From contig OZ176054.1 of the NCBI GenBank assembly GCA_964247055.1, forward strand, positions 5,332,001-5,396,000: a DNA stretch of 64,000 nt. The letters are read 5' to 3'. Below, one piece after another: positions 1 through 64,000 of the stretch; positions within the stretch are counted from its first letter, which is position 1, and each line of letters starts with the position of its first letter. The notes beneath the pieces are model-generated. The model saw only the letters and a list, made by a program, of their open reading frames with translations. It ran no database searches and was not told the origin of the DNA. The DNA comes from Paragordius varius. Lineage: Eukaryota; Animalia; Nematomorpha. The position numbers and the translations under genes were made by a program.

Positions 1-606
1 AATTTTTTCCCTACTTTGAGATACCCCTAAAAAACATTTTTTCTCAAAGACTATTATAATAATCAAAATATTTTTCAAAGGCTTTAAATTTTTTTTGGAG
101 GCACGATAAACCCAATTAACCTGTATATAGAGATAAATAGGTTCAATGTCAGTTGTTATAAGGACTTGATCATCATTAATTTTTAAAGTTTAATCTTTTT
201 ATATTAAAAATTAGAGTCTAAAGATATGTTCATTTAACAAAATGGTACACACTATTAAATGGAAACATATTTATATTTTAAAAACACGAATTATAAAATA
301 ACAGTTTTAAAATTAAAATTTAGCGCCATTCCAAATCATCAGTTTACCCCCTTTAACATCTATTTACCTCTTGAAAATAGTTTAAACTCAAAAAACATCA
401 CCTTATTTTTGTACGAACCTATGTTAAAAAATAGAGAACTGTGTACGTTGAAATATAGATAAATTATTTTTCATGTGATAAAAAAACGGTTTGGGCCTTA
501 TACGATTTGTATGATTGGTTTCAAATCCTAATATATGCCGGATTATGAATTTTGAAAGGATGCGATATACATATTATTTTTTATCCCCTTGGAGCAAAGT
601 ACTACC

Positions 607-1570
607 ATAACATTGGACAACAAATTTTTCTGCCACTATTTTTTGCATTTTCTAATATTTACCATCATTTTAACAGTAAATCTGAAATAAAAATTATAAC
701 TTCACCTAAAAATTTTGTATAATTTGATTTTTTTGTTATGCGGCCTCTTTATCAACATTTTACTAAAAATGTTTTTCTTTGAAAATATACAAGAAATGCC
801 CATTTGTAATATATCATTCGAAAGAGTAATAAAAACTCTATAAAATGCATACTAATATGTTTTACATCGATAGTTAATATTGGACATAGAGAGCGAGAAA
901 CGCGCGAAGAAGAGCGTTTTTAATTAATATATTTTTAAAACTAATGGATGAAAATAGCTCAAACTTTGTCTAGATGGTGAATGTCCAAAAAAGATAACAA
1001 GAAAGTTTTTTTGATTAAAACATTTTTTTATTGCTTTTATGTCACTTAAAAGAGCCATTTTAATTTTTGTTTTTCAAAAAATTTCCATCTCATCAATATT
1101 AATTTATTTTATTTACGAGGCTTATAATATCAAAAATTTGATGGCAAAAACTAAGTTTAAGGTATTTTTGATCTTTTATAGCCATTATGTAATAAATTTA
1201 CAATTATAACTATGCATTTTAGTATCCACTAAGTAAAATAATTATGATAAAAATAATTTTTATCAAAAAAGCAAACAAAAGCTTTTTCAAAGAGTTTTTT
1301 AAATATAACCCTAATAATCATATTAAAATAATTTATATCATTTTCAAATTAGTTTGTCTGTGAAAATTTTTGAATTATTTAAGGGTTGAAAATTTCGACC
1401 ATATAAACCCAAATAACATTTAAATCCCATTCATTTAAACGACTTACGACCATTTAGAGATAGAGTTTTTTGCGCTCTTTCGAACGATATAAATTAAATG
1501 GCTTTCTATCTATTTTAATTTTGAAAATTTCGAGATGTTAAATCGGGGCCAAAAATTATCGATAAACTGT
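607..1570 (+). mobile_element. ~0.95-kb interspersed repeat (probable non-autonomous DNA transposon), copy 1
   Basis: Colinear with the reverse complement of 46688-47580. Shared blocks include atttttctgccact, aaatgcccatttgtaatatatcattcgaaagagtaa and ggggccaaaaattatcgataaac. No coding capacity seen. Confidence 0.8.
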
Positions 1571-1574
1571 AATA

Positions 1575-1946
1575 TATACCATTTACAGTTCAAATTCACC
1601 CTTGAACCATTCAAATTCACCCTCGAACAATTCAAATTCACCCTTGAACAATTCAAATTCACCCTCGAACAATTCAAATTCACCCTAAAAATAAATTATG
1701 TGTTTTCGAACTAATATAACTCATTATTAGTATAAAATATATCTTTTTGGCATAATTAATTATTTTTTTCAGTAATATTTTAATTTAAAACAAAATTTTA
1801 TTTTTTAAAAATATAAAAAAATATAGGTAATTTTTAATCTTAAAAAAAATGTTATTTATTTGAGGGTGAATTTGAATTGTTCGAGGGTGTTGAATTGTTC
1901 AAGAATGAATATTGTTTAAGGGTGAATTTGAACTGTAAATGGTATA
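1575..1946. mobile_element. Foldback-like MITE with modular 21-bp subterminal repeats
   Basis: TIR tataccatttacagttcaaattcaccctt at 1575 and its reverse complement ending at 1946. The left arm has 4-5 tandem copies of ttcaaattcaccctYgaacMa, the right arm has degenerate inverted copies, and the core is AT-rich. Confidence 0.85.
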
Positions 1947-2339
1947 AAAAAATCTTAGGTGTTAGACCAATTTTCTTTTTGGATATACTATTTATGTACT
2001 TTAATAAAATAAATTTTAAATTTACAAGAATGGCAGTTAAAAAAGTCAAAATATGTTGTCTAGTGTAATCCTTTATTTTGGCGTTAATCAGGTTTTCCCA
2101 GGATTGATTTACAAACGATAAATAGAATATAAATATTTTTTAGCACAAAAAAGCTTAAACTGGTATTTAATCTATACAATTTCATTAATATAATTTTTCA
2201 GCCGATGATATAAGCAGCAACCTCCAGAAAAGCATTTAAAACGGATTTCTTTCAATTCCATATTCTTCAATAGTTAAATTTTCACTACCGTATAAAAAAA
2301 ATTAGTATTATTGGATTATCAATCTAGTTTTTGAATTTA

Positions 2340-2980
2340 TATGTGTTGTTCTATAGGATTCCAGATAAAATTTGTATATGAGTATTTGTCTTTGGATGTT
2401 TTGAGTTTGTATATGATTGCTCTTAAATAAATATAAAATTTGTAACAAATTATAAGTAGGCATAGTGGCATATGGCCTCTTAATTTTATTTCTGATATAT
2501 TGTTCATTCCAAAAAAAAGGTTAAACAGAATGGGTAAAGATGGACCCTTTCCATAAATCTTTGTTTATTGGGAACCAAGAGGTTAAGCTATGAAATGTAA
2601 AAAATAACAGGTTTGAAGTACACCAAATTGAATTTGTTAGACCAATCGGTAATAAGAGACACCTAGCTTATTTTAGAATTGCAAACTCTTCTCCATTATC
2701 CATCAGAGATTAGACACTCATGGCATCTTCTCTTAGAGCCTGCTTGTGTCAAAGATAGGTAGGATGCTAAACGGTTTTCCTTGACTTAAAAAAATTAAAT
2801 TGCAATACATGTTTATTCTAATTACTCTACGAGATTAATTAATAAGCATAAAATCAGATAGATATGGGCATCGAAATACGAATATTGAAAAATATAAAAT
2901 CGGAAAAGATAATTGAAACAGGTCCCAGAAGCATTCATTAAATGGATAATATATTGCATCTCTCGAGGATTCTGACTGAA
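2340..2980 (+). CDS. Unidentified spliced coding island (strand and frame uncertain)
   Basis: Short open stretches separated by GT..AG mini-introns, e.g. FEVHQIEFVRPI / ELQTLLHYPSEIRHSWHLLLEPACVKD and VPEAFIKWIIYCISRGF*. No family recognised; could instead hold the FDXR 3' exons on the minus strand. Confidence 0.25.
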
Positions 2981-3099
2981 ATTATCTGCAAATCCTTATG
3001 ACAACAAAATCACAAATTTTACATATGATAACAATAATAATCTACTATAAGCCACCATTCCTATCCATCAATATAAAATATTGCGTGAAAAATAAAAAA

Positions 3100-4851
3100 T
3101 ATATCAACTCAAATTTTCAATTAAATATATAATGTATATAAATTTGTTTTTAAATTTATACCATATGATAATATTAGACATCCTAAACAAATTCGAAACT
3201 TAATCGCAATATAAAAATTTTAAGATAAAAAAAATCATTTAAATAACTTTCCATGGTCACATATGCACACATTAATTGCATTTTTTAGCCTACGAAAATA
3301 ATATAAAAAATCCTTATATATTTGTTAATAAACAACTCTTGATTGATAAAGAGCCTGTAAATCAGATTATATGTTCATACAATATTATTTCTAAGTATGT
3401 CAATTTAAGATACACACGAAAACAAAATATGTTTTAACTTTTGAGGGTATAAAAAATGATAGAGCAATAATTTTTTGGCAATTTATCGAGTTTAAAATTG
3501 AAAACGCTGATCCAGATACCAATAATTTTCATCAAATTAACCATTTTATTTTTCATCTAGCTTATTTTGCCTCAATATACAACATATGTGTGTATATACA
3601 ATTTTAGACTACACGGTATATATATATATATAATTAAATAGTTTTAATTATAACAAAGTTTCATCTGTAACGTTAATTGTATTGTAAACTTTAAAACCTA
3701 TTGAGCGCGATTGTTTTCAAGCTTATTTAAAAAATTTGAATTACACAAAATATTCAAAAAAAAATATAATTCTTTGTATTTCGAATAGCCACAAAAGATT
3801 GTAGCTTAAGGCAAATGAGATACTAATACCACTATTTTTAACTAAGGATTTTTAAACCTCTAAAACATGCACGATAAAAAAGGCACTTATTTAAATCTTA
3901 AAATCTTACACCATAATTTTTTCATTTGAAATATATAAAAATATACCATTGTCGGTATTTTGAAAATCTTTTTGATCAAAATGTATTTTGCAATTGGGTA
4001 AAACGCTTAATTGTCGCAATTCTTTGGTGGTGAATGTAGATTGCAATGGTCCTTTACGACCAGTAATTATAATTTTGGAGGGGCGATTCGAATCTATAAA
4101 TAATAAAACGGATTTGGATATTGAGGTGTCCTACGATCTATATGATAAATATGATACTTCAAGATATTGTTTAGGTTCTAAAAATATGCGGGCTATATCT
4201 AAACTCACGTTTCCTACCCCAATAATGAGAACCGTTTTACCAATTTTTGGGACTAACTTATGTGATGGTTAATTGAAAATTATACTGAAACAAAATTTGG
4301 ATGACTATTGTACCAACCGACAATTTGTTGGGCTGAATAAACTCCTTGACTATCCTACAATAAAAAGGGTATGCCTGTACCTCTCCTTTTATATTAAGCC
4401 TTTGATCATTAAATGCCCCATATGCCTAAAATTAAAATATAAAAACCAAAACAACGGCATCATAATTCATCAATATGTTTTTTAAACTGATATCTTTGCC
4501 GACGTTTATGTTTTCATAGATTTTTAATTGGTTCGATTTTAAGAGGTTATTGAATTTTTGCATCATTTTCTGGTATGACAAAATATTTTACTTTGATAGA
4601 TAAATGATCTGGAGCTACACCATATCTTAATAAACCATAAGGCAATGACAATTTCTCTAATATATCAATATTAATGTCTGGTTTATTCTTCAATAAATGT
4701 TTCCTCAAACTTTAATAAGATGTTGTGCCACATAAAATGCGGATGGACCAGCTCCGACAATACATATGCGATAATTGCGGAAATAACACCAAAATAAATA
4801 GTGTGATCTGAAAATTTTCCTGTTACTTTTTAAATTTTTGAAGTAAAACAT
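3100..4851 (-). CDS. FDXR: NADPH:adrenodoxin oxidoreductase (ferredoxin reductase), mitochondrial; 3' end unresolved
   Basis: Spliced translation from ATG 4851: MFYFKNLKSNRKIFRS... ICIVGAGPSAFYVAQHLIK, YGLLRYGVAPDH, YDAVVLAYGA, GVYSAQQIVGWYNSHP, LIIGVGNVSLDIARIFL, GRKGPLQSTFTTKELRQL. These are the FAD/NADPH motifs of FDXR. Introns are 21-29 nt. Exons below ~3920 are only tentative (GCLILSYG near 3160). Confidence 0.9.
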
Positions 4852-4907
4852 TTGTAAAACACATTGGTTTAACAGTATTATAATTTACCATGTGATGTTA
4901 TTGCGAG

Positions 4908-7900
4908 ATGTGTGATCTACCAATATATTCCATTAAAACCAAGTTTTTAACAAATTTATCGGTTCACAACGTGATAATTTTGTGTGGACAAACAGGTTGT
5001 GGGAAATCTACACAAGTAATAATTTTGATCAATTTATTAGATCCCTAAAATTTTATATATGTCTGGGTATGGAGAAAAGGGAGTAATTGGTGTTACACAA
5101 CCCCGAAAAATAGCTGCGGTTGCCTTGTCTAATCGCATGTCATCCGAGATGAATTCTTTCTCTGGTCTCGTTGGTTTTCAGGTTAGATACAATAACACCA
5201 TAAATATCAACACCAACAAAATTAAATTTATGACTGATGGTATACTGTTTCGAGAAATTCAATCAGATTTTTTATTGCTCAATTATTCCGTAATAATAAT
5301 TGATGAAGTGCATGAAAGAAGCATTTATACTGGTATAAATATATTTTATTTTACTGTAGATCTTCTCCTTGGTCTACTTTCCAGAATAGTTGAACTACGG
5401 TCAAAAAGAGGAATTCCACTAAAACTTATTATCATGTCGGCAACATTAAACAATAATTATTTAAATGAAAAGTTTCTTTTATGATTTTATATGATAGGTT
5501 ATTCAAAAATAAACCTATATTTATGTATGTACCGACTCGAACATTTCCCATAAATATTCATTATGCCAAAAAAACACCACATGATTACGTTGGGAATGCA
5601 TTTATTAAAGTTTAAATATATTTTTTAAGTTTATAGGTTTGTAAAATACATCAAAATTTACCGGCTGGTGGAATTCTTGTCTTTTTGACAGGAAAACAAG
5701 AAGTTTTAACCTTATGTAAACGGCTTACAGAACGCTTTGGTTCCACCACGTCCATCCATAAAAACTCTATTAAAATTTATTCCCTCTATTCTTTGTTATC
5801 AGCGAAAAAACAAGCCCAAATTTTTTCACATTCCCAAAACCATGCCCCTAATGTACGCCTTTGTGTAGTATCCACAAATGTTGCTGAAACATCCCTAACC
5901 ATACCTGGGATCTCGTATGTGGTTGATTGTGGCAAAGAAAAGAAATTGCATTACAATGATAATTTAGTTAATGGTAAAAGTTAATAATTTATATTTTCCA
6001 AAGGTTATTATATAACTTAATCTATCGTACTGTTAACATTAGCAAAATATATCAAACATAGGAAGCTTTATAGAATAATAGATTATGCACAAAATATATG
6101 ATAAACTTAGGCAAACGCAGAAAGCATATCTACAGACATAGGTGCTATTTTTAACAGTTTAAGTAATTTTGTTAAAAAACAATCCCCAGCCTATATGATA
6201 TATCCAAAATAAAAAACGTCATATAAATTTATTTTTCGTAAAACTAGATAAAAGGGGATCATCACCCAAAAATATTTCTGACAATCTTAAATCGTACCCT
6301 CTGAGTGAATAAATATGAATTTATATTTAGCGGGTGGTGGTTGCTTTCCCGAAACTCGAATAGATTGGATTTCTCAGGCTTCAGCTGACCAAAGAGCCGG
6401 TCGATGTGGACGTGAAGGTGTTGGACATTGTTATAGGTATGAATATATAGAATAATTAAGACAAAACACAAAAATTGCATTGTCAAAATATCATATTTTA
6501 AACTTTCTATTTTGTATCAACCCTATCGTTTTGGGTTTCAAAGTGATTATACAGTTGTGGTAAGACACTTAATTAATATGCAAAATATGGTTTCCCCATA
6601 AAATATATTAGTCTTCAGTGAAATCAAACCATATTTTTATAAGAATTATCATATTAAAATTGATATTTGATATAACTTAACGGTTAAGACGCGAAAAAAA
6701 TGGAGATGTCAATTTATACACACTCAATTATATATTTCAAAATTTTTAATCAAATAGGTATAGTAAAAATCAATGATAAAAAATATGGTTTTCTTTTATA
6801 AGAAAATGGTGAGCATACTTTTTTATGTATTGCCTTTATAATTTTAGATTTGACTGTGACATATTTTTGTGTTCTTGAATAGGTTATATACTTTAGTGGC
6901 ATTTCACTCTTTTAACCAATACTCTCAACCAGAAATACTCAATGTACCGCTTGATGGAATGGTATTAAATCTCAAATCATTGCATATAGATCGGGTAACC
7001 AAAAATATATTTATTATCGCATTTAATTATAATATCAACCCATTTTATTATTAATTCTTCAAGGAGCATAATATGCATGTAAGGGTTTAAAATAATTGTA
7101 TTAATTGAAAAAATTTAATAATTATATAAATAATTGATAATGAATACTGATATCTATCGTATTTTATATCAACTTCCATATTCTCATGAAACACATATCT
7201 ACCAACAATTTCAAAGTGGATAAAGATTTTTCATTCAAAAAATAGCTTACTTTTTTGTTTAAATTATTAATTTTTATTTTATAGGTTCAAAATTTTCCTT
7301 TTCCCACATCACCACCTACCAACCGTATATATATGGCGTATTATCTATTATGTCTCCTGGGCTTGATTCATCCAAAAAATTTCAATCAATTCAATGTCGA
7401 AAATGGAAAATTATTACATTATTTTGGATATTTATCCAAAATAACTGACATTACTGAATTTGGTATATATACATTATTATATAATCAAAAATAAATTATA
7501 ACTTTAAAGAATTTTATTTTATCACTCATTATGATCCACTTTTATTAATTCAAAAATGGATTATTTTAATGTTTTTTAAAGGTTTTTATCATCGTTTGCT
7601 TTTTTATCTTAGAAGTATGATAGGGTTTAATTATTTAAATCAGGGATGGTTAATACAAGCGGCTTCGCCGTATTTTTAACTCAAAATTTCGGCGGGCCAT
7701 ATTTAAAATATATATATATATAAGAATTCATAAATAATTTATTCGATTTTGTTGAGTCTACATGAAAACCGAATGTAATAATTTTTTCTCGATTGGATAG
7801 ACTTATTTAGAATAAATTATCCAAGATTTATCAATTTTACTAAAATTTTATGAGCCTGTTTTGCAAATTATGGGTTAAATTTTCGCGGGCCGCATGTTGC

Positions 7901-10900
7901 TCTATTTTAAATTTATATAGTGCTCAATATGCAAAAAAAATTTTATATAAATAAATTTATTATCTATTTAAAAGAATCATTTTTAAAAATAATATATTTT
8001 AATAACTAGTAATAAATAAAATTGTTTGAAATCGTGGGCTTGTATATTCACCTCATTTAAGAATGATGCAAATGGCATACATTTTTCCATTATTTGAATT
8101 TATAAATATCGTTATATATAAATTAATATAACAAAGCAATCAAACAACATTTGTTTTTTTTTGATTCAATTAATATATTTTTTCTTTGTTTTATAGACAC
8201 TATTGATTTCACCTTGACAGAGTTGGGGGATATGTCCAATTTATTTCCATTGCATCCCAGATATGCCAAACTTATTTCCTCTACACTGATGGTTGTAAGC
8301 ACAGAAAATGACTCTAAAAAATGTTATACCTTAGCTTTAGCCTTGTCTTCAGCCTTAACAGTTCGCGAACTGTTTGAGAAATCACATAGAAATCTACAAT
8401 CCTCCTTGATTGATTGCAAAAATAATAGTGTGGATGAAGAAATACAATGTTTGGGTGATGTTATGACCCTATTTAAAGCAATTGGAGCATTGGATGTTTT
8501 TTGTGAGACTTTCATTTTTTGATAGATAATAATACTTTGTTACTTGTAATGTAAATATATTTTTCGGGGCTTTTTTGTTTAAAATCAATAATTTTTGCTC
8601 AAAACAGTCTCTACTGTAGAAAAATCTAAAATTATGATTATAATGTGTGTGGGAAACCAGTTATTAGTTAATTCTAGGATAATATGTGATATATATATAC
8701 TCTAAGAACCCATTCATTTTTGACTATTGTTAAAATTAATGCTATTTTAATTTACGCAAAATTTTTTATCATGGTAATTTTCGCCATTTATAATGTGATA
8801 TCCTCCAAATAGTTTACATTGAAAACATTAATAATTTTAATCGCCACTCATACCTCAAATTGACCCATAAAAAATTATTATCAACCAACAATTATAATAA
8901 AAAATATTTTTAAATTTACCATTTACGAGAACTGAAACTATTAAAATATAATTTATTGGAAATTGAGTACATTTTGTAACTAACTGCATTGTGGTTGTAC
9001 AGATGTATTTATATATTTTAGAAAGGATAATTGGCTATTAACTAAATTAAAATACTATTTGTATTAAATACAATGTCATGAAGTTCATATAAATTATCCA
9101 TATATATATTAATAATAAACTTAAGATTATAAACTTGGCATTTGTTAAATTAGAATACTATTTGTATTAAATACAATGTTAATGAAGTGTACATATAAAT
9201 TTTCCATATAAATAATAATAATTTAACCTAATGTTATAAACAATTAACAATATCTTTCTCCTATAGTAAAGCGATCTAGGGGTTTTCGCTGGCGTTGTGG
9301 ATATCTAGGTTTAGGTGTGTTTATACTCGTTGTCGGACTTGCGTTGTTATCATGTGTTGTTATGTCTATCATCGTTGATTGGATGTCATTGTTTGCGGCT
9401 TCAAGATCTTGTGGATTAGAGGTATCTTCTGAAATAATTGGTATTTCCGGTATTGGCGTGGTTGTTCTCGGACTCTCCATTCCTTGTAAATCAGCGTGTT
9501 TTATAAAGGACTCTGCCGGTTTCATCCTTTACCATATATGAGAATAAACCCTTGCGTTCTAATACTTTCCCTGCTTTCCATCCTTTTTCTATTTCATTCT
9601 TTATAAAAACCGTCTGCATTGGAAAGAATTGGCGAGTCGGTTCTATTTCATTAACGATAAACTCAGTTGTTTGCGAATTGAGCCATGACATTGGACCATT
9701 TGAGTGTCTTTTCAGAAAGACCTTCGATGGGTTATTTATAATTGCTTTGTGTGTGCGATAGCCATATAATATTGTGTTCATTGCCTCGTGTGCATGCATT
9801 GTCTGAGTCTTGGTAGCTCTATATCGAAATAAGGTTGCAATATATCTGTCAACCAATCTATTGGACTTGGGATGATATGGACCTAAAATATGTTTTATAT
9901 TAAGATTATGTAAGGTACTTCTGAATTCATGGGATGTAAAATATGGTTTATTATCGGTAACCATCTGTCTCGGGAAATCAAATCTCGCCATATGTTTTTC
10001 TATGCAATTCCATATTTGTTGTGATGTTATTGATTTAAGTAGATCAACCTCAACCCATCTGCAAACACTATCAATCGCGACTAACCAAAAATAACCGTCT
10101 ATGGGTCCGGCTATGTCGATGTGAATTCTCTCCCACAACGCGGTGTTGAAATCCTATTTCTACATTTTGATTTCCTTTATATTTGGCTTGTTTTTTTGAC
10201 ACCGTTCACATGCTTCTACAAAATTTTCTTAATCTCTTTCTAAATTTGGCCAATATATGGATTGTCTTGCTTGTTGTTTCATCGATTGCACTCCGTTATG
10301 TCCAGTATGTAAAATTTCGTTACGTCCCGCTGCAAGGATGTGGGTATTAGTAATCTTTCATTTACAAATGAAAATTATAGTATAATTGAATTTCATTTTT
10401 TACTTTAAGGTTCTTTAATATTTGGATCACTCCAATCATTTGTCCTTATTGCTGATTTAAGTTTGTTTGACTGGATCTAACATTATCTCATTTTCCACTC
10501 ACTCTTTACTTAGCTTAAATTTATTGATAGATAAAATACCGTCTGTGATGCATTATCATCTTCATTTCGCACATCCATGGTATTATCATTATTTAGGAAT
10601 CTGTATAGAGCGTCCGCTAAATTGTTTTGCCCGTTCTTATATTCGATTTCATAATCTCCCGATGTTTTATAGATCCATCTAAGTAGTTTAGTATTATTAA
10701 TATTTTGTAAGTTTCGAGACCAAATAACCCGATTAGTGGTTTGTGGTCGGTTATAAATTTAAATTTTCTGCCATATATTTTTGGCTTAGACTTTTCTATA
10801 GCAAACGTGACAGCTTTTGTTTTTGTCTCTGTTGTTGAATAATTGGTTTCGGCATCGGTGCATTTGCGTGAGGCGTATGATATGGGACGCTTTCCTTCCG

Positions 10901-12792
10901 GGGTAATATGAAGTAAAATCGCTCCAAATCCTTTGTTTGATGCATCTGTTTCTATTAGTATCGGCCAATTTGCGTTATGCACTAATGTATTGTAATTTAT
11001 CATTAGTTGTTTTGCTGATAGGAACTCCTCTTCTTCAATCTCGGTCCAGGCCCATGTTCTAGTTGAACCTGTGTTTCTGTGAAGGTTGCATATCGCTTTA
11101 TGGAGATTTAGCAGTCCTAAAAATGACCTCAGTTCTGTCTTATTGGTGGGTCTCGGACACTTGATCAAAGCTTGAATTTCGTTATTGGTGGGACAAATTC
11201 CATTCTTTGAAATTTCAAATCCCATGTAATTGACAGATGAAGCGGCAAGTTGCAATTTGTCACTTCTCAGTTGATTTTCCTTCGAGATTTTCCTGAGTCC
11301 TGCAGGAATAAGTTTTTTAATATTTAATCATTTGGACTAATGTTTTTAGCTATTAAAATACAATTCACTTGCTTTAATATTGTTTAAAATCAGTGTTTGG
11401 ATCGTATTCGTTAATGATGATTTTGGAAATTTCATTTTCCAATCCTGGTCACGGCACCAATGAAATAATTAAAAGATAAATAAAATATATAATTAATTCA
11501 GAAGAAATTACCTCTAACCTATAAGATTCGCAAAAATGACGTACAATCAACGACAGTAGACATAACAACACATGATAACAACGCAAGTTCGACAACGATT
11601 ATCGAACACACCTAAACCCAGATATCCACGACGCTAGCAAAAACACCCGGATCGCTTTACTATAGGGCGAAGATAATATTAAATGTTTATAACCTTAAGT
11701 TAAATTATTTATTTATATGGATAATTTATATGAACTTCATTTATATTTTTGCCAACTTTTAATTATTTCATTATAATAATAATTTAACTTAAGTTTATAA
11801 ACAATTTTTGCAAAAATTTAACTTTATAAAATTAAATTTAATTTTGACAAAAGTATTAATGAACGTGATGGTTAAAAAACCGACCACTCAAATGTTGCCA
11901 AAATAAACTAAATCCAAGTTTATCAAGAAAATGTTATTCTATTTAAAACGGGCTCTAAGATAAACTTAAAGTTATTAAGGATTAATTATGTGTTTATTTT
12001 TAAACATATTATGGGTTTGATTTTTGATTACTAATATTTATAGCTGATATTATATTTACAGCAGAAAAAAGTGAAGGGAAAGAACCGCGCAAACGAAAAT
12101 ATTTCTGCAAAAAATTAAATATAAACTCTAAATCATTGAATGAATTTTATCTCCATAGAAAACATATTCATTCCATAGCCAATCGTATCGATAATACCAT
12201 CAATGGTTCAATATTTTATCAATTATTATAAATAGGCTTTGTGATAACAAATATATGTTATTGATTCTTTTTTTCAATTGATAACGTTGTTTTATCGAAA
12301 TATTTTTACAGTTAGTAATTGAAAAGTTTTTTTAATGTTCAATATATTCTTTAATAATAAAATGGGACTTTATTATATAAACATAAACAAATTTAAATAT
12401 AGGTATTAACCGTTTAAATATGATCAACCTATTTTATATTTAGGATGTTAGTTATGTGTAAATATGTATCTTTTTTTAAAAAAAATTATCATTTGCATAT
12501 TTTGATTACTAACCTTTGAATTGTTAATACATGGTTTTTGATAAAATTTAACTTAAATTTTTTTGAACAGAATATAAGCTTACGAGGATACCTCAACCTA
12601 TTCAATTACACGAATTTAGAAAGCTCTTATGCGCAAGTGCTGGATTTAACATTGCGAAAAGAATGTCCCTCACAGAGCAACAAATTAAAGCTTTATCTCA
12701 TGTCAAACCAAAAATTAATCGTATAAAATTTTCATAGAAGCTTATTTTTATTAAATAGTAACTAATATTAATTTAGAAAAATATTTCACTAA

Positions 12793-12828
<36 letters not shown>

Positions 12829-13816
12829 ATTTCGAAAGTATATCTTTCCTCATTTATTAAAGATGTTGCAATATAATGTATAAAAGAACTAATTATTAAT
12901 CACCTCTAAATAAAGTTTTTAAATTTAAACAAATTATAGGAATATAATTAATTTACTTTTTGTTAATATATATTAAAGCTTTTCATGGATTACATGACCC
13001 ATAATAGAAATTGTTGGGGTTTTAGGATTGTCACAAACTAGTTAATAAGTTTTCAATGAAATTTTTTTTTGAAAATTAGATTATTATGAATGTTTACAAC
13101 CATTTTCTACGATAAAACTCCCAGCATTTATATCATCGTCATCTGTGCTGTGTGAGGAATCACCACATTACATAGTTTTCCAAGATGCATACATTGAAAA
13201 GACGAACATAACATTGGTTAATCCTATTCAAACGCTAGATTTTAGTCGTAAAATATGCCTTAAATATGTTTGCTCCATAGAACCGCAATGGTTATTTGAA
13301 TTTTATCCTACCCTATGTTCCTACACCTGTGATATAAGCAATAACAATAATGTCAAATATGATAGTGATATAGATGACATTTTGTGTTCAGCCAATGTTC
13401 AATATAGTTCACTTTTGTGGCCGCTCGGATGTTTTCCTACCCCGCTTCCTAGTCCCTTAAAACCCAGATTTATGGCAAGGTGTTTAATTTTTCATTTTGA
13501 AAAAAAAAGTTTTAATATAATTTAACTATTTTTTAATAATTTTTTACAAAAATTTAGATATTTTTTGGAGGGAATACTTTTCCCAAAATTATTGCCATTC
13601 ACCAAACTTTTGTTGATACCATTAGAGAACTTGCTCACTAACACTGATCAAGAATACAAACGATTTATCAACCAAATAACAAAAAATAATGTGCACAATA
13701 AAAAGCATATTATTGAGAAATGGAAAATTGAGCCCAAATTTTTATTAATTGATTATATAAAATTTATTCCACAAAGTTTTCATAATTTGGTACAAACTAT
13801 TTGGCCTCCAATATGA
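4908..13816 (+). CDS. DHX37: DEAH-box RNA helicase DHX37/Dhr1 (multi-exon)
   Basis: MCDLPI...[73 protein letters not shown] (DHX37-specific), [37 protein letters not shown]2 and OB-fold exons lie at ~8195-8503, 12062-12205, 12570-12720 and 13084-13490, and the last exon ends IWPPI* at 13816. Confidence 0.93.
7641..7900. mobile_element. Small hAT-like MITE (family also at ~19870-20168 and ~35270-35450)
   Basis: Terminus cagggatgg, subterminal gcgggccgca/ggcgggcc motifs. The reverse complement resembles 20040-20168 and 35370-35450 (tcttatgtttgaaatctaat...gcggcccgc/gccgcgaagccatttgt). Confidence 0.55.
9035..11310 (-). mobile_element. Decayed, 5'-truncated Ty3/gypsy LTR retrotransposon in a DHX37 intron (RT thumb, RNase H, integrase, PPT, 3' LTR)
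   Basis: VNYMGFEIS (RT), [39 protein letters not shown] (RNase H), HTGHNG..WPNL..ACERC (integrase Zn finger), [18 protein letters not shown] (integrase core). Purine tract aggagaaaga at ~9255-9264 precedes an AT-rich LTR containing a ~95-bp tandem duplication. Multiple frameshifts. Confidence 0.93.
11500..11745 (+). mobile_element. Second fragment of the same gypsy family (pol 3' end, PPT, LTR start) in the opposite orientation
   Basis: Matches the reverse complement of ~9175-9430 at roughly 80% by eye (gacataacaacacatgataacaacgcaagt..cacacctaaaccYagatatccac..gatcgctttactatagg). Confidence 0.85.
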
Positions 13817-13831
13817 TATCCGTAAACGCTT

Positions 13832-14635
13832 TTATAGTTCATCCTTTGACTGTTGACAATACTCTGCAATAACATAATAATAAATTAAATATACCTTGGC
13901 ATAACCATTTTTTTACGTTTTTCTCTATGTATGATTTCAACAAGCTTTGCTCGTTTACATTCTCTAAAATAAGCCAGCATAGTTCTTGTATTCTAACATA
14001 TTAATGTAATGTAAATTTATAATTTCGAATAATCATAAAAAAAATTGTTTATCTAAATATTACATTAAATTAAATTAATTATCATAGCAAATTTTAAATA
14101 TTCAAAAAAACGTAAAACAATACCATAATTCCTACAAATATTACCTTTGAGGCCATTTCCCTCCACCTTGTATCATACCGGCCACTTTCTCAATTTCTGG
14201 CATAGCCGGTCCTGAGAGTCGTAATTTCCCAGATACTTCTTTTACGCCATACCTTAAAATAATAATTTTTGTATAAGAATACTCACTCTTCAAATTCATA
14301 CATGCACGTTTTATCAATCAATTCTAGGATGTTGGCGGTGGGAAAGGCTTTCTTTTTTGCAAGTTGTCTTGCATTAACCCGTTCAAAATTGTTATTTATC
14401 TTTATATGTTATAATAGTGTGGACAATGTACTTGATAAGCTATTATTTTACATGCATCACATTTGAGTTCTTTAGGCATATGGGAACTATGCTGAACTTC
14501 TTCCGTTAAATTTGGAGCTTTGAATGATATTTTTTCTAATTTGCCTGCACTTCTATCATTTATTGTGGAGAGCACAATTTTTATTTGCAAGATCATGTAA
14601 ATAAAATTGTACAAAAAGAATATATAGAGCTTCAT
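13832..14635 (-). CDS. MZB1/pERp1-like ER-luminal saposin-fold (canopy-related) protein with C-terminal KDEL
   Basis: Hydrophobic N-terminus, then APNLTEEVQHSSHMPKELKCDACKIIAYQ, ...IDKTC...EYGVKEVSGKLRLSGP...GGGKWPQRIQELC..., ending WLCQEYCQQSKDEL*. The motif order matches MZB1 (HMP..L.CDAC..VAYQ; YGV.EV....RL.GP; GG.WP.RL...C). Confidence 0.85.
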
Positions 14636-14665
14636 TTTAGTTTTTATCGTATAAAAGTTAGAATG

Positions 14666-15050
14666 TTTTGTAAGAATAAGTCGTTCTATTTATGTAACAC
14701 ATTCGGAAGATATGGTGGAGTGTTTTTAAAAACGCCTCCACCAATAACACGATTTGTAGAACTAAGTTATAAGCTTTATAATTTTTTTTAATTAATATTA
14801 AGGCAGTTCCAAAAATCTGGTAAAAGTGGATATACTTTTTGTGAAAGTTAACGATATCATATGCTATTTGACTGATTCTATTAGTTTTTCTGGTAATTAT
14901 GAAAAGAATCATCTGGGGTTGGCTAAAGTAAAATTTCTTGGGATTTTATATAGTTTATCTGTAAATATTCCCTTTGAATTATGAGAGAAGGGGTGCCATT
15001 TCACGTATAAAAAGTTTTTATTACATGCAAACCTTGGTTAATTTTTTAGA
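14666..15050 (+). CDS. Small unidentified spliced gene, head-to-head with the MZB1-like gene
   Basis: ATG at 14666, MFCKNKSFYLCNTFGRYGGVFLKTPPPITRF, followed by GT..AG mini-introns and further open stretches. Family not recognised. Confidence 0.3.
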
Positions 15051-15794
15051 TTTAAGATATTTATTAATGATATTTGTTTCTTAAATCAACAATAGTTGAT
15101 AAATGATTTCGCAACTCTATATTATTTACCGTAAACACTCCTTAATATGGGTTTAAAAATGCAAAATTTAAAGTAAAATTGTCAAAATTATATTTTGGGC
15201 AATTATAATCCCAGCCCATTAATAACATGATAATATGTATCAATATTATAAGTTATAAATTTGTTGTATCAACTATTTTATAGCGATCGGAAGCGGAAGA
15301 TCTAGGTTTTTATTAAAACCGTTTTGAAACAAAATATATTTTAGTGGGTCCACCGTTTTTCCAACTAGAATCACAGAAACGTTTTCAAAAAAAATATTTT
15401 TTAAATTTTATCAAATAATATATTTGATTTTAAACCAATTATCCACCGTTTATTCAAAACTATTCTAGAAAAAAAATGACTCCAAAATTTATCAAATTAC
15501 AAATAAACTAAAATTAATAGCGCTTGTTATATTGCCTTCACTGATATGGATCAATTTTAAGTTAAAGTGCAAAATTTTGAATACATATTCTGCAATTTTT
15601 TGTATCCATCATATACATATTTACTCAAGTAGAAACATTTATTTTTTGTAATAATGATTGCTTATAATAATTATTTAGAAATCATAAAACGTAGTTTGAC
15701 AAAAGCAGCATTCAGTGGTAAATCAATGGATCCTCCTGAGACAGCAATAAGTAATGTATTGGCTAAAACTATTTATTTTCTTATCTTTTTTGCC

Positions 15795-18700
15795 ATGATT
15801 TTTATCACAAAAATAATTTCATTCTCCTTCATATTGAGTATTGGTTGTGATCGATGTTTTAATTCGTATGAACAATGCATAAGTCATATCAAATGTAAAA
15901 CATCCCTATTAATATTTTTAAAGGATTGTAAATCTATGAAATGTACCCATTTCAAGTATTAAATAATTTTATGCCATATTTATCATTAGTCCTGATTGTT
16001 GGTATATTTGGTTGGAACTTAAGGAGTATTTCCACACCAATTGCGGGTGCAACGAAAAAAGGTGTCAGCAAATGCGTTTCATACTAAAAGATATTCCATG
16101 TATAGGTAAATATTTTATTTTTGATAAAATAAATAAATTAATAATTTTCAATAATTCAAAATATTCCATCATAACGCTTTTGCAGACGCTTTATAGACTT
16201 AAGAAGAAAGTTTTATTGGTAGGGGGCATTTGCGGTGGTTGAAGCTCTATAACGACTTTGGTTCAATTTAAAATTATAAAACCTCTAGTTACATTTTAAC
16301 ATTTTTAATTTCAAAAGAATCAACCTGATTTCATTACTTTTTAAGCCCTGGGTTTTTAGGCCTAGATACTGACATTTAGATAAAAAATTTAATACTCCAC
16401 AACCTATGGAAATCGACGATAAAATCTTACGGAACCTTATTTCCGCAATAATTCTAGAGTACCGAAAGGATGTTTCATTATGACTTGTATGATAAATTAT
16501 AAAACACCAAAGAATTTTTTTATCAATCATCCTTATCTCGGGGGAACAGGGTTATATTATAAAATCATGAGTAGATGCCACACTTGGCAAATACAGAAGT
16601 TAAGTATAACGTAAGGGACATGAGGTAATATAAATGGTTACACTACCTATATTCACATCTTATTGATAACTTTTGATTCAGTGTGAAAGTTGTTTAATAT
16701 TAAAAATTTGAAGGCATATGATTTATATTCATTTAGATATTATGCCAATAGCTTTTAATAAAATATTTTTTTCCATGATAGGCGAAACTCAGACCTCATC
16801 TACCGTTGAAGTTAATCCACACTTTGATCCCAATTTGCAAGTGAAATATTTGGACATGAATATCAGTGACATATTACTGAAATTAGAAAATTTTGAAAAT
16901 AACAGTGTTTCCATAAACCTGTATGAAAAACAAGATATCTTAATTGGTATAAGTTTAATAACTTGTAGATAGATGTCCCGGTCACGTTAATAATTGCTTT
17001 CGGACTAAAGCTTGTCTTAATTATTATATTCAAAAAACATCGTATGGAGAAATGATACATAAACTACAGCCAAATTACTCTACGTGTTTATTTTTATTAT
17101 TGCTTAATTAGTGGTGTTTTAAGCTCCTTAACTGACCAGTTTTTAATGACAGCAATTCTGAATTCTTAAAATACAACCAACCAGTCAATTTTTTTTAAAT
17201 TTATCTATGTCACGTTAAATAAAATGTCATAATAATGATATGAAACCTATACTAAATGTGGAATTTCAAAAAAAATATCATTTTTTTTAATTTTTCATTA
17301 ATATTGAATATATTATAGTACTGAAGCAATTTTATTGGTTAAAATCGTTTTATAATTAATTACAAGATTCGTTTGTATTTGTTATATATTGACTGTTGAC
17401 TAAAAATGACTGTATTCATAAGCAGTCATATGGTTATTATATTCTCATTTGATAAAAACCCAAATTTAACTCTAAAAATGAGTTTAGTATTTTTATATAC
17501 AAATAATTGAACTTTAAAAAGAAACATTAAGTTTGCGTAAGAGTATCCTTATATATTATGATATGGTTATTTTTAAATAACAATGTAAGGTCCTAATTAT
17601 AATTTGCATTTACCATTACCAAACATTAATTTTTTTAAAAATATACAGGTAGATATCGAACGGGAATAGTCTGCAGTTATTTTAAATGATGCAATTAAGG
17701 CTAAAAATTTAAATTTGGACAATTAATTTTTACTATGAATATATAAATAATCTTGGAAACAATATTTTCAATAGATTGTGACGATCAATGTGATTTAACA
17801 AAGAACCTTGAAAAATGTTTATTGCATTCATATTATTTTAACCAATCTTGCTCTCGTGTAAAGGCTTTATGTTTACGAAAAAAATCATGCAGGTATATTT
17901 ATATAATTAAATTTATGAGGCCCATAAAAAACACTAAAAAATCCTATTACTCCAAACACAAATTAGTTTTAACCTTTATTTTAATTTTGAATTAATGCAT
18001 GATGATCAGGATGAGTGAATTAGTTTGTAGACGCTGTTAATTTAAAAATATTTATTATAAAGGGGGTAATTATAGGGAAGCCTGCTGCTGTGTATTATTT
18101 CTAGCTAGTAGCCTAACTGTAGCTCTCGTTAAATGACCTAATACTGTTATTAAGAAAATATACGGCTAATCTTTCTGATATATTCTAATAGAATTAATAC
18201 TTTTTCATTCATATTAGCCCTTTTCCTTCAATATTCATCCTTGTCCTCAAAAATTATTCTATTCTTCCGATTTGCCCAGGCTCCATTAAACTTTATATTT
18301 GAGAAAGTTGACAATTAAAAATAGTGTTAAGTTACTTTAAATCTTTTATTTTAGTTAGGTTAATTATGTATAAAAATAAAAATTTAAATAGTTTTTCACA
18401 CCCTTGCAATAAACTTTTGATTATTAACAAATTCAGACAAACAAAGTTGTACCTTAGCTTTATTGTGATATATGTCAATTTATGGCGTGATTGATACGCA
18501 TGTGGAAAGTCTTATTTATTTTAATTTTTTAAAAACCCTTAAGAAATTCAAATCATTTAGGAAATAATGGTTAAAAAGAATAAAGGTAAGGATGTACATT
18601 GATGATATTAAGCGGAATTGGTATCTAAAATATGCTGTTTTATTTTTAAAATCCCAAACGTAACATATCAACTATTTTAATTACAAATTTTTAAAATTTT

Positions 18701-19465
18701 TGTAATTTTATAGTAATTTACATTATGGTGACATTATAGGTTACAATATTTAACCATATTAAAAATATCCGATTACCTAGACCTAATTTAAAATGCATTA
18801 TTTATATCGATAGCCAATTATTTGAAATTTATGTTGCCACATGTGCTACTAAAAAAATTTGTAATGAACCACAAAAATGTGTTGATTCTTGGATAAAATT
18901 AATATCCACCGAACTTGGCATAATTAATTGTTCTTGCCAAGCTACTACTGATGGTGAAAGCAAAACATGTACCACTTTTCAAACTAGATTGTTCGGCAAT
19001 AAATGCGTAAGTATGTACTTTCAATTTATTAACTTTTTATGAAAATTACATTTTTATAAGTTGCCTGTTTAACATAAACTTCAAATATGAGAAGTTTGTT
19101 TATATCATTTAAATTAATTTGCATAAGCTATGATAAAAATAGTCTTTTTTATATTATATAATTATCATCATCAGCTAGGGGACTAATCCTTCAAAAACAA
19201 AAGAGTGATGCCTTAAATATGGAGAAAAAGATAACGGAAAAAGATTTGGCTTTAACATTGACAAGTATACAGAATTTTTTTGTCTAATTTATAGATTCAT
19301 GTCATGTGTCCATACTACCGTCTCAGCCTATATACGAGATCCCAAAGCGTATCCCTATTAGAGTATAAAAAATCTGATTTTTTATTAACTATTGAGTCAT
19401 TACATTTCAAGATAGAGCCGAATAGAATGTTTATCTTGTTAGGGCCCTTCACCATAAAATACTGA
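15795..19465 (+). CDS. GFRalpha/GAS1 (GDNF-receptor domain) cysteine-rich secreted or membrane-anchored protein
   Basis: Signal peptide MIFITKIISFSFILSIGC. Two complete 10-Cys GDNF/GAS1 domains after splicing: CFNSYEQCISHIKCKTSLLIFLKDCKSMKCTHFNPDCWYIWLELKEYFHTNCGCNEKRCQQMRFILKDIPC and CSRVKALCLRKKSCSQLFEIYVATCATKKICNEPQKCVDSWIKLISTELGIINCSCQATTDGESKTCTTFQTRLFGNKC. A probable middle domain starts CPGHVNNCFRTKACLNYY at ~16975. Middle and 3' exons are tentative. Confidence 0.8.
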
Positions 19466-20296
19466 CAAATATTAAATAGTTTTTTGCTAGATATTCAGAT
19501 ATTTAAACACTTGATAAGTACCTCAAAAAATTACTTAAACAATTTAGTAGCATAAAAAGCACTTATAGCGCCGCATCAGCTCATTTAGAGTAAGCGGGGT
19601 GTTTAAAATATTTTATATTTAAGTATAATACCGCAGTAATAACAAAAAAAAAATATACATCTTACTCTTATCTTTACAAATTAGATTTATAAGAAATTTA
19701 ATACTAATGTAGCGAATGACCATAAAACAATTTTCAAATTAATAAAAATTCTACGTTTTAAATTTTATCATCCACTAAGATTTTGAATCACTAGCAATTT
19801 TCCTGAAAACATATATCGTAGTAAATTTGATATATTCCGTAAATATTTTGGTAATTATAGTTTGAATCAGGAGTATTTAGCACGCAAAGCTCCAAGGATC
19901 TATTTTAGGCTGGGGAAAAATTTGGGTTGGTACAAATATGCTCATAAAATCTTGCTTAAATTGATACACTTAAACTATTTTTTTAAATAAGTCCAATAGG
20001 TAAGAACTAGAAAAAAATGTTATATGATTGCGTTTTACAGTCTTATGTTTGAAATCTAATAAATTATTTATGAATTCTGATATATATAATATATATATTT
20101 CCAATGAGACCCGCCTGTTTTTTAGTTAAAATTGCAGCCGCGAAGCCATTTGTATTGGACACCCCTGGTTTAAATAAATTTTGAAGGATCATAGTTTTGA
20201 ATCTCTAAAACCGATAAACAGATTATTAAACTCGGTTTAAATTGTAAATTCATAAAAAACTGGCGAGTTACCATTTTATAATAATTATATATATAA

Positions 20297-20334
<38 letters not shown>

Positions 20335-20899
20335 TCATAAATCAATCACCAGTAGTTTAATATAAAATGTTTATTGTGAAGTTCTTACCGGTTTTACTAA
20401 GAAAAGAGGTCAGCCAAAATTACGCAGATGATTAATTTCGTTAATCTGAGATTAAACGAGCATCACACACTAGTTGACTTCGCCAAAAAATAATGTTTAT
20501 AATTTATCATTAAATAATGTCGAATTTTGTGAAAAAGAACGCGACATGCATTGTCAGCTGTAAAAAGCTGTAAATTATCGTTTGCTAGCAAAAACCTTTG
20601 GTGAACATACTTTATTGATGTTGTGATTTCTTCTGGACTGTCGTCGCTCTGGTAGTCCACACAACTGGCTAAAGTGCGAGTTTATCGGTTGATGACTTAC
20701 TTCAACGGATAATAATTGGTAAAGTAGTACAGACATCTAAAAACATAAACAATCAATATATGTCTACTCTACGTTATAGGAAAGAACTATAAACTCGTTT
20801 AGTGGGCCCCATACAATTTTAGTTAACGTCAAATAAAAAATCGCATAGCCTCCTCAACAGAAATTTTTGCATTAAAATGAGACGAATGATGAGAAATGG

Positions 20900-21485
20900 C
20901 TTTAGTTTGTAAATTCAAAGAGAAAAAATCGTAGATTTTATCTACCACGTTCCACATAAGGCCGAAGCCATTAATAAGACTTTGCCTGGTGGGGCCAAGA
21001 CGGTAATGTACATTATGAACTTTGGAAGCCCCTTGATATTGTTATTACACACGCTATCGGCAATATGATCAATTAAAACCGTCCATTAATCGAAAAAACG
21101 ACCAAGATGGTGCGACATGTAACTGTATTTTCCTAAAAATGCTTCCTCTCGCACAGAAAAAACAGTGAAAGGCACATTGAAATTGCTACGTGAGAAATTC
21201 TTTCGCTTCCACTAAAGTCTCCTGACCTGACGCTATTTGACTGGTACAACTCGCATCAATGGGAAAAACCCTCAAAGAGAAGGTACTTCAATAATTATGA
21301 AGACGTTAGAAAATGGCGTGGCGAATGGTTGTCTGCAAAAGATAATCGGTTTTTTGGCACGATACTGATATATTAGCTGAGAGATGGGCGAGTAAAAACC
21401 GATGTGCAAAATACATAATTAATTTCCTTTCAAAATTACATTTTAAATATTAAAAAACCGGTAAAAACTTATGAATAGCCCTGTA
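20900..21485 (+). mobile_element. Decayed mariner (DD34D) transposase 3' half with right TIR-like end
   Basis: Frameshifted peptides HYELWKP, NASSRTEKTVK, PLKSPDLTLFDW (PPYSPDLAP.D motif), FNNYEDVRKW..EWLSAKD..FF, LAERW. Ends in ...aaaaacttatgaatagccctgta-ta. Confidence 0.8.
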
Positions 21486-21519
21486 TATTGGTATATTTTA
21501 ATATTTTATATCTTTTTTG

Positions 21520-21551
<32 letters not shown>

Positions 21552-21565
21552 CGTGTGTGCACCAG

Positions 21566-22861
21566 ATCTACAATGAACACAAAGATTGCTCCAAAATATG
21601 TGAATGCCTAAATAATGATATGTTACAATGCATTTCATTACCATGTTTAACTATTAGTCCATGTATTCGAAAATTTGCTCTATACAGTTTTTTTTATTTT
21701 TAATATAAATATTTTTGTAGAACACGGTTCTCCTTCCTACGAAGCTTACCGGGGTTATTGTTTATGTTTTATGGGAAAATTTATTTGCACGAAACCCGAA
21801 CCTGATATATACACTTTCTCTCCACTAAACAAAGGTACAGTTACAATTAAAAATTTTACAGACAAAACTTTAAACCTAAACAGCAAATTTTTTTTCTAAA
21901 TATCAACTATTTTTTTCCTAATATTTTTAACATGTTGCAAAATTTAAATAGGTACCACTTTCAATCATATATTCCTAGAAATTTAATTATGAGATTATGT
22001 AGGATATATCTAGGTGCTTTAACATTTTTTTAAATTTTTATATTAGTGAATTTTTTATTTTCATAGTATATTACTACTTTGGTACGCTCGCATTTAGACC
22101 CAGCATGGGATAAATAGCATTATCCGCATTATGCAGGCTTTTAAGTGGATTTTTTCTAATAATTAACAAAAAAATTAAAGAAGTTATTATATTTTAATTT
22201 TTTTTTTTATTATCAGAACTTCAAAATACTCTCTACCTTGTGATAATATATATTATAAATTCATAACCTAACTTTGATAACGAAAATGTATAGATAATCA
22301 GCATGTGATAATTACTTTTTAGGCACTATGTGAACCTAATTATTTTAAAAGAGTGGTCTACTGTATACATTTGTAAGTATAATTTGTTTCTTAGGGTTGT
22401 ATTTAGCGATCGGTTATAGTGATCTGGAATACTACTTGATAGAAAAGGCAATAAATGTGGATAAAAATCAAATAATAACCTCAATACAAAACTTTATCTA
22501 TACTCATTTAGAAGGTGTACCCTTGAAAGATGATGAGAAATATTGTATCGCAACACTTTACAATCGTTTTGAGGATAATTTATTATTGGAAATAAAATAT
22601 GTACAAACAAACATTTCCGTTAAACAAAATATAAAAATGTCACAAAAATGCATAAATTCTGTGTTTAAATTGTCAGAATCAATTAACAAACAAGATTTTG
22701 TCATCATAAAAGATCCAATTTTATCCATATTCAAATTGTCAGAAGTTTATAACTATCTACCTCAAATAGTAATATCTAAGGCTAGAAATGATATTTATAC
22801 TTTTTCATTCATAACTATGTTGTTAATGTATGCATTATTTTTCATCTTTTTTCTTCAGTAA
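21566..22861 (+). CDS. Cys-rich (VWC/pacifastin-like module) protein with C-terminal hydrophobic anchor; 5' exons unresolved
   Basis: Spliced IYNEHKDCSKICECLNNDMLQCISLPCLTISPCIRKFALYKHGSPSYEAYRGYCLCFMGKFICTKPEPD, then YLAIGYSDLEYYLI... and a terminal hydrophobic tail FSFITMLLMYALFFIFFLQ*. From memory it resembles an uncharacterised invertebrate family; not verified. Confidence 0.65.
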
Positions 22862-24330
22862 AACCATTGCCGTTGGATCACCTGCAAATAAATTTTTAAA
22901 TATAATTTTTATTATGTAAAATTATTAAATAATTATTATATTTATTTATAATTTTTATAATAATTCACACGGATGGCTTGGATATAGTCAACGATGATTT
23001 AAATTCAAAAAATACGCTTATTACATTTGTGATCTCATAAGGACAGAAATAACTTTTTATCCAACAAATCAACCTTAATGAATTTTTAAATAATTTTTTA
23101 GTTTACTTGAAAAATTATTTGGTTGCGCATAATCGGTTATAAATGTAGTCAGACTGTAATAGCAAAAATAACTAGTTAAAATTATAAAATATGGTGTAAA
23201 TCTTGAAAAAAATGTAAAAAAAGTTAATTTTTAAAAAAACTATAAAATTTTTAATGATCACTTCATTAAATTAATTAATTGGTTTGTTTTTTAATTAGAA
23301 TGTAAAAAATATTATTTATTGACTTGAAGACTCTATTATCGGTCAGGTAGTTGCTTGATCAGTTAAGATAACCCCATATAATATAAATGAAATACACCTG
23401 ACTTTTCTATGCCTAGATAAAGCACGCAATCTATTATTTAAACCAATTTTCCCACTGTAAGTGAAAAACAGCTTTTTAACATAGGGGATCATATTCATTA
23501 ATTATTGGAAAAATTATTATAATTATTATTTTGTAAAATTAGATTAACACGATTTTTGCCGAGGTATTATGTTATCATATAAAAAATTTCAAAATTAACC
23601 AAAATTTCTAGGAAAAAATATCAGGCATATTCTTATAAAATTTACAATAATTTATGCGATTATTAATTAATATAAATATACTTGTAATCAGTCTTCCCAT
23701 AGTTATATCGCTATGGATTAATGGAGTGGTTCGGGCCGCTAACACAGGACTGAATACTACGTTAGTTGGTAAATCAATGCCATTTTCAATATTGGTCTCC
23801 AAATTAGCCTTAAAAAGAGGGAAAGTCACGAGTTTCTTAAAGGTTGTCATCCAGCCTGTTGGGGTTTCATCATTACCGATTTTGACCGATTTAAAACTCA
23901 TACTACTAATATTTGTAATGGGTATTCTATTGAGGTCTACATGTTAAAATGTATTTACCAAGTTTTTCAAAAAAAATAAGAATTTATCAATATACAACAA
24001 TTATTAGGATATCGATGCGTAATTTATTTAACATATTAAAAAAACGTAAGGAACTTATTATAAAGTTCTTGATACCACTAGTTAGGTAGATTATTGGGTA
24101 AACTGGTTTATTTACAAAAAAATAATAATTTAGGATTTGACTCAATCTAGACTTTTATAAATAGATATAAACTATCATCCACAATCGTAATCAAATACAG
24201 TATGTACATTTACGGCTTATTCGCACTATAATTGGTAAATTGTAACACAGAAGTGTATTTGGGTAAAAACAACAAAATGTTGAAATTCAACAATTTTTTC
24301 CTTATGCATATTTAATAATGGAGAAAATTA
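22855..24330 (-). CDS. Unidentified multi-exon gene, convergent with the Cys-rich gene
   Basis: Long exon ~23670-23938 (DLNRIPITNISSMSFKSVKIGNDETPTGWMTTFKKLVTFPLFKANL...FSPVLAARTTPLIHSDITMGRLIT) bounded by AG/GT. Terminal exons near 23055-22968 and 22884-22855. 5' limit uncertain. Confidence 0.5.
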
Positions 24331-24370
24331 GTTTCACAACACATGCTTCATTATTTTAGATCTACCAATA

Positions 24371-24585
24371 CAGTCATGTATCCTTTATTTTATTAAAAAT
24401 TTGTTAAATGGGTATAAATATTTGGTAAAGCATGGAAAAAACAAGAGCTCCATGGTAATTCTTATTTTTTTTGATGAACATGATGGTGTTAATATCATAG
24501 TGCTCTTGTATTTTCCATTTACCAAATATTCATACCCATTTAACGAAAAAAATAAATTTTTGATAAAATAAAGGATACATGACTG
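24371..24585. mobile_element. Tc1/mariner-type MITE, copy 1
   Basis: Long TIR cagtcatgtatcctttattttat ... ataaaataaaggatacatgactg flanked by TA on both sides; almost entirely palindromic. Confidence 0.9.
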
Positions 24586-24764
24586 TAAGGGAATGAGCCG
24601 CATAAATGTGCACACTATTAATAATATTATATATATATATATATAACAGCAATTTTTTTCTAAAATAAAACGTATTTCTCACAACTTACCATGCGTAAAT
24701 GATTCTTTCGGTTTGGGATAAAAAACGTATAGAAGCAATAACACTAACACGACAACCAATAATA

Positions 24765-27700
24765 TTATAGCGAATAAATAGGGCGGCCACACTTTTGTGG
24801 TTGTTTCAACATTTTGTAGTATGTATAATGGTGCTTTGTCACATCCCTAAAAATTTTGAATGAAATCAAATCTGCATTTTCTTGTTTTAAAGGATTAATT
24901 TTGTTTCCGGTTCCACACATTATTTTTAAGAAACTGTTATAAACTAAACCGTTAATTCCCTTTTTGGCTTCATTTTTTAGGTTCAGAATAGTGTCAATAT
25001 TTGGTTGCCCAATAACGACCACAAAAATAAATATACTAGCTGAAAAATTTATTGTATGCCATTTTTTAATTGAATCTAAAAAATATATTTTTATTAGGTT
25101 AACAAAGTACTAAACATAATTCATAAACTCTTTTTACCGTTTTATAGAAGTAAAAAAGCTTAATTCTGGTTCAGGTTCCATAAACACGATTTCAATTGCA
25201 ATCGCTGATATATATATATATATACACTCATGTATCCTTTATTTTATCAAAAATTTATTTTTTTTTCGTTAAATGGGTATGAATATTTGGTAAAGAATGA
25301 AAAATACATAAACTCTATGGTTAACAATGTCATATTCATCAAAAAAACATAAGAATTACCATAGAGCTCTTGTTTTTTCCATTTTTTACCAAATATTTAT
25401 ACCCATTTAACGAAAAAAAAAAAATTTGATAAAATAAAGGATACATGACTGTATACATGTAAATTAATGTTAAAAAAACTTCAATGGAAAGTGGAAATGT
25501 TTTTTGATTAATCAACAATAAATTATCTTTATTCTTCCAGGTGGCTAGACAACTCAGTTTTCGTCCATTTAATGCGCAATCGGCATTTAATTCGATGGAA
25601 TCTGTAAAATTCATATTTTCTAAATATTATTACTTACGTTGATGCTGTTTGTAGGTTAATTCATCATTGTCTAAATACCAAAAAAGATCCACTTTTTCTG
25701 GTGATAAACACGTAGCATTTAGCTAAAATAATTAAAATCATTTTAATCCACCGTTTGGAACATATCAGAGGCGTAGCTAGAGAGGGAAAAGGGGAGCTGA
25801 TGCACCGGACGCCACGGGTTGAAGGGCGTCGGATTTTAAATTTTTTAAATTTTAATTCAAATAGGTATTTAAAAGTTATTATTTTAAAGAATACATAATA
25901 AATCACCCATTTATGAGTGGTCATGACCACAATTAAAATTTGATTATTTTTTTGAAATGCAAGGGCATGGAGGGGAGGGGGCGCCATCACGGATTCATGC
26001 ACCGGACGCCAGAAATGCAAGGTACGCCCCTGAAACATATATAGGTTAAAATATAATTATAGATTTATTAAGCTATCAGACATATTTGGACAACTTTTCA
26101 ATAATTGATCTTTTTAGTAAAGTTTATAAAAAATACCCTTAAAATATTTGGACGAATAATATAATCAAACATGTATGTCTAAGTTTCATTTATTTATTTT
26201 ATTTTTATTAAACCAATCTTATGCGGCAAAATTGCGAGAGAGAGATATTTAATTATTAATTAAATTTTAAAATAAAATTGGTAGATTTTTTTAATTTTGA
26301 TATAAAAGATTATGTAACATAATAAAAACATTTAATTAAAATAACCTTTTTGACTAATGGTAAATATGTGACTGATATAAAGAGATCGGGCACATAAAAA
26401 TTCTGACTATTTTCTCCAATTTTTTCTTTCTTCTCATTGTATATATTACATACTAGGTTACCTTTTTGACTACTCTTAATGATAACACTATGATATGATA
26501 TGATATTGATAAAGAAATTGAACCTTGGGGCATTTTTTGTTGGCTGTTTTTTTGCTTCAAACCATTTAACTACAATGTCCGTATTATTTTGAACGGGATA
26601 ACAGACCCTACTTACTGTTTCTAAAATATAAGACAAAACAAACACCATCATCTCCATTTGGTTGTTGAATTAAAACTACAATATTAAACAATATAATGCA
26701 TTCTATTATTAAAATAAAAAACATTTTAGAATCTCATTCAGAAACACGAATTAACTTTGTGTTTAAGCTATTTAATAATCTTTTGTTGTTCAATAAAAAT
26801 TTAAATGTACATTATTAGTTTGACTATAAGCGCTAGACGGAAAATGAATGACAAAGAAAGCCAGTTTCGGAGGGAGAAAACGAAAACTTTTATTGCTTTA
26901 ATTAGTTGGGATTATTATTATTATAGCTGTGCTATATATATATAGATCTTTTATTGCTCTCTATAAGCTATATGGGAATATTAGTAAAAAAATGGATATT
27001 TGCTTATAATGTCTGAGTTTCGCATTTTACCGATATTATTATCTGTTGCTTGTTCATGTATAACAACTATTCTTAAACTTTGAAAAGTTTTTACACATAG
27101 GGTGGAAATAAAGGGATATAAAGTGACTTTTCCATGGTTGTTCAACATGCTTTGTTCGCTACGCAAATGTGCTTTAGGAAATTTTAAAAATATAAATATA
27201 TCTATTAGAAATTTAGGATTATTTAGAAGCTATATAATATAAAATTGAACTTAAAAAAATAAAAAAAACAGAATAAAGCAGCACGCGAAATATCTGTGTT
27301 GGACACCAAAAGGAACTCTCATGTAGATTTGGTATCGGGTTTTGCGAATTGCTTTCTAACTCGGTATTTATTTTAAAACCCTAATTTTCAGTGTCATGGG
27401 TTCTCAACTGATGTATTGAAAAAAATTTACCAAATATTTTGAATAAACCTTCAAGTTTTTCTAAATCGCTTATAAGGCAATATTTATTCAAAAGCTTTTT
27501 TTCCAGGACCAGGGCTGAGCTGAGCGCCAAATGATAAAAAACACCTTTGAAATTAAATATTTAAAAAAATAGTTCTGTCAACCTCGGCATAAATAAATAG
27601 AAGTTTATACTTTTTCGAATGCGCGTATAATGACATGCTTATGCTTAAAGCCAATATTTTTCGAGTACCCTTTTGGCTAATTCAAAAATAACTCAGTCAC

Positions 27701-28010
27701 CTTGGGTGCATTCACAGGTAAAAATTTATTTATTAAGTAGCTTTAACTTTTTAGCCTCTATTTTTTAATCCTTACCTTATTCTATAACTTATTGGGGGTA
27801 GTTTTATATCCAGCTCAATTTGTAAATAAACCACTGTTTTGAAAGTGTTTTAATTAAAATATAATTACCACCATTGTTCTCCTGTATAAGATAATACCCA
27901 TAAAATAGGTTTTCGTCTAGAGTCTAATTAGGACAGCTCCAAAACATGATTCAAATAAACAACCGATATTTATCAAATTTTTACTGTGGAATGGAATCTG
28001 TTAGCTTACA
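24765..28010 (-). CDS. Divergent multi-immunoglobulin-domain protein (5' end probably further right, up to ~29.05 kb)
   Basis: Exons give Ig-like Cys/Trp patterns: LNATCLSPEKVDLFWYLDND...SIELNADCALNGRKLSCLATW (C2-set-like) and RVCYPVQNNTDIVVKWFEAKK...GNLVCNIYN...NFYVP, plus DENLFYGYY...VYLQIELDIKLPP. Full exon chain not resolved. Confidence 0.6.
25225..25451. mobile_element. Tc1/mariner-type MITE, copy 2 (intronic)
   Basis: Same TIRs and TA flanks as 24371-24585. Confidence 0.88.
25766..26032. mobile_element. GC-rich hAT MITE
   Basis: TIR cagaggcgta / tacgcccctg, 8-bp TSD gaacatat / aaacatat, internal duplicated tgcaccggacgcca motif. Confidence 0.85.
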
Positions 28011-28018
28011 AAAGTTAA

Positions 28019-28547
28019 CACTTGGCAACGCATTCATTTCATTTCTTCGATTCAAATTGGGGTAGTTAGATGCCCCATGCTTGTTTAAAATTTAATATTT
28101 TAAAAAATATTGAATAAATTTAATAACCATTGCAAATGTTTGCACTTATATGACATTAACCGAAATATAACAAAAAATTTGTCCAAAAATACTTTATATT
28201 ACTTATTCTGAGGCAAAATCCAAAGGTAAAAATTTAGCCAACATGACATGTGTGCATAAGCTATATGTAAAAATATGATTTTATTAAAAATGTAAATTAA
28301 ATTTTTAGGCTAGAATCAAATAAACACGATATATTGCCAAAATGTTGTAAAATAAAATGGCGTCCAAATAGTTTGATGCGGAATTCTTCTAAACTAAATT
28401 TTAATTAGATATTTTGGTTTATTTATATAATTTTTCTTAGGATAGAAACATAAATTTAAATTGGAACCGTTTCGTTCAGTATTTTTTTCAAAATATCAAT
28501 TTAAATATTGTCAGGGGTATTTAGATACCCCAATTTGAATCGAAGTG
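28019..28547 (+). mobile_element. piggyBac-like MITE (TTAA target, CACTT..AAGTG ends), copy 1
   Basis: ttaa|cacttgg ... cgaagtg|ctaa. Internal inverted repeat cttcgattcaaattgggg / ccccaatttgaatcgaag. Homologous to 31472-32025 and 43566-44108. Confidence 0.8.
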
Positions 28548-29112
28548 CTAATTATTTGCATTTTTTGATCATATTATACATTTATTTGCCTATTGTGTTA
28601 ACAATTAATAATATTCAAAAAATAGGGGCCAAAAATTTGAGTTTTTTACAATTTTTCCTTTTTCAAAATTATTATGAAGCTAAATATTCTAATTTCGAAT
28701 CCTTCTAGGATCTAATACCTCAAAAGACATGAATTATTAAATCGCTAATAAATAGGCAAATAAATATAATTATGGTGAGAAAAAGTAAACATGCTGTATT
28801 TACCAGACTTGGTGTTTATAGATTATAAAATCAGATATGATTAGTTCACTAGTATTTTGGAACGTCCCAATTTTAGACTTACAAAACTGTAATGGAGAAC
28901 GACGCAAATATTTTACAAATTGATCTTAGAGTATTAATATAATCCAATTATAGCGGACAAAAAAAGGATCATCAAGTATTAAAACTCAATCGCCCTTCAC
29001 ATAAATGATTAAAAATCTTATTAAATTAGGATGAGCATACATGTTTTTCAATAAATTATTTACTGATACCTTTAAAATAATTTTCATGATGGTTTTGTGT
29101 AATTATGAATAA

Positions 29113-30202
29113 ATGGCTGATCGCCAATCTTTGCTCACTTTAAAAATTTTGATTATTGGGGAAAGCGGTGTTGGTAAATCTAGGTAGTTAATAATATAAT
29201 TTAGTCTCCTTTTGCGATTTATTGATGATAAATTTGATCCTGAACAGGGCTCAACTATTGGTAATAATAATTACATTGTAGGGGTGGATTTTAAGGTTAA
29301 AACGATTCGTATTAATGATACCAATATAAAATTGGCAATTTGGGTATATTAACTTTTAACTGTAGGACACTGCCGGTGAAGAGAGGTTTAGAGCCTTGAC
29401 ACCAAGTTATTACAGGGGTGCCCAAGGCGCTATTTTAGGTATGGCAGGTGTATATTTTAGTGTATGATGTCACAAATCGTAAATCCTTTGAAATGTTAAA
29501 TACATGGATAAATGAATTAGATCTCTATTCAACACATACAGATATTGTTAAAATGCTTGTGGGGAACAAAATAGATAAAGTTTAGCAAATTTTAAATTTA
29601 GAACACGCGTGTGGTTACCAATCAACAAGGAATGGATTTTGCTCGTAAAAATTCAATGCTTTTCATCGAAGCAAGTGCAAAGACGAATGATGGCGTTAGT
29701 GTGGCTTTTGAGGAACTTGTTGAAAAAGTAATCATTACCTTATTTATATAAATATTTTTTTGTCAGAATAAGTGTATAAATACTTATTTGGGAGAATAAA
29801 AGTTTAAACTAATTTTGGTTGGGGATTTTTTAAAATTAATTTGGGTAGCAATATATTAATAATTTTATTTGGTAGATATCTAAAAATTACTGAAATTTAA
29901 ATATGGTTGTTGAATGGTCATGCCCTATAATTAATTTTATATTAACATTGATAATATTATATTATTAAAAAACCATTTTTTTAGTTATATATCTATTTAA
30001 TTTATATCGTTATATTAAAACTCCAAATTTATTATATTCATTAGTATCACTTCAAAATTTGATTTACAATTATGAGATATCTTTTGACCTATCTGCTTTT
30101 TATATATAGATTTTACAAACTCCCACATTATATGAAACAAAAAACAAAACTTTAACATTAAATCAAGAAGACCAAGAAAATTCAAGCCAATGCTGGTGTT
30201 AA
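29113..30202 (+). CDS. RAB18: Ras-related protein Rab18 (7 exons)
   Basis: [49 protein letters not shown]...[30 protein letters not shown]...LVGNKIDK...FIEASAK...[16 protein letters not shown]...QCWC*. Five introns of 21-22 nt plus one ~380-nt intron; CXC prenylation motif. Confidence 0.96.
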
Positions 30203-31471
30203 ATGGATTAATGATTATCATTTAATTGAAATATATAGTAATTTAATAAATTAATGTAGCGCACCAATGTTTAATAGACATATATTAATTAATTATTTTA
30301 TTTGGATAAGCTAATAAATTTTAAATTAATGGTGATTGTACGGTATTTTAACATTTGGACTATTTATTTACGATTTAGTATCGTATGCAACATTTATAAT
30401 TGATGAGCTTTTATGTTGAGGTTAAACAAGAGTCTAAACCTAACATTTTTCATAACTAAAGCCTAAATATTTTAAACCCTTTAATCAAAAAACCTATTTA
30501 TTAATTTACCAAAATTCCCCATTAAGTATGAATATAGATTAAAAATTACCATTTTTTTCTTTTCGTTGGTGAAAAACCATGATTATAAAAATTTTAATAT
30601 TTTTAAGTTTAGGTCAACTTTTAAAAATTGTGAAAAAGGAGTAAATTTGACCAAAATTCTCCAGAAAAAAATTAATTTTACCTTCATGCTTAGCAAATTA
30701 TATAACATTAAACAAATTTTTAGAATATATTCCAAATTTTGCCATTGAATTTGTTAAATAAATAGTAGTGTTGAGTTTGTTATATAATCTTATGTTTTAA
30801 ATCTATTAAATTAATAATTTTATGTATGAGTTTTCAAATCCGGCCCGTCGGATATATTGAGTTGTTTTTTAAATTTACATTTATAATTTGTTTTCCAATA
30901 TTGCACCAACCATACTCATAATAAATAATTTTTTATGAATCAAATCCAACCTATTAAAATGTAGTTTTTTCAAAGATAGTTAACACAGAGAGTCTAAGAA
31001 AAATTATTTATATGCTGAATTGTGACATTTTCAAAAGTCCAGATTAGGTTTGAATTTTAAAAAATTTGTCAGTTGTTTTTAATGGTATTTTATTGCATGA
31101 TCGGTTGCAAAAACTTTAAGATACTATAAAAGTGTATTTTATAAGTAATACGATGGTCCTAAACACTTTTCATCGATTAAAATTTTTTGCTATTTTTTGT
31201 GAAAAACATAACACATATCTTTAAAAGGTGAACGAATCTTTTTTAAAAAGTCTGAGATCATATATCATACATAGTCAAAATCGGGAATTACGAAGTTTTC
31301 AATATATTATGCTGAAAAATTATATTACAATTTTCATTTCGCTTTTAATTTTTGGTCTTAAGCGTTATTAATAAAGATATTTTAACTTTTATGAAAATCT
31401 TTAATCATTAGAGATTCGTTCGTCTTCATATTTATGTTAAATATAAATTGTTTACATTTCATCCGAATTAA

Positions 31472-32025
31472 AACTTGGATACAACACATTCATTTTAGTC
31501 CTTCGATTCAAATTGGGGAAGTTAAATACCCCAGGCCTGTTTAAAATTAAATTATTTAAAAAATATGGAAGGAATCGAATCCATGGCAAAATCTTGCACT
31601 TATATAACATTAATAAACCGAAATATATAAAAATTTTATTAAAAAATATTTTATTTGACTTATTTTAAGCTAAAACCGAAAGGTAAAAATTTAGTCAACG
31701 TGACATGCGTGTAATGGTAAAAATGAAATATTATACAAAATAAACAGCTTTTTCTATTTCTATCAATGTAAAATGTAATTAAAATAAATTAGCTTTACCC
31801 TTTAAATGTAGACGAGATTTTGCAAAAATTTTGTAAAATAAAAATGGCGTCGAAGTAGTTTGACATGGAACTTTTTTTTTTAAAACAAAATTTTATTTAA
31901 ATATTTTGGCATATTTATATAATTTTTATTAGGATAGAAGCATTAAATTAAATTGGGACCGTTCCCTTCAGTAGTTTTTTAAAAATCCTAACTCAAATTT
32001 AGTCTGGGGTACTTAAATACCCAAA
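31472..32025 (+). mobile_element. piggyBac-like MITE, copy 2 (degenerate right end)
   Basis: acttggatacaacacattcatttt..cttcgattcaaattgggg; body colinear with 28019-28547. Confidence 0.75.
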
Positions 32026-32246
32026 TACTCGAACCATCAGGACCGCATAGGGTAAAAGTTCTGACCTTAATATACCTTTTCGATTTTAAACATCTGACAA
32101 ATCAGTCAAACAGCCTTAAAGATTTATATATTAGGGCCTTTGAGACAACAATAATATTAACTTTGGCCATTCAAAAAATTATGGTGAGTAGCATTGTCTT
32201 AAATGTTTTTATACAATTCGAAATATATTTTTTTGATGCTAAAATC

Positions 32247-33286
32247 CATGGGTCGGGTGATAAAAAATTTTTTTTGACTTGACTTGCAAGTTTTTCAAGT
32301 CCTGGCTTGCTTTCATGTGATAAAAAAAATTTAACATCACACGACTTAAGTCAAGCAAGAAAACTTGATAAGGAGGTGATAAAAAATCATATGATCAAGT
32401 AAAACTTAAAGATTTTGCAAGTGTGGTGTAGGGCACACTTGACAGATTTAAAAATATGGATAAAATTATTTTGGAAACTATTTATGTATAAAATTCAGGT
32501 TTTATAAGTAATTCAAACCTTTGTTAATGCTATAAGTTGTTAATTTTATAAAATTTGGCTAATTAATCTATTCATTGGGTGGATATAAAAGAGGATAAAT
32601 TTATAGAAAAACTCTGCTAATATTTAATAACATGGCATATAAAAATATGCTTGCTAAATATATCAATTCCGTGACCGCAAAAAAAAATTGGATTCTCGAA
32701 AATTTCTTAAAATTAATAATTAAATACTAATCTTGTAAAATTTCAAATCTTCGTTTATAAGCAAAACTTCACTATTAACCAATGTAAAGAATTTATTTCA
32801 TCATAAATTTATTTCGAATATAATGTTTGTAATCAATTAAAAATAATTATGTTATATTGTATCAACATCTTCCCATTATATTTGCAACTGGACTCCAAAC
32901 AAAAGTAGTGTGGTAAAATAAAGGAAAGTGTTGTAAGGGCGAATGGTTTCATTAATCTAAAAATTATTACCAGCCTCACAATTTAGTAAACTCTATATAT
33001 TAAATAAGATACGTGCCAGTGAGTTTGAAAAACTTCAATAAATGCATATGGTAGTTTATCTTTTTGTGCCTTATTTCATAAATCTTAGCTGAAAATGATC
33101 AAAAAAGTTTCCATAAAATTCGAATTGGGTGGCAAAAAACTGTTACATTCATAAGCAAAAGACTTGACTTAAGTGTTTTTTTATCACCGATTTTCAAGTG
33201 TACACTTGCCGGCTTAAGTAATCTTGCTCAACTTGCCACGCTTGGCTTACAAGTCAAGTGCGACTTTTTTTATCACCCCACCCATG
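32247..33286. mobile_element. ~1-kb non-autonomous DNA transposon with gtgataaaaaa / acttg subterminal motifs
   Basis: TIR catgggtcgggtgataaaaaa / ttttttatcaccccacccatg. The left end recurs inverted at ~52165-52355 and the right end recurs at ~50024-50060. No clear TSD. Confidence 0.75.
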
Positions 33287-33419
33287 ATGTTTGCAAATTT
33301 AAAATAATCCATTTTAGAAGGGTGAAAAATTTTATTTTAAAGGCTACATCTAATTATTAAAATTTAAAATGTTTTAACACATTTTTACTTTTTTGCATGA
33401 CATATTCGGGTATTTTATA

Positions 33420-34360
33420 TTCCAAACAATATTATAGATACGCTCCTGTTTTGAATTATTTTAGGCAAAATCTATTTCAAACATTTTTTAAGGTATTAGA
33501 TAAATTAGAGTTACTTTGGCGGCTGCAAAACTCGGTTATACAAACACCTAATTTTAAAAAGGAATAAATATCAAGTTTTTGCTGATAAAATGCAACTTGG
33601 TGCTTGCTAAAGAAAATTATATATATTTTCTTATAATATATATTAGGCCTAATATTATACTAGGTATAAAAAAATAAAGAAATTAAATGTCGAAAAAGTT
33701 TGTGATAAGGCTTCTTTCATTTTGCATTAAAAAAATATATATTATAACGCCTAAAAGGCCTAAGAAAGCAAATTTGGCATACCTTGAATTCTTTTTAAAA
33801 TTATTTAAATTTTTAATCGATCTGGGATATATAACTACGTCAAAACCGCATTAAGTGACGACTATCATTGATTATGATATTTTTCGGTAATATTTTTGGG
33901 AATTCTCTTGTCACCAGAATTTTAAAAATATGTGCATAGCGTTCAATTTTCTGAGCCGTTACCCCAAAAGTGGTAGCAAAACTTTTGTCATAGAAATTAA
34001 ATTCAAAAGCACCACCAAAACCATATACAACTCTCATAAATATGATATATTTTTAATGTTAATGCTCCGATATACGATTATATATCATAATTTACTTTTT
34101 TTTGGGACACATAAATGCATAAATACAAATTTAATGACACTTTCAAAAGCATTTAGCTTAAATACTTTATACCTAAATAGCCTTGTAATAGTGTAAACTT
34201 TTTATTATGAATTGCTTTAGGTCGCATATATATACATTGTTGTGTATTTATTTCATTTGCAATTATTATGCTGTTAGAGACCCTTACTTTTTGTTATTAG
34301 AAAATTTATATATCTACTACTAAAGCATATGGTTATCATAATTACATTTGGTGGATCCGG
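33420..34360 (-). CDS. Possible unidentified spliced gene divergent from RPS15A
   Basis: Open stretches (e.g. YKVFKLNAFESVIKFVFMHLCVPKK; VYGFGGAFEFNFYDKSFATTFG) between GT..AG mini-intron-like segments. No family recognised. Confidence 0.25.
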
Positions 34361-34381
34361 ATATACACCTGTTAAACGAAA

Positions 34382-34841
<460 letters not shown>

Positions 34842-36499
34842 TAAATAACATTATTGCTATGATATAAATTACTCCTTTGTTATAATACATATGTTGGATA
34901 AAGCTTTGAATTTCCTTTACAAACTGTTTAATATGTGTAGTCTTTGCTCCTTGATATTAACTTTTTTCAGATTATATGACTTGTCAAAATGATTCATAAT
35001 TTTAAATTTTTATTTATTTTGATATAATTTTAAAAAATATAGAATATAGACCTCCAATACCCTCATCATCTAGGTTATAATTTATTTTTATATAGGGTTA
35101 TCACTGATTGGTTTAGTTTCTCCATATTTCCTAAGAACTTGTATATCTTTAGGCAAAATATCGACCATGGGTTTTTAGTTATAAAACTACTATTGTAAAA
35201 TATTATTCATTGATTGACAATATTAATTTGGTATTTTACGGTTTATATCAGGGGATGGAATCCATAATTTGCAAAATCATGTTCACAAAATCTGGTAAAA
35301 TTGATATTTGGACAATTGTTTCTGAATACGTTTATCCAAATAGTAAAAATTGTTAAATACATGTTCTGGATGGAGTCTTATGTTTGAAATCTAATTAAAT
35401 ACTAATGAATGCCTTATTTATTTCGAATGCGGCCCGCAAAGCCATTTGTGATCTGCAATAACTTTTTCTCATGAAGATGTAACTATAAAAATTTGTTTGC
35501 CAATTATTATCAAAAGCTACTTTGAATATTAGTGTCTAATATTTTTTGGAGTGTTTTCATTTTATAACATATATTCCTTTTGATCCATATATTGTTTTAG
35601 AGTGCATTTAGCAGAGTGATAATGTGAGTATCAAATACATTAATTTTTAAAACTCTTACTATAATCTAGAGTTGACCTTAAATTTAATGGTATAAAATAT
35701 TTATGGGCAAATTTAAAATGTTTAAATATAAACTATTCCTTAACTTAAAATTAAATATATATTTAATAACTTTATTATGAAAATTAAAAAAATGTTGCGT
35801 TTGCTTGAATATTGCTTCTTGACTGAAAAATGGTATTTATATATAGATTTAATAAAATGTTAAATTTTTAATAAAAATTTATATATTGTAAAAAAGATCG
35901 AAGCCGATAATGAGCCATGTTTTTATTTTTGAGGGAAAAATTATTGATTAATGGTGCGCTCCGCCAAAAAAATATTTAAGATACAATTTTTTTGGTGACA
36001 CACTGCTCTAGATCTTTGCGACCGTCATTTGCTTAAAATTACTTTCTTTAAAACATAACTTTTTATTTGATATATGTAAAATACGAATTAAATAATCATT
36101 TAAATTTTTATTATCGCACTGATTTTGTATTATAAATCTGTTTTTCTCAATACTAAAATGACAGTAAAATCACATTTATATGAAATTTATCATCATCAGG
36201 TCGTTGTTTCTCCAGCATGAGCTAGATTTTCTTGAGTGACTGTAAGGTTATAATATTCTATTTTGTTAACACACTCAATTCATGTTGCATCAGTTATTTT
36301 GTATTTGAATAATATATATATATTTCGTCTTAAAGCTTATCTGTTGTTGAGAATAACCATTGTGTAACGTCTACGCAAATAAGGCATGCACACATAAAAA
36401 GAACTTGTGATATAATAGCCAGTCACTTTTTTATTTTGGTTTTCTTTTTATCGCTCAACTCTATTTTAATATACCATATTGCTATACGTGAATAAATCA

Positions 36500-39400
36500 A
36501 CTTTTCAGTGACATAACTTGCGATCGAGACAGTCGTTGTTTGGTCATTTGAGTTAAGTTTAAGTCATAACTGATTGTTTTTTCCCAATCATGATATGGTC
36601 TGCCCGCCTCGTCTTAAATTGCCGTTCGGATGAAAGGATCCAATTTTATTAATCCAACCATTTGAGCGTTCAAAATGACTCCATCTTGACGATTTGCTTT
36701 GAGAAAAGAAGACATAGGTGGGATTTGAAACAGACTATGTATGCTTTTATTATTATTTGTTTTATCATTGTGGTACTGATTAGTGGGACATGAGATGAGG
36801 ATTTTTCTTTCGATTTCACATAATTGTTTGATTTAAGGGCCGCTAGCATATGTGAGGAGAGGGCGAATGGCAACCGTGTAGATTTTGGCCTCATTTGGAT
36901 TTAAAATGTGTTTGTGTTTCATTATAACTTGAGATGATGGAATTTGGTCCAAGCTTAATGTGTTCGTGTTTTGGCGTTTTAAAAATTGATATTGGTTGTT
37001 ATTGTATCACCCAGGTAATTGTACTTGATTACTATTTCGATGTTTATATATGGGAGGTAGGTTGTTTGTGTGGGGCTGTCTGGGTTTTTATCTGGTGTTG
37101 CACAAGCTTTACATGCAAAATTTTCAATGTTTAATAAACTTGCTTTAATTTGTGAGAACTTTTTGTGGACCCACAGTTGGCATTTAGTATACTTTATGGA
37201 ATTTAAGTTTCACTTCAGAGTGACAAATGGAGCAAGTGAATTTTATTATAGGTGTATGTGAGCCTTGGATTAAAGTCTTTGTGTTATCTGTGTTAATTTT
37301 GAGGCCAAATTTTTCCAACGCAAATTTTCAGAGGCTATATTTATTGATGATAGCTGTTTCGCTGGTGGCTGTTAGTATATGTCGACCGTACAACATTTTG
37401 AAAGGTATTGTTTTTATATTATCAGTTATCACATCCATAATAATAATAAAAAATAATGGACTGAGGATGGAGCCCTGGTTGACCCGACGTTCACTGGGGA
37501 TCGATTAGTATCTCCCACGAAAGTTTTCACCCAACTGGTATTTATAATTTTTCTTTATCCCGGAATTTTTTTTTCGTAACTCAAATGTTATCATGGGATG
37601 CAGTCAAATGCACGGCTTAAATCAATAAAGATGTGATATAATGTTTTATTATTGTCTGTAGTTATCTTGTAATCTCTAAGAATGAATATGGCGTCAGAGG
37701 TGCTGACCCCCTGTTGAAAACCAAATTGGGTTTCGTCAATCGAGCAAAGCTGACGTATTTTCATTTCTATTATAATTTCGAATAATTTTGTTGCATGGTC
37801 AAGTAATTGTAATGGTCTATAGAGGGCGCAGTTTAGCATGCCGCCCTTTAAATATTGGTATTATGATACTCTTTCAGTTATTTGGGATTTTTTCCTCCAT
37901 TATAATCAGATTATATAGGTCTGTGAAATAGGAATTTGCTTCAGGAATATTTTTGTACTTTTCAGTTTTGTATTCCTTGGGACTAAGTGCTTGAATTGAT
38001 ATTTTTGCATGGCTAAGCTCACATCTTTGCGGTAATGATTGGGGGTGGCCCAATAACTGGAAGTTGGGTACCTCGACGTTTGAATGCTGGAAATTTAGTG
38101 TATTTTGCATGTATTGCGTCCATACATTTTGAATGCTAAGAGTGTCAGTAATTAGGTTATTATTTTTTATCTTTTATGGCTTTCACTACCCGAACATCTT
38201 TTTTATTAATATTAATATTTTATAAAAAGTTTTAAGTTTTTGATTTCTCCTTCAAGTTTTTTTGGCATCCAAATATCTTTAATTCATTTTGTCAGCTATT
38301 ATTTTCTTTACACTTTTTTAACCATTATTTAAAAATGTTTGTTATTATCGTGTTTTAAATCTTTCCATTTTTAATTAAACGTTTGTTAGAAGAGTGTTTT
38401 TTAGATGCTCCCAGCCGTCATTTATGTTGTCAGGGGAATGTTTTAGTTCATATGTATTTTGGTTAATATATTGATGCTTTATTATAGGATCACTAGCCGT
38501 TAAGTTGATGCATTATTAGGGCTAGATCGGTTTTTATTTATTGTTAAAAAAGCAATTACTAATTTATGTTGTGTATCAATGTTATAAGTTTTCTAAATTG
38601 TTTATTCATTAACACAAAATCTATTTATGTATTAGACTGGGTTTTTTGTAATATTATTGCAAATCAATAGGTACAGAATTCTAAAAATGTTTCACCCTCT
38701 TTGTTACGAGAATCAATACCTACTTCACCGTGTATACCTTAATAAGTATCGGTGTGCATTCCAATGTCTCCATTGAATTTGGGGGAACATTTTGTGTGAT
38801 CTGATAAAGCTGATTCCACAATTCCAGTTTGGTAGTTTCATTTTGACCCTGTTAAGGGGTAAAGATGGATAGTATGTTAAGGGTTGTAAAATTAAGAGCC
38901 AATCGCATTTGGATAATTCCGTTGTGACGTGTTATGTCAATTATGATTTCTTTTCTCTGATTGTTTATGGCTATGGCTACTCCTGATTTTCCTGTTTTTT
39001 TCCTTCATAATAAAGTGTGAAACCTCATTACTCTTTTTTGTAGTTGTATTATTTATAAATATAATTATTATTAATATTGTGCAGGATAATTAATATAATG
39101 AATTTTTTTAACAAGTATTTATTATTTCGCTGTTAAACATGGTAAAAATAATGAGGCTTGATTTATTTTTATAAACCATATGCCCTTATAGCCAACCTCT
39201 TAACTCGGAGAGAGTATTTTATTCGCTATACCAGGCTAGAGAGTGTCTGAAAAGACATCGAATCTCTCAATCCGTTTGTAGATGTAAGTCTACGGTCGAG
39301 GGAGGTGCCTTTCCGGACTTTGGAAGCTCCCACTCCATTTTTCGTTTTGAGAGCTGGTTCTAGCGCCCAGGTAAACCAGCTTTAAAACCATGTGTGTGAA

Positions 39401-39590
39401 TACAGGCATTGTGATATTTTGTAAGGTAATAAGACAGCCAATCTCGTTTCTGCCACGCCTCTTACACTAGTTTTCCTCCTTATGAATTGATGTTCATTGA
39501 CTGTTCTTTACAAACAGTGCCGCTCCAGTTAGCGTTACCCATGATGCCCCGCGATGAGGTGGGAGTCGGTCTTTGCGTCCCATTTTTTAT
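36500..39590 (-). mobile_element. Decayed near full-length RTE-clade non-LTR retrotransposon (APE endonuclease + RT)
   Basis: Endonuclease GKSGVAIAIN...LNILSIFTP. RT YRPLQLLDHATKLFE...QFGFQQGVSTSDAIFILR...FIDLSRAFDCIP and VNQGSILSPLFFIIIMD. C-terminal KIYTVAIRPLLTYAS and GRPYHDWEKTISYDL. Many stops and frameshifts; GC-rich 5' UTR at 39.2-39.6 kb. Confidence 0.9.
39520..39581 (-). ncRNA. HDV-like self-cleaving ribozyme (degenerate) at the LINE 5' end
   Basis: The minus strand gggacgc-aaaga-ccgactcc-c-acc-tcatcgc-ggg-gcatcat-gg-gtaacgc-taa-ct-ggagcgg fits the P1/P2/P3/L3/P1.1/P4/J4-2 order of the HDV fold, including a G1-U wobble and the C-UAA catalytic linker. P1 has two mismatches and P3 has one. 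Confidence 0.6.
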
Positions 39591-39949
39591 ATAATTGTGT
39601 TAACAAGAAAAATGTGCCACAGAACTTTTACAAAAGATGAATATAATACACTTCTGAGACAATTTAAAATGTTAGGAAATTTTGGCATATTTATCAGTTT
39701 ATATGCATTATAATATTCAAAATCATAGCGAAATTGCCGCAGTAGTTTTTGGTTCATATGTTATCTATAGGGCGATTTTTAATAATGATTATCCAGCAAT
39801 ATAAATGATTAATATTGCAGAGTAATTACTTTACAAATATTAAGAAAAATTTAATCTTTTAAACTGCTTTCATAGAACATTTTTTAGATACAAATTTTTA
39901 TTATAATAAACGCAAAAATCATACCTGCATATGCTATTATTTGCATACA

Positions 39950-40760
39950 ATTAATATTCTGAATGAAATATTGTTATCCTAGAAATAATATTATGTTGTC
40001 AGCGCTTAAATTTAAACTATATTTTTTTAAATGGATAGCGACTCATTACAATATGTGTTTATTTGCTATATTAACCAACCTTCTCGCACCGATTAAAATT
40101 AAACAGGCCGATTCCGTCCAAAAAAGTAAATTGTAAAAATAATACATACTTATATAAACAGATAGGCTGTTTTTCGCAGTACTGTGGGTTTTCGGAAAAA
40201 ACTATGCTGACTTTTGTACTCCTTGAAATTAAAAAAAATTAATATATAATCCAACAATATAAGTATAAAATTATGGATATGCATGACGGTATTTGCATCA
40301 TACAAACAAAAATATCAGTAACCATTTGAATACACTAACATCATTACCAACAATCAACCGTCTAAGTAAGGTGGGCGGTTTGGTGCTGCTTAAACTACCG
40401 GCTCAGTTAATCATTCTCAGATTAGGATTTTAGCATAAACAGCTCTGTAAAAATACTAGACTTTTGATTGGATCTGGCCGATTATGATGCATTCATGACC
40501 ACTTAACTCACAAACATTTTTATGTTTAAATGAATATTTTTGTAGTATATTATTCATATCATATTAAAATTTTATAAAATCTAAAAATTTGAAGCGCAAA
40601 CCAAATGATTAAATTACCAAAGGAGTCGGAACAATTGTAAGACCATTTATTATTAATAAAATTGGTTGGAATATGCAACATTGTGAATATATTAAACGGA
40701 AAAGGCATTTCGGTGGACAACCAATCTTTTCAATAATTTTTTTAATTGTATAAATAAAAA
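39950..40760 (-). CDS. Possible unidentified spliced gene, head-to-head with NDEL1
   Basis: Exon-like open stretches KDWLSTEMPFPFNIFTMLHIPTNLLIINGLTIVPTPL, LSGHECIIIGQIQSK and GSLSSTKPPTLLRRLIVGNDVSVFKW, each ending at a GT donor. Confidence 0.35.
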
Positions 40761-40849
40761 CTATGTTGTCTATTGTATTTAATACACTATATTAATTTTT
40801 AATATAAAGCTTAACAAGTTGTTAAAGTTTCTATGAGTTACCGTATATA

Positions 40850-42706
40850 ATGTGCATATGTTTATTGATGAATGAATACGACGCCTTAAATGGCAAATAC
40901 CTCAGTCTCCTAAATGAATACGATGAATATAGGAAAGGCAGTACCGAGTTCGAAAAAGAATTGGAAGCTCATATTGAAATCTTAGAGCGAAGTAATCAAG
41001 ATCTGAAAATATACAATTCAAAGTTATATAATGAAATTCAGTCCCTCAAAGTTTATTATTGTTAATTTTTTAGAGAAACCATGAAAGTGCAAATTTAGAA
41101 CATGAGAAAGAAATTGCTAGTCTTACAAATGAAATTAAACAATTAAAAGAAATGGAACATTCCTACAAAAATTATATTCGTGAATTAGAACAGTCAAATG
41201 ATGATTTAGAGAGAGCCAAAAGGTTTTCATTTAAGTTACTTTAGGGCTGCCATTGATTCTATTGAACAATTTGATACGCGTCTCAATAGTGCTATTGAAA
41301 GAAATGCTTTATTAGAAAATGAATTGGATGATAAAGATCAATTAAATGAAACAATTCAAAGGCTTAAGGATCAAGCAAAAGGTAGAATATTATATTTACC
41401 ATCCTTATTATTAAAAACGTGATTGTAAAAAGATAGGGCGCCAGACATCTACTTTTCCGACAGTTTAATTCTCCAAACTACGTTTTATCATCCTCAGCTT
41501 TGGACAGGTGAGTGTAAAAACTTTCGCAAGTCTTGATACAATTTAGGTGCTTTTCCTTAAATAAAAAATAGAAAAAAGTTATCTATAGATTCAATAATCG
41601 TTAGTAGCATTTATTGATGCAATTTTTCTGTAAGCATAACCGAGAAAAGAGATAGCTATTCAAAATTAATGATGATTAACTTAAAAAATAATGATAAATT
41701 ATAGATATTTACCGCTAATTTTTAACTGCAAACCAAACATACTATTAAATGATCAAAAATTATATCCCATTTTATAATTAGTTTCGCCCATTCTCGTTAT
41801 TAAAATGCGTTTAGTCAATATTACAGTAAAAGATTTTAGGTATTCCTTAATTGTTTCCCTCATTATTATAAAAGAGTTTAATGGTTTTGAAAATTATTAA
41901 ATACCGAGTATATTTTCCTTCCAAGAACTTTGGAAGAATAAAATCTTTTCGTTGCGGCACCCATTGATTTATCCAATACTCATACCACAATTAATCATCA
42001 TTCGTATGGGGATTCGCCATTAACTGGCGGTACACCCGTTAATGTTCATATATTTTGATCTGGCACCACCTATATTTAAATTAAGCGATTTGGGGTATTT
42101 TGCTATTGTATTGAGCCATGTAGTATGGGGTCTTCCGGATTTGGCTCGTAATTCCCGAAATTTTTTGAATATTAAGAATATGATCTCTTCCCGTCTTTTA
42201 ACATGTTCAGACCATTATAACCGAAGATTCCCAATGATGTTGTGATTGGTTTGAGATTTAAGTATATGGTACAGGTTTATGGATTTGGTATGTTGAACTT
42301 GTATGAATTGGCAAATAATATTGTTTTCAGTCATTTTGATTCAGTAGTTTGTGAGTCTGGATTCACTTGTTTTTGACTCGGCAATGGTTTTATTTAAATT
42401 ATTAGCCTTTTTTAAATTTGCTAAATATTTAGACTTTATATTTTAATTCATATAGAGCTAAAACAAGATCTGGATTTATCACGTAAAAATAATGCATCTT
42501 CGGACAAAAAACATCAACCATCAGGTATACGTGTAATATATTATTTTTTAGGTTACCATTTAACGCCTAAATCGTCGACCCCTTCAAGAATAGCTGCTTT
42601 AAACATTGTTAGTGAATTGTTAAACAAAGTTACAGTAATATCACATATAAAATTTTAGGCCCTGGAACGTAAATTATTATCGGTAAAAACACTAAAATTT
42701 GCATGA
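40850..42706 (+). CDS. NDEL1: Nuclear distribution protein NudE-like (NDE1/NDEL1)
   Basis: [18 protein letters not shown]...[67 protein letters not shown]...[25 protein letters not shown]. Start is ATG 40850 or 40868. Confidence 0.93.
41992..42400 (-). mobile_element. 3' fragment of an RTE LINE inside an NDEL1 intron
   Basis: [10 protein letters not shown]...[23 protein letters not shown] (RTE C-terminal motif), followed by a tgatgat tail. Confidence 0.75.
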
Positions 42707-43269
42707 AAATGGATAGCTATCTATGCATTTGCGATAATTTCAATAATATTGCATAATATTAAAACAGTATAAAACCTAATTTTCCTGGCCTCCTTTTTAC
42801 CAACAATACTAAATAAAATACTTTATTTTATTGGTTCAATTGAAAATTTATTATATTAGTACATATTTATTCAATAAATTTATTAAAATAGAATGATATT
42901 TAATGGCTTGCATAAATTAAGCTTACGAATGTTTTTTTTGATAGACATTAACTACGCTTGCTTATTAAACATGTTAATCATATATTGCAGGGGTGTAACA
43001 CAAATTAGCGGGCAGCTTTAATAATTTTTGATATTTTATTTATTTTGAGCCCAACATTTCATGATATTTCTAAATAATGGTAAATTTTTGATAAATTCAA
43101 TTATTTAATTTTAACATTTTTTAGAATACTTTTGTGTACCGTATATAGTGTGTTAAACATCCCATACTATTGTTTAAGTCACTTCAAATATTGAGTATAA
43201 AAACTAATATTCAATAACATCTTATATTGTTTGTCGTCGGTTAAACTTACAAGGCATGATGGTATAGTA

Positions 43270-46200
43270 CAGTGGTACTCAAACCGCGGGCCGCATGCGG
43301 CCCCAAGAGTGCTTCAAATTTGCCCTATGACCATATTGATTCTCAAATTATTTTTTTTGATGTTTTACACACATAAAATTTTCGCTTATTTTAATGTTAA
43401 TTTATTTTCTTTGATTTTAATTTTGGTATTTATTTTTACCCAATTCGAAATATAGAAAAATTTCCCTACATTAAAATGATTTCAAAATTTTGGCACACGT
43501 TGTTTCTGTATTATATTTTCTTTTTTATTTTGAAATTTAAATGGCATTTCTTTTTTTGTATTTAACACTTCGATTCAAATTGGGGTTAAGTTAGTATTTT
43601 TGAAAAAATACTGAAGGAAACGGTCCCAATTTAAATTATGCTTCTATCCTAATAAAAATTATATAAATAAGCCAAAACATTTAAATAAAATTTCACTTTG
43701 AAAAAAAATTCCATGTCAAACTACTTCGACGCCATTTTTTTACAAAATTTTTGCAAAATATCGTCTTCATGTAATTTTAAAGGTAAAATTAACACTAATT
43801 TTTTATTTAAATTATATCTAAGATTAATAGAAATAGAAAAAGTGGTTTATTTTGTATTATTTTTCAATTTTACCATTGCAGACATGTCACGTTAACTAAA
43901 TTTTTACCTTTGGGGTTTAGCTTAAAATACTAAAATGAAATATTTTTTGAATAAATTTTTTATATATTTCGGTTTATTAATATATAAGTCCATTGCCATG
44001 GTTTCGATTCATTCCATATTTTTTAAAAAATTTAATTTCAAACAGGCTTGGGGTATCCAACTACCCCAATTTGAATCGAAGATAAAATGAATGTGTTGTA
44101 TACAAGTGTTAAGCAAACCTTTCACTCAAACTTGCATAAACATATCCTTTTTTTGCTATCCATCATCTTTTTTTATAACTCATTCACATAAAATATTTTT
44201 CACAACATTGTTTAATTTCGACCTGTTTTTTTAGAGCATAATTCAAATTATATTTCTATTTTTTTTAAAAATATGTAAACATAAATTCAAAGATGACATC
44301 TAATGCTAAAAACGTAAATTATCCGATGAAAATCGCTTCTATAAAAAGGATGGGAAGAAAAATTCTTTGTCGTTTTAAATAAAAATGTTGTTACCTGCCT
44401 TATATGTAAGGCCAACATAATTATAATAGTGGAAAACATTTTACAATCCATCATTCTCACAATTACCAGAAAATCATGAGGAAAGATGAAAAATTTAAAA
44501 AGATTAAGAATCTATACCAGTAAGAAAAATTATGTTTATAGCTTTCTCCCAGCAAAAAGCTCTAACATTACCTTCATTTCAAATTTGCCATATTTTAGGA
44601 AAAAATATGAAATCCTTTACTGATCCCTAATAAAAGAATGTCTAATAAATAGTCACTTTTTTATTTGATAAATTCCATAATAAAGATCAAATCATGAGGC
44701 ATAATAAAAAAATTCATCTTCTGATTCAACATGTGCTCGACGCATTGAAAATATGTCTAAATATATTTTTAACAATACATTATTGGCTATGAAAAACTGC
44801 AAATACTTCAGTATGGCACGATTCTAGCACTGATATTACTTTAACACCTCAATGTGCGCTCTTCGTGAGATTTTGCAACAACATAATCAACGAGGAATAT
44901 TTAAAATTTTTACCAATGAATAATATCACGAAAGGAAGTGATTTTCTCGAAATAATTAGCACTTCTTTGAAATAATGGTGTATTTTTGAAAAAATTGGTT
45001 TCGATCTGCACAAATGGATGTCCCTCTATGATTGAAATAAACAAAGGATATTTTCCTCTTTTGAAAAACAAATAAAATTTGCAAAATATTTTATCCTTTC
45101 ACTGCTTTATTTATCAGCAAAACTTGGTTTCGCGTGTATAAAATAAATCACTCAATTTAGTAATTAAAACGGTTGTGGATATAGTTAACATCCAGCAGAG
45201 AATTCAACCGCCTTAAATTCAAAAACCTTCCGAAAGATATCCACAGTAAGTTTGATGATATTCTGTACACCGCTGTGATTGCTCTTTAGCAAAGTTTAAA
45301 TAATTTTTTTGTTTTAAAACATGAAAAACCATTATTTATAGAAGATAACAGATTTTTTGACGAGGAAATTAATAGTGAAAAATGGGTTTTATTAGCCTAC
45401 CTTTGCGACATTACCTAACTTAGTATTTTTAATACAAGTCTTCAAGGGAGCAAAAAATAACCTAATTTGCTAATCAAATATTTGCTTTTGAAAAAAATAA
45501 TAATATATATAAACAAGATTTTATAAATAAAACACTCCTATATTTTCCAACACTTAAACCGATTTATGATAATATGGAATTTACCGCGGAAATTAATTCA
45601 ATAATAGACAATCAGTTAACATTTTTATCTAAGGAGATGAAATTCAAATTTCAAGATTTAAGAAATATTAAAAATTGCTTAAAACTCGTTGAAAATCCAT
45701 GGCATATGGATATCAATATTAAGCAACTGAGTAATTCGTTTTTGATCAGGCGCATATTATTGAAGAATTCATAGATTTTAAAATAATTCCAAATTGGAGG
45801 TTATACTCAAGGATTCGTATAGAAGAAAGATATGCAGAGTTTTGGCAAGATGTGCCAAATAAATATGAAAATATACAAAATGTGTTTAAGTTATCCTAAC
45901 TGTTTTACCCTCAACTTACACGCGGGAGACGGCATATTCAAAAATGAAGTATGTCAAGAATACATTAAGAAATTGCTTAACCGATGATCATATGGACGTA
46001 TTAAGATTAGCCTGTCATGAGGCAAAACCAAATTTGTCAAAAATTATTGGTTAATATCAAAATAAACGTGTTATCAAAATATTTTGATTTTTTGAACTAA
46101 ATGGTGCAAAACGAGTTTTTAAATGGATTTACAGGCGATCCGCAAAAAATACATTTTGCTGATTTAGAGTAATATGTTCAAATAGCTATGGAATATTTGT

Positions 46201-46273
46201 CATTAAATGTTCATGGCCCTCCAAAAAAATATATTTTATTTGGCCCGTCAAATTTTTTTGGTGAGTACCACTG
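43270..46273 (+). mobile_element. hAT (Buster/Charlie-type) DNA transposon with decayed transposase
   Basis: 12-bp perfect TIR cagtggtactca / tgagtaccactg and 8-bp TSD gtatagta (43262-43269, 46274-46281). Remnants KRKLSDENRFY..CLIC at ~44320 and the hAT dimerisation motif PSTYTRETAYSKMKYVKNTLRNCLTDDHMDVLRLAC at ~45910-46020. Confidence 0.93.
43566..44108 (-). mobile_element. piggyBac-like MITE, copy 3, nested in the hAT element
   Basis: Perfect TTAA TSDs at 43562-43565 and 44109-44112, ends CACTT/AAGTG; reverse complement of the 28019-28547 family. Confidence 0.88.
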
Positions 46274-46687
46274 GTATAGTAGGTAGGGCGTCGGACTCTT
46301 ACACAGCATGCCAGAGTTCCAATCCCAAAACTATCCAATTTTCATCATCACTGTCAGCCCTAGGCAGACCAGTGTTAAAGCCTTCAAAAGTCCGGATACA
46401 ATTTAAGTCCTTACTCAATAAAAAAAGGAAAAAATTGACTAAACCGTATATTTTTTAGACGGGAACTTGAAAACTAATTCGTTTCACTGGATATTATTTG
46501 GAAGTTAATAATATACAATATAAGCATAAAAATTGGATTAAATCCTAATATTAAAATTGTTAATTTACACTAGACAACAAATTTGGACTTTTTTACGTGC
46601 CATTCTTGTGAATTTAAAATTTATTTCATAATACATGAATAGAATATCTGACAAAAAATTGGTCTTACACCTATAAATTTTCTTTGT

Positions 46688-47580
46688 TAGGGTTTATCGA
46701 TAATTTTTGGCCCCGTTTTAACATTAAATTCGACATTTTTAAAATTAAAAGCTTTAGATATGGATACATGTATTTTATATCATTCGAAAGAACGCGAAAA
46801 CCGTAACTTTCGAATGGTAATTTGTCATTTAAATTAATCTGATATAAAAGTTATTTGGGTTTATATGGTAAAAATTATCAACCTTTAAATAAGTCAAATT
46901 ATCAGACAAACAATTTTAAAATCATATAAATTATTTTAACATAATTAGGGTTACATTAATATATAATTTTTAAAAAAATATTTGAAAAAGCTTTTGGTTT
47001 GCACATTAAAAAAATTTATAATTATCAAATATAATTCACCTAGTGGATATAAATGCATATAACTCTATACTTTTTACATAATCGTTAAAAAGTTTAAAAA
47101 TACCTTAAACCTTGTTTTTAGTCTTTGAAATTATAAGCCTCCTAAAAATAAATTAATATTGATGTATCTGTATTTCGAAAAACTAAAAACTTAAAGGCCG
47201 TTTTGAATGACATAAAAGCAATAAATATTTTAATCAAAAATACTTTGTTGTGTTATCTTTTTAGGACATTCATTGCCATCTAGATAAAGTTTGAGCTATT
47301 TTCATCCATTAGTTTTCAAAATATAAATTAAGAAAAACGCTCTCGCTTCGCGCGTTTGTCACTTCTAGTATGCATTTTATAGAGTTTTAATTACTCTTTC
47401 GAATGATATATTACAAATGGGCATTTATTGTATTTTTCAAAGAAAAACATTTTTTAGTAAAATTTCGATAAATTCTTTGGTGAAATTATAATTTTTATTT
47501 TGATTTACTGTTAAAATAGTAAATATCAGAAAATGCAAAAATCTCGAGTGGCAGAAAAATCTCCTGTCTAGTGTTATCAA
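46688..47580 (-). mobile_element. ~0.9-kb interspersed repeat, copy 2 (inverted relative to 607-1570)
   Basis: Reverse-complement similarity to 607-1570 along its length; begins tagggtttatcgataatttttggcccc (TAGGG-type end). Confidence 0.8.
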
Positions 47581-47699
47581 AGTTTAGGCCTGGAGTTCAT
47601 ACGGTATTATTGTATTTCTTTAAACAAACAATAAAATTTTTAATAAAAAAAAACAGAATTTAACTGGAGATCATAATAACCAGTAAAAAATTTTTTATT

Positions 47700-48900
47700 A
47701 ATCCTGCGAGTTTTTTAAAAAAAACCTTAAAAGGTGAATTTTTCCATAAAATATATTTTTTGACAAATTTCATTTTTTATCAAGGATAAAAATAATTTTC
47801 CGATCAACAGTTTTTCGTTTAATGGCAAGATTTCGTTTCTATAAATAAAATTCATCATTCATTACATTTAAAGGAGTACCAGATATATAGAGTCAAATGA
47901 ATTCCATTTTTATTCAAAAGAAACTTTAATTAGATATTTTAATGGTTTTTCGTAAAAATATTTATTAAACGTAAAAATTTTATCAAAAAATCTTGCGTTT
48001 TTAAACCTATAGTTTTTAAAATATTTTTGGCATTATAGGGATAGTTGATTTCTGATAAAAAACCTAGTATAAAAATAATATAAAAAATAATGTTTTTACG
48101 TGGTGCAATCAGTTTTAATACGACATTTTAGATTTTTAAGTTGTAAAATTGAAAAAAAAACTAATTTGGTTGATGCTAATTAACTCTGATAAGATATAAA
48201 ATTAATTTAGTCAATCCAATATTATCTTTAATTATAGTTTCATAAAGATGATAATGTACTCTGAGTTTAGTTTCTTTATATCATAAATGATCATTTTATG
48301 CCTAACTAAGATAATTCCTAAAATAACGCGAACTATAATTGAACAAAATAGATTATCAAACGTATTTTTAAATAAACCAAAAACCTTACATTAACAGATA
48401 TACTCCCATCGAATATAATTTTTTAACTCTTTATACCACTTAAAACCAGCTAATAAAAAAGAAAAATGAAATATTCATAATATGCATAGCAGTACTATTA
48501 TCTAGCAGAAAATAATTGGCGGCAAAACCAACAATTTATTGACTAGGTGAAAAAAGTCCGAGAAGGAAATTTTTGTTGCAGTTTCGTATTTTAAAAAGAT
48601 ATTGTAAAACCGTTTATTTATTTCATAAGATAAAGTTAATAAGAGCTAAATAAACAACTGAATGCTAAGGGAGTGAAAATTTGTTCATAACTTATATTTA
48701 TCTGAATTTTATCAGTAATTTCATTATTATACTATACAGTAAGTAAAATACAACACTCTGTTGTTAGCCATTGCAATTGGTTAAACAAATGAAATTAAAT
48801 TTTTACCTATATGACAATAAATTCGCTTATTTAATACATAAATTTGTTATATACTGTACCATCGTTTATTAGGAATTGGCCAACAAAAATGCAGTAATTG
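47700..48900 (-). CDS. Possible unidentified spliced gene downstream of RPL38
   Basis: Exon-like stretches RVILGIILVRHKMIIYDIKKLNSE, KWNSFDSIYL and NEILPLNEKLLIGKLFLSLIKNEICQKNIFYGKIHLL with GT/AG boundaries. Unrecognised. Confidence 0.3.
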
Positions 48901-49012
48901 TAAAAGATAATTAAAAATATTTGTTTGTAGTTAAATTGTTAATGATAAAAGCTTTACATTATAATCATATACTATATCTAAAATATCATATCGATTTATT
49001 CAAGTATACAAT

Positions 49013-49325
49013 TTATATTTCTTTGACTTGTAAACCTTTACAATTAATAAATAAAAATACCAGGGGGTAGACTTTGCTTCAACTTATCTGCTTTTTCCGA
49101 ATCTGTAACTTTTAAAGTGTATAAGAATCTTCGACATCTAACCTTAAACTTGATTTCTCCTGGGTTAGTCTTTATTTTAACGGCTAAATACATAACATGT
49201 ATTAATAATTAAAAAATTATTAATATAACTAAACTACCTTTTGCATCTTTTCTACGGGCACAAATAATAAATTGTTTGATTTCTTTGATTTCTTTGGGCT
49301 AAAATATTATTTTATATAATACCAT
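49013..49325 (-). CDS. RPL38: 60S ribosomal protein L38 (eL38), 4 exons
   Basis: M|[20 protein letters not shown]|[41 protein letters not shown]|GLQVKEI*. Coding exons 49325-49323, 49298-49238, 49183-49061, then a short last exon ending at 49013. Absent from the ORF track. Confidence 0.96.
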
Positions 49326-50371
49326 ATTCAGAGGATATATGTTAAACGAATGTATGATAACAACACAGTCAGAAAAATACCTGGATAATTTTTTAGGCCT
49401 TGCGATAGTTACAGGAAAGTTAACACTATCCCTTTTGGGAAATTTTACCTCTATTTCAATTTAATTTTGAATATTTAAATTACAATTCCAATATAATATG
49501 CTGCCTTTAAGGCGCAAGGTAAATTTCTAATAAAATTATCTTTTTTATAAACGAACAAATTTATATATTTTCAAGGTGAAGTTTAGCATAGCATTCTTAT
49601 AAAAGTGTTAACGATTTTATATAACACATTAGAACAGTAATTTTTTAAAAAGTAAATTAATAAAATTGCGATAATTAACTATATTAAAAATTTTAACCTC
49701 AAAATCTCGGATAATTATCGTGTTACTATTAATAGAGAGGAGGCCAAAGTTTTGCAACTTTCACAGCCACATCAATAATAAAAACTTCATAAATTGTGAG
49801 GCTTTTAAATATAATATTTAATATACATTAATAATATTTTTCGGAAGTAAAAATTTGTTATCAATAAATTAATTTAGTAATGTGCGCAAATGCGATTTTT
49901 CAATATGGACCAATAAGCAAAAAATAATTTTTTTTATCAACTCGTAAGACCCAAAACTAAAAGCACTATGAGTTCTACGTTTTCCCATGCGAAAATATAT
50001 ATTCACCAAATTATTTTTGGTGTACTTACAAGTCAAGTGCGACTTTTTTATCAACCCACAAATATTTAAAAAAGTTATAACATCAAAATTTAGAAAAGCG
50101 AAATTTTACATGATATCTATTTAATTTTGGATTTTACGGGTACGGAAAAATTAGGGCAGGGCTCCCTCGTATGAAAATAAACCTTTTCCGATTAGGGTAA
50201 TAGTTTGTTAACAATTAAAGCTAAAAATGACATTATCAGGTTGCGAAATTTTAAAAAGCTATAAAACAGTTTTTACGATTAAATAACCTGAAAAGATATA
50301 TATACTGTGATGCGAATTTATCAGGATTATTATTTGGTTGTGGCCCACGAGTGATAAAAGAAAGTTATTCA

Positions 50372-51693
50372 TAGGGTTGTGATTTTGACCCCCTTTTTTG
50401 AAAAAGGGGGTCAGACCTAGGTCATACCATATGTTATTGCCAATAATAAATTACATCATATAAAAAAGGTTTTTACATAAAGTATATTTTTAACATTATA
50501 CTTTCGCCAATCCTGATAATTTTAATTTCTACAATTGACTATCTTTCCTGGAATCATATATAAAGACTTATAGAAAGTTTCAAATCACAGAAAGCTAAGA
50601 CTAACAAGAAAATATGGATTTATTGAAACATTTATGCTCTAATTATTTAGATTGTGTAAAAACGAGTCCCTGTCCATGAACTTAACGTTAACTTACGATG
50701 GTTCAAAAAAATATCTATACTTGGAAATTTTTTATACGATTTATTAGATTTAATATATAATCGTGTTCACTACATTTAAAATTTCAGTAATCTTATTAAG
50801 TTTAATATATTCTTTGATCAAATTATTTAAAATATGATATTGGCATTTATGCCATATTATATTAGGATATTCTTTATTAATCAAATTTTCAGCAGCCTTT
50901 ATGTTCGCTGCATTATCGGTCACAATGGCATTAATTTTTTAAATTTCGAATATCTTTTATTGGTTCCATTAGGTTATAGATACATTCGGCAGTCTTACTA
51001 TGATCAGATGTGTCAATAGTTAATAAAAAATGATTTTTGGGATCCTTGGCCAATAAATAATAATAATTTGCTTCCTACGAATATTGGTAAAGGGATCGAC
51101 GATTAATGAAATATTATTTTTACATATTCCAATAACTTCTATTTTTATATCTTCATAACACGAATCTAGTAATTCATTGCTCTGTTTTCTAGTTGGAATA
51201 GCATAATTAGGTTTAAACTATGAATGAAACTCCGTAAATGTTTATTTTCAACTATGTTAAGAGTTGAGGATGTAAAAATATATTTTGCTAAATGTTTCTG
51301 GCTAATTTGTCTTAAAAACAGAAATTATAAGACTAGACTTAAGAAATTAAATAATTAGCTTGCTCGACCATCACCTTCTGTCATATAATTTATTTCATGA
51401 ACTTCTTTTAGATGTTTCTTCATTCGGTTTTTATTTAAATGTATATAGTGTAATTGCATATCTTGCATGTAACTTGATTTTTTTTATCGAAAAATTTCCA
51501 GAGGCTCGTTATGATTTAGGAAGTAAAGAAAAGATGTGTATCATATGATATTTAAAACAAAATAACACATATATACATAATATAAGGTTTTGTTTTCCTA
51601 AAAATTGTAAAATTAAAAAAATAAAAAAAATTGACCTAGGTCATTTTTTTTCGTGGTCATGACCTAGGTCATTGACTAATGGCCACAACCCTA
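50372..51693 (-). mobile_element. Internally deleted hAT transposon (Ac/Tip100-like, DUF659-type transposase remnant)
   Basis: TIR tagggttgtg / cacaacccta, perfect 8-bp TSD gttattca (50364-50371, 51694-51701), subterminal gacctaggtc palindromes. Minus-strand peptide KINAIVTDNAANIKAAENLINKEYPNIIWHKCQYHILNNLIKE at ~50810-50945. Confidence 0.92.
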
Positions 51694-51989
51694 GTTATTC
51701 ACATTGTAGTAAATGCCCCTTGTTTAATAGCAAAATTGCGCACAATTGTTTAAACAAATATTTTTGGTGAAAGCTAGATACTTCATTCTACAGAAAATGA
51801 CCAAATATATCATAAACTATATATGCAAAGCACAATATTTTTAAATAAATTATATCATATGTAGGCTCCAGATACCAAATTTTTTTGCACTTCTAAAATG
51901 GCCTAATTCTCCTAAAATAAAAGAAAAGTGTCGAGATTGCGCGATAAACGTAAAACTGTTAAATTTCGATGTCAATTAATATTTTTTTT

Positions 51990-52165
51990 TAAAAAATGCA
52001 TACAATGGTTCTTTATTTCTCACTATAGTAAAAACACAGGAGTGTATGGAAAAAAAGAAATGAAATAATTGTTTTTTCAACATTTTGCTGTTTTTTCCAT
52101 ACACTTCTCTGTTCAAATTGTCCTACTATAGTGTGAAATAAGCAACCATTAAAATGCATTTTTAA
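51990..52165. mobile_element. Short palindromic MITE
   Basis: aaaatgcat..ttatttctcactatagta..gagtgtatggaaaaaa is mirrored by ttttttccatacacttc..tactatagtgtgaaataag..atgcatttt. Confidence 0.7.
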
Positions 52166-52759
52166 ATCTGTCAAGTGTGCCCTCCACCACACTTGAAAAA
52201 TCTTTAAGTATACTTGATCATATGAGTTTTTATCACCTCCAAATCAAGTTTTCTTGCTTGACCTAAGGCCATTGTTAAAAATTTTTATCACAGGAAAAAC
52301 CATAACTTGAAAAACTTGCAAGCCAGGTCAAAAAAATTTTGTCACCACAACCATAGTTATGCTTTTTAAATAGAATGTTTTGTCAAAAAACTTAAAATCA
52401 ATCATCTACCTAAAAATTTATTTTTACATAATATGAAAATTTTTCGATTTCAAATCGTAACGATAAATCTCACTATGGCTTTTTTAAAAAGACCACAAGG
52501 GTCAACACCTATACCAGTGGCACACGTGGCCCACGGGCTATGTGCGGCCCAAATAGGTCTACGTTATTCACTTAATTTTTATAAACTCATTTAAGGTATG
52601 GATATGTATGTATTTTTCAAACAGATATGCAGTATTTGTTTGTCGGTATTATATGATGCACGGCTCTTGAGGCGATAAAAATATTTTATTTGGTCTCTGT
52701 TAATCTCCTATTACAGTTTAGAGTCTCTTTTTTCCCTATCCGGACTTATAAGGTTTTAT

Positions 52760-52857
52760 TCAGTGACAATGATGATGGAAAAATTGCGTAGTTTCGGGGT
52801 TGGAACTCTGGCCCGCAGTGTAAGAGTCCGACGCCCTACTTACTATACCATCACGCC
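52760..52857 (-). mobile_element. tRNA-derived SINE copy 2 (uninterrupted)
   Basis: ggcgtgatggtatagtaagtagggcgtcggactcttacactgcgggccagagttccaaccccgaaactacgcaatttttccatcatcat; closely matches the rejoined copy 1. Confidence 0.75.
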
Positions 52858-53779
52858 TTCATATATATATATATATATATATTGTGAACTTTTAAATAAT
52901 ATTTTCAAAGCATTGAACTTTCATCCAAAATATTATTTAACCTAATGGGCGCTAATATTGCATTTCAATATGGATCAATTAGCAGAGAATTGTAAAAATA
53001 TTTTTGATAAATGACTCCTAACGCTCAAAACCGAAAGCATCATATACTTTATCTATCAAATTTTATCAAGATCTTTTGTGCGCACTGTATACATATTTAG
53101 GTGCATTTTTTCCAAATATTAATGTTTTCAATTAGACAAATATATTATTTAGACACCTCTATAAAGTTATGAAATAGGCCATTTTTATATATATTGTTAT
53201 AATGGGATCCATAGTGATTGATCGCTTTAGGTTACATAGTTTAAATCGGCTTCTATCATAAAAAGGAATTTTATTATAATATGTTAAATATTTATAATTT
53301 TCAATCAAATTTAAATTCTTGCAAAAAAGAGGAGTCTTATGAGTGTGATATCAAATTGTAATAGTTTTTATATAAATGCACAAGTTTGAATTTACATAAA
53401 CATGGATCATTATAAATACAACAATCAAAATATAACATAGTTTACAAATCTTTTAAAATATTTTACCTACTAAACATCTTGTCATCATCAAAATGATAAA
53501 TATACTATTTTATGTTCGATGTGTCTTTGGGAAAAAAGTCGGGTGTAAGAAGGAGAAGGAAACGCCACATGAAAGTAAATAATAATTAAATGATTCCGAA
53601 AAAAATGACTTTTAATATTTTTTTTATATGGCATAAAACCCCAGAAAGTTAATGAAGAAAAAACTTTAATTTCAATGAATAAAATATTAAAAACTTTAAT
53701 TTCAATGAATAAAATATTAATAATAATATACTTAAAACTTTTATTTTATAAAGTAAAATAATTAAAGTTCTAAATGTGT

Positions 53780-55913
53780 TTAAAGAAACTGCCCGCATAT
53801 AGGGTTTTTTGAATTGTTTTCCATTATTTTATCAAGGGTAATCTGACTTTCACCTCTGTTTTCTTTTGTAAGACTATATTTACCGGTTTTAGACTTCAGC
53901 TTGGGCCAATGTAGGATTGGTTTACTCCGTAAAATTGTGGGTCTAATCATTGTTTCCGAAACAACTTCTTCATGATGGATTAAACTCACTTTTTTAAAGA
54001 CTACATTTAAATTGTTTTCCATTATTCAATCAAGGGTAATCTGACTTTCACCTCTGTTTTCTTTTGTAAGACTATATTTACCGGTTTTAGACTTCAGCTT
54101 CGGCCAATGTAGGATTGATTTAGTCCGTATGATTGTGGGTCTAATCATTGTTTCCGAATCAACATCATCATGATGGATTAAAATCACTTTTTTTAGGACT
54201 ACATTTGAATAGTTTTTCATTATTTTATCAAGGGTAATCTGACTTTCACCTCTGTTTTCTTTGTAAGCTATATTTACCGGTTTTAGACTTCAGTTTCGGC
54301 CAATGTAGGATTGGTTTTGTCTGTATGATTGTGGGTCTAATCATTGTTTCCGAATCAACTTCTATGGATTAAACTCACTTTTTTAAGGACTACATTTGAA
54401 TTGTTTTCCATTATTCCATCAAGGGTTATTTAACTTTGACCTCTTGCTTTTGTAAGACTATATTTACCGGTTTTAGACTTCAGTTTCGGCCAATGTAGGA
54501 TTGATTTAGTCCGTATGATTGTGGGTCTAATCATTGTTTCCGAATCAACATCATCATGATGGATTAAAATCACTTTTTTTAGGAGTACATTTGAATAGTT
54601 TTTCATTATTCCATCAAGGGTAATCTGACTTTCACCTCTGTTTTCTTTGTAAGCTATATTTACCGGTTTTAGACTTCAGTTTCGGCCAATTTGGTTTTGT
54701 CTGTATGATTGTGGGTCTAATCATTGTTTCCGAATCAACTTCTATGGATTAAACTCACTTTTTTAAGGACTACATTTGAATTGTTTTCCATTATTCCATC
54801 AAGGGTTAATTAACTTTGACCTCTTGCTTTTGCAAGACTATATTTACCGGTTTTAGACTTCAGTTTCGGCCAATGTAGTATTGATTTAGTCCGTATGATT
54901 GTGGGTCTAAAAAATCACTTTTTTAAGGACTACATTTGAATCGTTTTCCATTATTCCATAAGAGTAATCTGACTTTCGCCTCTGTTTTCTTTTGTAAGAC
55001 TATATTTATCGGTTTTAGACTTCAGTTTGGGCCAATGTAGGATTGGTTTACTCCGTAAAATTGTGGGTCTAATCATTGTTTCCGAAACAACTTCTTCATG
55101 ATGGACTAAACTCACTTTTTTTAAGACTACATTTAAATTGTTTTCCATTATTCAATCAAGGGGTAATCTGACTTTCACCTCTGTTTTCTTTTGTAAGCTA
55201 TATTTACCGGTTTTAGACTTCAGTTTCGGCCAATGTAGGATTGGTTTTGCCCGTATGATTGTGGGTCTAATCATTGTTTCCGAATCAACTTCTATGGATT
55301 AAACTCACTTTTTTAAGGACTACATTTGAATTGTTTTCCATTATTCCATCAAGGGTTATTTAACTTTGACCTCTTGCTTTTGTAAGACTATATTTACCGG
55401 TTTTAGACTTCAGTTTCGGCCAATGTAGGATTGGTTTTGTCTGTATGATTGTGGGTCTAATCATTGTTTCCGAATCAACTTCTTCATGATGGATTAAACT
55501 CACTTTTTTAAGGACTACATTTGAATCGTTTTCCATTATTTTATCAAGGGTAATCTGACTTTCACCTCTGTTTTCTTTTGTAAGACTATATTTACCGGTT
55601 TTAGACTTCAGTTTGGGCCAATGTAGGATTGGTTTACTCCGTAAAATTGTGGGTCTAATCATTGTTTCCGAAACAACTTCTTCATGATGGATTAAACTCA
55701 CTTTTTTAAAGACTACATTTAAATTGTTTTCCATTATTCAATCAAGGGTAATCTGACTTTCACCTCTGTTTTCTTTTGTAAGACTATATTTACCGGTTTT
55801 AGACTTCAGCTTCGGCCAATGTAGGATTGGTTTAATCCGTAAAATTGTGGGTCTGATCATTGTTTCCGAATCAACTTCTTCATGATGGATTAAACTCACT
55901 TTTTTAAGGACTA
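53780..55913 (-). repeat. Tandem array of ~11 copies of a 195/198-bp unit with coding potential (left arm, minus orientation)
   Basis: The unit translates MENNSNVVLKKVSLIHHEEVDSETMIRPTIIRTKPILHWPKLKSKTGKYSLTKENRGESQITLDGI. Spacings are ~160-198 bp with recurring small deletions. The last unit reads into a unique NNSKNPICGQFL*. Confidence 0.95.
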
Positions 55914-55987
55914 CTCATAAACTATAATTTAGATTGCCAATATGAGAAAAAGGGTGGTGATTCGTTTGCTAATCTTCCACTAGAAAC

Positions 55988-57046
55988 GAAAACAATTCAA
56001 ATGTAATCCTTAAAAAAGTGAGTTAAATCCATCATGAAGAAGTTGATTCGGAAACAATGATTAGACCCACAATTTTACGGATTAAACTAATCCTACATTG
56101 GCCGAAACCGAAGTCTAAAACCGGTAAATATAGTCTTACAAAAGCAACCAGAGGTAAAAGTCAGATTACCCTTGATGGAATAATGGAAAACAATTCAAAT
56201 GTAGTCCTTAATAAAGTGGGTTTAATCCATCAAGAAGAAGGTGATTCGGAAACAATGATTAGACCCACAATCATACGGACTAATTCAATCTACATTGCCG
56301 GAACTGAAGTCTAAAACCGGTAAATACAGTCTTACAAAAGCAAGAGGTCAAAGTCAGATAACCCTTGATGGAATAATGGAAAACAATTCAAATGTAGTCC
56401 TTAAAAAAGTGAGTTTAATCCATCATGAAGAAGTTGATTCGGAAACAATGATTAGACCCACAATTTTACGGACTAAACCAATCCTACATTGGCCGAAACT
56501 GAAGTCTAAAACCGGTAAATATAGTCTTACAAAAGAAAGAGGTCAAAGTCAGATAACCCTTGATGGAATAATGGAAATCAATTCAAATGTAGTCCTTAAA
56601 AAAGTGAGTTTAATTTATCATGAAGAAGTTGATTTGGAAACATTGATTAGACCCACAATCATACGGACTAAACCAATCCTACATTGGCCGGAACTGAAGT
56701 TTAAAACCGGTAAATATAGTCTTACAAAAGAAAGAGGTCAAAGTCAGATAACCCTTGATGGAATAATGGAAAACGATTCAAATGTAGTCCTTAAAAAGTG
56801 AGTTTAATCCATCATGAAGAAGTTGATTCGGAAACAATGATTAGACCCACAATCATACGGACTAAATCAATCCTACATTGGCCGGAACTGAAGTCTAAAA
56901 CCGGTAAATATAGTCTTAAAAAAGAGAACAGAGGTGATAGTCAGATTACCCTTGATGGAATGTTATTATCATCTGTTGTTTCACATAAATTAGTCATTTC
57001 GATGGCTACGAATTTCATAGCGAAATTTGGTGCTAAATTTATTTAA
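55988..57046 (+). repeat. Tandem array of ~5 copies of the same unit (right arm, plus orientation), ORF continuing into unique sequence
   Basis: Unit starts at ~55990, 56183, 56376, 56571 and 56766. The last unit runs into MLLSSVVSHKLVISMATNFIAKFGAKFI* (57046). Confidence 0.95.
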
Positions 57047-57967
57047 AATATGCACGGGTATATAATTTAATTTTTGTTTACTTACAGATCCATTCTGGTA
57101 TCGTTTCTAATATTTATAATTAAATTTATTGCAAACTCAAAAAGTCGAATAAAAATTTTCTTCTAAAAATGATTAAAAATCATAAATCAAAATCATTGAT
57201 AATCCATATTATGGGTTAATCACACGAGGCGTGCTTTTTTATTAACACTGACAAATTCAAATTATAAAATGCCATTTATTAACGAGCATAAAAATATAAT
57301 ATATCTTAATACGATTGTTTTAATGACAACGAAAATAGCACGGGGTACACCCCTTTGTACAATTGGTGAACCAATTGTCAGAGTACCGTGAGCTATATAA
57401 GTATTGGGAAAAACCTTTTAAAACTTTTTCTAATAAAATTGATTGGAAATGTTTGTATATATATTTGTATGTAAATAAAATATTATTATGATTAATTTTT
57501 AACTGTAAGTTAGTGTTTAAATTATCTTATCAGAAAAAAAGGAATTAAAAAAAAATACCGTACATAACCTGCGCTTTGGAAAGGACATTATTGTTTGATT
57601 TTTGGAACAGAGGTTTGATATTAATAGAGTTGTTGATAAGCGACAATAGTTTTAATAAAATAAAACGTTAACGACAAAAAAATAATTTAACCGAGCAGAC
57701 GATAACCCAAATAAAATTTATAAGAATATATGGAAGATTATTAAATAAATAATTTAGTATAAAAATGTACTTATCTTTGATTTTCCTGTGGCATAGGTAC
57801 TGTTCCCCTAAATAACTGAAGTTTTACGGGTGACTCAACTTTTATAATAAAAGGATTCATTTACGAGTACCGTAAAACTTCATCAGGGTAATAAGCCTCT
57901 TTAGATTGCACTTTTTACAAATGAAGAATCATCCATATTCCTAAAGTATAAATATGTAAAATGTATT

Positions 57968-58050
57968 TGATGGCTTTAGTGTGTTCTTCTCATATTCAAA
58001 AGGCAGACCGATGGCTTTGGTGAGTTCTTCACATATTCAAAAGGCAGACG
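57968..58050. repeat. 41-bp tandem duplication just upstream of SAMHD1
   Basis: gatggctttRgtgWgttcttcWcatattcaaaaggcagac occurs twice. Confidence 0.8.
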
Positions 58051-58200
58051 ATTTCGACCGAATCGCGAAAAGTCCTACGATTGTTTTATATTAAAATATA
58101 ACTTATGCGCACATGTGGTTTTTAATGTTTGGAAACGAATGTTTTCTCATCCAGATGTTTTGTAACGACAAACCGATTTTAAATTTTAGTGACAATCGGG

Positions 58201-58790
58201 ATGTCTGAAAAATTGGTATAATTAATTAATATAAGTAGAAACCTAATACGGATATTATGAAAGTATTATAAATTAACCAAAGGTATTTAACGACTGCATA
58301 CATGGTTTAATTGAGATACCAGATGTATGTTTAAGAATTATAGACACCCCAGAATTTCAGAGATTGCGAGATATCAAACAATTAGGTGGTTGTTTTTGGG
58401 TATTTCCTGGGGCAACCCATACACGATTTGAACATTCATTAGGGTTGTATATTAATATAATTTAGCGTTTGCCATTTAGCTGGAAAAATGGTTCGCCATC
58501 TTCAAAGAACACACGCCAATATTGACTATATAGATATATATTGCTTGGAAATAGCTGCACTTTGTCATGATTTAGGTAATTTTATAAAATTTGTTTTTTA
58601 ACTAAGCTGATTATGACATATAAGATGAAAAATAAATTACGCATCAGGCCTTTATTAGCTAATTAGATTATTTTATTTTTTAAAACTTGTCTTAAATGTA
58701 CATTTTAATGAAAAATTATAGTCACAATGTTTAGAATTTATTACAAGTTCCATGTTTTATAAAATGTTTCTAAGACCAATTACTCTTTCT

Positions 58791-58824
<34 letters not shown>

Positions 58825-60874
58825 GGAGCATGTCGTATTCATTAGCATTTTATACATCATTTTAAATTTTAAGAAAAGAAAAACACATTTGTGGTTATTA
58901 TGCCAATAAGTAATTTGCACATCAATTAGTCTTTTTTCGTTTATTTTGTAAAAAAAGTTTTGACTCACCAATTTTTACCAAATTATTAGTTTAAATCCTG
59001 AAGCCACACATATAATAGAAACCCTAAAATATTATTTAAATATATCAAAGAAATATACACATGGGCACTAGGGTTCAGGGTATCCTCCATAATGCATAAT
59101 TTAGTATAGTAACATTTGTTCATGCTCTATTAGTTTGGTATAAAAAAAGTGTTTTTTATTAAATAATTTAAATGGATTTTTTATTATTTGGAAAATTTGC
59201 TATAATTCATCAAATGTGTAATGTTTTCAATTTATGATATAAAAATTACATCTAATTAACAGTGTTATTCGTTTATCTTTATAGTTTTATCGAAATGCCC
59301 TACCTTGTGTAGTTTAAATTTGGTGAATATAGTTACATATTTTTAATTATACTTTAAGTTTGATGATTGTATGTTTAATATAAAACTTGAAAAGCATTGG
59401 AAAATTATTTTTCATGATTGCACTCAAATTATTACAAATACTGTTTAAGCTTTATATTGTAATTTATATGCAATTTTAGGTCATGGACCATTTTCTCATT
59501 TGTTTGATGGGCTCTTTCTACCAAACGTGTCAAATAGTGAATGGACAGTAATGATTTTTTTCTTTTAACAATTTTAGCATGAAATTGGATCGATTGAAAT
59601 GTTAGATCATATATTATCAACTAATACCTCAGTAAAGAATGTGTTTCACGAATATGGTTTGAAAGATGTTGATATTGTGTTTATTATGGAATTAATAGTT
59701 GGTGGTCCATTAAATGCCAAATTTTATGAAAAATATGGTATATCTATCATACCAGTATGATATATGTGTATTATAATTATATCTTAGGATGCATTATATC
59801 AAGGGAGAGAAAATTCAAAACAATTTTTATACCAAGTTTTATTTTTGATCACATTTAACATTTATCGTCCTAGATTGTGAATAACCATTTATCTGGCATA
59901 GATGTAGATAAATGGGATTATTTCGCTCGTGATTCACATTATTTGGGAATCAAAAACAATTTTGATCATAACCGAATTATTGCAAACAGCAAAATTATAC
60001 ATCATAACCATCAATATATTATTGGTTATAGGGATAAAGTAACTCACTAGATCTCTATTTAATGTAGGAAGCCAAAAATTTATATGATATGTTTTACATA
60101 AGAGATTTATTACATCGCCGAGTTTATCGACACAATGTTTCAGTGGCTGTGGAACTTATGTAATTTATTTAATGTATAAATAAAGGATATGTGACGCTTT
60201 AACCCTTGCAAATGATCACATTTTATTTAATGGGAAAAAGTTTGTGACACATTAATATCTATTGTAGGTTATCAAATGTAATACATGACATGCCTACTTA
60301 TGCTCAATTATCCGATTATATTTTTTACCAAATTTTACATTCCAAAACTCGTGAACTCGAAAATGCACGTTTACTTTTAAAGAGAATTCAAACACGTTCT
60401 TTATATAAATATGTTGGTCGTATACAATTATCAAGGTTACCAAATCAGAATATAAAAGTATTAAAAGATACTTATGTATGTGTTTTAGGACCTCTTTTTA
60501 CTCATAAAATCTCAACTCATAAACGGGTATAACGATAGTCACCGAGAACATATTTCACCCGAAGATGTTGGCTTCTACGTAAAAGCTTAAATATTTACTT
60601 TTAGCACGTTGATTTAAATTATGGCATGCTTGATCGTAATCCGTTGGAAAATGTAATTTTTTTCACCAAAGAAAATGAAATCAAAAAAATTGAAAAATCC
60701 GAAGTATTATATCGCCTTGTTTAATTTTAGGTTTCAAAAATGTTACCAAACGTTTTCAATGAATCAATAATTAAAATGTATTTCAAAAGTGAATCTTTAC
60801 CTATATTCAATGAACTGAAAAAATTTTGTGATCATTGGATTAATCATATAGAATTTGATAAATATATTACCTAG
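58201..60874 (+). CDS. SAMHD1: dNTP triphosphohydrolase SAMHD1 (HD domain only, no SAM domain)
   Basis: [12 protein letters not shown]...[18 protein letters not shown]...[102 protein letters not shown]; ends KYIT*. HD metal ligands intact. Confidence 0.95.
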
Positions 60875-61249
60875 CAAACATATGAATTATAATAGAATTT
60901 CAAAATATATATTTGCTTAGCAAAATTATATATATTATAATAAATAATATCGAGAACTATGCATGGATTTAAGTTATTAAAAGCAAATAAAATAAAAGTT
61001 ATAATCAAAAAGTGCTAATATTCTTTTAAGAGGCGTCAATCAAGAAGAGGCCAGTTATTATCTTTATATTTTGTAATGCTATTGAACGTGTTTATGAAGC
61101 GTAATCTGCGATGTTTTATGGAATATAATTACTTTCAAACTTTTTGTTCAAAATAAAAGCTTAAAAGGCATTATTAATCCGAATCTTTCTTAAATAAATT
61201 ATTTGTTAAAAAGAATCATTTTCTGCCTCTATACACTACTAAAATTTTA

Positions 61250-62420
61250 CCGCTTAAGTCCAAATTAGTGATATTTTGGATGTAAGTTTGGTTAGAATAC
61301 TAATGTAATATTTATTCATTGGAAGTCCAATTTTTGTTGGTTGAACATATTTAACAGAGAATGACGATCGAAGTTATACATGGGTAGTTCCATATAATTT
61401 TTTTTCAAGTTCATTGCCAAGTATAAATTTAAAAATTTTGTTCAAAAAAATATCAATTTTATAAAGGTTTTATAATCAAATTTTTGAAATTTAATTCCAA
61501 ATTTTTTTTGGGTCGTGTTTTGGATGGTGTAAACCCTTGAATGTACCACGTTTGGCTGGTTTAGCTATTTTTAGATTAATCCATCTCCTTTTTCTACCAG
61601 GGGTCTCTGCAGCATTTAATAATTGATGGCTTGTGTTTCGATTGTTTTTTTGACGTTATTTCTCTTTAACGAAAAATATATGCATCTTTTGCAATTCAGT
61701 TAAATTACCTTTTCTAGTATATTTGGCATTTCCACCAGGAACTCGAAGTTTAGTTTGATTATGACATTTTAACGACAAATCAATTATTAGACAAATCCAA
61801 GAACTGTTTAAAGAATTAATAAACTTTACCCAATATATTTGTCCAAGATGTCGCGTGCGTATGACAAACATCTTTGAAACAATTGCAAAGCTTGTAGACA
61901 TGGAGTGGTAAGTAATACTCAATATAGCCACGCAAATTTATTCTCCATTTTATGGTTTTTGAATAAATACCATGCATTTATATTGAGTGATGATAAAGGT
62001 GTCATGCAGAAGCATTGATTGATTTTTTTGAAGGGTTGAAAGGTGCTTGTAAAACTTTCCGCGAGATCCTTTGATTGAAAGGGAGTTAGGTGCAAATACT
62101 TTATCAATTGTAAACAATTTTATATATTCTGTTCTTGTGAACCTAAGGACAAAGTTTAATTAACATCGAAATACTTAACGTAAAAATAAAGGCCGCTAAA
62201 GATAATACAGAAGGTGCGCCCATCTCCTGCTAATGATACATGATATACACTTAATTACCAGATCATTGTCGCAAAGCTCCCAAGGGTTCGCACGGAACGC
62301 GTACATAATGAATAAATAAAATCTTAAAATTAGGTTTTTTAGTTTTCTTCCGGGAAAGCGAGCATAATTGAGATGTATAGTTCCGTTAAAATAAGTCTAG
62401 CAAGAACAATAATTGTATAT
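61250..62420 (-). CDS. Unidentified multi-exon gene convergent with SAMHD1
   Basis: Exon-like TYFNGTIHLNYARFPGRKLKNLILRFYLFIMYAFRANPWELCDNDL|QEMGAPSVLSLAAFIF..., CLQALQLFQRCLSYARDILDKYIG and AETPGRKRRW, with GT..AG mini-introns. Family not recognised. Confidence 0.45.
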
Positions 62421-62744
62421 GTCCCAATTAAAATTTACAATGAAGTCATTAACCTGTACCTATTTTTTGAGAAGTGATCATAATTTTTAATTAATCATTG
62501 CAATGTGCTATTCTATGCTATTTAGATACATTTTAGAGATATAGTATAAACCATCATCTTTAATGATTTCAAATATAAAGATGCCCAAAAACTTAACATA
62601 CAACCAATAGATTTTTTATAAAAGATTATTAAATTACCTTAAACAGAAATTTCACCAAAAATAACGTTTATTAATAGTTTTTAGTTGATAAGTGGTACCT
62701 TTTAAAACAAATCTATATATTTATAAAAATGGAAAATGCTGGCT

Positions 62745-64000
62745 TTGTGATCTGGTACAGGAAAACCGGTAGACCCAATCAAATCCAAATATCGAAAAAA
62801 TATAATCATTAATAAATGTCCCGACAATAGCTTCGCCCTTTTTTTGAAATATGCCCCCAGTTCGGGCCCACCCCGTATGAAAAACGGGTTTTTTTTGAAA
62901 ACAGAAGTCCACAAAATCGTGTTTTTGAGACAATTTTCCGGAGAACGTGTTGGACCATTCAATTTCAAATATGATTTTTGTTTACTTATTTTCGATTGCG
63001 CCGAACATAGTCGAGTCACTTTTTTGATTTAGGCCCTCTTTTTACCCGCTCCCCCCGTAAAATGCCATTTTTTTCAAAAAACAAAGTCCACAAAAATAAT
63101 TTTTTAAATCGATTTTTCGTCCTAGGTATGAGACCTTAAAAATTCAATAAAGATTCCACGTATTCCCTGTTAAAAGGCAAAAATTTTAGTCCACCGTTTA
63201 TTTGATGATAGCTGCTGGGTAAGGAGCTACCCGCTAAAAACTGATTTTTCATATAACTTTGTGATCTGTTTCCGGAAAACCGGTGAACCCATTCAAATCC
63301 AAACATCGAAAAAATATAATCATTAATGAATGCCCCGACAATAGCTTCGCCCTTTTTTGGAATTAGGTCCCCAGTTTGGGCCCACCCCGTGTGAAAAATG
63401 GGTTAAGTCAATTTTTTGGAGAACGTGTTGGACCATTCAATTTCAAATATGATTTTTGTTTACTTATTTTCGATTGCGCCGAACATAGTCGAGTCACTTT
63501 TTTGATTTAGGCCCTCTTTTTACCCGCTACCCCCGTAAAATGCCATTTTTTTCAAAAAACAAAGTCCACAAAAATAATTTTTTAAATCGATTTTTCGTCC
63601 TAGGTATGAGACCTTAAAAATTCAATAAAGATTCCACGTATTCCCTGTTAAAAGGCAAAAATTTTAGTCCACCGTTTATTTGATGATAGCTGCTGGGTAA
63701 GGAGCTACCCGCTAAAAACTGATTTTTCATATAACTTTGTGATCTGTTTCCGGAAAACCGGTGAACCCATTCAAATCCAAACATCGAAAAAATATAATCA
63801 TTAATGAATGCCCCGACAATAGCTTCGCCCTTTTTTGGAATTAGGTCCCCAGTTTGGGCCCACCCCGTGTGAAAAATGGGTTAAGTCAATTTTTTGGAGA
63901 ACGTGTTGGACCATTCAATTTCAAATATGATTTTTGTTTACTTATTTTCGATTGCGCCGAACATAGTCGAGTCACTTTTTTGATTTAGGCCCTCTTTTTA
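62745..64000. repeat. Tandem array of a ~478-bp unit (satellite or transposon subterminal array), truncated by the window end
   Basis: The anchor ggaaaaccggt recurs at 62760, 63274 and 63752 (spacings 514 and 478). Units 2 and 3 are essentially identical. Internal subrepeats aaagtccacaaaa and ccccgt. Confidence 0.95.

Follow-up and report, generated by a model that had tools for sequence, protein, structure and literature searches.

We analyse here a window, that is the whole stretch of 64,000 nucleotides of Paragordius varius DNA, in which two arrays of one repeat unit face away from each other across a short spacer. On the whole, the locus is an ordinary product of repeat instability and not a new pair of protein genes, and the family to which it belongs is species-specific, low-copy, non-coding tandem-repeat DNA with a monomer of 195/198 bp. 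As judged from alignment with its sister loci, the minus-strand arm is a secondary inverted copy, cleanly inserted in the upstream flank (flank A) 73 nt upstream of the start of the array. We consider it probable that a non-coding array received this inverted insertion, by fold-back copying or by re-insertion of a circle, and was reshaped afterwards by unequal crossing-over.

Layout of the arrays and of their sister loci

The features of the locus are collected in Table 1. Tandem Repeats Finder places arrays of period 195/198 at 53808-54910, 54911-55914 and 55988-56961 and also calls higher-order periods of 386/388 bp in them, and BLAST with one unit gives about 11.5 units on the minus strand and about 5 on the plus strand. 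This confirms the sequence-only reading, which had counted about 11 minus-strand and about 5 plus-strand copies of a 195/198-bp unit in divergent orientation. The spacer that it described between the arms is present as well, with its size and position corrected from about 75 bp at 55914-55987 to 73 nt at 55915-55987. A palindrome of 3 kb able to form dsRNA had also been proposed; what is found is an imperfect palindrome of about 1 kb, a potential hairpin in a read-through RNA, and an inverted-repeat search of the window returns arms of up to 303 nt with 90-96% complementarity.

Table 1. Coordinates of the array locus and its surroundings in the window (unit counts by BLAST with one unit, local duplications by Tandem Repeats Finder)
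Feature	Position	Strand	Description
Upstream flank (flank A)	52963..53807	+	Homologous to the sequence 5' of the arrays at L011, L014, L015 and L012; same sense as the plus arm
Local tandem duplications in flank A	53659..53765		30/44 nt
Minus arm	53808..55914	-	10 full and 2 partial units; M01 adjoins the spacer, M12 is farthest from it
Spacer	55915..55987	+	73 nt; end of flank A in native orientation, directly abutting the plus array at its native start
Plus arm	55988..56961	+	4 full and 2 partial units; begins at unit position 37, ends at about 33
Imperfect dyad within the unit, example in P03	56395..56475	+	Unit positions 53-78 pair with 108-133; 29-nt loop
Right flank	56962..57321		Single-copy in the genome
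Unrelated interspersed repeat	57322..58075		About 700 bp, at least 40 copies at 85-90% identity; separate from the arrays

In the genome, the unit has 26-30 matches at about eight loci on contigs C4 and C5, which have common flanks, A on the upstream and B on the downstream side; no array exceeds 2.1 kb, and the total is roughly 45-50 units. At L011, L014 and L015 the array runs one way only, with flank A before it and flank B after it. Inverted blocks of the family are found at L012, L013 and L016 too, making four of the about eight loci together with the window, where flank B is missing. Because some 1 kb of unique flank on either side is common to the arrays, it is whole segments that were duplicated, not monomers that spread alone. 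At its outer edges the shared segment gives way to short interspersed repeats of unrelated kinds. The flanks themselves are low-copy, and no Helitron end signals (5' TC, 3' hairpin-CTRR) stand out at the points where the sister loci cease to match. A 3' transduction by the LINE-tail-like short repeat beside flank A was considered; the copies have no clear ends or tails.

The units of the minus arm show several variants, which recur at 97-99% identity: type A (M02, M05, M11), type B (M08, M10) and type C (M04, M07, M09). All type C units have the same -5 and -1 deletions and a TAA, so that a unit with frameshifts and a stop has been amplified three times. Another variant is common to M01 and P01, the two units adjoining the spacer, and is absent from every other unit. 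The sequence-only reading had left a choice between a divergent gene pair and a satellite born from an exon, and the satellite half of this choice, though not necessarily the birth from an exon, is borne out by the head-to-tail monomers, the higher-order periods and the block-amplified variants. As to the name, the family lacks the high copy number and the long arrays of satellites and is better called low-copy minisatellite-like. It resembles the Cast satellites of Tribolium (PMC11610590) in having head-to-tail monomers of about 200 bp, short dispersed arrays, higher-order periods and block-amplified variants, defective ones included, and differs from them in its very low copy number and in the unique flanks of about 1 kb common to the arrays. 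Transposable elements or extrachromosomal circles have been put forward as the means by which the Cast satellites spread (PMC11610590).

The unit also holds the imperfect dyad of Table 1, which appears in both the minimum-free-energy and the centroid folds; with a z-score of -0.88 for the whole unit, the fold is not unusual. Across 21 units from 8 loci, 82% of cells preserve the pairing of the dyad, a share that drops to 27-45% once the partner is shifted along the sequence; its covariation is borderline, and the dyad is kept in all families. Rfam and ARAGORN detect no RNA family or tRNA in the window.

Origin of the inverted arm

Flank A is present to either side of the minus arm and of no other part, which is why that arm alone is taken as the insertion. 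In a sensitive alignment, flank A is colinear with the sister loci right up to 53807. On the other side of the arm, the spacer is 83-87% identical to the 73-87 nt immediately 5' of the arrays at L011, L014 and L015, and the plus arm starts at the same unit position as the arrays of these three loci. The interruption of flank A is accompanied by a loss of at most 4 nt, by 2-3 nt of microhomology per junction and by no target-site duplication. With unit position about 52 at 55914 and about 50 at 53808, the insert amounts to a whole number of units, for which the chance is about 2%. A BLAST-based reading, by which flank A had lost 75 nt and gained filler in their place, is rejected, as the "filler" proves to be diverged flank A in the sensitive alignment (L012, L014, L015). 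Over their full length, the two arms match best in the mirror register (91.2% against 85.5-90.1% for others), and the loop between the mirror arms is 88 nt, made up of the 73-nt end of flank A and the first 15 nt of the array. At 55914/55915 there is an inverted microhomology of 2 nt (AC/GT) with 56003-56004, a length that is also frequent by chance and is the commonest class in fold-back inverted duplications (PMC3907307).

The following course of events is the most likely in view of these observations. The native arrangement is flank A followed by the plus array, with the 73-nt spacer belonging to this native part. A break in flank A would have been mended by copying from the adjacent array, through fold-back or template switching, probably primed on the 2 nt of microhomology, after which the copied strand would have been joined to the other broken end. 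In a close variant, a circle of whole units would have been excised from the array and then re-inserted. The minus arm would later have grown by unequal crossing-over into higher-order repeats, including the units with frameshifts and stops.

In known fold-back inverted duplications, the copies are set apart by a short single-copy spacer, and the inverted microhomology measures 2-8 bp (PMC3907307); breaks are described as sites of templated inverted insertions (PMC11724301), and satellites are proposed to spread via extrachromosomal circles (PMC11610590). The locus is like the former two systems in being a local copy, with a short single-copy segment in native orientation between the inverted and the direct units; the 2 nt of inverted microhomology may be a further likeness. 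It differs from them in being 2 kb long, interstitial and without terminal deletion, the human cases measuring kilobases to megabases and the yeast ones 5-34 bp (PMC3907307; PMC11724301). In addition, the fold-back model does not predict a copy made of whole repeat units, as is the case here. The data do not discriminate between the two routes: fold-back copying leaves the whole-unit length unexplained, and the circle leaves unexplained a landing only 73 nt from the source.

Two other origins of the palindromic layout have to be weighed. Foldback (FB-type) transposons have terminal inverted repeats made of tandem sub-repeats, and two inverted tandem-repeat blocks around a short loop are just what the locus offers, with such blocks recurring at L012, L013 and L016. 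That the head-to-head arrays and their short central loop were inserted as one such element is nevertheless highly improbable. The two outer ends differ, the left one lying at unit position 50 and the right one at 33, neither a direct repeat nor a target-site duplication is present in the flanks, only the minus arm is an insertion in flank A, the arrays at L011, L014 and L015 have a single orientation, the sisters are not palindromic as a rule, and the family is low-copy. Searches of the genome detect no further copies with the same two outer ends and target-site duplications. An error of assembly, namely a chimeric long read of the fold-back kind or two arrays wrongly joined, would be suggested by the inverted repeats around a short spacer, which are typical of chimeric reads; we give it almost no credence. 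The arms differ by about 9% and in their unit variants and copy numbers (11.5 against 5 units), which argues against a fold-back chimera, and the two junctions fall within flank sequence that keeps the order of the sister loci, with inverted blocks at three other loci.

Coding capacity of the unit

The consensus unit is stop-free in one frame and its 195/198 length variant is an in-frame 3-nt indel, both as noticed at the outset. This does not extend to the individual units, as the frame changes many times along both arms and is interrupted by TGA/TAA stops. Most indels have lengths not divisible by 3 (-5, -1, -35, +1 and several more -1), and the longest open stretch is 168 aa in the plus arm and 124 aa in the minus arm. 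Each arm had been credited with a unique C-terminus of its own; the arms do read out into their flanks, for merely 14-27 codons of read-through. A stop-free frame arises by chance in 6-11% of shuffles and in 12% of random 195-mers from the window, i.e. about 10%. Since at 27% GC about one of ten random units should be free of stops over 65 codons, such a unit is not evidence for a gene.

The tests of selection that were proposed along with the gene pair, an alignment of the units and dN/dS, give 0.5-1.0 against the closest sister arrays, L011 and L014 (0.85, 0.51 and 1.02, with codon-position counts of 6/8/7, 6/8/7 and 4/4/4), and frameshifts in both arms. Variants at codon positions 1/2/3 number 25/18/23 within the window, and those among close families number 11/13/12; neither the units of the window among themselves nor their comparison with the close sisters shows an excess at the third position. 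The divergent pair of repeat-protein genes is not supported on these grounds, with its frames broken, its disabled units re-amplified and a third-position excess missing in the window and its close sisters.

The deep comparisons between families look different. The L012 family is 27% diverged, and its consensus is stop-free in the same frame as that of the window family, with a length difference that is in frame. Here the open frame has a dN/dS of 0.34-0.42, the remaining frames one of 0.55-1.4. The P values from neutral simulation are 0.03, 0.04 and 0.13, the third-position entropy excess has P = 0.0145, and a conservative minimum-change counting gives P = 0.06. A coding past may thus be weakly hinted at, in the deep comparisons alone, with P of about 0.015-0.13 depending on the test.

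These deep results, together with the shared stop-free frame, are what recommends the reading in which the arrays are decayed copies of a lineage-specific protein repeat of 65/66 residues, coded once or still coded at L011. That locus has an uninterrupted frame of 474 aa (C5:7383674-7385098), whose tail of 70 codons is common to L014. We nevertheless consider this reading unlikely. The L011 frame owes its openness mainly to units that were copied recently and are nearly identical, the close families are without constraint, and 10-14% of neutral simulations also stay stop-free. Moreover, no parent gene for the unit is found elsewhere in the genome, and the flanks are as conserved across the sister loci as the "coding" part itself.

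Comparisons with known proteins bear on the same question, and a missing homologue, the lack of a confident fold and a low protein-likeness score all count against a protein. Pfam returns only sub-threshold noise, both for three window ORFs at E up to 1 and for the 474-aa L011 ORF at E up to 0.01. A word search with the latter is without match, a profile of 14 units has no homologue among 1.84 billion representative proteins, and a PDB search is without match as well. In a language-model atlas the best score is 0.80 and the recognition 762, where known families usually reach 2300. AlphaFold2 yields a pLDDT of 59 and a pTM of 0.13 for one unit with a 14-row alignment, and a pLDDT of 39 for the L011 ORF alone; the 65-residue unit is predicted to be strand-rich, at low confidence. 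The remark that no known protein family is recognisable therefore stands, with Pfam, word search, profile search, PDB and atlas all blank. A resemblance to LKKT or PEVK repeats had also been suggested, and the K-rich VVLKKV motif and the K/S/T-rich composition of the unit do recall the LKKT motifs of WH2/thymosin and the PEVK repeats of titin. It is not upheld, as Pfam lists no such family for the three window ORFs at E up to 1 or for the 474-aa L011 ORF at E up to 0.01; unlike these proteins, the unit has 65 residues, a strand-rich prediction of low confidence and a frame that is not maintained.

The L011 frame also enters a reading in which the arrays form a hairpin-RNA locus. A read-through transcript would fold into an imperfect duplex of about 1 kb, and the resulting small RNAs would silence the sister arrays or the L011 frame. 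The two arms have 213 exact 21-mers in common, and either arm matches the L011 frame at about 30; the mirror register reaches 91% over 969 nt. Against these figures, the arms have drifted by about 9% and have unequal copy numbers, nothing points to selection for arm pairing, and the putative target bears no sign of being a gene, so that we regard a silencing role as very unlikely. In flies, selfish gene families have inverted-repeat suppressors, and such loci arise by inverted duplication of their targets. By analogy, the 474-aa frame might be a fast-evolving orphan repeat-protein gene and the head-to-head arrays of the window its derivative, a hairpin small-RNA suppressor. This we find hardly credible; if true, it would be a gene and suppressor pair like those of the flies in a little-studied animal phylum. 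Under the history of non-coding array and inverted insertion that we prefer, the window would make no protein, and the open frame of the consensus unit would be due to chance or at most be a relic.

What the locus means

As one more species-specific tandem repeat, with a palindromic layout that fits known routes of instability, the locus matters little. It does hold a caution for the reading of AT-rich DNA, as in a genome of 27% GC a stop-free unit of 65 codons is to be expected about once in ten at random. Beyond this, an inverted insertion of 2 kb made of whole repeat units, resolved to the base and lying 73 nt from its source array, bears on the origin of inverted satellite blocks.

Layout of the inverted arrays

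The assembly comprises 110 Mb in 44 contigs with roughly 27% GC, and the window (C5:5332001-5396000) lies in a gene-poor, repeat-rich neighbourhood. Overall, the head-to-head inverted arrays described in the sequence-only reading are real. Tandem Repeats Finder detects two blocks with the unit period and, in addition, higher-order periods of 386/388 bp; the blocks are mutually inverted with 90-96% complementarity, and a single unit used as query matches the minus strand with 10 full and 2 partial copies and the plus strand with 4 full and 2 partial ones, in accordance with the earlier count of about 11 and about 5 copies. The unit consensus has one frame without stops and the two unit lengths arise from an in-frame 3-nt indel, both as first noticed. 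The spacer is short, as expected (~75 bp), but not unique, being 83-87% identical to the final stretch of flank A, the upstream flank shared by the family. A fold-back chimeric read, which would have made the inversion an assembly artefact, is rejected, since the arms are ~9% apart and differ in unit composition.

Coordinates of the arrays, their neighbours and features at sister loci of the family (window positions unless a locus is named; contigs of the same genome, G000)
Feature	Position	Strand	Remark
Degraded LTR retrotransposon	9491-11255	-	integrase-core and RT-RNase H domain ORFs
~190-bp element	52159-52349		probably MITE or SINE
Remainder of flank A	52963-53807	+	same orientation as spacer
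Minus arm	53808-55914	-	period 195/198; Tandem Repeats Finder
Spacer	55915-55987		73 nt
Plus arm	55988-56961	+	period 195/198; Tandem Repeats Finder
Interspersed repeat	57322-58075		~700 bp
Tandem duplication inside it	57969-58049		41 bp
Satellite	from 62710
474-aa open frame	L011:3674-5098 (C5:7383674-7385098)	-	six near-identical 198-bp units
Nested palindromes	L012:3900-6600 (C4:8967900-8970600)		older branch
Insertion in array	L014:4428-6500		2 kb
Satellite-like part of it	about L014:4852-5215		79-88% identical to satellite from 62710
~230-bp repeat	L014:7363-7599	-	adjoins flank A
~230-bp repeat	L011:5833-5976	-	adjoins flank A

Frames and protein relatives of the unit

The window arms are not genes, and the divergently transcribed repeat-protein gene pair proposed earlier is not supported. 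When either arm is translated, the reading shifts among all three frames and is broken by TGA and TAA codons, with longest open stretches of 168 and 124 aa, and frameshifts are frequent, unit indels of -5, -1, -35 and +1 being more numerous than multiples of three. The minus arm is composed of repeatedly occurring unit types (numbered from the spacer outwards). Among them, type C (M04, M07, M09) was amplified three times even though it has lost 5 nt at one place and 1 nt at another and contains a TAA, and type A (M02, M05, M11) contains a TGA; the array expansion therefore postdates the frame loss. Distinct variants inside the window fall evenly on codon positions 1/2/3 (25/18/23). The dN/dS check suggested earlier gives 0.85 and 0.51 against the closest sister arrays, L011 and L014, and 1.02 between these two, with substitutions of 6/8/7, 6/8/7 and 4/4/4 by codon position. 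Actually, a stop-free frame is unremarkable for a 195-nt unit in the window: when units are shuffled, 6-11% have one by chance, and among random 195-mers of the window the share is 12%.

For the older family branches (L012, L013, L016 and L017, 65-75% identity), the L012 consensus likewise keeps the same frame without stops, with an in-frame 3-nt difference. Against older-branch consensus units, dN/dS in the open frame is 0.42, 0.34 and 0.37, versus 0.55-1.4 in the other two frames; when the observed substitution spectrum is simulated under neutrality, P is 0.03, 0.04 and 0.13, and 10-14% of the runs remain stop-free. Third-position column entropy is higher among eight family consensus sequences (P = 0.0145), and a conservative minimum-change count gives 30/32/43 by codon position on deep branches (P = 0.06) and 11/13/12 on shallow ones. 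The deep-branch tests (dN/dS, simulation, entropy, change count) hint weakly that the unit once coded, but they are mutually non-independent and none is strong. Judged from these alignments, a coding origin of the unit seems rather unlikely, and an origin from an exon is unproven.

As the first reading also held, no known protein family is recognised. Pfam yields sub-threshold noise alone, without WH2, thymosin or PEVK-type match, and the suggested likeness of the VVLKKV motif to LKKT or PEVK repeats is not borne out; WH2/PEVK repeats and a repeat-protein gene were both rejected as classes. A word search with the 474-aa L011 ORF finds no match, and a profile of 14 units taken from seven loci (alignment A1) has no match among 1.84 billion representative proteins and no credible one in the PDB. 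The language-model atlas returns a recognition score of 762, known families usually reaching 2300, and a top match of 0.80, which is chance level. AlphaFold2 predicts no secondary structure for one unit (pLDDT 59, pTM 0.13) and gives pLDDT 39 for the 474-aa ORF. In a six-frame search of its own genome, proposed earlier as a check, the unit peptide occurs at array loci only and therefore has no parent gene.

Concerning the L011 frame itself, it is uninterrupted, with 490 codons between stops, and its 70-codon tail is common to L014 (97.7% nucleotide identity, 3 amino acid changes); homologues were not found in these searches, and the predicted fold is of low confidence. That the window might be a hairpin-RNA locus directed at an orphan gene at L011 is highly improbable; the two arms have 213 exact 21-mers in common, and each shares about 30 with L011.

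The minus arm within flank A

The plus arm starts at unit position 37, as do the arrays at all three of L011, L014 and L015. Sensitive alignment with L014, L015 and L012 shows the remainder of flank A to be colinear up to 53807. The minus arm is thus a clean insertion, this remainder and the spacer making up one interrupted, colinear flank A. The insertion removed no more than 4 nt, microhomology of 2-3 nt is present at each junction, and no target-site duplication was found there. Flank B, the family's downstream flank, is absent from this locus; the plus arm is followed on its right by 360 single-copy nucleotides and then by an unrelated interspersed repeat.

The insert runs from unit position ~52 on the spacer side to ~50, a whole number of units. 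The mirror register is the best full-length register of the arms (91.2% over 969 nt vs 85.5-90.1%), the two units nearest the spacer have a private variant in common, and the mirror arms are separated by an 88-nt loop, made up of the spacer and the array's first 15 nt. We infer that the minus arm was probably made by fold-back or template-switch inverted duplication of the array, and that unequal exchange later enlarged it to 11.5 units. Fold-back inverted duplication leaves a native-orientation spacer and short inverted microhomology (PMC3907307); the window arms have a like anatomy at small scale, microhomology as short as 2 nt being also frequent by chance, and templated inverted insertion (PMC11724301) is a comparison case. 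On the fold-back route, however, a whole unit number is left to chance (~2%). It would be predicted if a circle of units had been excised from the array and re-inserted, satellite DNA circles having been described (PMC11610590), but landing 73 nt from the source is not expected of such a circle, and the two routes are not separable. A foldback transposon was rejected.

Each unit contains an imperfect dyad (positions 53-78 pair with 108-133), and its foot is where both breakpoints fall. The dyad is retained in 82% of cells in all family branches, versus 27-45% with the partner slid, and its covariation is borderline only; speculatively, stalling or breakage might occur there.

The satellite family and its sister loci

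A few neighbours deserve mention. The interspersed repeat at 57322-58075 has at least 40 copies on all large contigs (85-90% identity), and the very abundant ~190-bp element has 2355 first-look genome candidates (82-86% identity). The ~230-bp short interspersed repeat (at least 40 copies) has a fixed 5' end, and the motif that closes its open frame is similar to the C-terminal tail of LINE ORF2 proteins; the repeat may have arisen from a LINE tail as a SINE-like element. At L014, a 2-kb insertion interrupts the array.

On the whole, the satellite half of the earlier alternative is supported, and the window arrays behave as do euchromatic satellites or minisatellites that have higher-order repeat structure. 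The unit is confined to ~8 loci on contigs C5 and C4. At L011, L014 and L015 an array in single orientation lies between flank A (~0.9 kb) and flank B (1-1.5 kb), beside a 2.2-kb segment X in varying order; shared flanks and segment X therefore show duplication of whole ~6 kb segments, and from locus to locus flanks and arrays are similar to the same degree. L013 and L016 have head-to-head inverted blocks too, flank B seeming present on both outer sides of L016, and L012 (~70-75% identity) has at least four orientation switches, with nested inverted arms of up to 474 nt and 95% complementarity. Inverted blocks at these loci thus indicate a family prone to such events.
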